Notes under the pieces: model-generated | The model's database searches: none | What the model was told of the DNA's origin: nothing | The model's input: the letters and a program-made list of their open reading frames with translations, nothing else | Source: Thermodesulfobacteriota bacterium | Lineage (GTDB): Bacteria; Desulfobacterota_D; UBA1144; Nemesobacterales; JAJCZQ01 | NCBI GenBank assembly: GCA_965203965.1 | Contig: CBDBDR010000017.1 | Coordinates: 480,001-544,000, forward strand | DNA: 64,000 nt | Direction: 5' to 3' | Program-made: the position numbers and the translations under genes | In this document: positions 1-64,000 of the stretch, piece after piece | Layout of the letters: each line of letters begins with the position of its first letter | Numbering within the stretch: position 1 is the stretch's first letter

Positions 1-1
1 G

Positions 2-166
2 GTTGGATACGAGATGAACGAGTATTTTCCCCCGGATAATATAGGGTTTATTTCTGCAACTCGTATAAGAGAATCGGTCACCGAGGGCAATGATGAATGG
101 AAAAGCCTGGTTGATTCTTCAATACAAAAAGACGTTGTAAAGTATTTGAGTGAAACGAAGGTTTAG
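2..166 (+). CDS. 3' end of a cytidyltransferase-like (NMNAT/CTP_transf family) protein, truncated by the window edge
   Basis: Manual frame-2 translation VGYEMNEYFPPDNIGFISATRIRESVTEGNDEWKSLVDSSIQKDVVKYLSETKV*; ISATRIR...W..LV resembles the C-terminal motif of HxGH nucleotidyltransferases; TAG at 164-166. Confidence 0.6.
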   Translation, partial: VGYEMNEYFPPDNIGFISATRIRESVTEGNDEWKSLVDSSIQKDVVKYLSETKV

Positions 167-179
167 TTCAACCAGACAA

Positions 180-914
180 CTAAAGACGACCGTTAATAGA
201 TAGATTTTGACTTTTCAGGGCTATATCACAAAAGCCAAATCTGATATCCTTATTTTTGTCGTAAGGGTTTTTGTAAGTTCTGAAAACATTATTACCAATA
301 ATAATATTTAGTGGTTCATTAAATATCGGACCATCAAAACATAAAGTGTGAAATTCTCCATTTTCACCACATGGGTCAACATTCTCAGGTAATCTTTCAA
401 TCACCCTTTTTGTTAGTTCTTCTCCAAGAAATGACTCACTTAGTTTAAGACTATTGATGCAGATGATAACAGCTCTATAACCAAGACTTAAAAAGTCGTT
501 AGCAAGAGTCTTCGTGTTTTTTTTCCATAAAGGGAAAACAGTTTTGATCCCATAGGGAGATAGCATATCTTCTCGGTATTTTTTCAGATCTTCTAAAAAA
601 ATATCTCCAAATGCAGCGTGCGTGTAGTTTTGAGATTTGAGATTTTGGATTTTTCCCTTCATTTTCATACCATATTCTTCCATTGAAGGGTTTTCAGGCA
701 GTTCAAGTATATCAAGTAGTATCCCTATTGATCTTGTCTGTGCTTCCAAAACTTCTCTGCGAAGGCCGTGCATTGACACCCTGTTGTAGTATGAATTAAC
801 CGTAGTTAACAGCCGATCAACATGAAACTTGTTTTCTTCAAGCAAATAATGCAATGCAAGAGTAGAATCTTTACCACTGCTCCAATTGAAATAAGTTCTG
901 TATTGATTCGGCAA
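180..914 (-). CDS. Diphthine-ammonia ligase (Dph6/MJ0570)-like PP-loop ATPase
   Basis: WSSGKDS PP-loop, FGDIFLEDL, FPLW, DPCGENGEFHT..DGPIF motifs; TTG start. Confidence 0.88.
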   Translation of the reverse strand: MPNQYRTYFNWSSGKDSTLALHYLLEENKFHVDRLLTTVNSYYNRVSMHGLRREVLEAQTRSIGILLDILELPENPSMEEYGMKMKGKIQNLKSQNYTHAAFGDIFLEDLKKYREDMLSPYGIKTVFPLWKKNTKTLANDFLSLGYRAVIICINSLKLSESFLGEELTKRVIERLPENVDPCGENGEFHTLCFDGPIFNEPLNIIIGNNVFRTYKNPYDKNKDIRFGFCDIALKSQNLSINGRL

Positions 915-930
915 GCCGCTACCTGATCAG

Positions 931-1512
931 TTAAACATATTTCAAGCCCTGTGACTTTAATACTACAAATCTTTTTTGTAGCAGGTAATAAGTGCCAAAA
1001 AGTAGCACGGAATAAAACAGATTGCCGAGAAGTGATCCTTTGTAAAAAGGTATTCCAGCCACGTAGCAATTGATCAAGCCTCCCAGATCGGGTGAGTATG
1101 TTGAACCTGAAGCCCAAACGCCAAAATTAGAAACAATGAAAAATATCAATCCCGCTCCCACACCACCAACTGCAATTTTAATGGCTGAAATATTTTTTGC
1201 GTATAAGAAACGCCCAAACAATACAATCAAGGCGTAGCTGGCATATTGCCAGTAAAAACCACTGTAAAGCAATGTAAACTCGGGATAGTGATCTGCATAA
1301 ATTACATTAATGACAAATATGTCGCTTAACCAAGTTGCAGCAATTGGAACGAGAAACGCTTTCCATCTTTTGTCAAAATGTGCAGCTCCAAGTAAGCATG
1401 TTGCTCCAAGTGGTGAAAAATTTGGCATGAGTGGCAATGCAAGACGGAAGAAAACCGCCCCTATTATTATGAGTGTCAGCACGCCAAATTTGATATTGGT
1501 GTTCCCATTCAT
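931..1512 (-). CDS. DUF6580-family putative membrane transport protein
   Basis: About 5-6 hydrophobic segments; PNFSP.GA..L.G and FF.VSNFGVW....Y.....GL..CY.AGIPF motifs. Confidence 0.75.
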   Translation of the reverse strand: MNGNTNIKFGVLTLIIIGAVFFRLALPLMPNFSPLGATCLLGAAHFDKRWKAFLVPIAATWLSDIFVINVIYADHYPEFTLLYSGFYWQYASYALIVLFGRFLYAKNISAIKIAVGGVGAGLIFFIVSNFGVWASGSTYSPDLGGLINCYVAGIPFYKGSLLGNLFYSVLLFGTYYLLQKRFVVLKSQGLKYV

Positions 1513-1523
1513 GATCCTGATCT

Positions 1524-1853
1524 CTACACTGCTTTACCCAGTGCTTTTTCTATATCACTTTTAGGCACGGCACCAACGAGTTGTTCAACTACTTCGCCGT
1601 TCTTAAACACTATTAACGTTGGTATACTCCTGATACCAAATTTCACGGAAGTTTCTGGGTTATCGTCAACGTTGATCTTACCTACTTTAAGCTTATTGGC
1701 AAAATCAGTAGATATTTCATCAACCACTGGAGCAAGAACTTTACATGGTCCGCACCAAGGTGCCCAGAAATCAACTAAAACTGGTTTCTCACTTTTTATT
1801 ACCTCTGATTCAAAACTTGCATCACTGATTTCAACTATTAATTCACTTGCCAT
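1524..1853 (-). CDS. trxA: Thioredoxin
   Basis: VLVDFWAPWCGPCK active site, SIPTL cis-Pro motif, 109 aa. Confidence 0.97.
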   Translation of the reverse strand: MASELIVEISDASFESEVIKSEKPVLVDFWAPWCGPCKVLAPVVDEISTDFANKLKVGKINVDDNPETSVKFGIRSIPTLIVFKNGEVVEQLVGAVPKSDIEKALGKAV

Positions 1854-1884
1854 AAAAAGCTCCTTTACCTGTTTTCTCGGTAAG

Positions 1885-1912
1885 AATTTATGCCTTTGAA
1901 ATTACTTGTCAA
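1885..1912 (-). promoter_or_regulatory. Putative sigma70 promoter for trxA
   Basis: Minus strand TTGACA (1912-1907), 16 nt spacer, TAAATT (1890-1885). Confidence 0.45.
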
Positions 1913-2034
1913 GTTATATGCGATTTCTTTCACGTGATGCTAAATTTTTCATTCTTGGTCAGTAAAACTAAGGATAAATTTAATCCCTACAAAAGATTAT
2001 AGTTTTTTTATTTAATTAAGTTATTTTTACAATT

Positions 2035-3090
2035 ATGAGAACATTTGCGTTGATACTGATTTTCCTTTTTTCTATTTCCCAATACGTGCAGACGCAAACC
2101 CCACCAAAAACTCCGGTTGTAGTTTCTGAAGTTATGATAAAAAATTTGAAAAGGCCTGTTTATCTGATCGGAACTGTTGAGCCAATTAGAAAGAGTTTAG
2201 TTTCAGCAATAGTTGATGAGATAGTAGTTGAATATCCTTATTCCGAAGGAGATTATGTAAAAGCTGGACAGACAATTGCACGTCAGAACACGCAAAAAAC
2301 AAAAATACTTCTGAATGAAGCGATAAACGCTAAAAGTGAATCCGATGCAGAATTAAAACTTGCTCAAGATGAATTGACAAGAACAAAAGACCTACACGAA
2401 AAGGGTATAGTTTCCGAGAGTCATTTAGACATGGTGGTTTCAAAAAGAGATGCTTTGATTGCAAGACAAAAATTACTTCAAAACAAAATTGAGCAGCTTG
2501 AATATGACATATCCAAAGCAGATATTAAGGCTCCTTTCAACGGTTACATAACAAGTGAACACAGTCAGATTGGTGAATGGCTTAAAAGAGGTGACAGTGT
2601 TATTGAACTTATAGACATTGATAACATTCGGGTTGTTGTGGAAATGCCAGAGAAATATATATCTCTGGTAAATACCAGTGATGAAGTGGAGGTAACATTG
2701 CATTCATTAGCCGATAAAGCATTTACAGGTGAAGTTGTTTCAGTGGTTCCTCAGGCTGACCAAGCGTCAAGAGCATTTCCGGTGAAAATCAAGATAAAGA
2801 ACAAAGATCATACTATAAAGTCCTCAATGTCAGCAAAAGTTGCCTTCCTTCTTGGTGAAGAAAGAAAAGTCAAATTGGTGTTAAAAGACACTATTATCAA
2901 TAACGGCGACAGTAAGACTGTTTTTGTTGTAAGAAAAAACGCTGCCCAACCGGTCAGCGTTATTACTGGTCTGTCTTATGGTGGCTTTGTAGAAGTTCAG
3001 GGTGAACTTAACGCTGGAGAGCAGGTTGTCGTCAGAGGAAATGAAAGATTATATCCTATGCAGCCCGTTGAGGTAGTTTCTTATAATTAA
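2035..3090 (+). CDS. RND efflux periplasmic adaptor (membrane fusion protein)
   Basis: N-terminal signal, EGDYVKAGQ barrel-sandwich half, coiled coil, IKAPFNG, directly upstream of RND permease. Confidence 0.92.
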   Translation: MRTFALILIFLFSISQYVQTQTPPKTPVVVSEVMIKNLKRPVYLIGTVEPIRKSLVSAIVDEIVVEYPYSEGDYVKAGQTIARQNTQKTKILLNEAINAKSESDAELKLAQDELTRTKDLHEKGIVSESHLDMVVSKRDALIARQKLLQNKIEQLEYDISKADIKAPFNGYITSEHSQIGEWLKRGDSVIELIDIDNIRVVVEMPEKYISLVNTSDEVEVTLHSLADKAFTGEVVSVVPQADQASRAFPVKIKIKNKDHTIKSSMSAKVAFLLGEERKVKLVLKDTIINNGDSKTVFVVRKNAAQPVSVITGLSYGGFVEVQGELNAGEQVVVRGNERLYPMQPVEVVSYN

Positions 3091-6000
3091 TGAAGCTAGT
3101 TGAAACATCTATAGGTCGCCCAGTAACCGTTGCCGTTGCAGTTATATTCATAATCCTGTTCGGCATTATCTCACTGTTTAGAATTCCTGTCCAATTAACC
3201 CCTGACATTGACAACCCGAAGGTTACTGTGAACACGGTTTGGAACGGTGCAAGTCCGTTTGAAGTGGAAAGCGAGATTGTCAAGAAACAGGAAGAAGAAC
3301 TAAAAAGCGTAGAGGGTCTTGTTGAGTTGACAAGTGAAAGCTCAGAGGGAAGGGGAACGGTCGTACTTGAGCTCGGAGTTGGAGCGGATCTGGATGCAAA
3401 ACTTGTTAAGATCTCAAACAGGCTTGATCAGGTTGCTGATTATCCAGATGATGCGGATAATCCTACTATAAGCAGCGTTGACACTAGATCCAACGCCATA
3501 GCATGGTTTATATTGAGAACTCTTCCGAGTAACAAGTCACACATTTATAATTACCATGATTTTGCAGATGAATTTATCAAGCCAAAACTTGAAAGGATTC
3601 CTGGAGTTGGATCATCAAACGTGCTTGGTGGCAGCGAAAGGGAAATGCAGATTGTATTCAACCCTGACGAACTTGCCGTTAGGGGTATTGGCATTGAAGA
3701 GCTTGCAAATGCCGTGAGTAGGGAAAATAAAAACTACAGTGGCGGCTCATTTGATGAAGGCAAGCGAAAATATACTGTAAGAACAATTGGGGAATACACT
3801 TCAGCAAGCGATATAGAGAATATTGTAATAAGGAACGAGAACGGGAGCCCAGTTTACGTCAGGGACGTAGCAAGGGTTGAACTTGGTTATCAAGACCCGG
3901 AATACGCAGTTAGGCAGAACGGTAATCCTGCAATTGCTATAAACGTACTCAAAGAAAGTGGGGCTAATACAATTGAGATTATAGAAGGATTACAGGAAGA
4001 GGTAAAAAGATTAAACAACGGATTGTTAAAGAATAACGGGCTTTATCTATACAATGTTTATGAAGAAGCAAGCTATATCGAAAATTCAATTGACCTTGTA
4101 AAGCAAAATTTAATTATTGGTGGATTTCTTGCTATATCCGTGTTGTTCATCTTTTTGAGAAGCGGGAGCAGTGTTTTAATAGTTGCAACTGCAATTCCAA
4201 TAAGTGTTATTGGCACGTTTGCCCTTATGGCTCTCATGGGGCGAACAATAAACATTATAAGTCTTGCAGGTATGAGTTTTGCGGTCGGAATGGTCATAGA
4301 TAACTCAATCGTCGTGCTTGAGAACGTTTACAGACACATGCAGATGGGAAAAACAAGAATGAGAGCTGCTTATGACGGCACGGTTGAGGTTTGGGGTGCC
4401 GTGTTTGCAAGTACTCTAACGACGGCAGCAGTATTTTTGCCCATAATTTTTGTTGAAGAACAGGCAGGTCAACTTTTCAGGGACATAGCAATTGCGGTAA
4501 GTGTTTCCGTTTTCTTGAGCTTATTGGTATCCATTACAGTTATACCCACGGTTGCTTCCAGTATTTTGAACATTTCTAAAAATATTGGAAAAAGCGAGAC
4601 ATACAGACCATATTTTCTTTATAAGTTTGGCAGAAATGTTTCCAGTTTAATTTCTTCAACGGTAACTCTTATAATACAAAATGTCAGGATAAAAATAGTT
4701 GTAATAATAACGTTTACGGTGGGTTCTATTCTTTTAAGTTATCTACTTATACCAAAAACAGAGTATCTTCCCACTGGTAACAGAAATCTTGTCTTTGGCA
4801 TACTCATCACGCCACCCGGATATAACGTTGATGAGTTTATAACAATAGGTCAGCAGATAGAGTCAGATTTCTCTCCACATTTTAGCCGGGATGGTAACAC
4901 TGAAACAGATAAGGGTAAGCTACCGAGGATCAAAAACTTTTTTTACATTGCAACAGATGGTCAGGTATTTATGGGAGCAGTGGCTGAAGATGAGAGAAAA
5001 GTAAAAGAGCTTATACCATTGATGCAAAGGAGCTTGTCTAAAATTCCAGGAACGTTTGCAGTGGTTACACAGGCAAGCCTATTCAGTCGTGGGCTTGGGG
5101 AAGGTAGATCTATAAAAGTCCGTGTAACAGGTGCCGATCTAAAAGAGTTGTTAAGTGCGGCACAAAGCATATTTTTTACAACTATGCAGGTGATCCCCGG
5201 TGCTCAGTTACGACCTATACCAAGTCTGGACCTGGGCAATCCGGAGCTTCAGCTTGTTACTGACAGAGAGCGAACTTCCGAAGCGGGGCTATCAAATCAG
5301 GAATTGGGGTTTCTTGTCAGAGCTATTGTAAGTGGTGCCAAAATTGAGGACTACACGATCAATGGACAGGAAATTGACCTTGTTATAAAAGGAGAAGATA
5401 AATTCAGTAGTAGAACACAGAGCATAGAGGATGTAATGATCCATACACGTAACGGAAAATTGGTAACGTTGGGATCAATGGCAAGCATCAAACTGACCAA
5501 TGGTCCTAACAGAATTGACCATTACGAAAGAGAAAGAACTATTGCAATACAGGTTAATCCACCCGAAAAAATGCCTTTGGAGACTGCAGTTGACAAAATA
5601 CATAATGAAGTTTTGATCCCTCTGAAAAAAAGTGATCAGATACGTCCAAATTTAAATGTTTTATTGACAGGCACGGCAGATAAACTCACTCAAACAAGAG
5701 AGTCACTCCAATGGAACTTTCTCCTTGCCATTGCAATCTCCTTTTTGTTAATGTCGTCATTGTTTGAGAGTTTTTTGTATCCTCTTGTAGTCATGTTTAG
5801 CGTGCCGCTCGCATCAATGGGAGGTTTTATAGGGTTAAGAGTTTTAAATCTTTTCACCTATCAATCACTTGATATCATAACCATGCTTGGGTTTGTAATT
5901 CTCATAGGTATAGTTGTAAACAACGCTATCCTTATTGTTCACCAGTCGTTGAACTTTATACGAAACGAAGGATTACTACCTGATGAGGCAATAATCCAGT

Positions 6001-6239
6001 CCGTTAATTCAAGGATCAGGCCAATTCTTATGAGCACGATGACAAGTATTTTTGGCATGATGCCCCTTGTTGTCTCTCCAGGATCAGGTTCGGAGCTATA
6101 TCGTGGACTTGGTAGTGTGATCATCGGTGGGTTGATCTTTTCAACCGTATTCACCGTGTTTTTGGTGCCATCGGTTTTCAGTCTGGTAATGAATCTACGC
6201 CGTAAAGTCCATCTGAATTCATCGCATATCTCCACTTAA
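3090..6239 (+). CDS. RND efflux permease, AcrB/AcrD/AcrF family
   Basis: 1049 aa, GMVIDNSIVVLEN, GIVVNNAIL, RIRPILMST; 1-nt stop/start overlap with adaptor gene. Confidence 0.95.
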   Translation: MKLVETSIGRPVTVAVAVIFIILFGIISLFRIPVQLTPDIDNPKVTVNTVWNGASPFEVESEIVKKQEEELKSVEGLVELTSESSEGRGTVVLELGVGADLDAKLVKISNRLDQVADYPDDADNPTISSVDTRSNAIAWFILRTLPSNKSHIYNYHDFADEFIKPKLERIPGVGSSNVLGGSEREMQIVFNPDELAVRGIGIEELANAVSRENKNYSGGSFDEGKRKYTVRTIGEYTSASDIENIVIRNENGSPVYVRDVARVELGYQDPEYAVRQNGNPAIAINVLKESGANTIEIIEGLQEEVKRLNNGLLKNNGLYLYNVYEEASYIENSIDLVKQNLIIGGFLAISVLFIFLRSGSSVLIVATAIPISVIGTFALMALMGRTINIISLAGMSFAVGMVIDNSIVVLENVYRHMQMGKTRMRAAYDGTVEVWGAVFASTLTTAAVFLPIIFVEEQAGQLFRDIAIAVSVSVFLSLLVSITVIPTVASSILNISKNIGKSETYRPYFLYKFGRNVSSLISSTVTLIIQNVRIKIVVIITFTVGSILLSYLLIPKTEYLPTGNRNLVFGILITPPGYNVDEFITIGQQIESDFSPHFSRDGNTETDKGKLPRIKNFFYIATDGQVFMGAVAEDERKVKELIPLMQRSLSKIPGTFAVVTQASLFSRGLGEGRSIKVRVTGADLKELLSAAQSIFFTTMQVIPGAQLRPIPSLDLGNPELQLVTDRERTSEAGLSNQELGFLVRAIVSGAKIEDYTINGQEIDLVIKGEDKFSSRTQSIEDVMIHTRNGKLVTLGSMASIKLTNGPNRIDHYERERTIAIQVNPPEKMPLETAVDKIHNEVLIPLKKSDQIRPNLNVLLTGTADKLTQTRESLQWNFLLAIAISFLLMSSLFESFLYPLVVMFSVPLASMGGFIGLRVLNLFTYQSLDIITMLGFVILIGIVVNNAILIVHQSLNFIRNEGLLPDEAIIQSVNSRIRPILMSTMTSIFGMMPLVVSPGSGSELYRGLGSVIIGGLIFSTVFTVFLVPSVFSLVMNLRRKVHLNSSHIST

Positions 6240-6368
6240 AATAGTCAATAAATACTTATTTATAAGCTTTTTATAACTTACTTTTTATTGACGGAACTAA
6301 CTTATTTGACTTGTAATTCATCCCTGATAATCTGCTTTTTTTGATTATCTTTTCAGGGAGCTATACCC

Positions 6369-7775
6369 ATGACCAAGCCAAAAGTGAGTTACAGAACTGA
6401 ATCTGACTCAATGGGCGAAATGAAAGTCCCCCAAAATGCCTATTATGGTGCACAAACTGCCAGAGCACTGGATAACTTTCCCATCAGCGGTATAACGATC
6501 CCAGAAGAACTTATAAAAGCTATGGGTATGGTAAAACTTGCTGCTGCCCAAACAAACGTGGAACTTGGTATCCTCAAAAAAAATATAGGTAGTGCAATAG
6601 TGAAAGCTGCAAGTGAAGTGATAGAAGGAAAACTGAATGAGCATTTTGTATTGGATATTTTTCAGACCGGTTCAGGGACTTCTACCAATATGAACGTTAA
6701 CGAGGTTATTGCCAACAGAGCAAACGAGATTCTCGGCAGTAAAACCGGAAATAATATCCGCGTTCATCCAAATGACCACGTGAACATGGGACAATCAAGC
6801 AATGATACTTTTCCTACTGCAATGCACGTATCCACACTGGTATCAATTCATAAAGACTTGATCCCTTCCTTAAAATACCTTGAAAGGGCACTCTCAAAAA
6901 AAGCTAGAAAGTTTGATAAAATATTAAAAATAGGCAGAACCCATCTTATGGATGCAACACCTCTAAGACTTGGGCAAGAATTTAGTGGTTATGCGAGCAT
7001 GATTTCACACGATATAAGGAGATTGGAGAACATAAAAACTAACCTGTCTGAACTTGCAATTGGAGGCACGGCAGTTGGAACCGGAATAAACACAAACAAG
7101 AAATTTGGCTCTAAAGTTGCCGGCAGGATCAGTAAAATGACGAGGATTCGTTTCAAAGAGGCTGAGAACCATTTTGAGGCACAAGCTTCAAAAGATTCAA
7201 TTGTTGAGGCAAGTGGGGCATTAAAAACAGTTGCGGTGAGTCTTATGAAGATTGCAAACGATGTCCGACTGCTTGGCAGCGGACCGAGATGCGGATTTGG
7301 AGAGATAATATTGCCTGCAATTCAACCGGGTTCCTCAATCATGCCGGGCAAGGTAAATCCTGTGATCGGAGAATCCGTGACACAAGTTTCAGCTCACGTG
7401 ATAGGCAATGACCTAGCAATTACAGTTGGAGGACAGGCAGGCAATTTTGAGTTGAATGTAATGATGCCCATGATGGCTCATAATATACTTGAATCTATAC
7501 AACTGCTTTCAAATGTCTCAAGGGTGTTTGTTGATAAATGTATTGATGGGATTAAAGTCAATAAAGAGCGGTGCGAGGAGATGATTGATAAAAGTCTTGC
7601 AATGTGCACAAGTCTGGCACCGATCATAGGGTATGACAAGGCATCGGCAATTGCTAAAGAAGCCTACGATACTCGCAAAACTGTCAGAGAAGTTGCAATG
7701 GAGAAGGGATTTCTATCCGAAAAACAACTCAATAAGGTGCTTGATCCATGGTCAATGACGGAGCCGTCAGAATAA
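6369..7775 (+). CDS. fumC: Class II fumarate hydratase
   Basis: RTESDSMG, QTGSGTSTNMN, HPNDHVN, GSSIMPGKVNP signature. Confidence 0.95.
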   Translation: MTKPKVSYRTESDSMGEMKVPQNAYYGAQTARALDNFPISGITIPEELIKAMGMVKLAAAQTNVELGILKKNIGSAIVKAASEVIEGKLNEHFVLDIFQTGSGTSTNMNVNEVIANRANEILGSKTGNNIRVHPNDHVNMGQSSNDTFPTAMHVSTLVSIHKDLIPSLKYLERALSKKARKFDKILKIGRTHLMDATPLRLGQEFSGYASMISHDIRRLENIKTNLSELAIGGTAVGTGINTNKKFGSKVAGRISKMTRIRFKEAENHFEAQASKDSIVEASGALKTVAVSLMKIANDVRLLGSGPRCGFGEIILPAIQPGSSIMPGKVNPVIGESVTQVSAHVIGNDLAITVGGQAGNFELNVMMPMMAHNILESIQLLSNVSRVFVDKCIDGIKVNKERCEEMIDKSLAMCTSLAPIIGYDKASAIAKEAYDTRKTVREVAMEKGFLSEKQLNKVLDPWSMTEPSE

Positions 7776-7820
7776 AATTTATTAATTAGTAAACTATAAA
7801 ATTAAAGTTAGGGGAACATA

Positions 7821-8273
7821 GTGAAAAAATATGCAATGTTTGTTTTGTTTATATTCCTGTTGATCGTATTGCCAATTGCCAGTGTTTATGCCTCTTCCAA
7901 GGACAACAGTTATAAAAGCTATACGGATATTGGCAAGTTGAAAATGTCTGACTTGACAGTCTCGAGTGTTATATCCAATTCCTCTCTTTATCACGGAAAA
8001 AATATAATAATTGACGGTAAAGTATCTGATCTGAAATACAAAAAATTTTTCAACGGTAGAAAATTCACTTTATTTAACTTGGAGGATGACAGTAACAGCA
8101 AAATAAAAGTTTATGCAAGAGGTTTTGTTAAAGAAATTGAGGATGGTTCCAAGATAAGAATTTATGGAAAATACAATAAAAAGAAGAAATTCTTATTCAA
8201 AAAATACAATAACGTTATGAAAGCAAAGAAAATACATATTCGGGAATTACATACAAAGTTATCCGATCTCTAA
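7821..8273 (+). CDS. Exported, very basic hypothetical protein, probable OB fold
   Basis: GTG start with GGGGA RBS, signal peptide, I.I.G.V...F.L.D...I.V pattern typical of OB folds. Confidence 0.6.
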   Translation: MKKYAMFVLFIFLLIVLPIASVYASSKDNSYKSYTDIGKLKMSDLTVSSVISNSSLYHGKNIIIDGKVSDLKYKKFFNGRKFTLFNLEDDSNSKIKVYARGFVKEIEDGSKIRIYGKYNKKKKFLFKKYNNVMKAKKIHIRELHTKLSDL

Positions 8274-8320
8274 TAAGGTGTTGGTTTATACTAAGTGTAT
8301 TTATTATCCAAAGATCTTCG

Positions 8321-8348
8321 GTAGGAAACACAGATCTGCGTTCCCTAC
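8321..8348. repeat. GTAG-type REP-like palindrome
   Basis: GTAGGAAACACAGATCTGCGTTCCCTAC: imperfect palindrome bounded by GTAG/CTAC, centred on CAGATCTG. Confidence 0.6.
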
Positions 8349-8498
8349 ATATTCAATAGACCTCTGAGAAATGCTATTCCTATAGAAGCAGGATCAATAG
8401 GGGTTAAGGGGAGGGCGGCTTCCCTGTTCACTACCTCGTCAGGCTCTGAATACGCCTGCTACACCTCTCTTAAAGTATATAAATAAGTCCCACATATT

Positions 8499-9968
8499 TT
8501 AGTTTTTTAGATCCTTCGATCTGTCTGAATTTATTCTGTAAATTTTTAATATCTTGTTATTCATATTTTCTACTAATTCTCTGTCAAGTACAATTTCTCT
8601 GCCAGAAGAAACTTCAAACGTTACAAAATCACTGCTGGCTGACTCAACTATATTGACCAAGTCTCTTATATTTCTGATCTCCTTTCCATTCACCTTTTTG
8701 ACTACCAAATTTTTATTCCCATGGTATCCGAGGTTTACCTCTGAAGCCAGTATCTTTACAAGAATGACAATTTCCTCATCCTCTTTTGTTTTTAAGTTAC
8801 TTTTGGCAATTGTTATCAACTCACTCGGTGCTTTATTGAGCCAGTTTCTTCCCCATTCGTTAAGATAGTTAATTGTAAGAGTTGAAAAAACCAAGCCACC
8901 GTAAATAAAATAGCTCGGCAATACATCATGCTGAAATTTTACCAAATGTGTTTCCTGAATTGGTTTGGAAAGAACAAGGCTGATATTCATTTGTTTGCCG
9001 TCTCTTAGTATTTTCAGATTCAACCTGTCATTTATCTGCTTGTTTTGAATATAATACGAATAATGAGTTCTTGCTTTATGCCTGAACTCCACCGTGCCAT
9101 TTCCTGAAATTTCTTTGTCTTCAACTGAAAGTAAAACGTCTTTTTCCATTATCTTACCTTCTGCCACTGACCCGGGTATCACTTTTATCACAAGAACTCC
9201 GGTTTGATCACCTTCTAATCCGTATTTCTTTTTTAATCCTTCGTTCTCAATGTTCTGCACTCTTACTCCCAGAGAGGGAAAACCATGGTAGTTGTCTTTT
9301 TCAATATCTTTAATGAAATGTTTGATAACAGGTGGCGGAACCATATAACCTATGTTCTGAGATCTGGTGAGTGCCTGCATTATAATTCCCACAATGACAC
9401 CATTGTTGTTTATCGCGGGACCTCCACTGTTTCCCGGATTGATAGGTGCATCTATCTGTGCTGCAAGGAATGAGAGGTTGCTATGAGCATATGGCTCGTG
9501 CTCTATACGGGAGATCACACCCTTGGTAATGCTTAGAGTATCTCCACCCTTTGGAAATCCATATACAAATACTTCTTCCTGTGTTTTTGGCAGAGAACCA
9601 ATTTGCAAAGGCTGGGTGCCCTTGAAAAATTCAGGGGATTCAACCGTTAGAATTCCCAGATCAACCTCGTGGGAAACATGAAGCACCTTCGCTGTGTATC
9701 TATTTGCCTCACCGTATCGTCTGACCTGTATCAAAGTATTGTTGGCTATAACGTGGGCATTTGTAAGTATCCTGTTGCCGGAAATTATACAACCTGAACC
9801 CGTCTGAAACCGAGCGCTGTCCATAGTCCATGGATCGGAGTAATAAGGGTTTACAACTTGGGTATAAATTTTGACTATAGAGTCTCTTGTATCGTACTCG
9901 GTCTTTGCAGACACATTAACGGTTAGAAAAAAAGTAAAGATCAGTAGAAACAAGTTAAGGATTTTCAT
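8499..9968 (-). CDS. HtrA/Deg-family serine protease with PDZ domains (Deg2-like)
   Basis: LTNAHV, DL, INPGNSGGP catalytic motifs, PDZ regions, signal peptide; ATG at 9968 preceded by GGAG is preferred over TTG at 9980. Confidence 0.92.
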   Translation of the reverse strand: MKILNLFLLIFTFFLTVNVSAKTEYDTRDSIVKIYTQVVNPYYSDPWTMDSARFQTGSGCIISGNRILTNAHVIANNTLIQVRRYGEANRYTAKVLHVSHEVDLGILTVESPEFFKGTQPLQIGSLPKTQEEVFVYGFPKGGDTLSITKGVISRIEHEPYAHSNLSFLAAQIDAPINPGNSGGPAINNNGVIVGIIMQALTRSQNIGYMVPPPVIKHFIKDIEKDNYHGFPSLGVRVQNIENEGLKKKYGLEGDQTGVLVIKVIPGSVAEGKIMEKDVLLSVEDKEISGNGTVEFRHKARTHYSYYIQNKQINDRLNLKILRDGKQMNISLVLSKPIQETHLVKFQHDVLPSYFIYGGLVFSTLTINYLNEWGRNWLNKAPSELITIAKSNLKTKEDEEIVILVKILASEVNLGYHGNKNLVVKKVNGKEIRNIRDLVNIVESASSDFVTFEVSSGREIVLDRELVENMNNKILKIYRINSDRSKDLKN

Positions 9969-10048
9969 AGAAGGCTCCAAAATGACGGGGTATTATAATC
10001 AAGATAAAGGGATTGCCAAGCGAGTTATATCTCTTGTTTGGGATGGAA

Positions 10049-11191
10049 TTACACAGACAACTGACTTTCATACAGATATTGCTCAACAATACTTCTCCAA
10101 AGCCTTTCATTATTACTGGCATTCACCTTATACTCCGACAAATCCTTTAGGAATAATCTCGGGTTGTTTTTCCAATTAATAATTTTTTCTACATGCTTTG
10201 TAAAAGTTCTAAACGCCGATGCTTGCGGCTGTTTTTCGTCTATCTTAGTATCAATTTTCTGATCTATATTTATCTTTGCTCTAAGTCCAACATAAGCTAT
10301 TGTTACTTTAACACTATCAGGGGAAATGCCATTTATCCTACAGAACACTCTTTTATACACTTCAAGCTGTCGGCGATGAATTGAAGATCTTTCCATATCC
10401 TTATCGGTTTTCCAATCTACAATAAGATATTTTTTTGGAGAACCTGCATTTTTGAAAACTGCGTCAATTTTTCCTCTGAATTTCAAATCGCTAGGAATAT
10501 CGGCAATGGTTGAAAAAGGAATTTCAAAAAATTTTTCCACCTGCTCAACTTCAGAATACTCGCTCTTGATTTCGCCTACTAGCTTTTCAACGTTCTCCAC
10601 GTATGGAACAAATTGCTCTTCAACCCTGTGATCTTTACCCTCTATGAAATTCTCTGCGGCGGCGTGAACTTCTTTACCAAGCTCCAGAGCTGGTGAATAC
10701 TCCCTTATTTTCAGAATGTTATTTACCATGTATTGATATGGGTTCATTCCCACGGATGAAAAGGAACCGCTGTTCAATTTGCTGAAATAGCCACAAATAA
10801 AATCAATTAACCAGACGTTATTGTTCTCCAGTATTGCTTTTGCTTCATCATATTTCTTGTTGACAAATAGCTTGTAGGCTTCTTTTTTGTAGTGAGTAAG
10901 GTCGGAGATTTTGGTTTCAGCAGCTTTATTACTTTGATAACTGTGACGCTTTTTACTCAAGGATATGGGATGATAAATACGTGAAAGATAGCTTGAACGA
11001 TATCTTCTGCGTCTTGAAGAATATGAATGACTTTTACGAGTGGGATGCCTTGAACTGCGCTTGCGTTTTGGTTTTGAGATATATGAATAATTTTCTCTGT
11101 ATGGGGGATACATAAATATTTTGTATTTCGGAAAATACGGTATTCCATACATGTCCCTCAATGTACCCCTCCATATTGTATACATGCCCAT
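10049..11191 (-). CDS. PD-(D/E)XK (AddA/RecB-like) nuclease with an Arg/Ser/Tyr-rich N-terminal extension
   Basis: LG.EVH, E..FE, FRGKIDAVF, LIVDWKT, QLEVY motifs; GAGGGTG RBS upstream of ATG. Confidence 0.8.
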   Translation of the reverse strand: MGMYTIWRGTLRDMYGIPYFPKYKIFMYPPYRENYSYISKPKRKRSSRHPTRKSHSYSSRRRRYRSSYLSRIYHPISLSKKRHSYQSNKAAETKISDLTHYKKEAYKLFVNKKYDEAKAILENNNVWLIDFICGYFSKLNSGSFSSVGMNPYQYMVNNILKIREYSPALELGKEVHAAAENFIEGKDHRVEEQFVPYVENVEKLVGEIKSEYSEVEQVEKFFEIPFSTIADIPSDLKFRGKIDAVFKNAGSPKKYLIVDWKTDKDMERSSIHRRQLEVYKRVFCRINGISPDSVKVTIAYVGLRAKINIDQKIDTKIDEKQPQASAFRTFTKHVEKIINWKNNPRLFLKDLSEYKVNASNNERLWRSIVEQYLYESQLSV

Positions 11192-11269
11192 TTTAGTTTA
11201 CACCCTCTATCTTGTTTATTTTAATTCTACTACATCCGTAGAGATAATAAGAACAAACCAGGGAGATAC

Positions 11270-13096
11270 CTAATAATTTTTGTATGCTGAACCGTCATGG
11301 GTAATGATGAACAGCTTTTCTCTGGCACGTGTAAAAGCAACAAAATTTATCCTGAAAAATTCTTCTTCAAGCTCTTCTTCAGTGTTAATACCTTTGGAGG
11401 ATAGTATTGATTTAACCACGTCATCAATAAAGTTCTTTTGATCTTTTGGAACAGATGGAACATATATAACGTTGTCAAACTCTCTTCCCTTTGCCTTATG
11501 TATCGTCGTCAAAATTATCGGCTTTTCATCTTCCACGTCTTCAGTTGTCAGGTTACACGAACCGAGGTATGCAAATATATTATTCAACGTCCCGTTTTCC
11601 AGTAAAAGCAAGTTCAATGTTTTGTTTCCCAATAACTCCCATGATTCAATCAATGCCTCCCTCATCTTTTCCGCTACAAAGTAGTATTGTTTACCATAAG
11701 GGATTGAGATCGGTATAATAATATTCTCAAAAAGCTCTATCAGATCATACTTGTTCCTTGTTCCATCTCTGAGGTTTTTAAATTCTTTTAAATCTGAAAG
11801 TAAATTATCAAGGGTATCATAATTTCTATCTGCAAACTCAAAGGCATCTTGAATTGAGATGGGGAAATACGGTGTGAACATGGCATTTTTAACATCGGAT
11901 ACCTCTTTGCTTAATATGCCTTTCAAAAAATTTATAATGTCTTTTCTTGCATCTTCAGATCCACTGAAAAGCGTGATTGAAAAATCAATCCCGAACTTGT
12001 CCAACTGTTTTCCGAGCTCATCTATCTGGTGGTTCGTTCTTAAAATTACCGCGGTAGTTTTTTTATCATCAGCTATTTGAGCAAGTAGATGAATGGCTTC
12101 TTTTAACGTATTTTCCTTTTTAACTTCTATAACGGTCGGATCATCTCCATTAAGTCCCATAGGGTTTAAGAGGTCTTCAAGCTCGTTTTGATGAGAGTCG
12201 TTTTTGGTTTTAGATATAAAATACTCCCTGGCAAATTTCAGTATTTGATTGGTGCTCCTGAAGTTTTCAGATAGAACAAAGTGAGAAGAGTCTTTAAAAA
12301 GTTCAAAATTACTTATTGATCCACCTTGAAAGCCGAAAATTGCCTGTTTTTTATCGCCGACCGCTATAAAATTATCCCCTGATCCTAATGCTATATCCGC
12401 CTCCATTTTGTTCACGTCCTGAAGTTCATCAACAAGCACGTAATCAAATCGTGGTTTTTTATCCAGTTTTAAAAATTCTATGAGTAGGTCGGCATAATCA
12501 TAACCTTCAGATCGTTTTTTATCCTCTTCATAGTGCTTGTATATTTTTATAAATTCTTCAAGAAAATTCTCAAGTTCGTCACGAGTAACTTTCTCATTTT
12601 TTGGTAGCAATTCCCTTGATCTACTTTTATCAATTTGTTCAGGCAAAATGCCAAAACTCTTTAAATACCTGATCAGGTTTTCTATCTTGGGAACGAGTGT
12701 CTGCAGAATATAGGGATCTGCATAATTAAAGATATTTTTTTTCTTTACATAAGTGTAAATTGAGAATCTGAGAAGATTGGAGGAGATTATCTCCCTGCTG
12801 TTAAGGTTGCCGAGTGCATAAGAATGAAACGTATTGACGTTCAGTTTTAATACATCCAGATCAATTCCAACTTCTTTACTGATATTTAATATCCTTTCTC
12901 TCATCTCCGTCTTTGCCTTTTCCGTGTATGTAAGACAAAGGACGTTTTCAGGTTTTACTCCCTTATTTATCAATGAAATGTATTTACAAGCGAGTAAAAA
13001 GGTTTTACCCGTTCCTGGGTTGGCAGTTACCAGAATATTTCCGCTGGTGTTAATTATTTGCCTTTTTTCAAGATTTACGTCTAATTTCAGGTTCAT
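11270..13096 (-). CDS. UvrD/REP (SF1) ATP-dependent DNA helicase
   Basis: ANPGTGKT, LTYT, TFHS, VDELQD, VGDKKQAIFGFQG, LSENFRS, TIHKAKGREFD, FVAFTRAREKL. Confidence 0.93.
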   Translation of the reverse strand: MNLKLDVNLEKRQIINTSGNILVTANPGTGKTFLLACKYISLINKGVKPENVLCLTYTEKAKTEMRERILNISKEVGIDLDVLKLNVNTFHSYALGNLNSREIISSNLLRFSIYTYVKKKNIFNYADPYILQTLVPKIENLIRYLKSFGILPEQIDKSRSRELLPKNEKVTRDELENFLEEFIKIYKHYEEDKKRSEGYDYADLLIEFLKLDKKPRFDYVLVDELQDVNKMEADIALGSGDNFIAVGDKKQAIFGFQGGSISNFELFKDSSHFVLSENFRSTNQILKFAREYFISKTKNDSHQNELEDLLNPMGLNGDDPTVIEVKKENTLKEAIHLLAQIADDKKTTAVILRTNHQIDELGKQLDKFGIDFSITLFSGSEDARKDIINFLKGILSKEVSDVKNAMFTPYFPISIQDAFEFADRNYDTLDNLLSDLKEFKNLRDGTRNKYDLIELFENIIIPISIPYGKQYYFVAEKMREALIESWELLGNKTLNLLLLENGTLNNIFAYLGSCNLTTEDVEDEKPIILTTIHKAKGREFDNVIYVPSVPKDQKNFIDDVVKSILSSKGINTEEELEEEFFRINFVAFTRAREKLFIITHDGSAYKNY

Positions 13097-13134
13097 TATA
13101 AGATTGCAAATTAATCCAGTAAAATAGTCAACTA

Positions 13135-13884
13135 ATGAAAAAGCAAATTCTATTAATCCATATCTTATTCTTACTGATCATTTATGAAAACCTTGCTTTT
13201 GCCAGAGATGATTTTGACCACAAATATACTAAATATACCGAACTATTAAACAAGAATGTAGATAATGAAGAGGTGGATTATAAGGGAATAAAGCAAAAAT
13301 TCAGGGATCTGAATACGATTGTTGCAGGATTTTACGGAATAACCAGAGATGTTTACAGTTCATGGAGCAACTCGCAAAAACTTGCTTTTTTAATAAACAC
13401 CTACAACGCCGCAACTTTGAAGCTAGTCGTGGAAAACTATCCGTTAAAAAGCATCAAGGATATTGAGAAACCGTGGGACGTGGAGATAGTAGATATTTTT
13501 GACAAAAAAATTTCTTTGAACCAACTTGAGCATGATCTAATAAGAAAAGAGTTTAATGAGCCGCGCATCCATTTTGCGTTAGTATGTGCAGCAAGAGGCT
13601 GTCCCAAACTGGGAAAAGAGGCTTACATGGGCAGCAAGATCAATTTGCAGCTTGAAAGTGCAACAAAAAAATTCCTGCTTACAAAAAAGAAGAACAGTCT
13701 TGATGACAAAAACAAAATAATTATGCTCTCACCGATATTTGACTGGTATAAAAACGATTTTAACAACAAATATGGTTCAGTAGTTGATTTTATTGCTCCT
13801 TATTACTCCAGAAAACCCGGAGATATTAAGAACTACCAAATTCAATACACTTATTATGACTGGTCTTTAAATGAAAGACTGTGA
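13135..13884 (+). CDS. DUF547 domain exported protein
   Basis: Signal peptide; LAFLINTYNA, EPRIHFALVCAARGCP, LSPIFDWY..DF, YDWSLNE. Confidence 0.88.
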   Translation: MKKQILLIHILFLLIIYENLAFARDDFDHKYTKYTELLNKNVDNEEVDYKGIKQKFRDLNTIVAGFYGITRDVYSSWSNSQKLAFLINTYNAATLKLVVENYPLKSIKDIEKPWDVEIVDIFDKKISLNQLEHDLIRKEFNEPRIHFALVCAARGCPKLGKEAYMGSKINLQLESATKKFLLTKKKNSLDDKNKIIMLSPIFDWYKNDFNNKYGSVVDFIAPYYSRKPGDIKNYQIQYTYYDWSLNERL

Positions 13885-13919
13885 GTTAATAACGTCTTGC
13901 ATAGTTCTTCAAGGTTGAT

Positions 13920-14612
13920 ATGAATAAAATTGACGTGATCATTCCAGCGTTTAACGAGCAAAAATCCATTGGACTTGTGCTTGATGACATTTCAACCGAC
14001 CTTGTCAACGAAATTATAGTCGTTGATAACGGCTCCACTGATAAAACTTCTGAAATTGCTTCTACAAGAGGTGCGAAGGTGCTTTTTAAGCCTGAAAGAG
14101 GATACGGAAGTGCATGTCTCAAGGGGGTTGAATACCTGAAGTCGAAAAGCATTTCCGACCAGCCAGATGTTGTTGTGTTTTTGGATGCTGATTACTCCGA
14201 CTATCCGAAAGAGATGCCTTTTTTAGTAAAACCTATAGTTAATGATAATTATGATCTGGTAATCGGGTCAAGAATTACAGGAAACAGGGAGAAATTCTCA
14301 ATGCTTCCGCAGGCTATTGTGGGCAATTTCATTGCAACCTTCCTTATCAAGCTGTTTTACTCCGTTGAGTTTAGCGACCTTGGACCATTTAGAGCAATTA
14401 AATACCACAAATTGCTTGAGCTTGAAATGAAGGACACAACCTTTGGTTGGACCGTTGAGATGCAGGTTAAAGCTGCAAAAAAAGGCTTCAAATGCCTTGA
14501 AGTTCCCGTGAGTTACAGGAAACGGATAGGGGTTTCTAAAATTAGTGGTACCGTGTCTGGAACTGTAAAAGCCGGCTATAAAATTATATGGACTATTATT
14601 AAACATCTGTGA
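13920..14612 (+). CDS. Glycosyltransferase family 2 (DPM1-like)
   Basis: VIIPAFNE, VVDNGSTD, GYGSA, FLDAD, DLGPFRAI. Confidence 0.93.
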   Translation: MNKIDVIIPAFNEQKSIGLVLDDISTDLVNEIIVVDNGSTDKTSEIASTRGAKVLFKPERGYGSACLKGVEYLKSKSISDQPDVVVFLDADYSDYPKEMPFLVKPIVNDNYDLVIGSRITGNREKFSMLPQAIVGNFIATFLIKLFYSVEFSDLGPFRAIKYHKLLELEMKDTTFGWTVEMQVKAAKKGFKCLEVPVSYRKRIGVSKISGTVSGTVKAGYKIIWTIIKHL

Positions 14613-14626
14613 TACTTGATATCAGC

Positions 14627-15196
14627 ATGTTGAACAAAGCCGTATTTTTTGACAGAGACAAAACCATAACAATGCCTAATGCTGACAACTACATTTATAG
14701 AGTGGGTGATTTTTACATTCCAGAGAAATTTACTACGGCACTCAAAAATCTGTATGACCATGGGTTCAAACTCTTCCTTGTTACCAATCAGGGTAGGGTG
14801 GCAAGGGGTTGCATGACCGAGGATGATGTAAGAGGGGTTCATCAACATATGGAAAAGCACTTTAAAGATCACGGTTTTTGCTTTGAAGATTTCGCATACT
14901 GTCCACATAATCCAATGGGTAACATTTATCCATACAATGTTGTGTGTTCATGTAGAAAACCTAAAGACGGTATGATAAAAAAACTAGCAGACAAATACAA
15001 AGTGGATAGATCAAAGTCATGGATGGTAGGAGATAGTGAGCGAGATATTACAGCGGGCAGCATGTCAGGACTCAGAACAATACTGGTTAGAACTGGTTTT
15101 GCACAAAGCTCGGAAAGAGCTGATTTTGTGGCTGATGATCTTGCAGATGCGGTGAAAAAAATAATGGATTCAATTACGCAATCAGCCATAGAGTAA
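14627..15196 (+). CDS. gmhB: D,D-heptose-1,7-bisphosphate phosphatase-like HAD enzyme
   Basis: FFDRD.TI, VTNQ, CPH...CSCRKP zinc motif, MVGDS.RD; ATG at 14627 (alternative GTG at 14609). Confidence 0.82.
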   Translation: MLNKAVFFDRDKTITMPNADNYIYRVGDFYIPEKFTTALKNLYDHGFKLFLVTNQGRVARGCMTEDDVRGVHQHMEKHFKDHGFCFEDFAYCPHNPMGNIYPYNVVCSCRKPKDGMIKKLADKYKVDRSKSWMVGDSERDITAGSMSGLRTILVRTGFAQSSERADFVADDLADAVKKIMDSITQSAIE

Positions 15197-15282
15197 GAAG
15201 TAACCTGTTCATTAACAAAAGACCTGTTTCATTTTAGAACATAGAGCAGCAAATGAGAACAACCTGATGAGCGAGATAGTTA

Positions 15283-15356
15283 CGTCCCCGAGAGGATTCG
15301 AACCTCCGACCCCAAGATTAGGAATCTTGTGCTCTATCCTGCTGAGCTACGGGGAC
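15283..15356 (-). tRNA. tRNA-Arg(CCT)
   Basis: Minus strand GTCCCCGTAGCTCAGCAGGATAGAGCA-CAAGA-TTCCTAA-TCTTG-GGGTC-GGAGGTTCGAATCCTCT-CGGGGACG; CCA not encoded. Confidence 0.96.
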
Positions 15357-15435
15357 ATCCGACAATGAAAAACATTTTAGCGGATTATACATGAATTTTA
15401 AAATGACTGATCAAGTGGTTACAATTTGTTACAAA

Positions 15436-15518
15436 GCCGAAGTGGTGGAATTGGTAGACACGCTATCTTGAGGGGGTAGTGCCCGTAGGGCGTGGGAGTT
15501 CGAGTCTCCCCTTCGGCA
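15436..15518 (+). tRNA. tRNA-Leu(GAG)
   Basis: GCCGAAGTGGTGGAATTGGTAGACACG-CTATC-TTGAGGG-GGTAG, long variable arm, GGGAGTTCGAGTCTCCC, CTTCGGCA; CCA not encoded. Confidence 0.96.
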
Positions 15519-15582
15519 TTATCCTTGTGTTAGTGGTAACGCCCGGAACTAATAATTCTTCTTAAATTCTATTAAGACTAAT

Positions 15583-16239
15583 TTAGAATTTTTGGATATC
15601 TATAGGGACATTTGGAGAGAATACACTTTCTAAAAGCACGTTTTTATATATCTCGCGTGCTTTTTTATCTTGTCCGAGCTTTTCATAGCTCAAAGCAAGA
15701 TTGAGCTTACCTTGATGCCTGTAAAGACTGCTTGAATCATCTATTTTTGAGAGAAATTTAACCGCATCCTCCCATTTCTGTATATTATAATAAGCAAGTC
15801 CGACTGTGAGATTGGCACTGTCTTCAAGTATCCGTGTGTTAGGAGAACTGCTCAGGTATCTCAACATATCATGGATACTTTTTTCATACTGCTCCGATTC
15901 GTAGTGTATTGTCCCAGAATAATACATGGCGAGCTTGGCAGCCTGCTGGTTTGGGTATTCTGATATTATATTTGAAAAACTCCCCAATGCTTCTTTAGCA
16001 TTGCCATTATTGTAAAACTCAAGTGCTTTTCCAAGTTCAACTCCAGCTTTTTCACTAAGATTGTCTTGATAAGAGGTAAATGTAAGAACAACAAGCAAAA
16101 CTACCACAGCGATAGAGAAAATATATAGTATTTTGCTAAAATTTTCTTCAGCCTTATTCACGACTTTAATAATAAAAGCCCTGAATTTATCCGGCTGCTT
16201 CAACTCTTTTTGGGTATATTGTATCTTTTGTGATGACAT
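15583..16239 (-). CDS. Membrane-anchored TPR protein (YfgM-like)
   Basis: KELKQPD.F N-terminus, one TM segment, TPR-like helices (A..Y.G..Y, LGLAY, LALSYE.LG). Confidence 0.75.
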   Translation of the reverse strand: MSSQKIQYTQKELKQPDKFRAFIIKVVNKAEENFSKILYIFSIAVVVLLVVLTFTSYQDNLSEKAGVELGKALEFYNNGNAKEALGSFSNIISEYPNQQAAKLAMYYSGTIHYESEQYEKSIHDMLRYLSSSPNTRILEDSANLTVGLAYYNIQKWEDAVKFLSKIDDSSSLYRHQGKLNLALSYEKLGQDKKAREIYKNVLLESVFSPNVPIDIQKF

Positions 16240-16375
16240 TGTGGAAAAACTATAAATAAGCAGACAAGTTATTCAAGAGATTAAGCAGTGAATCGTGAAT
16301 GAAAAATCTCAACAACCCATATTGATCTAACTACTTGAGTAGAGTTACTGAAACATATAAGGTATAGTTTACTAA

Positions 16376-17755
16376 GTGATGTATCCAAGCATAGTGAGTT
16401 TTTTGACCTTGATTCTTATTTTTTTTTATGGAATTTCACAAGCGCAGGATGTATCCATTCCAGAGAAAAGTGTTGTCGGAAAAGTCATAACCGTTGAGAT
16501 AAACGGCACCATAAACCCTTCCACGACAGACTACATAAGAGCAGGTATTCATAAAGCCAAAGAAAGCGGATCTGAGGCGCTGCTCATCCTGCTTGATACT
16601 CCCGGTGGTCTGCTTAATTCAACAAAGGATATAGTTAAATTACTGCTTAATTCAGACGTTCCGGTCATTGTATATGTTTATCCAAAAGGCGCTACAGCCA
16701 CGTCTGCAGGCGTTTTTATCACACTGGCAGGTAACATTGCAGCCATGGCTCCTGGGACAAGTATCGGAGCGGCTCATCCTGTAAGTATAGGGAGAGAAAA
16801 CAATCGACCTGTGAAAAACCCTTTTGAAGAAAAAGAAAACGAGGAGAAAGACAAAGAGAATAAAACGTCCAAGGATATTATGGGTGAGAAGATAGAGAAC
16901 TTTGCAATCTCTTTTATACAGAGCATTGCCGAGGAAAGAGGAAGAAACGTTAAGTGGGCAATAGAATCTGTGAAAAACAGTGATTCCATAACTGCAAAAG
17001 AGGCATTAGAGAACAACGTAATAGATATTATATCCCCTGATATTCCTTCATTATTAAAAAGTATCAACGGGAAAAAAGTAAAAATTGGCAGTAAAGAGAT
17101 TGCACTGGTTACAAACGGTGCAAAGCAGGAAAAACTTGAAATGAGCTTGAAACAAAAAATTATCAACGTTTTGAGTACGCCAGACATAGCATTTTTACTT
17201 CTATCTCTCGGTTCTCTCGGAATAATTATTGAGTTTTACAATCCCGGCACAATACTTCCTGGTGTTGCCGGTTTGATCTCTTTGATAATCGGATTTGTTT
17301 CACTTCAAATACTACCTTTTAACTATGCGGGTTTGGCACTGCTCTTTATTGGTTTGGCGTTGTTTGCCGCTGAAGTTTACATTACTAGTTACGGACTTCT
17401 GAGCCTTGCGGGATTGGTGAGCTTTATTTTTGGAAGTTTACTGCTGTTTGATACGGATGAATCAAATCTTAGGGTTGGTATCAGTGTAATAATAGCAACG
17501 TCTTTCGCTCTGGGTCTGTTTTTATTACTCATAATTTACTCTATATCCGGAACCTTCAAACTCCGAACAATGAGCGGTTCTGAAGGGTTGCTTGATCAGC
17601 ATGGTGAAGTAGTCGACTGGGAAGGGAAAATTGGCAAAGTATTTATAAATGGTGAATACTGGAACGCACATAGCGATGACTCACTGAATAAAGGAGATAA
17701 GGTAAAAGTTGTTGAAAGTGAAGGAAACTTGGATATAAAAATATCTAAAATATAA
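16376..17755 (+). CDS. nfeD: NfeD (long form) membrane-bound ClpP-class serine protease
   Basis: LDTPGG, ATSAG, AAMAPGTSIGAAHPV, TM block, C-terminal OB domain GKVFINGEYWNA. Confidence 0.93.
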   Translation: MMYPSIVSFLTLILIFFYGISQAQDVSIPEKSVVGKVITVEINGTINPSTTDYIRAGIHKAKESGSEALLILLDTPGGLLNSTKDIVKLLLNSDVPVIVYVYPKGATATSAGVFITLAGNIAAMAPGTSIGAAHPVSIGRENNRPVKNPFEEKENEEKDKENKTSKDIMGEKIENFAISFIQSIAEERGRNVKWAIESVKNSDSITAKEALENNVIDIISPDIPSLLKSINGKKVKIGSKEIALVTNGAKQEKLEMSLKQKIINVLSTPDIAFLLLSLGSLGIIIEFYNPGTILPGVAGLISLIIGFVSLQILPFNYAGLALLFIGLALFAAEVYITSYGLLSLAGLVSFIFGSLLLFDTDESNLRVGISVIIATSFALGLFLLLIIYSISGTFKLRTMSGSEGLLDQHGEVVDWEGKIGKVFINGEYWNAHSDDSLNKGDKVKVVESEGNLDIKISKI

Positions 17756-17771
17756 AACTCGGAGGCAATAA

Positions 17772-18545
17772 ATGGGGACACCCGCAATTGTTTTTATACT
17801 GATTATTGGACTAATAGTTTTTTCGGGCATTAGAGTGCTGTATGAATATGAAAGAGGGGTTATATTCAGACTCGGAAGATTAGCCGGGACAAAGGGACCG
17901 GGATTTAAATGGATCATTCCGGGTATAGATAAGATGTTGAAGATAAGCCTACGAGTAATTACAATGGACGTGCCTCCTCAGGATGTAATTACAAAAGATA
18001 ATGTATCGGTAAAAGTAAATGCAGTTGTTTATTTCAGAGTGATGGAGCCGGAAAAAGCAGTTGTACAAGTAGAAAATTATCTTTATGCAACATCTCAATT
18101 AGCACAAACAACTCTGAGAAGCGTGTTGGGTCAGGTTGAACTTGACGAACTGTTGGCAGAGAGAGAAACACTGAACCTGAAACTTCAGGACGTTCTTGAC
18201 AAACAGACGGATGCATGGGGAATTAAGGTTACTCTTGTAGAGGTAAAATATGTTGATCTGCCTCAGGAAATGCAGAGAGCAATGGCTCGTCAGGCAGAAG
18301 CAGAGAGAGAAAGAAGAGCAAAGGTTATAGCTGCTGAGGGTGAATATCAGGCATCAACAAAGCTCTCAGAGGCTTCCAATATTTTGTCTCGGAATCCTAT
18401 GGCACTTCAACTGCGATATTTACAAACAATGATAGAAATGTCCTCGGAAAAAAGCTCAACGATCGTCCTTCCGCTTCCAATAGATCTTCTGACGCCGTTT
18501 TTGGGTCTAAATAAGAACACCGGTGAAAAAGGACAAAACAGCTAA
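17772..18545 (+). CDS. Stomatin/SPFH (slipin) protein
   Basis: [40 protein letters not shown]; usual partner of nfeD. Confidence 0.95.
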
Positions 18546-18604
18546 TCAATCCGTGTGTAAATAGGTGTTCAGCAGGCTATAAAATTTTTTGAAAGGAAAG
18601 GTGT

Positions 18605-20446
18605 ATAGCAACGAGTAATATAATAAGGCTCTTTTTAATCTTTATTTGCCTCTTTGCCATTTCGTGTACAAGATCTGAGGCTCAGAGTGAAGATACAAGT
18701 AACAAAGAAACATCCGGTGGGTGGTTAATCTACCATCTGTCGTCCGAACCTGCAACTTTGAACCCAATAACCGCTACGGATATTTATGAGTCAATAATAA
18801 ACCGTAACATTTATGAAACTCTTACAAAAAGAGATAATAAGACTCTTGATCTCAAACCTCTTCTTGCAGAATCTTGGGAAATATCTGCTGATAAGCTGAG
18901 ATACAAATTTAAATTAAAGTCAAATATTAAATGGCAAGACGGAATACCGTTCACTTCCAAGGACGTTGTCTTTTCATATAAATCTATAATAAATCCAAGT
19001 GTTGACGCACCACATCTAAGAAACTACTATAAAGACATAATTGACGTAAAAGCCATCAACGACCATACGGTTGAGTTTATTTATTCCAAGCCTTATTTCC
19101 TCGCTCTTGAGTTTTGTGGGGGAATGCCCATAGTTCCAAGCCACCTGTTTAACAAGAAAGATATAACCCTTCCTGAGATCGGTGAAGGAATAAAGCAAGC
19201 CTCAGTTATAAGCGTCTTTATATCTCATGGAGACTCAATACAAAAGGAACAGCCGGTAATAGAAATAGAGACAGACAAGGCTGCTATTGAACTTCCATCC
19301 CCCTATGATGGAACAGTCAGTGAGGTGGCTGTAAAAGTAGGTGATACCATAGGTATTGGGCAACTCATAGCAAAAGTTAATAAAGATTTCAATAAAAATC
19401 CCAATGGGAGAAAACCCATTGGCACCGGCCCGTACAAATTTTCAAAGTGGAATACAGGTAGTGAAGTGGTGCTTGAAAGAAATGAAAATTACTGGGGAGA
19501 AAAACCGAAACTGCAAAAAATTGTTTTTAAGATAATAAACGACAGGACAGTGGCTTTCCAAGTTTTAAAAAGAGGTGATCTGGACTATTACGGACTTACC
19601 CCGATCCAGTGGGACAGACAAAGCAATACCAGGTCATTTAAAGAAAAATTCAATAAATACAGATATTTCAGACCCAACTATAGCTTTATTGGCTGGAATA
19701 TGAACAAACCTTACTTCAAAGATAAAAAAGTCAGAACCGCAATGACTCACCTGCTGGATAGGGAGCTTATACTGAACAAAATACTTCTTGGTCTGGGCGC
19801 AATCATCACCAATCCTTTCTACATAAACAGCCCAGAATATGATAAGTCCATTCAGCACTTAAATTTTGATCCTGAAAAAGCACGGAAATTACTGGACGAA
19901 GCAGGTTGGATAGACCATGATAATGACGGTGTGAGGGATAGGAATGGGGTTAAGTTTGAATTTGAATTTCTTTTACCTAGTGGTTCAGAAACCGGCGAGA
20001 AAATAGCAACAATATTAAAGGAAGAACTTGATAAAACCGGCATAGTTATGAAAATACGCAAAACGGAGTGGGCAGTGTTCACCACAAGGTTGAATGAGCG
20101 AAGATTTGATGCTGTAACGCTTGGTTGGAGCATGGGCGTTGAGTCCGACCCATACCAGATATGGAGCTCAACCCAAGCTGAGAGTGGCTCCAATTTTATC
20201 GGATTCAAAAATAAAAAAGCCGATGAATTAATCAGCAAAGCAAGGCGGGAGTTTGACAGGAAGAAAAGGATTGATCTATACCAGAAATTCGCCAAAATAG
20301 TTCACAAAGAACAACCATACACCTTTCTTTTCTGTAGTGAGTCAACGGTTGCTGTAAACAACAGGTTCAAAAACGTAACAGTCTATCCTCTGGGACTTGA
20401 TCCAGTTGAGTGGTATATCCCAAAATCACTTCAGAAATACTATTAG
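18605..20446 (+). CDS. Opp/Dpp-family (SBP_bac_5) substrate-binding lipoprotein with an inserted lipoyl domain
   Basis: EPATLNP, LAESWEIS, WQDG.PFT..DV.FS, PIGTGPYKF, A..LL.EAGW. The frame extends upstream of the listed TTG (18758) through a lipoprotein signal (IIRLFLIFICLFAISC) to an in-frame TGA at 18590, so the start is placed at ATA 18605 (uncertain). Confidence 0.88.
   Translation: MATSNIIRLFLIFICLFAISCTRSEAQSEDTSNKETSGGWLIYHLSSEPATLNPITATDIYESIINRNIYETLTKRDNKTLDLKPLLAESWEISADKLRYKFKLKSNIKWQDGIPFTSKDVVFSYKSIINPSVDAPHLRNYYKDIIDVKAINDHTVEFIYSKPYFLALEFCGGMPIVPSHLFNKKDITLPEIGEGIKQASVISVFISHGDSIQKEQPVIEIETDKAAIELPSPYDGTVSEVAVKVGDTIGIGQLIAKVNKDFNKNPNGRKPIGTGPYKFSKWNTGSEVVLERNENYWGEKPKLQKIVFKIINDRTVAFQVLKRGDLDYYGLTPIQWDRQSNTRSFKEKFNKYRYFRPNYSFIGWNMNKPYFKDKKVRTAMTHLLDRELILNKILLGLGAIITNPFYINSPEYDKSIQHLNFDPEKARKLLDEAGWIDHDNDGVRDRNGVKFEFEFLLPSGSETGEKIATILKEELDKTGIVMKIRKTEWAVFTTRLNERRFDAVTLGWSMGVESDPYQIWSSTQAESGSNFIGFKNKKADELISKARREFDRKKRIDLYQKFAKIVHKEQPYTFLFCSESTVAVNNRFKNVTVYPLGLDPVEWYIPKSLQKYY
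19154..19378 (+). other. In-frame lipoyl domain within the substrate-binding protein
   Basis: KKDITLPEIGEGIKQASVISVFISHGDSIQKEQPVIEIETDKAAIELPSPYDGTVSEVAVKVGDTIGIGQLIAKV; candidate lipoyl-Lys codon at 19277-19279. Confidence 0.93.
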
Positions 20447-20800
20447 AAAGTTTGTTGGAGCATCCAGAACCTGTAGTCTCGCCATTTAGAAAACGGTAAA
20501 TCTGACTTTAATATCCCTCAACAGCTCACTATCACACCCGATCCGCATGCCATCAATGAAAATCCCACGTTATAGTAGGATAATTGTTTGTAGGTTCCAA
20601 TACTTATCATCCCCTCGACACAAGGTTGATATGATCGTCATAATACAATCTAATCTATAAAACTTATCGCATAGAGTAAATATGATATATTATAGAGTTC
20701 AAAGTTTGTTCTGTCTCATTTACACTTACAGTTCACCTCAACAAGTTAGTTTAAATATGAATATGAAATGATAATTATTCTTCAATAATTACAATAAGTT

Positions 20801-21793
20801 ATGAAAGACTATTTAATTAAAAGGTTTATCTTATTGATTCCAACGATTCTCGGAATAACCATCATAACGTTTTGTATAATCCAACTTGCTCCCGGTAGTC
20901 CCATCCAGCAGAAACTAGGAATTGATGAAGGAATTAAAGCTGAGTCCATCACAAAGGACATAATAGAGCAGACAAAAAAATTGTATGGTTTGGATAAACC
21001 CATACACGAAAGATATATCATCTGGCTGAAACAAATCATAACATTGGATTTTGGCAATTCATACAAAGACCACAGACCTGTTATTGATAAGATTGCCGAA
21101 AGGCTTCCTGTTACGCTGGTTTTAAACTTTCTTTCGATTTTTTTTATATACATTATTTCAATACCACTGGGTGTCTATTCCGCAGTCAGGCAAGGGACGG
21201 TAACAGAAAGGCTGACGACATTCTTGCTGTTTATACTTTATTCAATCCCCAGTTTCTGGATGGCAATGATACTGATATTCTTTCTAGGTGGTGGGGAGTT
21301 TTGGAACGTTTTCCCGGTTTACGGTATTTCTTCACAAGGAGCTGAAAATTACAGTTTTGCAGGGAGAGTGCTGGATTTCCTTTGGCACATTATACTCCCG
21401 GTCTTTTGTCTGACTTATGCAGGACTCGCATCGCTTTCACGATTTCAGAAGGGAAGTCTGCTTGAAGTGCTTAGAGAAGACTATATAAGAACTGCAAAGA
21501 GCAAGGGACTTGATGAGAGAAAAATTCTATTTAAGCACGCTTTGAGAAATTCCCTGATACCCATTATTACAATTTTGAGTGCAATACTTCCTGCACTTAT
21601 AGGGGGTAGCGTCATTATTGAGACAATGTTTTCTATTCCCGGTATAGGCAGGCTAGGTTTTGAAGCCATATTGTCTCGTGATTATCCCGTTATAATGGCA
21701 ATTGCGACAATTTCAGCTTTCCTGACCCTTTTGGGAATACTGATCTCAGATATAGCCTATGTGTTTGTTGACCCGAGAATAAGTTTTGATTAA
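20801..21793 (+). CDS. Peptide ABC transporter permease, OppB/DppB type
   Basis: YGLDKP, DFGNS, IAERLPVT, EDYIRTAKSKGL EAA loop, RDYPVI, DPRI. Confidence 0.94.
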   Translation: MKDYLIKRFILLIPTILGITIITFCIIQLAPGSPIQQKLGIDEGIKAESITKDIIEQTKKLYGLDKPIHERYIIWLKQIITLDFGNSYKDHRPVIDKIAERLPVTLVLNFLSIFFIYIISIPLGVYSAVRQGTVTERLTTFLLFILYSIPSFWMAMILIFFLGGGEFWNVFPVYGISSQGAENYSFAGRVLDFLWHIILPVFCLTYAGLASLSRFQKGSLLEVLREDYIRTAKSKGLDERKILFKHALRNSLIPIITILSAILPALIGGSVIIETMFSIPGIGRLGFEAILSRDYPVIMAIATISAFLTLLGILISDIAYVFVDPRISFD

Positions 21794-21801
21794 AAAACGC
21801 C

Positions 21802-22797
21802 ATGAATAATGAAAGTTCAGGATACTGGAAAACAGTCTGGAGAGAGTTCAAAAAGGACAGAATGGCTTTGGCTGCTCTGGTTTTCATTGCTTTACTGGGA
21901 TTTATTGCAGTTTTTCAGGATTTTATTGCGGGCAACAAACCGATCCTGCTCATAGAAAACGGGAAGTTTTACACCCCTGCCGTATTAAATTATCCTGAAA
22001 TAAGCAGCTTTGGATCTAAAGAAGCATACATGGGGAAAAAAGATACATTTACAATATTTCCACCTTTCGCACATAGCCCAACTGAGAATGACCTTCATGC
22101 CATATTGGAAGCACCATCTATAAAACATCCGTTCGGGACGGATGACAGGGGCAGAGACGTGCTGAGTAGGATGATCTACGGAACAAGGGTTTCTCTTTCA
22201 ATCGGTTTTATAGCAGTGGGAATATCCACGTTGATCGGGATAATTCTGGGTGCGACAGCCGGTTATTATGGTGGAACAACAGATTTTATCATATCAAGAT
22301 TATTTGAAATAATGATCACGTTTCCCGTCTTTTTTCTGATACTTACAATTCTTGCATTCAGCAACCCGAGTATATACAACATTATGATAGTAATTGGTCT
22401 TACAAGCTGGACCGGGATAGCAAGACTTGTCAGAGGTGAATTCCTGAAATTCAGAAATTTTGCATTTGTGGAAGGAGCAAGAGCACTTGGTGGTAGCAAC
22501 CTGAGAATAATATTCAGGCACATAATGCCAAATTCCCTTGCCCCAGTTCTTGTAAGTGCCACATTTGGGATTGCCGGTGCAATTTTGGTTGAATCATCAC
22601 TCAGTTTTCTGGGATTTGGTGTGCCTCCACCCGAACCGAGTTGGGGAGATACGCTTTCACAGTCCCAAAAGTATGTTGATTTTGCATGGTGGCTTGTATT
22701 GTTTCCCGGTCTGTTGATATTCTTAACGATCACTTCACTGAATCTTGTAGGAGAAGGTTTTCGTAACGCAGTTGATCCAAAATTAAAGGACGTTTAA
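21802..22797 (+). CDS. Peptide ABC transporter permease, OppC/DppC type
   Basis: HPFGTDDRGRDVLSRMIYG, FVEGARALG, HIMPN, ESSLSFLG.G. Confidence 0.94.
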   Translation: MNNESSGYWKTVWREFKKDRMALAALVFIALLGFIAVFQDFIAGNKPILLIENGKFYTPAVLNYPEISSFGSKEAYMGKKDTFTIFPPFAHSPTENDLHAILEAPSIKHPFGTDDRGRDVLSRMIYGTRVSLSIGFIAVGISTLIGIILGATAGYYGGTTDFIISRLFEIMITFPVFFLILTILAFSNPSIYNIMIVIGLTSWTGIARLVRGEFLKFRNFAFVEGARALGGSNLRIIFRHIMPNSLAPVLVSATFGIAGAILVESSLSFLGFGVPPPEPSWGDTLSQSQKYVDFAWWLVLFPGLLIFLTITSLNLVGEGFRNAVDPKLKDV

Positions 22798-23780
22798 TGA
22801 ATTTAGAAAACGTATTAGAGATCAAGAATTTAAGTATAAGTTTTGCGGACAACAAGCAGAGATATGAGGTGGTAAGCAATGTCTCTTTGAACGTTCCTAA
22901 AGGGAAGATCGTATGTGTAGTTGGTGAAAGTGGCTGTGGAAAAACGGTAACCGCTCTTTCCATAATGGGACTACTTCCAATACCACCTGGGAACGTTGAT
23001 AATGGAAAGATATTTTTTGACGGCACAAACCTGCTTGAACTGTCTGAAAAAGAGCTTAGAAGCTACAGGGGAAACAGGTTATCAATGATATTTCAGGAGC
23101 CGATAAGTTCGTTTAACCCCGTTTTTACCATTGGAGATCAGATAGGAGAAGCATTAAGGATACACAGGTCCTTATCAAAGAATGAAGAAAAGGAAAAGGT
23201 GATTGAGTTGATGAAGACCGTCGGCATACCTGCCCCGGAAACAAGGATAAACAGCTATCCGCACGAATTAAGTGGAGGTATGTGTCAAAGAGCAATGATC
23301 GCTATGGCACTTTCATGTGATCCGGAGCTTTTGATAGCCGACGAACCAACTACTGCACTGGACGTAACTATTCAAGCGGAAATACTACGGCTGATTCTTG
23401 AATTGAGAGACAGGACAAAAATGGCAGTCTTGCTGATAACGCATGATCTTGGCATAGTGTCTGAAGTTGCCGATGAGGTGTATGTATTTTATGCGGGAAA
23501 AGTAGTTGAGAAAGGAACAAGAGATATGGTGTTTAATAAACCTTTACATCCATATACGGCTGGGCTTATGAGATCAATACCTTCTCTCAGTGAAAAAACT
23601 GAAAGTCTGCATACAATTCCGGGTTATATACCGTCTCCGAAAAATTTCCCAGTTTCCTGCAGATTTCAGGACAGATGTGAGTATGTCTTTGACAGATGCA
23701 GGGAAAAAGAACCTGGACTCGAAAAATTTGATGGCTCGCACTTTTCAGCATGCTACAGATCGGGTGAAATTTCAAAATAG
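22797..23780 (+). CDS. Peptide ABC transporter ATPase, OppD/DppD type
   Basis: GESGCGKT, YPHELSGG, IADEPTTALD, HPYT, C-terminal Cys motif. Confidence 0.95.
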   Translation: MNLENVLEIKNLSISFADNKQRYEVVSNVSLNVPKGKIVCVVGESGCGKTVTALSIMGLLPIPPGNVDNGKIFFDGTNLLELSEKELRSYRGNRLSMIFQEPISSFNPVFTIGDQIGEALRIHRSLSKNEEKEKVIELMKTVGIPAPETRINSYPHELSGGMCQRAMIAMALSCDPELLIADEPTTALDVTIQAEILRLILELRDRTKMAVLLITHDLGIVSEVADEVYVFYAGKVVEKGTRDMVFNKPLHPYTAGLMRSIPSLSEKTESLHTIPGYIPSPKNFPVSCRFQDRCEYVFDRCREKEPGLEKFDGSHFSACYRSGEISK

Positions 23781-23786
23781 TAAATA

Positions 23787-24755
23787 ATGAGCTTAGTTGA
23801 GATAAAAAATCTGAAGAAGCATTTCCCGGTAAAAAGTGGTCTATTTGCCAGAATAATCGATCACGTTAAAGCCGTTGATGGTATTGATTTGAATATAGAA
23901 AGAGGATCTACGCTTGGACTAGTTGGTGAAAGTGGTTGTGGAAAATCAACTCTTGGAAAGACAATAATAAGGCTTCTTGAACCAACTGACGGTCAGATAA
24001 TATTTGATGGCAGAGACATCACAAGGTTAAACACCTCTGCTTTAAGGCATATCAGAAAAAATATGCAGATGATATTCCAGAACCCCTATGGCTCTCTCAA
24101 TCCTAGAATGAACGTGAAAAGTCTTATTACCGAGGGTGTGGATATACACAACTTATACAGTAAGTCGGAAAGGGCAAGCATAGCAAGTGATCTACTAAAT
24201 AAGGTCGGTTTAGTAAACAGTTCTATGGACAAGTATCCACACGAGTTCAGTGGAGGACAAAGACAGAGAATAGCTATTGCTAGAGCACTTGCAGTGCAAC
24301 CTTCTTTTCTTATTTGTGATGAACCGATTTCTGCTCTCGATGTGTCAGTTCAGGCACAAATAATCAATTTGCTATCATCCCTTCAGCAAGAATTTAATTT
24401 AACCTATCTATTTATCTCACATGATCTCAGGGTTGTAAAACACATAAGCAACAAAGTGGCAGTGATGTATCTGGGTAAGATAGTGGAAATTGCAAGTAGT
24501 GAGGAAACTTACTCAAATCCACTTCACCCTTATACAAAGGTACTTATTTCTGCTATTCCCGATATAAAAAAGAAGAGCAAAAATACCGATAGAAAATACT
24601 CATTTATAACTGGGGAAGTTCCAAATCCGATCAATCCACCGATAGGATGCAGCTTTCACCCAAGGTGTCCAATAGCAGAAGAAAAATGTAAAACCACTGA
24701 ACCTAAACTGATTGATCACGGACAAGACCATAAGGTAGCGTGTCATTTGGTTTAA
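23787..24755 (+). CDS. Peptide ABC transporter ATPase, OppF/DppF type
   Basis: GESGCGKST, YPHEFSGGQRQR, CDEP.SALD, GC.FHPRCP, VACH. Confidence 0.95.
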   Translation: MSLVEIKNLKKHFPVKSGLFARIIDHVKAVDGIDLNIERGSTLGLVGESGCGKSTLGKTIIRLLEPTDGQIIFDGRDITRLNTSALRHIRKNMQMIFQNPYGSLNPRMNVKSLITEGVDIHNLYSKSERASIASDLLNKVGLVNSSMDKYPHEFSGGQRQRIAIARALAVQPSFLICDEPISALDVSVQAQIINLLSSLQQEFNLTYLFISHDLRVVKHISNKVAVMYLGKIVEIASSEETYSNPLHPYTKVLISAIPDIKKKSKNTDRKYSFITGEVPNPINPPIGCSFHPRCPIAEEKCKTTEPKLIDHGQDHKVACHLV

Positions 24756-24819
24756 TATCTTGTAAATATAGTTGCAATGTATTACATTAAGAAATTTCAA
24801 GTGCTTAAGTTGTAATAGA

Positions 24820-25335
24820 ATGCTAATAAAAACTGATAACATAACTGAAAGCGGGTTGGAGATAAAGAGTTGCCAAAGTGCCAAGTGGGTTACTAACATT
24901 CCTGAAATATTTAATGGAACCCGGGAACTGAGTTTAAATAAAAATATTGAGATCGATTGTAAAGCAACAAAGGTATTAAAAGAGATAAACGTAAACGGGT
25001 TAATACGATTTGGAATAAAGACTTTTTGTCACAAGTGCCTGAAAGAGGTTAAATTGGATTTGCAAGCTGACGTAAACATGACTTTAACACCAAAAAATGA
25101 GAGCGAGGATCATCAGGCTGACATTGACTATGAATTCTATGGAGGAAAATCAATAGACCTGTCAGGATATTTCAGGGAGCAAATTGCAATGAATATACCA
25201 TACAGGGTAATTTGCAAAGAGGTATGTAAAGGTTTATGTTCTAAGTGTGGGGCAGATCTTAACGTTGAAGAATGTGAATGTAAAAGAGACTTGGAAAAAT
25301 CTACGTTTGCAGTGTTGAAAAATATTAAAATTTGA
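24820..25335 (+). CDS. yceD: YceD/DUF177 23S rRNA accumulation protein
   Basis: C..CL and C...CKGLC..CG.DLN...C.C motifs, directly upstream of rpmF; ATG at 24820. Confidence 0.85.
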   Translation: MLIKTDNITESGLEIKSCQSAKWVTNIPEIFNGTRELSLNKNIEIDCKATKVLKEINVNGLIRFGIKTFCHKCLKEVKLDLQADVNMTLTPKNESEDHQADIDYEFYGGKSIDLSGYFREQIAMNIPYRVICKEVCKGLCSKCGADLNVEECECKRDLEKSTFAVLKNIKI

Positions 25336-25362
25336 TAATAATTTGTAGGAGAAACAACAACA

Positions 25363-25566
25363 ATGGCACTACCAAAAAGAAAGAAATCAAGATCAAAATC
25401 GAGAAAGAGACGAACTCACTACAAGGCAATCATACCCGGGCAATCCTTGTGTCCAAACTGTGGTGAGGTAAAACCTCCTCACAGAGCATGCCCAGATTGT
25501 AGTTTTTACAAAGGCAGGACTTACACAAAAGAACAGGAAGAGATTGTAGAAGAAACCCCTGAATAA
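25363..25566 (+). CDS. rpmF: 50S ribosomal protein L32 (zinc-binding type)
   Basis: MALPKRKKS..., CPNCG..KPPHRACPDC..YKG. Confidence 0.96.
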   Translation: MALPKRKKSRSKSRKRRTHYKAIIPGQSLCPNCGEVKPPHRACPDCSFYKGRTYTKEQEEIVEETPE

Positions 25567-25584
25567 GGGCAGGTTTAAGATAAG

Positions 25585-26517
25585 ATGATAGCTTTTGTTT
25601 TTCCAGGACAGGGGGCACAATACGTTGGGATGGGAAAGGAGTTTTACGACCAATTTCCTGCTGCAAAACAAGTTTTTGAAGAAGCAAGTGATATGCTCAG
25701 TTTTGACATGTCAAGATTGTGTTTTGAAGACAATACAGAGAAATTAAACTTGACGGCAAACGCTCAACCTGCAATTCTCACCGCAAGCATTGCGGCTTTG
25801 AGAGTACTGAATCAAGAAACAGGCATTAGACCGGATTTTGTTGCTGGGCACAGCCTTGGAGAGTATTCAGCACTGGTTGCATCAGGAGCGATGAATTTTA
25901 AAGATGCTGTTCACACGGTGAGAAAACGTGGTGAATTCATGCAGAGTGCTGTTCCCATTGGCATTGGTGCAATGGCAGCAGTAATAGGTCTGTCAAAGGA
26001 AGAAATAGAAAACATCTGTGAAAGGGTAACGAGTTCACAAAGCATAGTAAGTTCAGCAAATTATAATTCACCACAGCAAACTGTTATATCTGGACATAAA
26101 GAAGCAGTTCAAAGAGCAGAAGGCATGTTAAAAGAAGCAGGGGCAAAACGGATCGTTCCCTTGTCAGTAAGCGCTCCTTTTCATTGCAAATTAATGAATA
26201 AAGCAGCAGAAAACCTGTCTGAAGTTTTAAACGATATTCGGGTATCAGAGATTGAAACGCCGGTGGTTACCAACGTAGAATCCATTGCCAACAGTGATAA
26301 AACTAGGGTAAAAGATTTACTTGTTCAACAGGTTGTTAAGCCAGTAAGGTGGTTTGAGTCCATCCAGTATCTAGCTGAACAAAAAGTCAAAAATTTCGTA
26401 GAAATAGGTCCGGGCAAAGTTTTAACGGGACTTATTAGGAAAACAATTAAAGAAGTAAATTTGATTAACCTTGAAAACATAACTCAATTAGCTCATATTA
26501 AAAAAAATGGAATTTAA
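25585..26517 (+). CDS. fabD: Malonyl-CoA:ACP transacylase
   Basis: FPGQGAQ, AGHSLGEY, SAPFH, EIGPG.VL. Confidence 0.97.
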   Translation: MIAFVFPGQGAQYVGMGKEFYDQFPAAKQVFEEASDMLSFDMSRLCFEDNTEKLNLTANAQPAILTASIAALRVLNQETGIRPDFVAGHSLGEYSALVASGAMNFKDAVHTVRKRGEFMQSAVPIGIGAMAAVIGLSKEEIENICERVTSSQSIVSSANYNSPQQTVISGHKEAVQRAEGMLKEAGAKRIVPLSVSAPFHCKLMNKAAENLSEVLNDIRVSEIETPVVTNVESIANSDKTRVKDLLVQQVVKPVRWFESIQYLAEQKVKNFVEIGPGKVLTGLIRKTIKEVNLINLENITQLAHIKKNGI

Positions 26518-27250
26518 AGATAAAGTTGCATTAATAACAGGGGCATCGCGCGGGATAGGCAGAGAAGTTGCCCTGGAATTAGCTTCAAAAGGAGCTAAAG
26601 TCATTTTAAATTACTTAAAAGATGACGAATCAGCACAGAAAACCGCAAGCTTAATATCAAATAATGGCGGGAGCGCGTTATTATGCAAATTTGACGTTAG
26701 CAATTATGAAAACGTGCAGAAGCGTATTGGTGCACTGATTGACGACCTGGGTAAAATTGATCTACTTGTAAACAATGCTGGGACTATAAGAGACAGCCTG
26801 TTTATGAGAATGAATGAAGAAGATTGGGATATGTTGTTTAATATAAACATGAAGGGTGCCTTTAACTGCACTAAGGCAGTTATCAGAAATATGAGTAGAA
26901 AGAGATATGGACGGATTGTCAATGTCGTATCGGTGGTAGGAGAAATAGGCAACCCAGGACAGGCAAACTACTCAGCAACAAAAGCCGGCTTGATAGGATT
27001 TACAAAATCTATTGCAAAGGAATTTGCATCAAGAAACATAACTGTTAACGCAGTTAGTCCCGGTTTTATTGACACGGATATTACGAAAGATTTAACACCT
27101 GATTTGAAAAAGAAATATATGGATGCAATTCCTTTGGGTAGATTTGGCAAACCCGAGGATGTGTCGGGCATCATAGCTTTTTTACTATCAGATAATGCAT
27201 CTTATATTACCGGTGAAGTTGTAAAGGTTAATGGCGGCGTGCATATGTAA
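26507..27250 (+). CDS. fabG: 3-oxoacyl-ACP reductase
   Basis: TGASRGIG, VNNAG, GNPGQANYSATK, VSPGFI.T. Confidence 0.95.
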   Translation: MEFKDKVALITGASRGIGREVALELASKGAKVILNYLKDDESAQKTASLISNNGGSALLCKFDVSNYENVQKRIGALIDDLGKIDLLVNNAGTIRDSLFMRMNEEDWDMLFNINMKGAFNCTKAVIRNMSRKRYGRIVNVVSVVGEIGNPGQANYSATKAGLIGFTKSIAKEFASRNITVNAVSPGFIDTDITKDLTPDLKKKYMDAIPLGRFGKPEDVSGIIAFLLSDNASYITGEVVKVNGGVHM

Positions 27251-27294
27251 ACAAATACTTAAAATGAAAAACTATATTCTAGGAGGATTTTTTA

Positions 27295-27546
27295 ATGTCA
27301 GAGCAGGAAATACAGGAAATATTAGAAAAAGTAAAGGACTTGGTTGCAAGCCAGCTCGGTAAATCAAAAGATAAAATAACACCGGATTCATCATTTATTG
27401 AAGATCTGGATGCCGATTCATTGGACTTGGTTGAACTCATTATGTCAATGGAAGATGAATACGGATTGGAAATATCTGATGAAGATGCCGAAAGCATTAT
27501 AACTGTAAAAGACGCAGTAAAATTCATCATGGAGAATGCAAAATAG
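27295..27546 (+). CDS. acpP: Acyl carrier protein
   Basis: DLDADSLDLVELIM phosphopantetheine motif, acidic, 83 aa. Confidence 0.97.
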   Translation: MSEQEIQEILEKVKDLVASQLGKSKDKITPDSSFIEDLDADSLDLVELIMSMEDEYGLEISDEDAESIITVKDAVKFIMENAK

Positions 27547-28779
27547 ATGAATAGAAGGGTGGTTGTAACTGGTATTGGGCTTGTAACACCTCTTGGTATT
27601 GGCACCTTGGAAACGTGGGAAGCCGTGTGTAACGGCAAAAGTGGAATCACCAACATAGACAAGTTTGATACCTCGGATCATAAAACCCGGATCGCAGGAC
27701 AGGTCAGAAATTTTGATCCATTGAAATATGTAAATGCCAAAGAAGCAAAGAGAAATGACGACTTTATCAATTTTTCAATTGCAGCTACAAAAATGTCACT
27801 TGATGATGCAGAGCTTGAAATAAGCGATGAACTTGCACCAATGGCAGGCTGCGTGATTGCTTCTGGAATAGGTGGAATGGCAACCTACTGCGATACTCAT
27901 ACCACTCTATTAAATAAGGGGCCATCAAGACTGTCTCCTTTCTTTATTCCCAACATCGTTACTAATATGGCTTCCGGATACGTCTCAATACTTTTCAATG
28001 CAAAGGGACCTAACTGTTGCACAACAACCGCATGTGCAGCAAGCGGTCATGCGTTATCTTTGTCACAAATGCTTATTCAAAGAGGTGAAGCTGACGTGAT
28101 TATCTCGGGTGGGGCGGAAGCCCCCATTCTACCAATTACAGTTGGTGGCTTTAACGCAATGAGGGCTCTTTCCACAAGAAATGAAGACCCTTCAACGGCA
28201 TCTCGTCCTTTTGATAAAGACCGTGATGGTTTTGTTATGTCTGAAGGTGCCGGAATATTAATTCTTGAGGAACTTAAACATGCAAAGAAACGCGGGGCAA
28301 GAATTTATGCTGAGTTGATTGGATCCGGAATGAGTGGAGATGGAGGACATATAACAGCTCCAACTCTTGACGGTCCAGTAAGGTCAATGAAAAATTCACT
28401 ACGTGACGCCAAGATCAATTCTGATGAAGTTAATTACGTAAACGCTCACGGTACTTCTACACCGCTAAATGACGTTAATGAAACCAATGCGGTAAAAGAG
28501 GTGTTTGGTGAACATGCTTACAAAATTTCCGTCAGTTCAACCAAATCTATGACAGGGCACATGTTGGGAGCGGCTGGCGCCGTTGAAGCTTCACTATCAT
28601 GTTTGGCTATATATAACGGTGTAGTTCCACCAACAATAAATCTTTTAAATCCCGACCCAGAATGTGACCTTGATTACGTTCCGAATGAAGTTAGAGAGGA
28701 CAAAATTGAAACCGTTATGAGCAATACTTATGGATTTGGAGGCACTAACTCAAGTATTGTATTAAGAAAATTTATCTAA
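27547..28779 (+). CDS. fabF: 3-oxoacyl-ACP synthase II
   Basis: [37 protein letters not shown]. Confidence 0.96.
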
Positions 28780-28876
28780 TCCGAAGCATTTTTGAATTAA
28801 TCAATAATTTAAATTGGCTACTATTGTAAAACTGAGTTTTATTCCATTAGCAATATAATTTTAGAGAGGGCAGTAT

Positions 28877-31561
28877 ATGTCAAAGATAATCAATAAAGTC
28901 AAAGCAAAAATTAGCGTCGGTGGAAAAGATTATGATATTTTTTCATTAAAGTTGCTTGAAAAAAACAGTGGTTGTAAGTTATCCAATTTACCTATATCAA
29001 TAAAAATTTTACTTGAGAACATTCTCAGAAATTACGATGGGAATATCATCAACGACAACCACATTGAATTGCTTTCAAAGTGGGACCCCAACAACAAAGA
29101 ACCAAAAGAAATCCCATACAAGCCCGCGAGAGTAATACTTCAGGATTTTACAGGTGTGCCTTGTGTTGTTGACCTTGCTTCAATGAGGGCAACCGTGAAT
29201 AAAATGAACGAAAACCCTAACAAGATTAATCCTATTATCCCAGTGGATCTGGTGATTGACCATTCAGTTCAGGTTGATCATTTTGCAAATGAAAATGCCT
29301 TTCAAAAAAACGTAGAACGTGAATATGAAAGAAATAGGGAAAGATACCAATTCTTGAGATGGGCACAGGAATCTTTTGATAATTTTAGGATAGTTCCACC
29401 CGGCACCGGTATTGTTCATCAGGTAAATCTCGAGCGATTGGCAAGCGTAGTAGCAACGGAAGAAATGAACGGAGATACAATTGCCTTTCCGGATACTCTG
29501 GTAGGAACAGACTCTCATACAACTATGATAAATGGTCTCAGTGTTTTGGGATGGGGAGTTGGCGGAATTGAAGCGGAAGCATGTATGCTCGGACAGCCTT
29601 TATACATGCTGGTACCCGATGTGGTTGGATTTAAACTTCATGGACGGTTAAAAGAAGGTGTAACGGCGACCGACTTGGTATTGAACGTAACCGAAATATT
29701 GAGAAAAAAAGGAGTTGTTGGAAAATTTGTAGAATTTTACGGTCCCGGGCTCAGTCAGCTTGCCCTTGCAGATAAAGCTACTATTGCCAATATGGCACCT
29801 GAGTATGGAGCCACCATGGGATTTTTCCCGGTTGACTCAGAAACGTTGAGATACCTACGCACCACCGGTAGAGATAAACATTTAATAGACTTGGTAGAGG
29901 CATATACGAAAGAGCAAGGTATATTCAGAACTGATGGTATGACAGACCCTTCATATACCGACATAGTAGAGCTCGACATATCAACAGTTGAGCCATCTCT
30001 GGCGGGACCAAGCCGCCCACAGGATAGAATAAACCTTAGTGATATGAAAAATGTTTATCAAAAAAGCCTCACGGATGATACATCAGGTTCTTATGAACAG
30101 AAAACAGTAGATATTCAAATGAACGGCAACAAAACTAAGATTGGAAATGGTTCAGTTGTAATAGCGGCAATAACCAGTTGCACAAATACTTCAAACCCTT
30201 CAGTTATGATCGCATCTGGGCTTGTAGCTAAAAAAGCCGTTGAGCTTGGTCTAACTGTTAGTCCATCGGTAAAAACCAGTTTAGCTCCTGGATCGAGAGT
30301 TGTAACTGATTATCTAGAGGCATCAGGACTATTGCCATATTTGAATCAATTAGGATTTAATCTTGTCGGCTATGGATGTACTACCTGCATTGGGAACAGC
30401 GGACCTCTTCCCATCGAGGTTGAATCCGCCATCAGAGGAAATAATCTAAAGTGTGCCTCAGTTATAAGTGGAAACAGAAACTTTGAAGGCAGAGTGCATC
30501 CATTTGTCAAGTTTTCCTATCTTGCTTCACCTCCACTTGTTGTCTCTTATGCACTTGCGGGAACAGTTGATAAAGACTTCACGAAAGAGCCATTAGGTAT
30601 TAACAAGGAAGGTGACGCCGTGTATTTAAGAGATATATGGCCGACTCAGGAAGAAATTGAGAAAATATTATCCAGTGTTATAACTCCTGATATGTTTAGA
30701 AGCCAATACAAAACGGTCTTTTCTGGTGATGAAACTTGGAAATCCCTGCCAACCCCTACTGGTAACTTATACAAGTGGGAATCAGACTCAACCTATATAC
30801 AGAACCCTCCTTTTTTCAGGGACTTTTCATTGAAAGCTAACACTCTATCTGATATAAAAGGTGCCCATGCAATTGCACTACTGGGGGATTCAATTACAAC
30901 CGACCATATTTCTCCCGCTGGATCTATACCGGAAGACGGTCCCGCCGGAAAATATCTAATATCAAAAGATGTTGAAAAATCAGATTTTAACAGTTTTGGT
31001 TCAAGAAGAGGCAACCATGAAGTAATGGTAAGAGGAACTTTTGCAAATATCAGGATTAGGAACAAGATGGTCGAAGGCACTGAAGGAGGTGTTACTTTAC
31101 ATGTTCCTTCCAGGGAAGCTATAAGCATTTATGAAGCATCTGAAAAGTATATCTCGGAAAACATTCCACTAGTAGTAATTGGAGGCAAAGAATATGGCAC
31201 GGGAAGTTCAAGAGACTGGGCGGCAAAAGGAACGGTGCTTCTTGGTATTAAATGCGTTATTGCGGAGAGTTTTGAAAGAATACACAGAAGCAATTTGGTG
31301 GGTATGGGTGTGCTGCCTCTTCAGTTCAAAGAGGGAGAAAGTGCTGATTATCACTCGCTGACTGGATTGGAAAGATATGATATATATGGACTTTCTGATG
31401 GTCTGAAACCAAGAAAGATGCTGAAAATCAGCGTAACAGATAACAATAATGGGAACAAGAAAGAATTTGAAGTAGTTTGCAGGATAGATAGCTCAGTTGA
31501 AGTTGATTACCTCAAAAATGGGGGAATATTGCAAACAGTTCTTAGGCAACTGGTTTCATAA
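28877..31561 (+). CDS. acnA: Aconitate hydratase A
   Basis: [52 protein letters not shown]. Confidence 0.97.
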
Positions 31562-31574
31562 GTTGCAGTCAAGA

Positions 31575-31602
31575 TTGCAAAGCAACCTTTTTTGATTATA
31601 AT
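31575..31602 (+). promoter_or_regulatory. Putative sigma70 promoter for icd
   Basis: TTGCAA (31575-80), 16 nt spacer, TATAAT (31597-602). Confidence 0.5.
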
Positions 31603-31638
31603 TTCCCCTCTAAACTTTTATTTCATACAGGAGAGAAT

Positions 31639-32886
31639 ATGTCTAAATCAGAAGCGGAAAAAATAACAATTGACAAAAAAGCAAAAAAACTAATAGTTCC
31701 CGACAGACCAGTTATTCCATTCATTGAAGGAGATGGTATTGGACCCGATATATGGCACGCATCCCAGATAGTATTTGATGCCGCGGTGGAAAAAGCATAC
31801 AATGGCAAAAGGGAGATTATATGGCATGAGGTGCTTGCAGGGGAAAAGGCTTATGAACAAACAGGAGAGTGGCTTCCTGAAAAAACATTGGAGGATATAC
31901 GAAGCTATATTGTTGCCATTAAAGGACCACTGACGACACCTGTCAGTGGTGGAATAAGAAGTCTGAACGTTGCTTTGCGACAGCTTCTGGATTTGTATGC
32001 TTGTGTAAGGCCAGTCAGATGGATAAAAGGAACTCCTAACCCAGTAAAAAATCCTGGAAAATTGGATGTGGTTATATTCAGAGAAAATACCGAGGATGTG
32101 TATTCCGGGATTGAATGGGAGAGTGGCACAAAAGAAGCTGAAGACATAAGGAATTTTTTAGTAAACACCTATGGTGTAAGTATAAGAGAAAAATCAGGAA
32201 TAGGAATTAAACCAATAAGCCCCTACGGAACAAAAAGACTGGTTAAAAAAGCTATTGAATATGCAATAGACTACGGTAGAAAAAGCGTCACACTCGTTCA
32301 CAAAGGCAATATCATGAAGTTTACAGAAGGTGCTTTTAGAGAATGGGGGTATGAAATAGCTAAAGAGCAATTTGGCGATATTACTATTACCGAAGATGAA
32401 CTATGGGATGAATTTAATGGGAAAATGCCCAAAGACAAAATACTTATAAAAGACAGAATTGCCGATAATATGTTTCAGCAGGTATTAACAAGACCTAATG
32501 AATACGACATTGTTGCCATGCCCAACCTGAACGGTGATTACATGTCTGACGCCTGTGCTGCTCAGGTCGGAGGGTTAGGAGTTGCTCCTGGTGGAAATAT
32601 TGGTGATTACCTTGCAGTCTTTGAGGCAACTCATGGTACCGCACCAAAATACGCCGGTCAGGATAAGGTCAACCCAGGGTCAGTAATACTTTCAGGAGTG
32701 ATGATGTTTCAATACTTAGGGTGGAATGAAGCAGCCGACTTAACTGTCAATGCAATGGAACAAACAGTTCTCAATAAAACGGTAACTTATGACTTAGAAC
32801 GTCAAATGGAAGGGGCAAAATTGCTTAAGTGCTCTGAATACGCGGAAGCTATAGTTGAAAATATGGATAATATTCCGAGCAATTAA
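31639..32886 (+). CDS. icd: Isocitrate dehydrogenase (dimeric, E. coli-like)
   Basis: [41 protein letters not shown]. Confidence 0.97.
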
Positions 32887-32938
32887 CCTTTTTTTTGTTT
32901 AGTCAAACAACAAAGAAGTTTATTCAGGAGATTAGCTA

Positions 32939-33889
32939 ATGAGTAGATATAAAATTTCAGTTATTGGGGCTGGGAATGTTGGTGCATCAGCCGCCTTTCA
33001 GGTCGCCAGCCGTGAACTAGCAGATGTTGTTTTAGTTGATATAGTGGAAGGTATGCCACAGGGAAAAGCACTTGATCTTCATCAGATGTGCCCAGTTCTC
33101 GGGTCGGACGTTGAATTTGTTGGGAGCAATGACTATGAAGCCACCGCTGATTCTGATGTAGTGATCATAACATCTGGTATTCCAAGAAAGCCGGGAATGA
33201 GCAGAGATGACCTGATTTCAACAAATACTAAAATTGTCAAGGAAGTTACTGAGAATGTTGCCAAAAAATCACCTGACTCCATTTTAATACTTGTTACAAA
33301 TCCTCTTGATGCAATGGTTTATGTTGCACACAAAACCAGTGGATTTCCAAAAAAAAGAGTGATGGGAATGGCAGGGGTACTGGACTCTGCAAGATTCAGG
33401 ACTTTTATAGCAATGGAATTGGGAGTATCTGTGGAAAATATACAGGCGTTTGTGTTAGGCGGACACGGAGACGACATGGTGCCACTTGCCAGATACACAA
33501 CAGTAGCGGGTATTCCTATTACCGAGTTAATGAATAAAGACACAATAGAATCAATAATTGATAGAACCAGAAAAGGCGGTGCAGAAATAGTTAGGCTTTT
33601 AAAAACTGGTAGCGCCTTCTACGCTCCCGGTATTTCAGCTGTCGAAATGGCAGAAGCTATACTGAAAGATAAAAAGAAAATTCTCCCGTGCTGCGTGCTT
33701 GCCAACGGTGAATACGGAATTGAAAATACGTTTGTTGGACTACCGGTCAAGCTCGGAAGAAGCGGCATTGAAGAGATAGTGCAAATAGACTTACAGAAAA
33801 AAGAAAACGAGGAATTACAAGTATCGGCAAGCCACGTCAGGGAGTTATGCAAATTGATTGATGATTCTGGATTGCTTTTTAATTACTAA
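32939..33889 (+). CDS. mdh: Malate dehydrogenase (LDH-like type)
   Basis: [33 protein letters not shown]. Confidence 0.96.
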
Positions 33890-33974
33890 TCAGAATTTAT
33901 TAATAAAATTTATTAAATTTGATCTGCAATAAATTGTTATCATTTAATTATTTATCACTGACGGAGGAAACAAA

Positions 33975-34724
33975 ATGTCTAGTGCTACAACTCAAGACAC
34001 TTTAACTCAAAGAAGGGACGCATGGTGGGTAGAACCTTTGATTACTGCAACTGTACTGGGGGCATTTGGTATTTACTCAACGTGGAGAGCCTTGTCAAAC
34101 GTTGATTTCCAAACAGATTTCGCTACGTTTGGAGTTCATTATCTTTCTCCTTTTTACTCTCCGCTAATTCTTGCGGACTGGTGGCCCTTTTCACCTGCAA
34201 TATTGATATTGTGGGCACCCTTAGGATTCAGAGCAACCTGTTATTATTATAGGAAAGCCTATTACCGCTCTTTTTTTCTTTCTCCACCTGCTTGTGCAGT
34301 CAATCCACTTAAAAGAGATAACAATTACAAGGGGGAATCTGCTTTTCCATACATTTTGCAGAATGCACACAGGTTCTTCTTCTATGCCGCAACAGTGATA
34401 CTGGTATTTTTGTGGTATGATGCATTTTTGGCTTTCAAATTCAAAGACGGTATAGGAATTGGGGTTGGAACAATTGTTTTAACAATTAATGCGGTTTTAC
34501 TGACTTTTTATTCCCTATCGTGCCATTCATTTAGACATCTTATTGGTGGCAATCTGGATGTATTTTCACGTTGTCCCACCAGGTTTAGGCTTTGGGGAGC
34601 AGCAAGTGTGCTAAACGAAAAACATATGTTATACGCCTGGGCCAGTCTGGTTTTTGTTGCCTTGGCCGACCTATATGTAATGTTAGTTGCTAAAGGAACA
34701 ATTACGGATGTGAGGTTTATATAA
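33975..34724 (+). CDS. Succinate dehydrogenase membrane subunit, actinobacterial Sdh1 (Rv0249c-like) type
   Basis: RRD.WW..P, YLSPFYSP, FRATCYYYRKAYYRSF, Y.GE..FP..LQN.HR, SCHS.RH..GG, H...AW.SL. Confidence 0.85.
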   Translation: MSSATTQDTLTQRRDAWWVEPLITATVLGAFGIYSTWRALSNVDFQTDFATFGVHYLSPFYSPLILADWWPFSPAILILWAPLGFRATCYYYRKAYYRSFFLSPPACAVNPLKRDNNYKGESAFPYILQNAHRFFFYAATVILVFLWYDAFLAFKFKDGIGIGVGTIVLTINAVLLTFYSLSCHSFRHLIGGNLDVFSRCPTRFRLWGAASVLNEKHMLYAWASLVFVALADLYVMLVAKGTITDVRFI

Positions 34725-34728
34725 TACA

Positions 34729-36450
34729 ATGGAAAATTTTGAAACACATACATATGACGTGCTGGTAATTGGTGCTGGGGGTGCAGGTTTGAGAGCAGCG
34801 ATTGAAGCGTCGGCAAAAGGTGCATCTACGGGACTTGTATGCAAGTCATTATTGGGAAAAGCTCACACAGTTATGGCCGAAGGGGGAGTGGCAGCGGCTC
34901 TTGCAAATGTTGATATAAAAGATGACTGGAAAACTCACTTTAAAGACACAATGATGGGCGGAAAAATGCTCAATAACTGGAAGATGCCGTATAACCATGC
35001 ACACGAATCACCTGAACGTATTTATGAACTTGAGCAATGGGGTGCGGTTTTTGACAGAACTCCTGAAGGCAAAATAATGCAGAGAATTTTTGGAGGGCAT
35101 ACGTGGAAAAGACTCGCACACGTCGGAGACAGAACGGGTCTGGAAATGATAAGAACTCTACAAGATAAGGGGATACATTCAGGTATTGATGTTTACATGG
35201 AATGCACAATTACAAATATTGTCATGGATGGCGACAAAATAGCAGGAGCTTTTGGGTACTGGAGAGAAAGTGGAAAATTTGTTTTATTCAAGGCAAAAGC
35301 GGTAGTTCTTGCAACAGGAGGTATAGGCAAAGCATACAAAGTCACTTCAAATTCATGGGAATACACAGGTGACGGACATGCAATGGCTTATGAAGTGGGG
35401 GCTGACTTGATTGATATGGAATTTATCCAGTTTCACCCAACGGGAATGGTTTGGCCACCAAGCGTACAAGGTGTTTTAGTAACTGAAGCAGTAAGAGGAG
35501 AGGGTGGTTTATTGACAAATAAAGACGGGGAGAGATTTATGAAAAAATATGACCCCGATAGAATGGAGCTTTCAACTCGTGATGTTGTAGCTAGATCTAT
35601 CTACACGGAAGTTCAAGAAGGAAGAGGATCTTCACACGGAGGAGCATTTTTAGACATATCTCACAAAGGGGCTGATTATGTAAAAAAGAAGTTGCCGAGC
35701 ATGTATCATCAATTTAGAGAATTTGCCGATATAGATATAACAAAGGAGCCAATGGAAGTTTTTCCAACCACGCATTACATTATGGGAGGGGTTAGAGTAA
35801 ATGGTGATACTTGTGAAAGCAAAGTTAGAGGTTTGTTTGCATCAGGGGAGGTAGCTGGGGGAATGCACGGTGCTAATAGACTCGGAGGCAATTCACTGTC
35901 CGACCTTCTTGTATTTGGTAAAAGATCGGGTGAAGCTGCGGCCAATTTTGCAAATAGCAACAAAACTTCAATCTCAATACCTAAAGATCATATTGAAAAA
36001 TATATTAATGAGCTTTTAGAGCCTTTCAGCAATTCCAAGGGTGAAAATCCTTATACCATACATCAGGAACTTCAGGAAATAATGGGAGAGCATATAGGAG
36101 TATTCAGAATCGAAGATAATATGAAAAAAGGTGTAGAAGAGATTGAAAAACTTAAAGACCGTATAAAAAACCTAAAAATAGAGGGCTCAAGAATGTATAA
36201 CCCCGGTTGGCATCTTTGTGGAGATCTGAAATCAATGTTAATTATCTCGGAAGCAATTGCAAGATCTGCACTTCAACGTCAGGAAAGCCGTGGTGCTCAC
36301 AGCAGAGTTGACTTTAAAAAATCCGACGATGAAAAATGGGGGAAAATTAACTCCAGCGTTGTTATGGATGGAGAAAACATGAGTGTAAAAACATCACCCA
36401 TACCCGATATGCCTAATGACCTAAAAAATCTGTTCAAGGAGGTTAGTTAA
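34729..36450 (+). CDS. sdhA: Succinate dehydrogenase/fumarate reductase flavoprotein
   Basis: GAGGAGLRAA, KAHTVMAEGG (FAD-His), QFHPTG, HY.MGG, HGANRLGGNSL, ESRGAH. Confidence 0.94.
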   Translation: MENFETHTYDVLVIGAGGAGLRAAIEASAKGASTGLVCKSLLGKAHTVMAEGGVAAALANVDIKDDWKTHFKDTMMGGKMLNNWKMPYNHAHESPERIYELEQWGAVFDRTPEGKIMQRIFGGHTWKRLAHVGDRTGLEMIRTLQDKGIHSGIDVYMECTITNIVMDGDKIAGAFGYWRESGKFVLFKAKAVVLATGGIGKAYKVTSNSWEYTGDGHAMAYEVGADLIDMEFIQFHPTGMVWPPSVQGVLVTEAVRGEGGLLTNKDGERFMKKYDPDRMELSTRDVVARSIYTEVQEGRGSSHGGAFLDISHKGADYVKKKLPSMYHQFREFADIDITKEPMEVFPTTHYIMGGVRVNGDTCESKVRGLFASGEVAGGMHGANRLGGNSLSDLLVFGKRSGEAAANFANSNKTSISIPKDHIEKYINELLEPFSNSKGENPYTIHQELQEIMGEHIGVFRIEDNMKKGVEEIEKLKDRIKNLKIEGSRMYNPGWHLCGDLKSMLIISEAIARSALQRQESRGAHSRVDFKKSDDEKWGKINSSVVMDGENMSVKTSPIPDMPNDLKNLFKEVS

Positions 36451-36451
36451 A

Positions 36452-37183
36452 ATGTCGGAAGCGGTATTCAGAGTATTCAGGGGAAATGCAGAAGGAGGAG
36501 AAGAAAAAGATTACAGTGTGCCTGTAGATGAAGGAATGGTAGTTTTAGATGCTCTTCATTATATTCAGGCAAATTATGATCCCGATCTTGCAGTCAGATG
36601 GAATTGCAAGGCTGCCAAATGTGGTTCATGCAGCACGGAAATAAACGGAAAACCAAAACTGGCATGCAAGGCAAGAATAGACCACCTACCGAAGAATAAA
36701 CCAATTACAGTATATCCGATAAGGACATTCCCTGTGATTAAAGATTTGGTGACCGATGTGTCCTGGAATTATGAAGTAAATAAAAAAATACCACCTTTTA
36801 CACCGGTTACCGATAAACCATTCAAAATGTATCAGGAAGATGTGAATAGAATTCAGGAATTCAGAAAATGTATTGAATGCTTCATGTGCCAGAACGTATG
36901 TCATATACTGAGGGATCATGGAAGAAAAGATGCCTTTTTCGGCCCGAGATCCATGATCAAAATAGCCGAGAGAGCTATGCACCCAATGGAAAAAATAGAC
37001 AGGACAGAATTTTTGAAAAACGAAGCAGGTGTGGGATTTTGCAATATAACAAAATGTTGCACAGAAGTATGTCCGGAGGAAATACATATAACTGATAACG
37101 GCATAATCCCTCTTAAAGAAAGAGTAGCAGATAAATATTTTGACCCGTTAAGTTGGATTATCAAAAAAATTAAAGGTGAATAG
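36452..37183 (+). CDS. sdhB: Succinate dehydrogenase iron-sulfur subunit
   Basis: CKAAKCGSC...C, CIECFMCQNVC, CNITKCCTEVCP. Confidence 0.94.
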   Translation: MSEAVFRVFRGNAEGGEEKDYSVPVDEGMVVLDALHYIQANYDPDLAVRWNCKAAKCGSCSTEINGKPKLACKARIDHLPKNKPITVYPIRTFPVIKDLVTDVSWNYEVNKKIPPFTPVTDKPFKMYQEDVNRIQEFRKCIECFMCQNVCHILRDHGRKDAFFGPRSMIKIAERAMHPMEKIDRTEFLKNEAGVGFCNITKCCTEVCPEEIHITDNGIIPLKERVADKYFDPLSWIIKKIKGE

Positions 37184-37216
37184 ATTACAGTTTTATAAGC
37201 TTGGAGGATAAGCAAT

Positions 37217-38380
37217 TTGAATATTCATGAATATCAGGCAAAAGAGTTGTTCCGCTCTTACAATATAAATGTGCCAGTTGGAAAGGTAGCATTCACAGCC
37301 GAAGAAGCAAAGCGGATTAGTGAGGATCTGAATACTGACAAATTAGTCATTAAAGCTCAGATACACTCAGGGGGAAGAGGAAAAGGTGGGGGTATAAGAG
37401 TTGCAAATTCACCCGAAGACACTGATAGAATAACCTCTGATATGCTTGGGATGAGACTTATAACTCACCAGACGAGTGCAGAGGGAAAACTTGTAAGTAA
37501 GGTATTAATTGAAGAAGCATCAGACATTGAAAAGGAGTTTTATCTGGGAATCGTGATTGACAGATCAAAAGAGCAAATAGTAATCATGGCAAGTCCCGAG
37601 GGTGGAACTGAGATTGAAGAGGTAGCACAAAAAACACCTGAAAAAATAATCAAGGTTTATACATATCCGTCAATTGGTATTCAGCCCTATCAATGCAGAA
37701 AAATTGCATATTTTTTGGGAATAGAAGGCAAAGTTGTCAATAAGATTGTTCCTCTTATTACAGGACTTTATAATCTGTTTATTGAAAAGGACTGTTCCCT
37801 GGCCGAGATCAACCCTCTTGTTTTAACAAATAATAAAGCATTGTTGGCTCTAGATGGAAAGCTAAACTTTGATGATAATGCAATATTTAGACATAAAGAT
37901 ATTGCAGATCTAAACGATACTTCCGAAGAAAATGAACTGGAATCTGAAGCAAAAGAGATGGGCATCAGTTTTGTAAAACTGGAAGGAAATATAGGGTGTC
38001 TTGTAAATGGGGCAGGACTTGCAATGGCAACAATGGACGTTATTAAACTGCACGGAGGCGAACCAGCTAATTTTCTGGACGTTGGCGGTGGTGCAAATAA
38101 AGAGCAAGTAACCAAGGCTTTTAAGATGATTTTAAGCGATAAGAACGTGAAGGCTATATTTGTAAACATATTCGGAGGCATTATGAAATGCGATACCATA
38201 GCAGAAGGCATAATATCAGCGGCTCATGAGGTGTCCATTAAAGTACCCCTTATTGTCAGGCTTGAGGGAACAAATGTTGATAAGGGAAAAGAATTGCTTT
38301 CAAACTCTGGATTAAATATAAAAACAGGGATCAATATGAAAGACGCCGCTCAAAAAGCAGTTCAAGCTGCAAACGTTTAA
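37217..38380 (+). CDS. sucC: Succinyl-CoA synthetase beta subunit
   Basis: [47 protein letters not shown] start after GGAGG. Confidence 0.96.
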
Positions 38381-38399
38381 CTCTCCCTGTTTATCGCCC

Positions 38400-38428
38400 T
38401 TGACAATTTCACTCGTGATACTTATTTT
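38400..38428 (+). promoter_or_regulatory. Putative sigma70 promoter for the rpoH-dnaK cluster
   Basis: TTGACA (38400-05), 17 nt spacer, TATTTT (38423-28). Confidence 0.5.
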
Positions 38429-38452
38429 GTGAATCTGGAGGGTTGTATAAAT

Positions 38453-39298
38453 ATGAAGGCATTAGAATTAAATACACCTTATAAGACATTTTTGAAAGAA
38501 GTGGAAAGTTATCCACTTTTATCTAGAGAAGAAGAACACGAACTTGCAGTAAAATACTATGAGAAAAATGATCTAAATGCAGTTAACAGGCTTGTTTTAT
38601 CTAATTTGAGGTTTGTTATTAAAGTTGCTGGAGAATACAAGTCGTATGGGTTTCCGCTCATGGATCTAATACAGGAAGGAACCATAGGATTAATGTATGC
38701 GGTAAAAAAGTTCAATCCTTATAAAGGTTACAAGTTAATAAGTTACGCAGTTTGGTCTATAAGGGCGAGGATACATGATCATATTATGAAATCTTGGAGT
38801 GCAGTGAAGATAGGAACAACTCAGGCACAGAGAAAGTTGTTCCAGAAGATAAGTAACGCAAAAAGAAAATTAAAGATATATTCTGATACTTTGAGTGAGG
38901 GTGATACTTCAAAACTTGCAGGTCATTTTGGAGTGAAAGAAAAAGATGTTGTTGAAATGGAATTACGGTACAAGTCCAGGGATTTTTCACTCAATCAAAA
39001 CAGTGAAGAAGACAGTTCTAAGAACTATATTGAGATTCTTGAGGATGAAAATCCGAATCAAGAATTATTGGTTTCAGAGATTGAGTTTAGATCATTAGCA
39101 CAAGAGGGAATTGAAAGAGGCATGCAAAAGTTGAATGACAGGGAGAGAAAAATAATAAATGAAAGATTTCTTTCAGAAAACCCCAAGAAACTTCATATGC
39201 TCGGTAGCGAACTGGGTATATCTAGGGAAAGAGTAAGGCAAATTGAGGGGGTTGCTCTAAGAAAACTAAAAAGATCGATAAAGACGATAGCCAATTAG
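38453..39298 (+). CDS. rpoH: Sigma-32 family RNA polymerase sigma factor
   Basis: LV.SNLRFV, DLIQEG.IGLM.AV.KF.P, RpoH-box-like [27 protein letters not shown] at 38453 after GGAGGG. Confidence 0.88.
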
Positions 39299-39317
39299 GC
39301 TTTCAGGAGGTTTATTA

Positions 39318-41234
39318 ATGGCAATTTCAAAAATAATTGGGATAGATTTAGGCACCACGAACTCATGTGTAGCTGTAGTTGAAGGAGGTGAGCCAAAGAT
39401 CATAATAAATGAAGAAGGACACAGAACTACTCCATCAATAGTTGCATTTGGTAAAGACAAAGAAGTTATAGTAGGTGGACCGGCAAAGAGGCAGGCTGTA
39501 ATTAATTCAACAAGCACAATATATTCAAACAAGAGATTGATGGGAATGAGATTTGAAGAGGTAGAAAAAGAAATTAAAACTCTACCCTACAACGTTGTAA
39601 AATCCTCAAATGGTGATGCTTGGATTGAGGTTGAAAATGAACAATATTCACCGCCACAGATCTCTTCTCATATTCTGGCAAAACTGAAGAAAGCTGCAGA
39701 AGATTACCTTGGAACAGAAGCAAAAGAGGCCGTGGTAACAGTGCCAGCGTATTTTAACGACAGTCAAAGACAAGCAACCAAAGATGCAGGGAAAATAGCA
39801 GGGTTAGAGATTAAAAGGATCATTAATGAACCTACTGCCGCGGCTCTTTCTTATGGGTTTGATAAGAAGAATGAAGGAATAATAGCCGTTTATGATCTAG
39901 GGGGAGGGACTTTTGATATTTCCATACTTGAAGTTGGTGATAACGTGATTGAAGTGAAATCCACTAACGGGGATACACATTTGGGTGGTGATGATTTCGA
40001 CAATAGGATCATTGAGTATATAACAAGTGAATTCAAAAAAGATTCAGGCATTGATTTGAGTAATGACAAGATGGCTATTCAAAGGCTTAGAGAAGCTGCA
40101 GAAAAAGCCAAAATAGAGCTTTCAACTACTCTGGAAACTGAGATAAACTTACCCTTTATAACGGCAGATGCCTCTGGTCCCAAGCATTTGGTTTTAAAGA
40201 TAACCTGTTCAAAATTTGAACAATTAACCAAAGATCTGGTCAAAGGAACTCTTGGTCCATGTAAGCAGGCTTTAAAAGACGCAGGTCTAAAAGCCTCAGA
40301 TATCTCCGAAGTGATATTAGTCGGGGGGTCTACGAGGATACCGCTTGTTCAGAACGTTGTTACAGAGTTTTTCGGAAAAGAACCACACAAGGGTATAAAT
40401 CCTGATGAAGTTGTGGCAATGGGTGCAGCAATTCAAGGAGCCGTTCTCGGTGGAGAAGTGAGGGATGTGTTACTTCTTGATGTGACTCCTTTATCATTGG
40501 GTATTGAAACTCTGGGTGGGGTAATGACGACCATTATTTCCAGAAATACAACAATCCCTACCAAGAAAAGCCAAGTGTTCACAACAGCAGAGGACAATCA
40601 GACGGCAGTTGATATTCATGTCCTTCAAGGTGAGCGACAGATGGCTTCGGACAACAGGACTCTGGCAAAGTTTATTCTTGATGGCATCCCATCGGCATCA
40701 CGAGGGATACCTCAGATTGAAGTAGCATTTGATATTGATGCTGATGGAATATTGCACGTTCACGCTAAGGATACGGCAACAGGTAAAGAACAGAAAGTGA
40801 AAGTTGAAGCATCAAGCGGATTATCTAAAGAAGAAGTAGATAAAATGGTAGAAGAGGCCGAATCGAGATCTAAGGATGATAAGAAGAGATATGAAGCAGT
40901 TGAAAAAAGGAACAAACTGGATGAAATGATCTATAGGACTGAGAAGAATTTTAAGGATATGGGAGACAAACTCTCTGACGAAGAAAAGAAAGAGCTTGAA
41001 GATGCTCTTGAAGATGGAAAGGCAAATCTTCAATCTGGTGATATAGATAAAATTGACAGATCAATAGAGAGAATCACTAAAGCATCGCATAAATTAGCTG
41101 AGATCATGTATAAGCAACAAGCAGAGCCTCAATCTGAAAATACTGCAGACCAACAACAGCAGGTAAATAAAGAAAATGTGGAAGAAGATAAAGGCGATGA
41201 TGTAATAGATGCTGAATTTACGGAAAACAAATAA
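39318..41234 (+). CDS. dnaK: Chaperone DnaK (canonical)
   Basis: [40 protein letters not shown] linker, VIDAEF tail. Confidence 0.98.
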
Positions 41235-41396
41235 TATCCTTCCAAAAAGTTAAAAAAGTTCATGAATACCAATTTTCAAGGTTTTATTGCACCGTTCTAA
41301 TATTTGACAAAGATTGAAAACACTGCCTTAAATTGTTATCATGACAGCTTATTAATTATATTATGGCACATAATCGTAATGGTTTTAGGAGAAAAA

Positions 41397-41948
41397 ATGA
41401 CTACTGACAACAGCAAAGAAGAAAAAATACCAAACGAAAATAACGATGAACATGAAGCCTTGAATAACCGTTTTATGAGGCTTGCAGCAGACTTTGATAA
41501 CTATAAAAAACGTGTATTAAAGGAAAAAGAAGATATTTCCAAGTATGGTAATGAAAAACTTATAAAGGAATTGCTGACTGTATTGGATAATCTTCAGCTT
41601 GCAGTGGATTATTTTGACCCCAAGGGAGATGTAAATTCTCTGGTTGAAGGTGTGAAATTGGTGCAAAATCAATTGGAAACAACTCTTCAAAAGTTTGGAT
41701 TAATCCAAGTTAACGCACAAAAAGGAACTCAATTTGATCCAATGTTGCATCAGGCAGTTGAAAAAATTAAAAAAAACAAAACAAAACCAGATATGATCCT
41801 TAATGAACTGGTCAAAGGTTATATACTGAATGAAAGATTAATAAGGCCGGCAGCTGTAGTTGTATCAACCAGTGCTATTGGATCAGAAAGTAGTAATGTC
41901 AATAAAGGTAAAAGCAAAAAAGGTCGGAAAAAAACAGATCAAAAATAG
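41397..41948 (+). CDS. grpE: Nucleotide exchange factor GrpE
   Basis: RLAADFDNYKKR, LL.VLDNL, FDP.LHQA, KGY.L..RLIRPA.V; ATG at 41397 after AGGAG. Confidence 0.95.
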   Translation: MTTDNSKEEKIPNENNDEHEALNNRFMRLAADFDNYKKRVLKEKEDISKYGNEKLIKELLTVLDNLQLAVDYFDPKGDVNSLVEGVKLVQNQLETTLQKFGLIQVNAQKGTQFDPMLHQAVEKIKKNKTKPDMILNELVKGYILNERLIRPAAVVVSTSAIGSESSNVNKGKSKKGRKKTDQK

Positions 41949-41951
41949 CTT

Positions 41952-43826
41952 ATGGCAACTATTGGAATAGATTTAGGGACAACCAATTCATGTGTATCAA
42001 TTATGCAAGGGGGTGAGCCGTTTGTAATCCCCAATGAAGAAGGAAGTACAACAACTCCCTCCGTTGTTGCATTTACCAAAGATGGGGAGAAAATTGTTGG
42101 TGCAGCTGCCAAAAGGCAGTTGGTGGTAAACTTAACAAGTACCTTTTTTGCAGTAAAAAGAATTATAGGAAGAAAAATAGATTCAGATAGTATCAAAAAT
42201 TTTTTAGAATTTTCTTCATTCCCTATAGTTCCAGATAATAGAAACAATGCCTGCGTAAAAGTGAATGAAAGAGTCTACAGTATGCAGGAAATATCATCAT
42301 TTGTACTTACAAAGATTAAAAGTATAGCAGAGCAATATTTAGACCAAACCGTACAAGATGCAGTAATAACAGTACCCGCTCACTTTAACAATATACAAAG
42401 AAGTGCAACGCGAGACGCCGGAATTATATCAGGACTAAATGTCGTTAGAATCATCAATGAACCTACTGCAGCGGCTCTTGCTTATGGTTATGACAAAGAA
42501 AGCAAAGGAACATTAGCAGTTTATGATTTAGGTGGGAGCACTTTTGATATATCTATACTCAGAGTTGAAGATGGTGTCTTTAGAGTTCTATCCACAAATG
42601 GAGATAACTACCTTGGCGGTTATGACTTTGATCTGAAACTATTGGAATACGTAATCAAAGACTTTCAGGATGAGTACGGTATTGATCTTAAAGAGGACAA
42701 AGTAGCATTACAAAAAGTTAACCTTGAATGTGAAAAGGCAAAACATGAACTTTCTTCAGTTGATGAAACGGAAATAAGAGTGAATTTCATTGCAGTAGAT
42801 AAATCTGGTCCAAAACATCTTAATTTAAAGATAAACAGAACCAAACTTGAAGAGTTGACTGGAGATCTGGTTGAGAAAACAGCACCCCCTTGCATACAGG
42901 CGATACAGGATTCTGGACTAACAATTGAAGAGATTGATCATGTAGTTCTCGTAGGTGGTATGACGCGCATGCCTCTGATAAGAAAAAAAGTCGAAGAAAT
43001 ATTTGGCAAGTATTCTGACACTAACATGAATCCTGAAGAAGCAGTAGCGATCGGGGCAGCTATTCAGGGAAATATTCTTGAACTTAACACAAATAAAACT
43101 ATTTTACATGACATCACACCACTATCGCTTGGAGTTGAAACAAAGAATGGGATCTTTACAAAAATTATTAAAAAAAATACACCTATACCGATTGAAAAAA
43201 AGCTGACATTTACTACTACTAAGGATAATCAAAGCGTTGTAAACATCCACATCCTACAAGGTGAAAGAGAAATGGCAGATGACAATACTTCTCTTGCAAA
43301 ATTTAGTCTTTTAGATATTCCTCCTGAATTAAGAGGTGTTCCTGAGATTGAAGTCAACTTTAGTTTGGATAATAACTGTATTTTACAAGTTTCCGCTCGT
43401 GATCTTAAGACTGGCAACATGCAAGAGATGAACGTTGAAGATTCGACTAGTTTAAGTAGTAAAGAACTGGTAAAATTGATAAAAGAAAGTGAAGACAATA
43501 TGAAACTTGATAAGCAGAAGAAAAAAATAGCCTCATTAAGGAATAAGGCAGACAACTCAATTTACTCTATGAATAAATTATTGGAAAAATTAACACAGAG
43601 TCAGCGTGAAGTAGATATTAAACTTGAATCAGACATGCAAATAAAACTAAAAGATTTGGAAAAAACATTAGACGGAGAAGATCATAAATTAATTGATACC
43701 GCTTTATTATCTTTTAATGAAGCACTTCACAAATTTTCTGAGTCAATTTTTAAACCTCATAGAAAATCTGAACCTGAATTCAAGTCTAAATCCGTTGAAA
43801 AATCTGACCCAACAGAGCTACATTAA
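41952..43826 (+). CDS. Second, divergent Hsp70/DnaK paralog
   Basis: [47 protein letters not shown]. Confidence 0.93.
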   Translation: MATIGIDLGTTNSCVSIMQGGEPFVIPNEEGSTTTPSVVAFTKDGEKIVGAAAKRQLVVNLTSTFFAVKRIIGRKIDSDSIKNFLEFSSFPIVPDNRNNACVKVNERVYSMQEISSFVLTKIKSIAEQYLDQTVQDAVITVPAHFNNIQRSATRDAGIISGLNVVRIINEPTAAALAYGYDKESKGTLAVYDLGGSTFDISILRVEDGVFRVLSTNGDNYLGGYDFDLKLLEYVIKDFQDEYGIDLKEDKVALQKVNLECEKAKHELSSVDETEIRVNFIAVDKSGPKHLNLKINRTKLEELTGDLVEKTAPPCIQAIQDSGLTIEEIDHVVLVGGMTRMPLIRKKVEEIFGKYSDTNMNPEEAVAIGAAIQGNILELNTNKTILHDITPLSLGVETKNGIFTKIIKKNTPIPIEKKLTFTTTKDNQSVVNIHILQGEREMADDNTSLAKFSLLDIPPELRGVPEIEVNFSLDNNCILQVSARDLKTGNMQEMNVEDSTSLSSKELVKLIKESEDNMKLDKQKKKIASLRNKADNSIYSMNKLLEKLTQSQREVDIKLESDMQIKLKDLEKTLDGEDHKLIDTALLSFNEALHKFSESIFKPHRKSEPEFKSKSVEKSDPTELH

Positions 43827-43864
43827 TCTTAAAGGGCTTCAAATGAGAATACCCGGAGATTTTT

Positions 43865-44962
43865 ATGAACAGAGATTACTATGAAGTACTAGATATTAAA
43901 AAAGATGCGAGTGTTGATGAAATAAGAAAAAAATACAAAAAGCTCGCTTTTGAATACCACCCGGATAGAAACCCCAATGATGATTCCGCCTTGGAAAGAT
44001 TCAAAGAGATAAATGAAGCTTACCAGATATTGAGCAACGAAAATAAACGTGCCCAGTATGACAGTTTTGGACACATTTATAACGATAGCTCTTTTTCTGG
44101 ATCTGGAGATTTTGGTTCCAATATCAATGATCTATTCGGAAACTTGTTTGATGAAGTATTTAGCGGTGGTTTCGGTAGTTCTGTTAAGCAAAGAGGTAAT
44201 GATCTAAAATATGAGATCAAAATAGATTTTGAAGAAGCAGCATTTGGAATTGAAAAAGAAATTACAATTTCTAAAAATGTTACATGCAACCAATGTGAAG
44301 GCAATGGAGCAGCACCAGAGGGGGAGTCCAGATGTAACGAATGCAAGGGTAGGGGTTCAGTAGACTACGCAAATGGTTTTTTGTCTATTAGTCAAACCTG
44401 TAGGGAGTGCAGAGGCAGGGGATATATAATCACCAAATATTGCAATGAATGCAATGGAGCTGGATCCGTAAAAATCAAACATAAGGTAAAAGTTAAAATT
44501 CCCGCCGGTATTTCTAATGAGTCAAGGTTAAGGATCAGGAACGAGGGGGGAGCCGGAATTAACGGTGGACCAAACGGAGATCTTTATATCATTATATTTG
44601 TCGAGGATCACCCCATATTTAAAAGAGAAAATGGCGATCTATACTGCGAGGTTCCAATCAATTTTATCCAAGCAATACTGGGCGATAAGATCACAATTCC
44701 AACTCTGGGGGGTAAAGACACACTTAAAATACCATCTGGCACCAATCATGGTCAACTTTTTAGACTGAAAGGAAAAGGAATTGTCAATCTGCAAACAGGC
44801 AGGCTGGGTGATATGGCAGTAATAGTCAACATTGAAATACCTAAAAAAATAAACTCAAAACAGAAAAAACTCTTGCAAGAATTTGCAACAGAACTTAAAC
44901 CTGACCAACTGAAAAACATTGATGATTTTAACGAAACTATGGAAAAATATTTAAAGGATTAA
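43865..44962 (+). CDS. dnaJ: Chaperone DnaJ
   Basis: J-domain HPD, G/F-rich region, four CxxCxGxG repeats. Confidence 0.97.
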   Translation: MNRDYYEVLDIKKDASVDEIRKKYKKLAFEYHPDRNPNDDSALERFKEINEAYQILSNENKRAQYDSFGHIYNDSSFSGSGDFGSNINDLFGNLFDEVFSGGFGSSVKQRGNDLKYEIKIDFEEAAFGIEKEITISKNVTCNQCEGNGAAPEGESRCNECKGRGSVDYANGFLSISQTCRECRGRGYIITKYCNECNGAGSVKIKHKVKVKIPAGISNESRLRIRNEGGAGINGGPNGDLYIIIFVEDHPIFKRENGDLYCEVPINFIQAILGDKITIPTLGGKDTLKIPSGTNHGQLFRLKGKGIVNLQTGRLGDMAVIVNIEIPKKINSKQKKLLQEFATELKPDQLKNIDDFNETMEKYLKD

Positions 44963-44982
44963 GACTTAGACTCAAAAAGCAG

Positions 44983-45255
44983 TTATCCTCCAGCGATTGC
45001 AGGTATTATGGAAACGCTGTCATTTTCAGCTAACGCAGTGTCCTTCCCATTTAGAAATCTTATATCCTCACTGTTCACGTATAAATTTACAAACCTTCTA
45101 AGATTTCCTTCTTCATCGCATATTCTTTCTTTTATACCGGGACATTCCTCTTCGAGATTCTCTATTAATTCACTTACGTTTGAAGCGTTCACGTTTATCT
45201 CATCTCTATCTCCAGATAATTTTCTAAGTGGTGTAGGGATTTTTACCGATGGCAT
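44983..45255 (-). CDS. MoaD/ThiS/CysO-family ubiquitin-like sulfur carrier
   Basis: V.IPTPLR, RRFVN.YVN.EDIRFL, C-terminal PAIAGG. Confidence 0.92.
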
Positions 45256-45261
45256 ATAGTT

Positions 45262-46503
45262 TTACCTCCTATTCTGTGAGTTATTATACAATTCTTCAAA
45301 TATTTCAATTCTGGGTTCTATAATCTTTGGCTTAACAACGCTATCCACAATGGCATCTTGAGTTTTCAAGCCGTTACCTGTTATAGAAATAACGGTCAAT
45401 TCGTCAACGGGTAATTTACCTTCTTCTATGAGCTTTTTAGTAACCGCAACGGTAACTCCACCTGCTGTTTCGGTGTATATACCCTCTGTTTCTGCAAGCA
45501 ATTTTATCCCTTCTATCACTTCCTCGTCAGATACGTCTTCAGCCCAGCCACCGCTCTCTCTGATGACCGACATTGCATAAATACCGTCCGCAGGAGTGCC
45601 AATAGCAAGCGATTTAGCAATTGTATCAGCCTTTACTGGCTTAAATACGTCCCAGTTATTTTTCAAAGCAGTTGAAATTGGTGAACATCCCGTAGCTTGA
45701 GCTCCATACATTTTTGTCTTGCTGGGTTCTATAATTCCTAGTAATTCAAATTCTTTTATTGCTTTCCAAATTTTTGTAAGAAGCGAGCCACTTGCCATTG
45801 GCACTACAATGTTATCGGGAGCTTTCCAGTCAAGTTGCTCCATTATTTCAAAGGCATGAGACTTTGAACCCTCCGAATAGTAGGGCCTGATGTTTATGTT
45901 TATGAACGCCCATTCATACTTCCCAGCAATTTCACTACAAAGCCTGTTAACATCATCGTAATCACCTTTTATACCTATAAGGTTGGTTCCATAAACAATG
46001 CTGTTAATGATCTTTGATTGCTCAAGATCATGGGGAATGAAAATAAAACTTCTTAAATTGCCGGACGCTGCAAGTGAAGAGACAGAATTGGCGAGATTGC
46101 CGGTAGAAGCACAGGATACAGTATCAAAACCAAACTCTTTGGATTTGGATAAAGCAACTGATACCACTCTGTCTTTAAAGGACAAGGTCGGAAAACACAC
46201 TGAATCATTTTTCACATAAAGATTTGAATGCCCTAATTTCTTTGCCAGGTTATCAGCCTTTATCAAGGGTGTATAACCGACTTGATCTCCTATAGTAGGC
46301 TCGTTGTCAATGGGTAAAAGTTCGGCATATCTCCAGATATTTTTTTGCCGGGATGTGATAGTATCTTTTGTTAAACACTTCCTGATCTTTTCATAATCGT
46401 ATGAGACTTCCAGAGGGCCAAAACAGGCTTCACAAACATATATGGGTTTTGTGGAGTATTCCTCGCCGCACTCCTTGCACTTTAAGCCTTTAACAAAACT
46501 CAT
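45262..46503 (-). CDS. thrC: Threonine synthase-family PLP enzyme with N-terminal zinc ribbon
   Basis: CKECG...CEAC, PTLSFKDR (PLP Lys), ASTGN, EGSK, P.ASG, ITGNGLK. Confidence 0.82.
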   Translation of the reverse strand: MSFVKGLKCKECGEEYSTKPIYVCEACFGPLEVSYDYEKIRKCLTKDTITSRQKNIWRYAELLPIDNEPTIGDQVGYTPLIKADNLAKKLGHSNLYVKNDSVCFPTLSFKDRVVSVALSKSKEFGFDTVSCASTGNLANSVSSLAASGNLRSFIFIPHDLEQSKIINSIVYGTNLIGIKGDYDDVNRLCSEIAGKYEWAFININIRPYYSEGSKSHAFEIMEQLDWKAPDNIVVPMASGSLLTKIWKAIKEFELLGIIEPSKTKMYGAQATGCSPISTALKNNWDVFKPVKADTIAKSLAIGTPADGIYAMSVIRESGGWAEDVSDEEVIEGIKLLAETEGIYTETAGGVTVAVTKKLIEEGKLPVDELTVISITGNGLKTQDAIVDSVVKPKIIEPRIEIFEELYNNSQNRR

Positions 46504-46538
46504 TTTTACACTGTTTTTAAGGATAAAATTGGAGAGAA

Positions 46539-46567
46539 AAAATACCTCTTATTGTCAATATTGTCAA
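46539..46567 (-). promoter_or_regulatory. Putative sigma70 promoter for thrC-moaD with a tandem ATTGTCAA repeat
   Basis: Minus strand TTGACA (46567-62), 17 nt spacer, TATTTT (46544-39); a second TTGACA at 46558-53. Confidence 0.45.
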
Positions 46568-46569
46568 AG

Positions 46570-46974
46570 TTACTTTCTTAAATCACCTGCAGGTTTTATA
46601 CCGTCTTTGTCCAATATTACCTTAACCACTTCCTCGGATATAATAACGTTTCTGTTTTTACTGTATTTTCCACCAACAACTACGGTATCGTTTTCCTTAA
46701 ATTCAAGCACTCCCAAAAATTCTACGTTTATGCTATTTCCATACTCGTCTGTTATAAGCAAAATTCTTCTATCATCTTCAAAACTCTTAATTTCTTTAAC
46801 AAATCCCAGCACTACCACTTGTGCTCTATCAAAAGCAAGAGGAGATAACTGAATTTTTACAATTGACGTCTTAATTCCTTTTATATTAAAGACAGGTTCC
46901 AGTTGTTCTTTTTTTGAACATCCTACAATAATTAACACACTGGAAAATATCAGCAATTTTGTTACATTAAACAT
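46570..46974 (-). CDS. Hypothetical lipoprotein, probable OB fold
   Basis: MFNVTKLLIFSSVLIIVGC lipobox; V.V.G.V...L.I.D...I.V...V.V.G.Y pattern. Confidence 0.6.
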   Translation of the reverse strand: MFNVTKLLIFSSVLIIVGCSKKEQLEPVFNIKGIKTSIVKIQLSPLAFDRAQVVVLGFVKEIKSFEDDRRILLITDEYGNSINVEFLGVLEFKENDTVVVGGKYSKNRNVIISEEVVKVILDKDGIKPAGDLRK

Positions 46975-47021
46975 TTTATCAACACCTATGATTCCCCTAA
47001 TTATATCCAAAGGAGACAGAT

Positions 47022-47813
47022 ATGTATATTTCAGAAAATGATAACTTCAACATATACAGGTTCAAAGTGAAAAGTAGCGACAGTAATTTTAATTACATAG
47101 TAAGATGCAACCAAACAGGTGAGTGTGCTGTAATAGATCCAATTGATCCAGTTGTTCTGCTTGAATTTATAAGAAAAAACGATATGAGGGTATCTTACGT
47201 GATAAATACACATGGACATCCTGACCATATTGAAGGGAATAATCCTATTATTAAGGTTTTCTTGCAATCCAAAATTTTAATACACGATTCGGGCATGGAT
47301 CTTGTTGCACCAAGGGCAGAAGCAGTAAGAGAAGGAGATATGATCACGTTTGGAAAAATTAATATGAAGGTTATACATACCCCGGGACACTGTGCTGAAC
47401 ACATTTCTTTGATTATTGGCAACAACATATTTGTTGGTGATACGATCTTTGTCTCCGGATGTGGAAATACAAGATTTGGGGGTAACGTTGATGATCTTTA
47501 TGATACTTTTTCAGATAAACTCATTAAATTAGACGATAACTATAACATATTTTGCGGCCATGATTATGCTAAAAATAATTTAGAATTTACTTTAAGCATT
47601 GATCAAAATAACCCTCATATAAAAAATAAATTAAAAGAAATTAACAATCAAAATGAGATTTTATCAACGATCGGAGAAGAAAAGACATATAATCCTTTTA
47701 TGCGAGTGCAGGACGAAGGACTGATTGACAACCTGCTGAAAAAGTATCCTGACACAAAGACGGACGGAAGATCCGTATTCACCAAATTAAGAGAGCTCAG
47801 AAATAACTGGTAG
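47022..47813 (+). CDS. gloB: Hydroxyacylglutathione hydrolase-like metallo-beta-lactamase
   Basis: THGHPDH, HTPGH, F.GDT.F..GCG, CGHDY..NNL.F, ST.GEEK..NPFMR. Confidence 0.82.
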
Positions 47814-47845
47814 AATCTGACCTTAATTATTACACTACCAAAATA

Positions 47846-50800
47846 ATGTTTGAAGCAATAGCTAAAACGGAAGTCTATAACTTCCTAAATGATTTACTCC
47901 AAAGAAGAATATTGTTCCTTGATGGTGCTATGGGAACGATGATACAGAAATACCAACTTGAAGAAGCTGATTTTAGAAAAGATCTGTTCAAAGAACACGG
48001 TATTGATCTCAAAGGTAATAACGATCTTCTCTCTTTGACAAGACCCGACGTCATATTTGATATACACACCCAGTATTTTGAGGCAGGTGCCGATATAGTT
48101 GAAACCAATACTTTCAGTGCCACAAGGATCGCTCAGGCTGACTATGGACTTGAGCATATTGTAAAGGATCTAAACGTTGAATCGGCAAAACTCGCAAAAA
48201 AAGCCGCAAAAAAGGTGATGGAGAAAAATCCCGAGCGCGTCTGCTTTGTTGCGGGTGCTATAGGGCCGACGAACAGAACCGCCTCAATGTCACCTGACGT
48301 GAACGATCCCGCATACAGAGCCGTGACTTTTCAGGAGCTATCAGCAGCATATCGTGAACAGGTAGAGGCACTTGTGGAGGGAGGAGTTGATATACTCCTT
48401 CCTGAAACAACGTTTGATACACTTAACTTAAAAGCAGCCATATACGCCATAGAGGAGTTTTTTGAAAGCTATGGAAAAAGGTTGCCCGTTATGCTGTCCG
48501 TAACAATAACTGATCAATCGGGCAGAACGTTGTCCGGACAAACTATAAGTGCATTTTGGAATTCCGTTAAGCATGCCAAACCTTTAAGTGTCGGGATAAA
48601 CTGTGCACTCGGGGCAGAAGATATGAGACCCTACATCGAGGAGCTTTCCAATATTGCCGACTGCTACATAAGTTGTTATCCAAACGCTGGGCTACCCAAT
48701 CCACTCAGCGAAACCGGCTACGATCAAACACCAGAAATCACTGCTGGGTTGTTAAAAGATTTTGGAAAGAGTGGTTTCTTAAATGTAGTCGGCGGTTGCT
48801 GTGGAACCACACCCGAGCATATCGGGTGCATCGTGGAAAACATAAAAAACCTCAAACCTAGGCAAATTCCCAAAGTTGAACCTGCCACCCGTATCAGTGG
48901 GCTTGAGACTTTAACAATTAAACCCGGGAAAGATTCCCCTTTCATTATGATCGGCGAGAGAACAAACGTCACCGGCTCAATGAAGTTTGCAAAATTAATA
49001 AAAGAGGACGATTTTGAATCAGCTATTAGCGTTGCACTACAGCAGGTGGAAAACGGTGCAAATATAATTGACGTCAACTTTGATGAGGGTCTCCTTGATG
49101 GGGAAAAGTACATGGAAAAATTCCTGAACCTGGTTGCCTCTGAACCCGATATTGCAAAGGTGCCAATAATGATTGATAGTTCAAAATTTTCAGTAATTGA
49201 AGCCGGGCTCAAATGTGTGCAGGGAAAGTGCATTGTGAATTCAATAAGCCTCAAGGAAGGGGAAGAAGAGTTCATCAAACAGGCAAAAACCGTAATGAAA
49301 TACGGTGCGGCAGTCGTGGTCATGGCATTTGATCAAGATGGACAAGCTGCGGAGACCGAGGACAAGATAAGAATTTGTAAAAGGGCTTATAAAATTCTCA
49401 CTGAAAAAGTCGGGATGGATTCCACTGATATTATATTTGACCCCAACATCCTCACCGTAGCAACTGGGATAGAAGAACACGATAATTATGCGGTCAATTT
49501 TATAAATGCGGTCAGTAAGATAAAAAACAGTTGTCCGGGTTCACTCACAAGCGGTGGTGTCAGCAATATATCTTTTTCACTGCGTGGCAACAACATAGTA
49601 AGGGAGGCAATGCACAGTGCATTTTTATATCATGCAATAGAGGCAGGATTGGACATGGGCATTGTAAACGCAGGAATGCTTGCAGTTTATGATGACGTGC
49701 AGAAAGAGCTTTTGGAAAAGGTTGAGAACGTTTTGTTGAACAAAAAACCCGGTGCCACTCAAGACCTCATTGATCATGCACAGCAGTTCATGGGAGTTAA
49801 AGGCTCAAATAAGAAAAAAGACGATAAAAAGTGGAGAAAAAAGACCGTAGAAGAAAGGCTTAAATATTCTTTGGTTAATGGCATTTCTGACTTTGTTGAA
49901 AAAGATACAGAAGAAACGAGAGTGAAGTATGATCAACCTTTGAACGTAATTGAAGGCCCCCTGATGGATGGTATGAAGACGGTAGGCAAACTTTTTGGTG
50001 AGGGCAAGATGTTCCTTCCCCAAGTGGTCAAAAGTGCTAGAGTGATGAAAAAAGCGGTCGCCTATCTTGAGCCGTTCATGAAAGACCATAAAGTCAACTC
50101 TCAAAACACAAGAGGTAAATTCGTGATAGCTACCGTCAAGGGTGACGTTCACGACATTGGAAAAAACATTGTCTCCGTTGTATTAAGTTGCAATAACTAC
50201 GAGGTTATAGATCTGGGAGTTATGGTTTCATGCGACCGAATATTGAACACGGCAAAGGATAAAGGGGCAAATATCATAGGGCTTAGTGGTCTAATAACTC
50301 CTTCTTTGGATGAAATGGTCTATAATGCGGCTGAAATGGAGAGGCAAAAATTCAATGTACCACTACTAATAGGGGGCGCTACAACCAGCAGTGCCCATAC
50401 TGCCATAAAAATAGCACCCAATTATAAAGGGATCGTTGAACACGTTAGAGATGCCTCGCTTGTGGTAGGGATCTGCAATGACCTCTTAAATCCTGAAAAA
50501 GCAGACTCATATAAGTTAAAACTAAAAAAAGGTCAGGATAAGCTAAGAAAACTTCACGCCGAAAGTTCTGTGGAAAAAAGTTATCTCACAATATCCGAAG
50601 CCAGAGAGAAAAAAGGGTTTACGACGGATTGGAAAAAAGCTGAAGTTATTAAGCCTGAAAAACTTGGGATACAGGTTTTTAAGGACATATCCATAAATGA
50701 AGTAACCAAATATATTGATTGGTCGCCATTTTTCTGGGTCTGGGAGCTTAAAGGAGTATTTCCCAAAATATTTGAAAATAAGAACTATGGAAAGCAGGCA

Positions 50801-51553
50801 AGGCAACTTTACAATGACGCAAATGAACTACTTAAAGACATCGTGAGAAACAAAAGGTTCAACCCCAGAGCCGTTTTAGGAATATGGCATGCATGCTCCG
50901 TTGGTGATGACGTGAAAGTTTATGAGGCAGAAAAAGAGGCTCTAATTCACCTGAGATTTTTAAGACAACAACAATTCAGAGGCAACAACAAACCGTATTT
51001 CTGCTTGTCGGATTTCATTGCACCAGAAGATTGTGGGATTATTGACCACGTTGGGGCATTTGTTGTAACATCAGGTGAAGAGGTAGATGAATTTGCCTCA
51101 TTCTATAAGAATAAAAATGACGACTACAACGCAATAATAGTACAAGCACTTGGTGACAGAGTTGCCGAAGCTCTGGCTGAAATGTTCCATGAAAAGATCA
51201 GAAAGGAGATATGGGGTTATTCAAAAGGTGAAGATCTGTCACGTGAGGATTTTATTAAAGAGAAATACAGAGGAATAAGACCCGCTCCGGGTTATCCTTC
51301 ATGTCCTGATCACACCGAAAAGGAAAAGCTCTGGAAGTTGCTCAACGCCAGAAAACACACGGGCGTAACGCTTACTGAAACTTATGCAATGACGCCCGGC
51401 AGTTCAGTTGCCGGATACTATTTTGCAAATCCCGGATCAAAATATTTTAATTTGGGAAAAATTCAAAAAGACCAAGTTGAAGACTATGCAAAAAGAAAGA
51501 ACTTGACGGTTGAAGAGGTGGAAAGATGGCTTCAACCTAATTTGGGTTACTGA
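47846..51553 (+). CDS. metH: Cobalamin-dependent methionine synthase
   Basis: [35 protein letters not shown]12 motif, RPAPGYP.CP.H. Confidence 0.98.
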
Positions 51554-51604
51554 TATTACGTTTTTGATGTATCTTATAAGGGAAAGAGTTCATATATTGC
51601 CATA

Positions 51605-52480
51605 ATGAAAATTAACATTCCTGAATTGATAATATTGCTTGGAGATTGCGGTGAGAAACTCAAAGATCTAAGAGACAATTCAGTTGATCTCGTATTTACA
51701 TCTCCTCCTTACGCTGATCAGAGAAAAAATAGTTACGGGGGTGTTTCTCCGAGTAAATACGTTGAATGGTTTCTACCGATCTCTAAGGAACTTTTAAGAG
51801 TTTTGAAACCCTCTGGAACTTTTATCCTCAATATCAAAGAAAGAGTAGTAAGAGGAGAACGTCATACTTACGTGCTTGAGCTAATAATGGCAATGCGTGA
51901 GCAAGGATGGTTTTGGACGGAAGAGTTTATTTGGCACAAAAAGAATTGCTACCCGGGTAAATGGCCAAACAGGTTTAGAGACTCTTGGGAAAGGCTTTTA
52001 CAGTTTAATAAAGACAAACATTTTAAAATGCTTCAGGAATCCGTGATGGTTCCTACGGGAAGTTGGGCAAAAAACAGGCTTAAAAGTTTGAGTGAAACCG
52101 ATAAAATACGGGATGAATCGAGGGTTGGTAGTGGTTTCGGAAAAAATATTTCAAATTGGATAGGTAGAGATAGGGTATATCCTACGAACGTTTTACACAT
52201 GGCTACGGAATGCGGAAATAAAGGGCACAGTGCCACTTTTCCAAAAGCACTTCCGCAGTGGTTTATCAACTTGTTTACAGAGGAAGGCGATACAGTTCTT
52301 GATCCATTTGCCGGCTCCGGAACAACTCTTGAGGCAGCACATAAGCTCAACAGAAATTCCATTGGTATTGAAATCAATCACAATTTTTACGAACTTATGA
52401 AGCAAACCTTAAAAAAACGAGAAAAACACCGCAGGCTCTTGGAAAAGAAAGCAAGGAACTATGAAAAAGATCACGTTTGA
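51605..52480 (+). CDS. Beta-class amino-DNA methyltransferase, probably N4-cytosine
   Basis: Motif IV TSPPY near the N-terminus, H.A.FP, motif I VLDPFAGSGTT near the C-terminus. Confidence 0.92.
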   Translation: MKINIPELIILLGDCGEKLKDLRDNSVDLVFTSPPYADQRKNSYGGVSPSKYVEWFLPISKELLRVLKPSGTFILNIKERVVRGERHTYVLELIMAMREQGWFWTEEFIWHKKNCYPGKWPNRFRDSWERLLQFNKDKHFKMLQESVMVPTGSWAKNRLKSLSETDKIRDESRVGSGFGKNISNWIGRDRVYPTNVLHMATECGNKGHSATFPKALPQWFINLFTEEGDTVLDPFAGSGTTLEAAHKLNRNSIGIEINHNFYELMKQTLKKREKHRRLLEKKARNYEKDHV

Positions 52481-53210
52481 TCAGGTAAGAAGCTATGTTG
52501 AAAATAATATAACAAGTTTTCATTTCACTCGACTTGAAAGTTTGAATGATTTAAAACTTGATAAAATACTGAAAAGAAAAAACCCTTATTTGTTCAGAGC
52601 CAAAAACTTAATTAACGCCTCTGACCTTGTTAAAACTTTTCTTGATGCTCATTTATCATCACAGGAAGAAACAATATTTGGAGATTTTCTGGAAGGTCTT
52701 GCTATCTTTGTAAATGAAAAAGTGTATCAAGGTTGGAAATCATCTGCCGAAGGCATAGACCTTGAGTTTAACACAGACAACATTAGATACATAGTTTCCA
52801 TTAAATCTGGCCCCAATTGGGGGAACTCCAGTCAGATCAAAAAAATGAAAGATGCATTCCTTCAAGCTCAAAAAATTCTCAAGCAAAAAAATAGAAATAT
52901 GAACGTTCAAGCCGTAAACGGCTGTTGTTATGGAAGGGATACCAGACCCGACAAAAAAGGCTATTTCAAATACTGTGGGCAAAGGTTTTGGGAATTTATA
53001 TCCAATGACCCTGAGTTATACACTGAAATAATTGAACCCCTTGGCCATAATGCAAAAAAGAAAAATGATGAATTTATGGAAGATTATGTACGAGTTGTTA
53101 ATAAGTTTTCTCAATCTTTTATGGAACGTTTTTGTAAAGACGGAGCAATTCAATGGGAAGAGTTATTACGATTTAATTCTTCTCAGTTAAAAAACAAACA
53201 AGAGAGGTAA
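52461..53210 (+). CDS. Type II restriction endonuclease, PmeII-like
   Basis: KRKNPYLF, SS.ET.FG..LE, GIDLEF, IKSGPNWGN, G..FW..I; overlaps the MTase by 20 nt. Confidence 0.8.
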   Translation: MKKITFDQVRSYVENNITSFHFTRLESLNDLKLDKILKRKNPYLFRAKNLINASDLVKTFLDAHLSSQEETIFGDFLEGLAIFVNEKVYQGWKSSAEGIDLEFNTDNIRYIVSIKSGPNWGNSSQIKKMKDAFLQAQKILKQKNRNMNVQAVNGCCYGRDTRPDKKGYFKYCGQRFWEFISNDPELYTEIIEPLGHNAKKKNDEFMEDYVRVVNKFSQSFMERFCKDGAIQWEELLRFNSSQLKNKQER

Positions 53211-53217
53211 TTACTCA

Positions 53218-53427
53218 ATGAAAACCTATCAAGTAGTTTTAACAAGAGGTTATCTTGTTTCCGTAAAAGCAGAAAGTGAAAATAAAGCTATGAGATTCGC
53301 TGAACATTATTTAGGAAATTGTATTGATTGTTCAGATGAAGAAGAACAGGTGCGCAATAATTTCTCAATAGAGGAAATAGAAATGACTTATAATGAAGCG
53401 CATGAAGTTACTGAAATAACAGACTGA
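53218..53427 (+). CDS. Small acidic hypothetical protein, possibly DpnD/PcfM-like
   Basis: GAGGT RBS, 69 aa, MKTY.V...Y.V.V.AESE..A pattern. Confidence 0.55.
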   Translation: MKTYQVVLTRGYLVSVKAESENKAMRFAEHYLGNCIDCSDEEEQVRNNFSIEEIEMTYNEAHEVTEITD

Positions 53428-53480
53428 GGCAGAGCCAGCAATCTATGATTCCCTCTTTTATTGCTACCCCGTTGGAGATA

Positions 53481-53531
53481 CTACCCCGTCATTGCCTAAC
53501 GGCAATGCCACCCCTTCTGAGAAGGGGAATT
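53481..53531 (+). repeat. REP-like double-hairpin element, copy 1
   Basis: CTACCCCGTC-ATTGCC taac GGCAAT-GCCA-CCCCTTC tga GAAGGGG-AAT. Confidence 0.75.
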
Positions 53532-53588
53532 GACCGTTCCCATTTCCCTCCTACGGAGAGGCTCAGGCAACTCCTAACAAAGCAGTCC

Positions 53589-53636
53589 ATTCCCCTCCTG
53601 TGGAGGGGTGGCAGTCCAAAAGGACTGACGGGGTGG
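53589..53636 (-). repeat. REP-like double-hairpin element, copy 2 (inverted)
   Basis: Reverse complement CCACCCCGTC-AGTCC tttt GGACT-GCCA-CCCCTCC aca GGAGGGG-AAT. Confidence 0.75.
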
Positions 53637-53835
53637 TCAATAAAAGGGGTAAGTCCATCCTGCTTCGCATTCCTAAACACGAGCATTACGTTGATTATTG
53701 ACCCTTTAAATGGGATTTAAACAGTGTTTAACAAGGGATTATTCCTCACTTATGCCTTGTGTCAGGAAAAATTAAATGATAATAAAATGTTTTGTCTAAA
53801 AACTTAAATGAAAAACAGATTATTTAAGGCAAGTT

Positions 53836-54861
53836 ATGAACACAATCAAAAGCAAAGTAAAAAATTTTATTAAGAAATGGCTCAATCCTCTGACTCTTGA
53901 AGGTGCCCTTGTATATCTGAGCGTCGTAAATATAGGTATAAATGTACTTGCCTATTGGTTACATTGGGAAGGTTGGTTTGCCGAAAACACACCCATAAAC
54001 GAGATCATAAGAAATAATATGCTCATATTAGGAGGTATTTGGGCATTTTACGGGATTATGTTAGCAGCACGCAGAATAAAATTACAAGAGCGGGGAATAG
54101 AAATACAAGAACGCAGACAAGTAGCCGAGCGATTTGCCCGTGCTGCCGAGCAACTTGACAGCAAAAGCGATTCCGTCCGCATGGTGGCTATATTAGCGTT
54201 GCAAAAGGTCGCCAATGAAGCAGATGAAAAAACATTCCAAGACGTGGTTAAAACTCTGTGTTCTTATGTCAGAGAAAATCGTCCAATAAAAGAAAGAAGC
54301 AAAGATACTCAGGATACTCCATCAAAGTTTCCCGAATATTTGCAACAAATAATAGATTTCTTGAGTGAGATTGATAATACAAAAAGACTTGATGAAAACA
54401 ACAACCCCAAAATAGATTTATCTGCCACAGATCTGAGGGGTGCACCATGGATCTATGGAAAAAATCTCAGTAAATTCAATTTGAATAAAGCAAATCTAAA
54501 GGAAGTAGAACTGTGGAATTCAATTCTGAAAAGGGTCTATTTGTCAGGAGCAGATTTGGAAAGGGTGAATTTATCGATAGCAGATCTGAAAGAGGCGAAT
54601 TTGTCAGGAGCAAATCTGAAAGAGGCGAATTTGTTCGGAGCAGATCTGAAAGAGGCAAATTTGAGAGGAGCAAATCTGGAAATGGCAGGCTTGGTGGGAG
54701 TAAATTTGGAAATGGCAGACTTGAAAGAAGCAAACTTTACAAGTGTAAACACCACCAACATAAAGGGGCTTGAAAGCACTAATAATATCGAAACCGTATT
54801 AAGCCCAACCACTGAGATCAGTGCGGAAATAAAAAGACGCAAACAAAAAAAGTCCAATTAG
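53836..54861 (+). CDS. Membrane-anchored pentapeptide-repeat protein
   Basis: Two N-terminal TM segments, ERF..A.EQL.S....R..AI..L motif, C-terminal A(D/N)LxE pentapeptide repeats. Confidence 0.88.
   Translation: MNTIKSKVKNFIKKWLNPLTLEGALVYLSVVNIGINVLAYWLHWEGWFAENTPINEIIRNNMLILGGIWAFYGIMLAARRIKLQERGIEIQERRQVAERFARAAEQLDSKSDSVRMVAILALQKVANEADEKTFQDVVKTLCSYVRENRPIKERSKDTQDTPSKFPEYLQQIIDFLSEIDNTKRLDENNNPKIDLSATDLRGAPWIYGKNLSKFNLNKANLKEVELWNSILKRVYLSGADLERVNLSIADLKEANLSGANLKEANLFGADLKEANLRGANLEMAGLVGVNLEMADLKEANFTSVNTTNIKGLESTNNIETVLSPTTEISAEIKRRKQKKSN
54541..54720 (+). repeat. Six imperfect 30-nt tandem coding repeats (two pentapeptides each)
   Basis: TTGTCAGGAGCAGATCTGAAAGAGGCGAAT-like units at 30-nt period. 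Confidence 0.85.
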
Positions 54862-56117
54862 CCAATCACTTCAAAAATCCTATCCAAATCCCCGATCTTT
54901 ACCTTTACCTCACTACTCTCTGACATATTACGAATTATCAGATCACCACTTTGCACCTCTTGCTCACCAATTATTATTGCAAACATAGCATTTAGGCGGT
55001 TAGCTTTCTTCAACTGGCTTTTTAAACTCTTTGGATCATGCTCCATAACCACTGTTTTTCCGGTCTTTCTTATTTCACCCGCGACCTTAAACCCTTCAAT
55101 GAAAGAGTTATCCCCGATCCATGCTATGTAAACATCCGCACTTGGTTCAAAGCCGTCTTTTTGCAGTTGTTCATGCAGGATAACTATTCTCTCAAGACCA
55201 AGTGCAAAGCCTACCGCCGGTGTTGAATTACCTCCCATCTGCTCCACTAAACCGTTATACCTGCCTCCTGCTGCAATGGCGTTCTGGGATCCAAGCAGAT
55301 CAGTTACAAATTCAAATACCGTCTCGGTATAGTAGTCTAATCCCCTCACGATCCTGCTGTTTATCTCAAAAGGAATGGAGAGAGAGTTTAGAACGTCAAT
55401 TAACCTGTTAAAATGATCCCTGCTGTTGGTAGTAAGAAAATCAATTATAGCAGGGGCGTCATCGGTCAACTTCTTGCATTCTGCGTTTTTACAGTCCAAG
55501 ATCCGCAGTGGGTTTGTATCTAGCCTCTTCCCGCATTGTTCACACATACTTTCTCTATGCGGGGAAAGAAACTCTGCAAGGGCATCCTTATAGTTTTCTC
55601 TGGAAGTTTCATCTCCAATTGAGTTCATCTCTAACTTTACTGAACTATCAAAGCCGATACGTTCAAAAAAACTCCATAAAACACTTATGACTTCTACGTC
55701 TGCGTTTGGACTGCCTGAGCCAAAATATTCACAGCCTATTTGCGTAAAGCCCCTGTATCTTCCTTTCTGGGGTCTTTCATGCCTGAACATAGAGCCAATG
55801 TAGTAAAGTTTTGTCGTAGGGGATATTTTTCCTAAAGAATTCTCAATATAAGACCTGACGACACCAGCAGTCCCTTCGGGGCGGAGAGTAATGTAAGAGC
55901 CGTCCCTGTCCTCAAAAGTATACATTTCCTTTGTAACTATATCGGTGGTGCTGCCTATCCCTGATTGGAATACATCGGTAAACTCAAGAACTGGTATTCG
56001 TATTTCGTTGAAACCATGAGACTCTAAAACATTTCTTGCTTGTGCCTCAATGTATTGCCATCTTTTGACCTGCGAGGGCAGGACGTCATGAAATCCCCTG
56101 ACTGATTTATGCTTCAT
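54858..56117 (-). CDS. hisS: Histidyl-tRNA synthetase
   Basis: RGFHD.LP, LRPEGTAG, FRHERPQKGRYR.F.Q, VRGLDYY, GGRY.GL, GLERI. Confidence 0.98.
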   Translation of the reverse strand: MKHKSVRGFHDVLPSQVKRWQYIEAQARNVLESHGFNEIRIPVLEFTDVFQSGIGSTTDIVTKEMYTFEDRDGSYITLRPEGTAGVVRSYIENSLGKISPTTKLYYIGSMFRHERPQKGRYRGFTQIGCEYFGSGSPNADVEVISVLWSFFERIGFDSSVKLEMNSIGDETSRENYKDALAEFLSPHRESMCEQCGKRLDTNPLRILDCKNAECKKLTDDAPAIIDFLTTNSRDHFNRLIDVLNSLSIPFEINSRIVRGLDYYTETVFEFVTDLLGSQNAIAAGGRYNGLVEQMGGNSTPAVGFALGLERIVILHEQLQKDGFEPSADVYIAWIGDNSFIEGFKVAGEIRKTGKTVVMEHDPKSLKSQLKKANRLNAMFAIIIGEQEVQSGDLIIRNMSESSEVKVKIGDLDRIFEVIG

Positions 56118-56189
56118 ACTTGAACGTGTTATTATATCCCAGCATACGACTTAAAAACATAACCGATACAATTTTGCAGCCTGATTAAA

Positions 56190-57323
56190 ATGAAAAAACC
56201 AAGAGTATGCTACGTCGGAAGCCCAGAGCTTTTTTCAAAGGGCGCAAGCTCAATATATATTATGAAAATGTGTCAAGCAATGAGCAAGATGGGTTTTCAA
56301 ATTGAATTGGTCTTTCCGAGTTACGACAGGAATAAAGATATTTTTGACTACTATGGGGTGGATGAGAGTTTTAAGATCACTGCAATCCCCTATACTAATT
56401 TCATCAATCGTCAGATCGTCCACGGTTTTGCAAGTGCGGTTTACTGCAAGATCAATAGAGACAGTTTTGACCTGATCCTAACTACAAACATTATTTGCAC
56501 CTATTTTGCAACCAAATTCTTTAACATTCCGACGATCTATGACGCACACCACCCACTGGTCAACGGTATTGCGAAGAAGATGTTCAAGAGCTTTAAAGAT
56601 TCTGACAATCTACTGAAAGTTACTGCCAATTCTGGGGGACTTGCAAATATGTATATCAAGGAAGGGTTAAACAAAGAAAAATTGATCGTTTCCCATAATG
56701 GGGTGGAAATTGAAAGGTTTCAAACCGACGCGTCAATTTCTGACCTCAGAAGAGAGCTTGGATTGCCTGCTGACGTAAAAATAGTCTGTTATTGCGGAAA
56801 CACTTATAGCGGCAGAGGAATTGAGATGCTGATAGAAGCCGCATTAAAATATAAAGACCTTATTTTTCTAATCGTGGGTGGGCTTGAGGATGACAATAAA
56901 CGATATGAATTTATGGCGGGCGAGCGACGTCTGAAAAATTTCTTAATAAAAGGATTTGTCCCCCACACTGAAGTTCCAAAATACCTAAAAGCGTCAGACG
57001 TATTGGTTATACCTTACTCATCAGGTATGACGATCAAAGGTGGCACAATAGCTACTGAATTCACCTCGCCAATGAAGCTGTTTGAATACATGGCAGCAGG
57101 CAAACCCATTGTTTCAAGTGCACTTCCTACAATAACCGAGATACTTGAAGACGGAAAAACGGCAGCTCTCTTTGAAGCAGATAATTTTGGTTCATTTTGC
57201 GAAAAATTGGATTTGGTTTTAAGCAACTCGGATTATTCAAAAACCTTGTCAGAAAATGTCTCATCTCAAGTGCTGAACTACACGTGGGAAGCCAGAGTGG
57301 AAAAGATCTTTGAATTGATTTAG
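56190..57323 (+). CDS. Glycosyltransferase family 4
   Basis: HNGV, Y.G......RG, SDVLV.P, SPMKLFEYMAAGKPIV, YTWE.R. Confidence 0.92.
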   Translation: MKKPRVCYVGSPELFSKGASSIYIMKMCQAMSKMGFQIELVFPSYDRNKDIFDYYGVDESFKITAIPYTNFINRQIVHGFASAVYCKINRDSFDLILTTNIICTYFATKFFNIPTIYDAHHPLVNGIAKKMFKSFKDSDNLLKVTANSGGLANMYIKEGLNKEKLIVSHNGVEIERFQTDASISDLRRELGLPADVKIVCYCGNTYSGRGIEMLIEAALKYKDLIFLIVGGLEDDNKRYEFMAGERRLKNFLIKGFVPHTEVPKYLKASDVLVIPYSSGMTIKGGTIATEFTSPMKLFEYMAAGKPIVSSALPTITEILEDGKTAALFEADNFGSFCEKLDLVLSNSDYSKTLSENVSSQVLNYTWEARVEKIFELI

Positions 57324-57353
57324 TTCAGCTTCAGCATTATAATTTGTGCCTTC

Positions 57354-58856
57354 ATGTATCGTCTTATAATTTTCCTATTGATCATTTTAAATACCTGTAT
57401 CAGTCCTTCCAGTTTGCAAGCCCGGCAAATACTCCTTGCAGACCAAAAAGTGGATGATCCCATAGAAAACACAGAGATCTATGATAGCACAGAACTAACT
57501 GACGAAGATCTAACAAGTAAGCCCGGCACGAGGGAATTTTTGCGCGATTCTACAATTTACTACTCCGCCCTGTGGATATTTAGAATGTTTTACGTCCGAA
57601 ATAAGAACGCGAGGATATTTGACACTTCACTTTCCAAATGGGGAAACAATATAAGTCAATTTCCGGTTAGTGATGACGGAGACCAGTTTTTTACAAATTA
57701 CGTTGTGCATCCATTTGCAGGGATGATGTCTTTTTTGTATTACCGTCAAATGGAGCATGAATTATGGGTTGCAGCATTGGGTTCGGCATTGCAAAGCACA
57801 CTATTTGAATACACCATTGAAGGACTTGTGGAGACTCCATCCTTGTCCGACCTCATATTCACGCCACTAATAGGGGTGCCGGTCGGATACGGATTGGAAA
57901 GAACATCCGACTGGTTTTATAACACAAATAGCAAATTGGGAAAAGTCGCCGCACACTTAATTAATCCAATGAGGAACCTTATTGACGACAGAAAAATTGC
58001 TCTCTTTAACCCTCTTACAGGGCAGTATGAGTTCAAGGGTACATTTCAGACCACTTTGCCGACCCACAAGCAAAAGTCCATTCAATACAGTTACCCTGTT
58101 TTGTTTGAACCAGCCTTACCCACTGGTTATTTCCGTGCTTTTATAGAAGTTGCAGAAATGGGAGACCAGTTTAATAATGGGGAGTTTATTTTTTATCACG
58201 TAAAAGCAGAGTTTCCCTCTAACGATCATTTGTACAGTGCTTACATCAGAGTTTCACAGGCAGGTGTAAACAACATAAACGGTGAAAAAGTCAGGGTCAG
58301 AGATGGATTTGAACTTGCAAACATCCTCCTTGGAGGTAAATCCGTACTATACAAGACGGAAAATTCGGCTTACACAGCGGGTTTGGAAGTCATACTGCCG
58401 TTGGCATATAAAGATAACGTTAACAGGCTGAAAACCATTTTTGATAACAGTTTAAGAGATTTTCCTTTTTATGTCAGGAAAACTTTAACTTTTACCCCTT
58501 ATATTTCCACGCTGCATTATCATAAATGGTTGAGTATTCAGAATAATATCGCTCTAGACGTGGTGACGCGTGCTCGAAAACTTGAGGGGGACGGGATTGA
58601 AACAAGGTTAAAATACAACTCTTCAGTCGGTGTATCTCCCCCATGGGAACTGACGGATGCCGTAATATTTGGCGAGTTTAACGGAATAACTACTTTTACT
58701 GCCGATACATTCAAAAATACCGATCTTTCACTTGCAGTCGGGACAAGGATAGGAAGAAGGTTTTCACCCGGATTTACAGCTCGTTTCCCGTTAAATGGGA
58801 CAACTGACGACAATACCAGATTTAGCTACACAGTAGATATGACAATCAGATTTTGA
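57354..58856 (+). CDS. DUF3943-like domain protein with probable C-terminal outer-membrane beta-barrel
   Basis: Signal peptide, D.D.F.TNY..HP..G and S.LFEY..E...E.PS..DL..TP..G motifs, beta-strand-like C-terminal half ending in Phe. Confidence 0.65.
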   Translation: MYRLIIFLLIILNTCISPSSLQARQILLADQKVDDPIENTEIYDSTELTDEDLTSKPGTREFLRDSTIYYSALWIFRMFYVRNKNARIFDTSLSKWGNNISQFPVSDDGDQFFTNYVVHPFAGMMSFLYYRQMEHELWVAALGSALQSTLFEYTIEGLVETPSLSDLIFTPLIGVPVGYGLERTSDWFYNTNSKLGKVAAHLINPMRNLIDDRKIALFNPLTGQYEFKGTFQTTLPTHKQKSIQYSYPVLFEPALPTGYFRAFIEVAEMGDQFNNGEFIFYHVKAEFPSNDHLYSAYIRVSQAGVNNINGEKVRVRDGFELANILLGGKSVLYKTENSAYTAGLEVILPLAYKDNVNRLKTIFDNSLRDFPFYVRKTLTFTPYISTLHYHKWLSIQNNIALDVVTRARKLEGDGIETRLKYNSSVGVSPPWELTDAVIFGEFNGITTFTADTFKNTDLSLAVGTRIGRRFSPGFTARFPLNGTTDDNTRFSYTVDMTIRF

Positions 58857-58879
58857 TACCTTAATTATCTAATTCAAAG

Positions 58880-59170
58880 TTATTTGTTTTCCAATTTTTT
58901 AACAAATTTTTCAATTGGTATAGCGGACATAGTAACCAACTTTAAAGTTCCTCTTGAACCAAGTTCTATTGCTACGCGAGAGATGGTTTCGTTGTCGGGG
59001 GCTTCAAGAATATTTATAAAATCATAAGGTCCCAGCACAGCATATTGCGCATGCACCTTTACACCCATTTTCTCAAGTTCCGTATTAACTTCCTTTATCC
59101 TTTCAGGTCGCATTTTGACAGTTCTCCTGCCCTCATCCGTAAGGGTTGTAAGCATTATATACTTCCCCAC
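58880..59170 (-). CDS. GYD-domain protein
   Basis: Y..L..LTDEG, Y..LG.YD...I.EAPD; GTG start at 59170 after GGAGG. Confidence 0.85.
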   Translation of the reverse strand: MGKYIMLTTLTDEGRRTVKMRPERIKEVNTELEKMGVKVHAQYAVLGPYDFINILEAPDNETISRVAIELGSRGTLKLVTMSAIPIEKFVKKLENK

Positions 59171-59447
59171 TTTATAAAAACCTCCACCTATGTTTAAAAA
59201 CTTCTTTGAACAGTAGAACATAATATAGATATATTCAAGTAATTCTTATCCATCCACGGGAAAACAAAAAACTATGGTAAAATTTCTTCCTAATGAACAA
59301 ACAAAGTAGAATTGGTATAGAACTCGGTAAGAAGTATAAACAACTGAGTGCCACGCTTGAGGCTGACTCTGCCTCAAATAACACTGTAAGAACTCCAAAA
59401 AAAGTGATTGAAATACTTCAATATGCTGTATTTTAGCCCTGTGAACC

Positions 59448-60158
59448 ATGAATAAGATAAAAGCTGTTTTATTTGACGCGGCAGATACGCTTTTCTACAT
59501 CAAGAACGGCTTGGGGCAGACTTACGCCGAACCAGCTCGTAGATACGGTGCGAACCCATCACCGGAACAGTTGAAAAAGGCTTTCTCAAAGCATTTTACC
59601 AAGGCTCCACCATTGGCTTTTAATACCGATGACCACAAGGAAAGAAAAAATCTGGAAAAGGATTGGTGGTATAAAGTAGTGCGTAATGTTTACACCGATA
59701 TTGGAATGTTTGAAAGATTTGATGAATATTTTAACGACCTTTTTGAAATTTTTAGAACTTATGCGTGGGCTATATTTCCAGAGACAAAAGACGTGCTTTC
59801 TCACCTTAAAAACAGGGGATACAAAATGATCGTGGTATCAAATTTTGATTCAAGAGTGTATGACGTTTGCCAAGATCTTGAAATAAAACAATATTTTGAC
59901 GATTTTGTTATATCAAGTGAAGTAGGTTATGCAAAACCTTCCATTAAAATTTTCCTTGCTGCCTTAAAAAGAAATGATCTGACCCCCGATCAATGCGTTC
60001 ACATAGGTGATAATTTCACAAACGATTATATTTGCCCGACAACCATTGGAATTAATGCACTGTTCCTTGATAGGGAAGGCAAAAGTAACTACAATGGAAG
60101 TGATAAAATAAGCAACCTTAACGAGATCATGCAAAAACTTGAAAATAAAAGTTTATGA
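59448..60158 (+). CDS. HAD-IA family hydrolase (HDHD3/REG-2-like)
   Basis: FDAADTL, VSNFD.R, S...G.AKP...IF, HIGD...NDY. Confidence 0.88.
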   Translation: MNKIKAVLFDAADTLFYIKNGLGQTYAEPARRYGANPSPEQLKKAFSKHFTKAPPLAFNTDDHKERKNLEKDWWYKVVRNVYTDIGMFERFDEYFNDLFEIFRTYAWAIFPETKDVLSHLKNRGYKMIVVSNFDSRVYDVCQDLEIKQYFDDFVISSEVGYAKPSIKIFLAALKRNDLTPDQCVHIGDNFTNDYICPTTIGINALFLDREGKSNYNGSDKISNLNEIMQKLENKSL

Positions 60159-60171
60159 CAATGACACATAG

Positions 60172-60495
60172 TTATTGTTGGTCAACGTCCTTTAAAGCCT
60201 CTTCAAATTCATCTGCCATTCCCGGATGCCCATGTCGCCTTGCGGCAGCAATACCTTTTTTATATGCCTTTTTCGCCGCTTCAACCTCTCCAATCTCCAA
60301 GTAGGATTCCGCCAGAAGCCTGAATCCTGCTCCCTCATCACTATATGAGTTAAGATAATGCAGAAGCTCATTTATTGCTTTTTCATACTCATTGAGTTTA
60401 AAGTATTCATTGGCAAGCGAATAACGTATCAAAGAATTATCAGGATTCTTTTCTAGAAGGCTCTTAAATTGTTCAAGTCTGCTTTTCTTACTCAT
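60172..60495 (-). CDS. Small TPR protein
   Basis: SRLEQ...L...PD....RY.LA.EY, A...Y..GI..A...G. Confidence 0.8.
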   Translation of the reverse strand: MSKKSRLEQFKSLLEKNPDNSLIRYSLANEYFKLNEYEKAINELLHYLNSYSDEGAGFRLLAESYLEIGEVEAAKKAYKKGIAAARRHGHPGMADEFEEALKDVDQQ

Positions 60496-60508
60496 TTTGA
60501 GATGATAA

Positions 60509-60538
60509 TTGCAAAATAGATCTATGATGGGGTATAAT
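60509..60538 (+). promoter_or_regulatory. Putative sigma70 promoter for the 60585 lipoprotein gene
   Basis: TTGCAA (60509-14), 18 nt spacer, TATAAT (60533-38). Confidence 0.45.
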
Positions 60539-60584
60539 ATAACTGTAAAGTTAAGAAAATTTTATTTGAAGGAGGTATTGTATC

Positions 60585-61247
60585 ATGTTTAAGAGACAAA
60601 GGTTTAGTATTTTATCTTCACTGTTTTTAGTTCTCGCCATCGGAGGGATGCTGTTGGTATCGTCCTGTGACGACGATGATGATGATTCACCTGCGGCAGC
60701 GCCAGCAGGTGATGGCGCTTCGGTTACAGTTACCATAGTAGATAGGGTCAACTATGTAGGGTATTTTCTCAGTGACACCGCGGAAGGAAATCGTGACTGT
60801 CAAAGAGAAAGATTCACGCTAGCTGAATTGTCAAATGGGCTATATACAACTAGCACGGATGCTACATTTGCCGGTTTCTCTTCTCCACTCACAGGATATG
60901 TAGGGAACGTTCAGGATGCGACAGGTGAAAGCCAGATTGCACTTGGTTACGCGAACGATAACGGGTTTAACGCGGGGGCGTATTACCTTGAGCAAACAGG
61001 TGGAGACGGCACTGCATTTAATGGATTCTGGACAGGACCGGCTTTTCGTTCAGGGACAAGATTTATTTGTCCTTATGTTCTGTATCTAGAAGGAGATGAT
61101 CCTAATATTACTATAATAGACGGCGCCGGTATTACTGCTGAAAATGCAGCTATAAATCTTGCTGCTTGCCAAGCATTACCAGACTTTGCGGATGACGCCG
61201 ATTGCGTAAGATTAGATGACAGACTATTTCCCGACCCTACTTTGTAG
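60585..61247 (+). CDS. Acidic hypothetical lipoprotein
   Basis: AAGGAGGT RBS, lipobox LVSSC followed by poly-Asp, four further Cys. Confidence 0.8.
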   Translation: MFKRQRFSILSSLFLVLAIGGMLLVSSCDDDDDDSPAAAPAGDGASVTVTIVDRVNYVGYFLSDTAEGNRDCQRERFTLAELSNGLYTTSTDATFAGFSSPLTGYVGNVQDATGESQIALGYANDNGFNAGAYYLEQTGGDGTAFNGFWTGPAFRSGTRFICPYVLYLEGDDPNITIIDGAGITAENAAINLAACQALPDFADDADCVRLDDRLFPDPTL

Positions 61248-61285
61248 GTAGTAAAAATAAGGGAAAAATAATATAAGAAAAGAGG

Positions 61286-61969
61286 TTATTCGTAACTGAA
61301 TAGCCTCTTTTCTTTTTCTATGACTTCAGTATATCCAAACTTGCCGATAAACTTCTCTGCAACAACTCCACTAACAAGATCCGTTCCTACCAGTTCTCCA
61401 CGATCACCACACTGTTCTATGGACGTCATCTTAACGTTATTTATTCCGCATGGGATCATTAGGTCAAAAAAATCAAGGTCTGTATTTACGTTAACTGCAA
61501 GCCCGTGATAGGTAACCCATCTTTTTATTCCCACCCCAATAGATGCGATCTTACATCCTTTTGTCCAGACCCCAGTAAGTCCTTCTATCACTTGCCCTTC
61601 AATACCAAATTCCTTAAGAGCTTCTATAATTATCTTTTCCAAGTCCCTTATATACTTATGGACGTCTCTTACATGGTCATTTAGATTGATGATAGGGTAA
61701 CAGACAACCTGTCCGGGACCATGGAACGTTATATCTCCACCTCTGCTTACTTCAAAAAATTCTATATTCTTACTTTTTAGATAGCTCTCGGAAATAATGA
61801 GATTAGACCTATTGCCCCCCCTACCGATCGTTATGGTCGGCGGATGCTCAATCAACAGAAAAGAATCGTTTACCTCGTTATTGATCCTTTTCTCAAGGAG
61901 TTTGAGTTGCAAGTCCATCCCATTTTTGTAACTCATTACCCCAAGACGGTATACATCAAGTGTCTTCAT
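61286..61969 (-). CDS. lipB: Octanoyltransferase LipB
   Basis: EHPP..T.G, RGGDITFHGPGQ, KIASIG, HG.A.N, PCG. Confidence 0.96.
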   Translation of the reverse strand: MKTLDVYRLGVMSYKNGMDLQLKLLEKRINNEVNDSFLLIEHPPTITIGRGGNRSNLIISESYLKSKNIEFFEVSRGGDITFHGPGQVVCYPIINLNDHVRDVHKYIRDLEKIIIEALKEFGIEGQVIEGLTGVWTKGCKIASIGVGIKRWVTYHGLAVNVNTDLDFFDLMIPCGINNVKMTSIEQCGDRGELVGTDLVSGVVAEKFIGKFGYTEVIEKEKRLFSYE

Positions 61970-62013
61970 TGTAAAAACCTGCTCATCTTTCCGTAGATGG
62001 TAGTGAAAAGAAC

Positions 62014-63447
62014 TTACAGGTGTCGCGTTCTACCCAAAGTGCCCAATGCAGCTTCCATAACTGCCTCGGAAAGAGTAGGGTGGGCATGAGATGTGTATGC
62101 AATTTCAAGTGGTGTAGCTTCAAGGGAAGACGCCAATCCAAGTTCGGCTATTAACTCAGTAGCTCCGCTGCCAATAATGTGGGCACCGAGTATTTCATTG
62201 GTCTTTTTATCAGATAGTATTTTCACAAAACCTTCCGTATCACCTACTGCAACTGCTTTACCGGCGGCTTTAAACGGGAACTTTCCAACCGAGTAATCAA
62301 AACCCTGTTCCTTTGCCTGCTTTTCAGTAAGTCCGATCATACCAACTTCAGGCTGACAATAAACGCAGCCCGGTATCCTGTTGTAGTGAACTTTACTTTT
62401 TTTTATCCCATTCATTATTTCTACGGCAACGACACCCTCTTCAGAGGCTTTATGTGCCAACAGAGGGGGGCCTATAACGTCACCAATGGCATAAATACCG
62501 TTTTTAGTGGTCATATAATCCTTATCTGTTTTGATAAAACCGACACTGTCAAGTTCAACACCAACTTCACCCAGCCCCAAGCCGTCTGATTTGCCGTAAT
62601 GACTAAAAGAAGATAGAGCAGTATTTGCAACTGCCTTCCGCCCGATCGCAACCAGTACCAAAGAGGTTTTTATATTTTCTTCCTCACCTGTTTCTATGTC
62701 TTGAACGGTTACAGTTGCCGAGGTTCTTTGCTTTTTTATGGATTTATACTTGGTTCCACAACGTATTTCCACGCCATGTCGCTTAAATACCTTTTGAAGT
62801 TCTATTGCAACCTCTTCGTCTGCGCCTGGGATAATATTTTTTTCCATTTCAACGATCGTAACTTTACTGCCAAACGAGTTGTAAACATAAGCAAATTCAA
62901 CCCCGATGTAACCGCCACCGATGATCACCACGGATTTGGGAATTTCACGGTTCATAATTGCCTCATCACTGGTCATAACTACTTTGCGGTCTATTTCCAA
63001 CCCGGGGATCGTCCTTGGAACCGATCCGGTGGCTATCAGTATTTTGTCCGTCTGGATTTCAAGGTTTTCCTTGTTAAGAACTGCCACTTGGTTTTCTTTT
63101 ATGATCTTGCCAACCCCTTTCAACAAAGTGATATTGTTTTTCCCAAGTAAAAACTCAACACCTTTGTTCAAAGTTGTTGACGCATCTCGGCTCTTACCCA
63201 CTACTTTTGAGTAATCGTATGAGATCCCGCTTGTTTTGATACCATATTTCTCCGAATTGATAATGTAGTTGTAAACTTCTGCGCATTTCAGTATTGCCTT
63301 GGAAGGTATGCACCCCCAGTTTAGACAGACACCTCCAGGCTTGTCTCTCTCTATCACTGCGACATTCATACCGAGTTGTGCTGCACGTATTGCCGCTACG
63401 TAGCCACCCGGTCCGGATCCTATAATAGTTAAGTCAAATTTTTTCAT
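62014..63447 (-). CDS. lpdA: Dihydrolipoamide dehydrogenase (E3)
   Basis: GSGPGGY, GGVCLNWGCIPSK, GGGYIG.E, LAHKA..EG, HAHPTLSE. Confidence 0.97.
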   Translation of the reverse strand: MKKFDLTIIGSGPGGYVAAIRAAQLGMNVAVIERDKPGGVCLNWGCIPSKAILKCAEVYNYIINSEKYGIKTSGISYDYSKVVGKSRDASTTLNKGVEFLLGKNNITLLKGVGKIIKENQVAVLNKENLEIQTDKILIATGSVPRTIPGLEIDRKVVMTSDEAIMNREIPKSVVIIGGGYIGVEFAYVYNSFGSKVTIVEMEKNIIPGADEEVAIELQKVFKRHGVEIRCGTKYKSIKKQRTSATVTVQDIETGEEENIKTSLVLVAIGRKAVANTALSSFSHYGKSDGLGLGEVGVELDSVGFIKTDKDYMTTKNGIYAIGDVIGPPLLAHKASEEGVVAVEIMNGIKKSKVHYNRIPGCVYCQPEVGMIGLTEKQAKEQGFDYSVGKFPFKAAGKAVAVGDTEGFVKILSDKKTNEILGAHIIGSGATELIAELGLASSLEATPLEIAYTSHAHPTLSEAVMEAALGTLGRTRHL

Positions 63448-63570
63448 TGAAACGCATATTATACCAACTATTTATATCAATCAACACAACTTACAGATCA
63501 AACCCTTATAAATACATAAAACCTTTTACTTTTATCATTATCAATTAAAATTTATAAAGAGAGATTATCT

Positions 63571-64000
63571 ATGTCGCAACAAAAAAACAAAGAAACAGCA
63601 CTTCAAGAAGAGATAGAGGACAGGGAATGGATAGAGTCTTTAGAAAACGTTCTTACAAGTTCGGGGCACGACAGAGTGCGAGATTTATTGAAAAAGCTAC
63701 AGGTATATTCGCAAAAAGCTGGTGTGACCGTTCCTTATACTGCTAACACACCATATATAAATACGATCCACGTCAACGATCAGCCGCCCTACCCAGGCAA
63801 TTTTAATCTTGAGAGGAGAATAAGGAACATTGTACGATGGAACGCAATGGCAATGGTCGTAAGGGCTAACAGGATAGATGAAAGTATAGGTGGACACATT
63901 TCTACCTACGCATCCTGTGCCACTTTGTTTGAAGTGGCTTTCAACCATTTCCTGAAAGCAAAAAATAAAGATCAGGACGGAGATATTGTGTATTTTCAAG
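63571..64000 (+). CDS. aceE: Pyruvate dehydrogenase E1 (homodimeric AceE type), 5' part truncated by the window edge
   Basis: Manual translation from ATG 63571: MSQQKNKETALQEEIEDREWIESLE...NTPYINTI...PYPGN...RWNAMAMVVRAN...GGHISTYAS.ATLFEV.FNHF...GDIVYFQ; not in the ORF track because it runs off the edge. Confidence 0.95.
   Translation, partial: MSQQKNKETALQEEIEDREWIESLENVLTSSGHDRVRDLLKKLQVYSQKAGVTVPYTANTPYINTIHVNDQPPYPGNFNLERRIRNIVRWNAMAMVVRANRIDESIGGHISTYASCATLFEVAFNHFLKAKNKDQDGDIVYFQ

Follow-up and report, generated by a model that had tools for sequence, protein, structure and literature searches.

A lipoyl domain copied from the resident pyruvate dehydrogenase E2 nested in an Opp/Dpp-type substrate-binding lipoprotein

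A lipoyl domain inside a family-5 binding protein

In a 64,000-nucleotide stretch of a Thermodesulfobacteriota genome (the window, which here means the whole stretch analysed), a gene for a family-5 (Opp/Dpp/App-type) ABC substrate-binding lipoprotein carries a complete lipoyl domain nested in its reading frame, and domain, ortholog and assembly comparisons confirm that this architecture is real. The gene lies at 18605..20446 on the plus strand (613 codons, counted from an ATA at 18605), and its frame is uninterrupted from a TGA at 18590-18592 to the stop codon at 20444-20446, with no stop or frameshift among the 613 codons. The Pfam family SBP_bac_5 (PF00496) is matched at 2.3e-96 (323.5 bits against a gathering score of 32.4; residues 32-473 of the 562-aa form of the protein), and within that match lies Biotin_lipoyl (PF00364), aligned over positions 2-72 of its 73-position profile with an E-value of 3.7e-21 and a score of 75.2 bits (cut-off 22.1). 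When the insert is taken on its own, the PF00364 score rises to 80.8 bits (against 22.1), and neither HlyD_3 (20.3 bits, cut-off 22.2) nor Biotin_lipoyl_2 (20.2 bits, cut-off 29.8) reaches its threshold. The insert resembles the lipoyl domains of the E. coli-type E2 in 7b9k (1.3e-33), and the AAG codon at 19277..19279 (plus strand) encodes the lysine of its ETDKA motif, aligned with the DKA lysine of the solved E2 lipoyl domains (7b9k). SBP_bac_5 sequence borders the domain on each side, there is no E2 linker architecture, and PF02817 and PF00198, both present in the resident E2, are absent from the binding protein. These results bear out the sequence-only reading, which had described a complete E2-type lipoyl domain set into an Opp/Dpp-family lipoprotein in a clean frame, had placed the lipoyl-lysine codon at the same position, and had expected PF00364 within PF00496.

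The host protein otherwise resembles cluster C binding proteins (AppA, 1xoc; OppA, DppA, NikA, MppA) in that homology extends over the full length on both sides of the insert, there is a putative lipoprotein signal, and the gene shares an operon with a pair of permeases and a pair of ATPases. The permeases (BPD_transp_1; 20801-21793 and 21802-22797) and the ATPases with oligo_HPY (22797-23780 and 23787-24755) together span 20801-24755, all on the plus strand and all open. Unlike cluster C proteins, it has a 75-residue foreign domain in a three-residue loop, and an ATA start. The closest solved relative is AppA (1xoc, 2.9e-71); none of the NCBIfam equivalog cut-offs (OppA, DppA, NikA, Opp4A and others) by which a ligand could be assigned is reached, the highest score being that for Opp4A, 263.4 bits against 650. 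The 355-nt spacer 3' of the binding-protein gene is unique in the genome.

Borders of the insert and its target site

Comparison with orthologs and with the donor places the in-frame insert at 19160..19384 on the plus strand (225 nt, 75 codons; residues 186-260 of the protein); the borders first proposed, 19154..19378, lie 6 nt too far to the left. At the protein level the junctions read HLFNKK/DITLPEIGEG...LIAKVNK/DFNKNP. In every ortholog seen, the loop that received the insert is exactly three residues long, and a K occupies the junction position at which orthologs have a near-invariant G. The insert is flanked by direct repeats of AAAGAT (left copy 19157..19162, right copy 19382..19387, both plus strand), representing either a target-site duplication or microhomology; the uninterrupted ortholog of G001 has a single AAA GAT at the insertion site, and the donor segment in E2 has AATGAT at either end. 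The presence of this hexamer, which is short and common (114 matches in the window, both strands), at both flanks points to microhomology-mediated copy-and-paste. On the 3' side of the insertion point, at a distance of 17 nt, there is a hairpin with an 8-bp stem (19401..19422, no strand assigned; DNA fold -8.6 kcal/mol), and its z of -2.2, with equally stable folds in 4 of 200 shuffles, is weak evidence for a possible replication pause site. The insertion site appears to fall close to where domain 1 meets the extra domain of the family, off the hinge segments, a mapping obtained by ungapped extrapolation from the alignments and from the domain limits given for MppA (PMC3173086).

Searches for the insert in relatives and databases

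All 33 informative orthologs, from 40 relatives, lack the insert, with the pieces of the DNA match abutting across the site. None of the 43 aligned orthologous proteins has residues opposite residues 190-255 of the protein analysed here (G000), and in P0018 the gap opposite the insert corresponds to residues 185-259. The source lineage is a sponge-associated bacterium.

Wider searches gave the same result. PF00364 and PF00496 occurred together only in the window's own protein (1 of 120 among the matches listed), and among the best 80 loci each of a metagenome and a genome collection there were none covering both binding-protein flanks. The three loci inspected from these collections (L113, L038 and L162) are ordinary E2 genes; the partially extended loci L081, L154, L140, L159, L168 and L068 fall outside that set. 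When the junction segment was searched with phmmer in a set of 1.84 billion representatives, the 150 matches listed were all to the lipoyl domain, with query ranges within 24-137; most are multi-lipoyl proteins, and weaker look-alike architectures could sit below the matches listed. The ESM Atlas returned only weak binding-protein clusters with scores of at most 0.77. A search of the literature, with most subscription journals outside its scope, gave nothing relevant on periplasmic or solute-binding proteins with a lipoyl domain, nor on the insertion of lipoyl domains. The earlier statement that no other binding protein is known with such a domain thus held in the domain, locus and phmmer searches, among the matches listed. 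Judged from these sequence comparisons, the architecture is apparently unique.

The donor is the resident E2 gene

The sequence-only reading had suggested the organism's own aceF as a possible donor, and the genome's aceF-type E2 does match at 97.7% nucleotide identity: 217 of 222 nt of the insert are identical to G000:C17:546268-546489, a match far beyond chance, and the encoded domain shares 71 of 74 residues with that of the resident E2. The tryptic peptide that contains the lipoyl-lysine is the same in both copies, and one difference between them falls at V-I-S versus V-V-N. The copied stretch (19160..19381, plus strand) corresponds to codons 3-76 of the pyruvate dehydrogenase E2 and comprises the complete lipoyl domain. 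The E2 gene itself (G000:C17:546263-547675) is located just beyond the window, 47 kb downstream of the insert and on the same strand, and belongs to an E1-E2-E3 operon that begins at the end of the window. No further copy of the lipoyl stretch was found in the genome besides the insert and the resident E2. When the five nucleotide differences between the two copies were polarised by an outgroup, three were derived in the resident E2, one was derived in the insert, and one was ambiguous; only two of the differences are synonymous. Five other two-copy repeat segments of the main contig were checked with a crude script, and no open frame spanned any of them, nor was a second domain-copy event seen among them.

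Like the lipoyl domains of AceF-type pyruvate dehydrogenase E2 (the organism's own E2, 7b9k, 1lab and 1qjo), the insert matches PF00364 over its full length and retains the ETDKA turn; unlike them, it is accompanied by neither a peripheral-subunit-binding domain nor a catalytic core. Embedded as it is in a protein predicted to be exported, its modification would be doubtful and its E1, E2 and E3 partners would be absent from its compartment. LipB and LipA are cytoplasmic enzymes that modify lipoyl domains. The genome encodes both: lipB at about 61286..61969 (minus strand; PF21948 at 1.3e-46, and TIGR00214 at 167 bits against 83.55), with an lpdA-type gene at 62014-63447 (minus strand), both where they had been reported, and lipA away from lipB. 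Since the binding protein is predicted to be an exported lipoprotein and these enzymes are cytoplasmic, the nested domain is most likely largely unmodified, a view that draws on the same-fold biotinyl domain, for which export is described as normally outpacing modification (PMC2063957).

Start codon, signal peptide and expression

The N-terminus carries a putative in-frame signal peptide with a lipobox (...LFAIS-C; 18605..18667, plus strand; Cys codon 18665-18667), and lgt and lspA are both present in the genome and open. The ATA at 18605 is a start under the table-11 start codons and occupies the place at which orthologs have ATG; its letters are identical in four runs, an SD-like AAGGA lies at 18593-18597, and the frame has no ATG, GTG or TTG from the stop at 18590-18592 up to the lipobox. 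The orthologs in G001, G002 and G004 have an ATG start and an SC lipobox, with 21 residues up to the lipobox Cys in both G004 and G000. Two other starts were considered. A +1 frameshifted start from the GTG at 18601 was set aside, as the slip from GAG-TAA would occur without re-pairing, and a start at the TTG at 18758, which gives the 562-aa form in the protein database, has no SD-like sequence and would lose the signal peptide and a conserved strand. AUA is reported to initiate in E. coli at about 1-2% of the level of AUG (bioRxiv 10.1101/063800), and with so weak a start the binding protein is probably made at a low level. A promoter scan gave nothing better than shuffles, and Rfam had no match in 18400-20900. 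In an RNA-library run (X9) contigs cover 18400-19140, where DNA carry-over is possible; those on parts of the lipoyl stretch run on into E2 flanks, and none crosses a junction with the binding protein or covers 19444-21000.

Assembly support at the junctions

Binding-protein-specific contigs extend 30 nt into the lipoyl sequence across the left junction (runs X1 and X3; 30 letters, where the tool asks for 31) and 36 nt (X1 and X13) or 30 nt (X3) across the right one, and the supporting runs represent three DNA studies. E2-specific contigs also enter the repeat, with their own flanks. Built on 31-mers, these contigs support each junction separately, and the placement of both on one molecule comes from the assembly alone. 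In runs from several studies the insert was present wherever covered, and no joint that skips it was seen. The shared lipoyl contig had a depth of 66.5 in X1, compared with 49, and of 42.2 in X3, compared with 24-28.

Origin of the nested domain and the alternatives

On balance we lean towards a young, lineage-specific insertion of the organism's own E2 lipoyl domain, now carried as a tolerated and largely unlipoylated passenger in an exported lipoprotein. According to this proposal, 219-222 nt containing the whole N-terminal lipoyl domain would have been copied from the resident E2 and would have entered, in frame, the three-residue surface loop of the Opp/Dpp-type lipoprotein, most likely by microhomology-mediated template switching or illegitimate recombination, with duplication of the AAAGAT target hexamer. 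A lipoyl domain is a compact barrel that folds on its own, with its two ends next to each other; its termini are described as adjacent and opposite the lysine turn (PMC6270654), in agreement with what the sequence-only reading had expected. With the barrel ends so close and the site clear of the hinge, folding of the host protein is probably preserved. In the periplasm the nested domain would, by analogy, be a passenger and no working swinging arm. Of the roles suggested at the outset, a tethered redox or acyl arm and the scavenging of lipoate or lipoyl peptides both go unsupported, given an insert that is young, confined to one lineage and set in an exported protein, as against cytoplasmic LipB and LipA; of an unmodified interaction domain, the unmodified state is the most likely one, and the evolved interaction module is probably a passenger instead.

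That E2 reads were joined chimerically into the binding-protein gene, by assembly or sequencing error, is the explanation to which we give least credence. There is very high nucleotide identity with a gene at a distance of 47 kb, and short-word assemblies collapse the repeat to one shared contig of raised depth (X1 and X3), but two genuine copies also predict raised depth, the binding-protein frame resumes after exactly 75 codons, and the insert and the E2 copy differ at five positions, differences incompatible with a chimera within one genome. Since binding-protein-specific contigs run into the repeat at either end in runs of three DNA studies, and no insert-less form was seen, a chimera is very unlikely; of the two signs of artefact named beforehand, identity with aceF was indeed found, and a chimera is contradicted by the five fixed differences, the junction contigs and the return of the frame. 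Early pseudogenisation is a more serious contender, if still an unlikely one: the insertion and the change from ATG to ATA would have left the binding protein inactive or almost silent, and the frame would still be open merely from the short time elapsed, in a host-associated lineage under weak selection. The non-canonical ATA, fixed in four runs, with no alternative in-frame start before the lipobox and an initiation rate of 1-2% of that of AUG in E. coli (bioRxiv 10.1101/063800), is as compatible with decay as with low expression; 75 residues have been placed in a three-residue loop, and the near-invariant junction G has become K. The lack of stops is a poor guide here, for although 4.8% of single substitutions would give one, there are only two synonymous differences between the copies, and the elapsed time is thus too poorly known to expect any. 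Yet the host gene shows no visible decay. Its 613 codons are intact, and at the columns conserved in at least 95% of sequences it deviates at 4 of 219 (rank 31st of 44), keeping 215 and doing better than 13 of the 43 orthologs; lineage-specific residue changes number 28, against 20 in G001, which is no clear excess. The four downstream transporter genes are intact, the genome holds no second close copy of the binding protein (identity drops to about 32% at the next best match), and the RNA-library contigs over 18573-19140, subject to possible DNA carry-over, also speak against silencing.

The reverse possibility, that the exported domain, lipoylated or apo, has acquired a selected role outside the cytoplasm, strikes us as improbable, less so than an artefact but more so than pseudogenisation. 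The domain might serve in the periplasm for docking on the peptide transporter or for other interactions, act as a tethered arm carrying a dithiol or an acyl group, aid lipoate-related scavenging or, if vesicles release it, signal to the host as a lipoyl protein in the manner described for S. aureus E2. The domain is complete with its lysine motif intact, the insert is present wherever covered in several studies' runs, the genome has LipB and LipA, and the same fold serves, unmodified and structural, in periplasmic adaptors. The insert has accumulated one or two changes since the copy was made, as against three in the resident E2 domain, which could reflect constraint, and hence function, as easily as youth; these counts are too small to demonstrate selection. 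A precedent for an extracellular effect is the lipoylated E2 that S. aureus is reported to release and that acts on host TLR1/2 (PMC7545029), but it is not obvious that a host would encounter a periplasmic lipoprotein of a diderm. The insert is confined to one lineage, with 33/33 informative orthologs lacking it, the modifying enzymes are cytoplasmic and export is described as normally outpacing modification of the fold (PMC2063957), and a strongly selected product would not be expected from so weak a start codon. Were there a selected role, the protein would be the first ABC binding protein with an exported lipoyl domain.

Relationship to known systems and significance

Lipoyl-like (barrel-sandwich hybrid) domains of AcrA, MacA and HlyD are unmodified packing and interaction modules of the periplasm; they are ancient, hairpin-interrupted and devoid of a lysine motif, in contrast to the fresh E2 copy described here. 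A further parallel is offered by the PSBT biotinyl-domain sandwich and fusion reporters engineered into exported or periplasmic positions by Jander, Cronan and Beckwith in 1996, as PMC2063957 describes them, in which a domain of the same fold likewise sits at a periplasmic position of a Sec-dependent protein, although these were laboratory constructs and the domain was biotinyl rather than lipoyl. The analogy predicts that the insert would be tolerated and would stay unmodified unless export is slow. The released lipoyl-E2 of S. aureus shares with the insert the placement of a lipoyl domain beyond the cytoplasm, but as described it is a whole protein, lipoylated in the cytoplasm and then released, from an unrelated lineage and with no transporter fusion (PMC7545029).

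Proteins with nested domains are common, and the founding event is almost never seen with donor and recipient both still recognisable. Here they are recognisable at 97.7% identity, the target site is fixed to the base by the orthologs, and a short target duplication marks the junctions, which together make this a natural experiment. It bears on how domains are copied in frame in bacteria, on which domains and loops tolerate such copying, and on the fate of a cofactor-carrying domain in the wrong compartment, and it offers a simple test case for the possible modification of a lipoyl domain during export.

A lipoyl domain lies within a substrate-binding protein

The gene for the family-5 (Opp/Dpp-type) ABC substrate-binding lipoprotein (SBP; 18605-20446, plus strand) lies in a frame that is open from a TGA at 18590-18592 as far as the stop at 20444-20446. 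Within the SBP_bac_5 domain of the outer protein (PF00496, 2.3e-96), the Pfam scan placed a full-length Biotin_lipoyl domain (PF00364, 3.7e-21, profile positions 2-72 of 73), which bears out the sequence-only reading that a lipoyl domain is nested there in frame; the 75 residues it had delimited match PF00364 at 6.6e-23 on their own, and the lysine codon of the ETDKA motif is where it had been put, at 19277-19279. Among solved structures, the outer protein is closest to proteins that bind peptides or nickel (AppA, 1xoc, 2.9e-71, followed by 8efz, DppA, and NikA), and the match to each is split into two stretches that flank the insert, which itself matches E2 lipoyl domains (7b9k, 1.3e-33; 1lab; 1qjo).

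When the SBP was aligned with 43 orthologous proteins, residues 190-255 were unmatched in all of them and the gap of the nearest ortholog spanned residues 185-259, so relative to orthologs the insert occupies 19160-19384; the insert proposed earlier is real, and its borders move 6 nt to the right of those first given. At this site orthologs have HLF, three residues (SGK, DKG, and ENG in the relatives' genomes G001, G002, and G004), and DFNKNP, and the SBP reads HLFNKK, 75 residues, and DFNKNP.

The same architecture was sought, as had been suggested, in 40 relatives, labelled Candidatus Dadabacteria or Thermodesulfobacteriota by their sources; four belong to the organism's family and none to its genus. 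An SBP ortholog is present in 34, and in 33 of these the matches to the N- and C-terminal parts adjoin in the DNA (overlap of at most 9 nt or gap of at most 6 nt); the last, in genome G003, is uninformative because its contig begins inside the gene, and the insert is thus seen in none of the 33 informative orthologs. A search of 5.8 billion protein clusters matched 167 proteins, and among the 120 listed PF00496 and PF00364 occur together only in the window's own protein. Among the best 80 matches each from metagenome and genome collections, scanned with patterns that included the junction peptides, no locus has both SBP flanks, and the three extended matches examined are ordinary E2 genes. An exhaustive phmmer search had limited power, with only lipoyl-domain matches among the best 150 listed, and literature searches did not find a lipoyl domain nested in a binding protein.

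The donor is the resident E2 gene

A search of the organism's own genome found one other copy of the insert, 47 kb downstream on the same strand and barely past the window's end. The donor segment is codons 3-76 of a 470-residue E2 acetyltransferase (TIGR01348, 2.7e-137, yet under that model's cut-off), whose gene sits between those for E1 and E3. The two copies differ at five positions over 222 nt, giving three amino-acid changes (I/V, S/N, and V/I) and two silent ones, and the guess that the donor was the organism's own aceF was therefore right. Outgroup E2 genes from four relatives polarize these differences: the derived state belongs to the resident E2 at three and to the insert at one (N to S), and the fifth is ambiguous. 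Because every E2 has a lipoyl domain and no orthologous binding protein does, the comparison makes the direction of transfer, from E2 to SBP, clear. At third codon positions the insert and the resident E2 agree in 72 of 74 cases, as against 38 of 74 for the resident E2 and that of the nearest genus searched, so the copy is young on the scale of genus divergence.

The junctions in public sequencing runs

The stretch is present whole or in part in 14 of the 17 public runs listed, from five studies, under the labels sponge metagenome, marine metatranscriptome, or a coded organism. Four runs were compared with the window as 31-mer contigs: X1, X3, and X13, DNA runs from three studies, and X9, from an RNA library. 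At the left junction, X1 and X3, from two of the studies, each have a contig from upstream SBP sequence that reaches 19189 and so covers 30 nt of the lipoyl sequence, which is the limit for a 31-mer graph before two copies merge and one letter under the bridging rule applied. At the right junction, contigs begin at 19346 (X1 and X13) or 19352 (X3) and continue into the SBP. The E2 flanks are carried on separate contigs, and the shared middle piece is deeper (66.5 versus about 49 in X1; 42.2 versus 24-28 in X3), as expected from two copies. No joint that skips the insert was reported in these contigs, which drop rare variants and place each junction separately. In the mapping of the junctions that had been proposed, the left one is entered from the SBP side in two of the DNA studies and the right one in all three, and their linkage on a single molecule comes only from the assembly.

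An assembly chimera is hard to reconcile with five fixed differences, a frame regained at precisely 75 codons, and junction words from three DNA studies; we regard such a join as highly improbable, and the artefact reading is nearly excluded. Over as much as 2.6 kb beyond the repeat, differences from the window number zero in X1 and X3, one in X9, and two in X13 (at low depth), from which the insertion appears older than the spread among the sampled populations.

Junction repeats and a probable origin

Direct repeats of AAAGAT lie at 19157-19162 and 19382-19387; the uninterrupted G001 ortholog has AAA GAT once at the site, and the copied segment in E2 is flanked on both sides by AATGAT. Such repeats are the mark left by illegitimate recombination, or by template switching at short homologies, with duplication of 3-6 nt of the target, and the insert probably arose in this way; the evidential weight of the repeats is moderate, AAAGAT being a common hexamer. 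Origin by a transposon, intron, intein, or homologous recombination does not fit the junction signature. A hairpin with an 8-bp stem (19401-19422; DNA fold z -2.2), inside the coding sequence for NPNGRKPIG and 17 nt 3' of the insertion point, might, speculatively, have stalled replication.

By self-comparison of the main contig (C17), the insert and E2 form an isolated two-copy repeat, and no open frame spans any of the five other repeat segments checked by script. That contig also carries a 1304-nt inverted pair, 100% identical (370743-372046 and 590389-591692), with no open frame spanning either copy by the same kind of check. GC-rich palindromic units of ~55 nt at window 53480-53643, REP- or MITE-like in appearance, belong to a dispersed repeat family with other copies near C17 positions 1014590, 1069269, 1099026, and 1440941.

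State of the host gene and operon

No stops interrupt the SBP gene. Of the 219 alignment columns in which orthologs show conservation of 95% or more, the protein deviates at 4, one being K for G at the junction, and ranks 31st of 44, with 13 orthologs deviating more; with G002 and G004 as outgroups, it has 28 lineage-specific residue changes versus 20 in G001. No ATG, GTG, or TTG lies in frame upstream of the signal peptide. The ATG of the G004 ortholog has as its aligned counterpart an ATA at 18605, 7 nt after AAGGA (18593-18597), the signal peptide running 21 residues to the lipobox Cys in both proteins; a GTG at 18601 is displaced from the frame by one base and starts a frame of only 5 codons. 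All four runs have identical letters across this region (18590-18625). Since AUA is reported to initiate at about 1-2% of AUG in E. coli (bioRxiv 10.1101/063800), the protein is probably made at a low level, or decay of the gene has begun.

Four open genes follow downstream, two for permeases and two for ATPases that have the oligopeptide-type C-terminal domain. The spacer before the first permease gene (20447-20800) is 355 nt long, versus 43-48 nt in the orthologous operons of G002 and G004; it has no Rfam match, its sequence is unique in the genome, and X13 shows T>C at 20563 and a 1-nt deletion at 20573 within it. In the nearest complete relative (L009, G001:C1:131407-135468), the SBP ortholog is followed by a convergent, unrelated ATPase-like gene rather than permease genes, so the operon arrangement differs between genera. 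Elsewhere in the window, ARAGORN places a tRNA-Leu(gag) at 15436-15518 beside a tRNA-Arg(cct), and the Rfam gathering search returned only the tRNA at 15283-15356.

Likely fate of the nested domain

The genome has lipB and lipA, whose products act in the cytoplasm, and also lgt and lspA, and a lipoprotein signal lies in frame in the SBP, with the ATA as its only available start. When a biotinyl domain, which shares the lipoyl fold, is attached at a periplasmic position of MalF, it is described as escaping modification unless its stay in the cytosol is prolonged (PMC2063957, with reference to Jander et al. 1996). On these grounds we expect the nested domain to be largely unmodified in the periplasm, away from E1, E2, and E3 partners, as a tolerated passenger. 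Lipoyl domains are described as flattened barrels with the N and C termini together, opposite the lysine turn (PMC6270654), an arrangement suited to loop insertion. An approximate mapping, extrapolated from OppA and DppA alignments and the domain limits given for MppA (7-46/165-263/487-515, 264-486, and 47-164; PMC3173086), would put the site about ten residues past the return of the extra domain to domain 1, a long way from the points where the chain crosses the hinge (about 263 and 486).

Early decay of the SBP gene could also account for its ATA start and the altered loop at the insertion site, a reading we consider unlikely given how well the rest of the sequence is kept and that the operon is intact. 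A selected new role would agree with the intact lysine motif and the apparent fixation; with a single lineage as its basis and tiny counts of changes, it is more doubtful still, and the functions putatively assigned earlier (redox or acyl arm, scavenging, interaction) are unlikely on present evidence. A tolerated passenger remains our expectation. The components, a family-5 binding protein and domain insertion, are already known, and together they do not make a new kind of system; what gives the finding its value is the mechanism of origin, since a nested-domain protein is seen here freshly made, with its donor, target site, and junction repeats all still readable.
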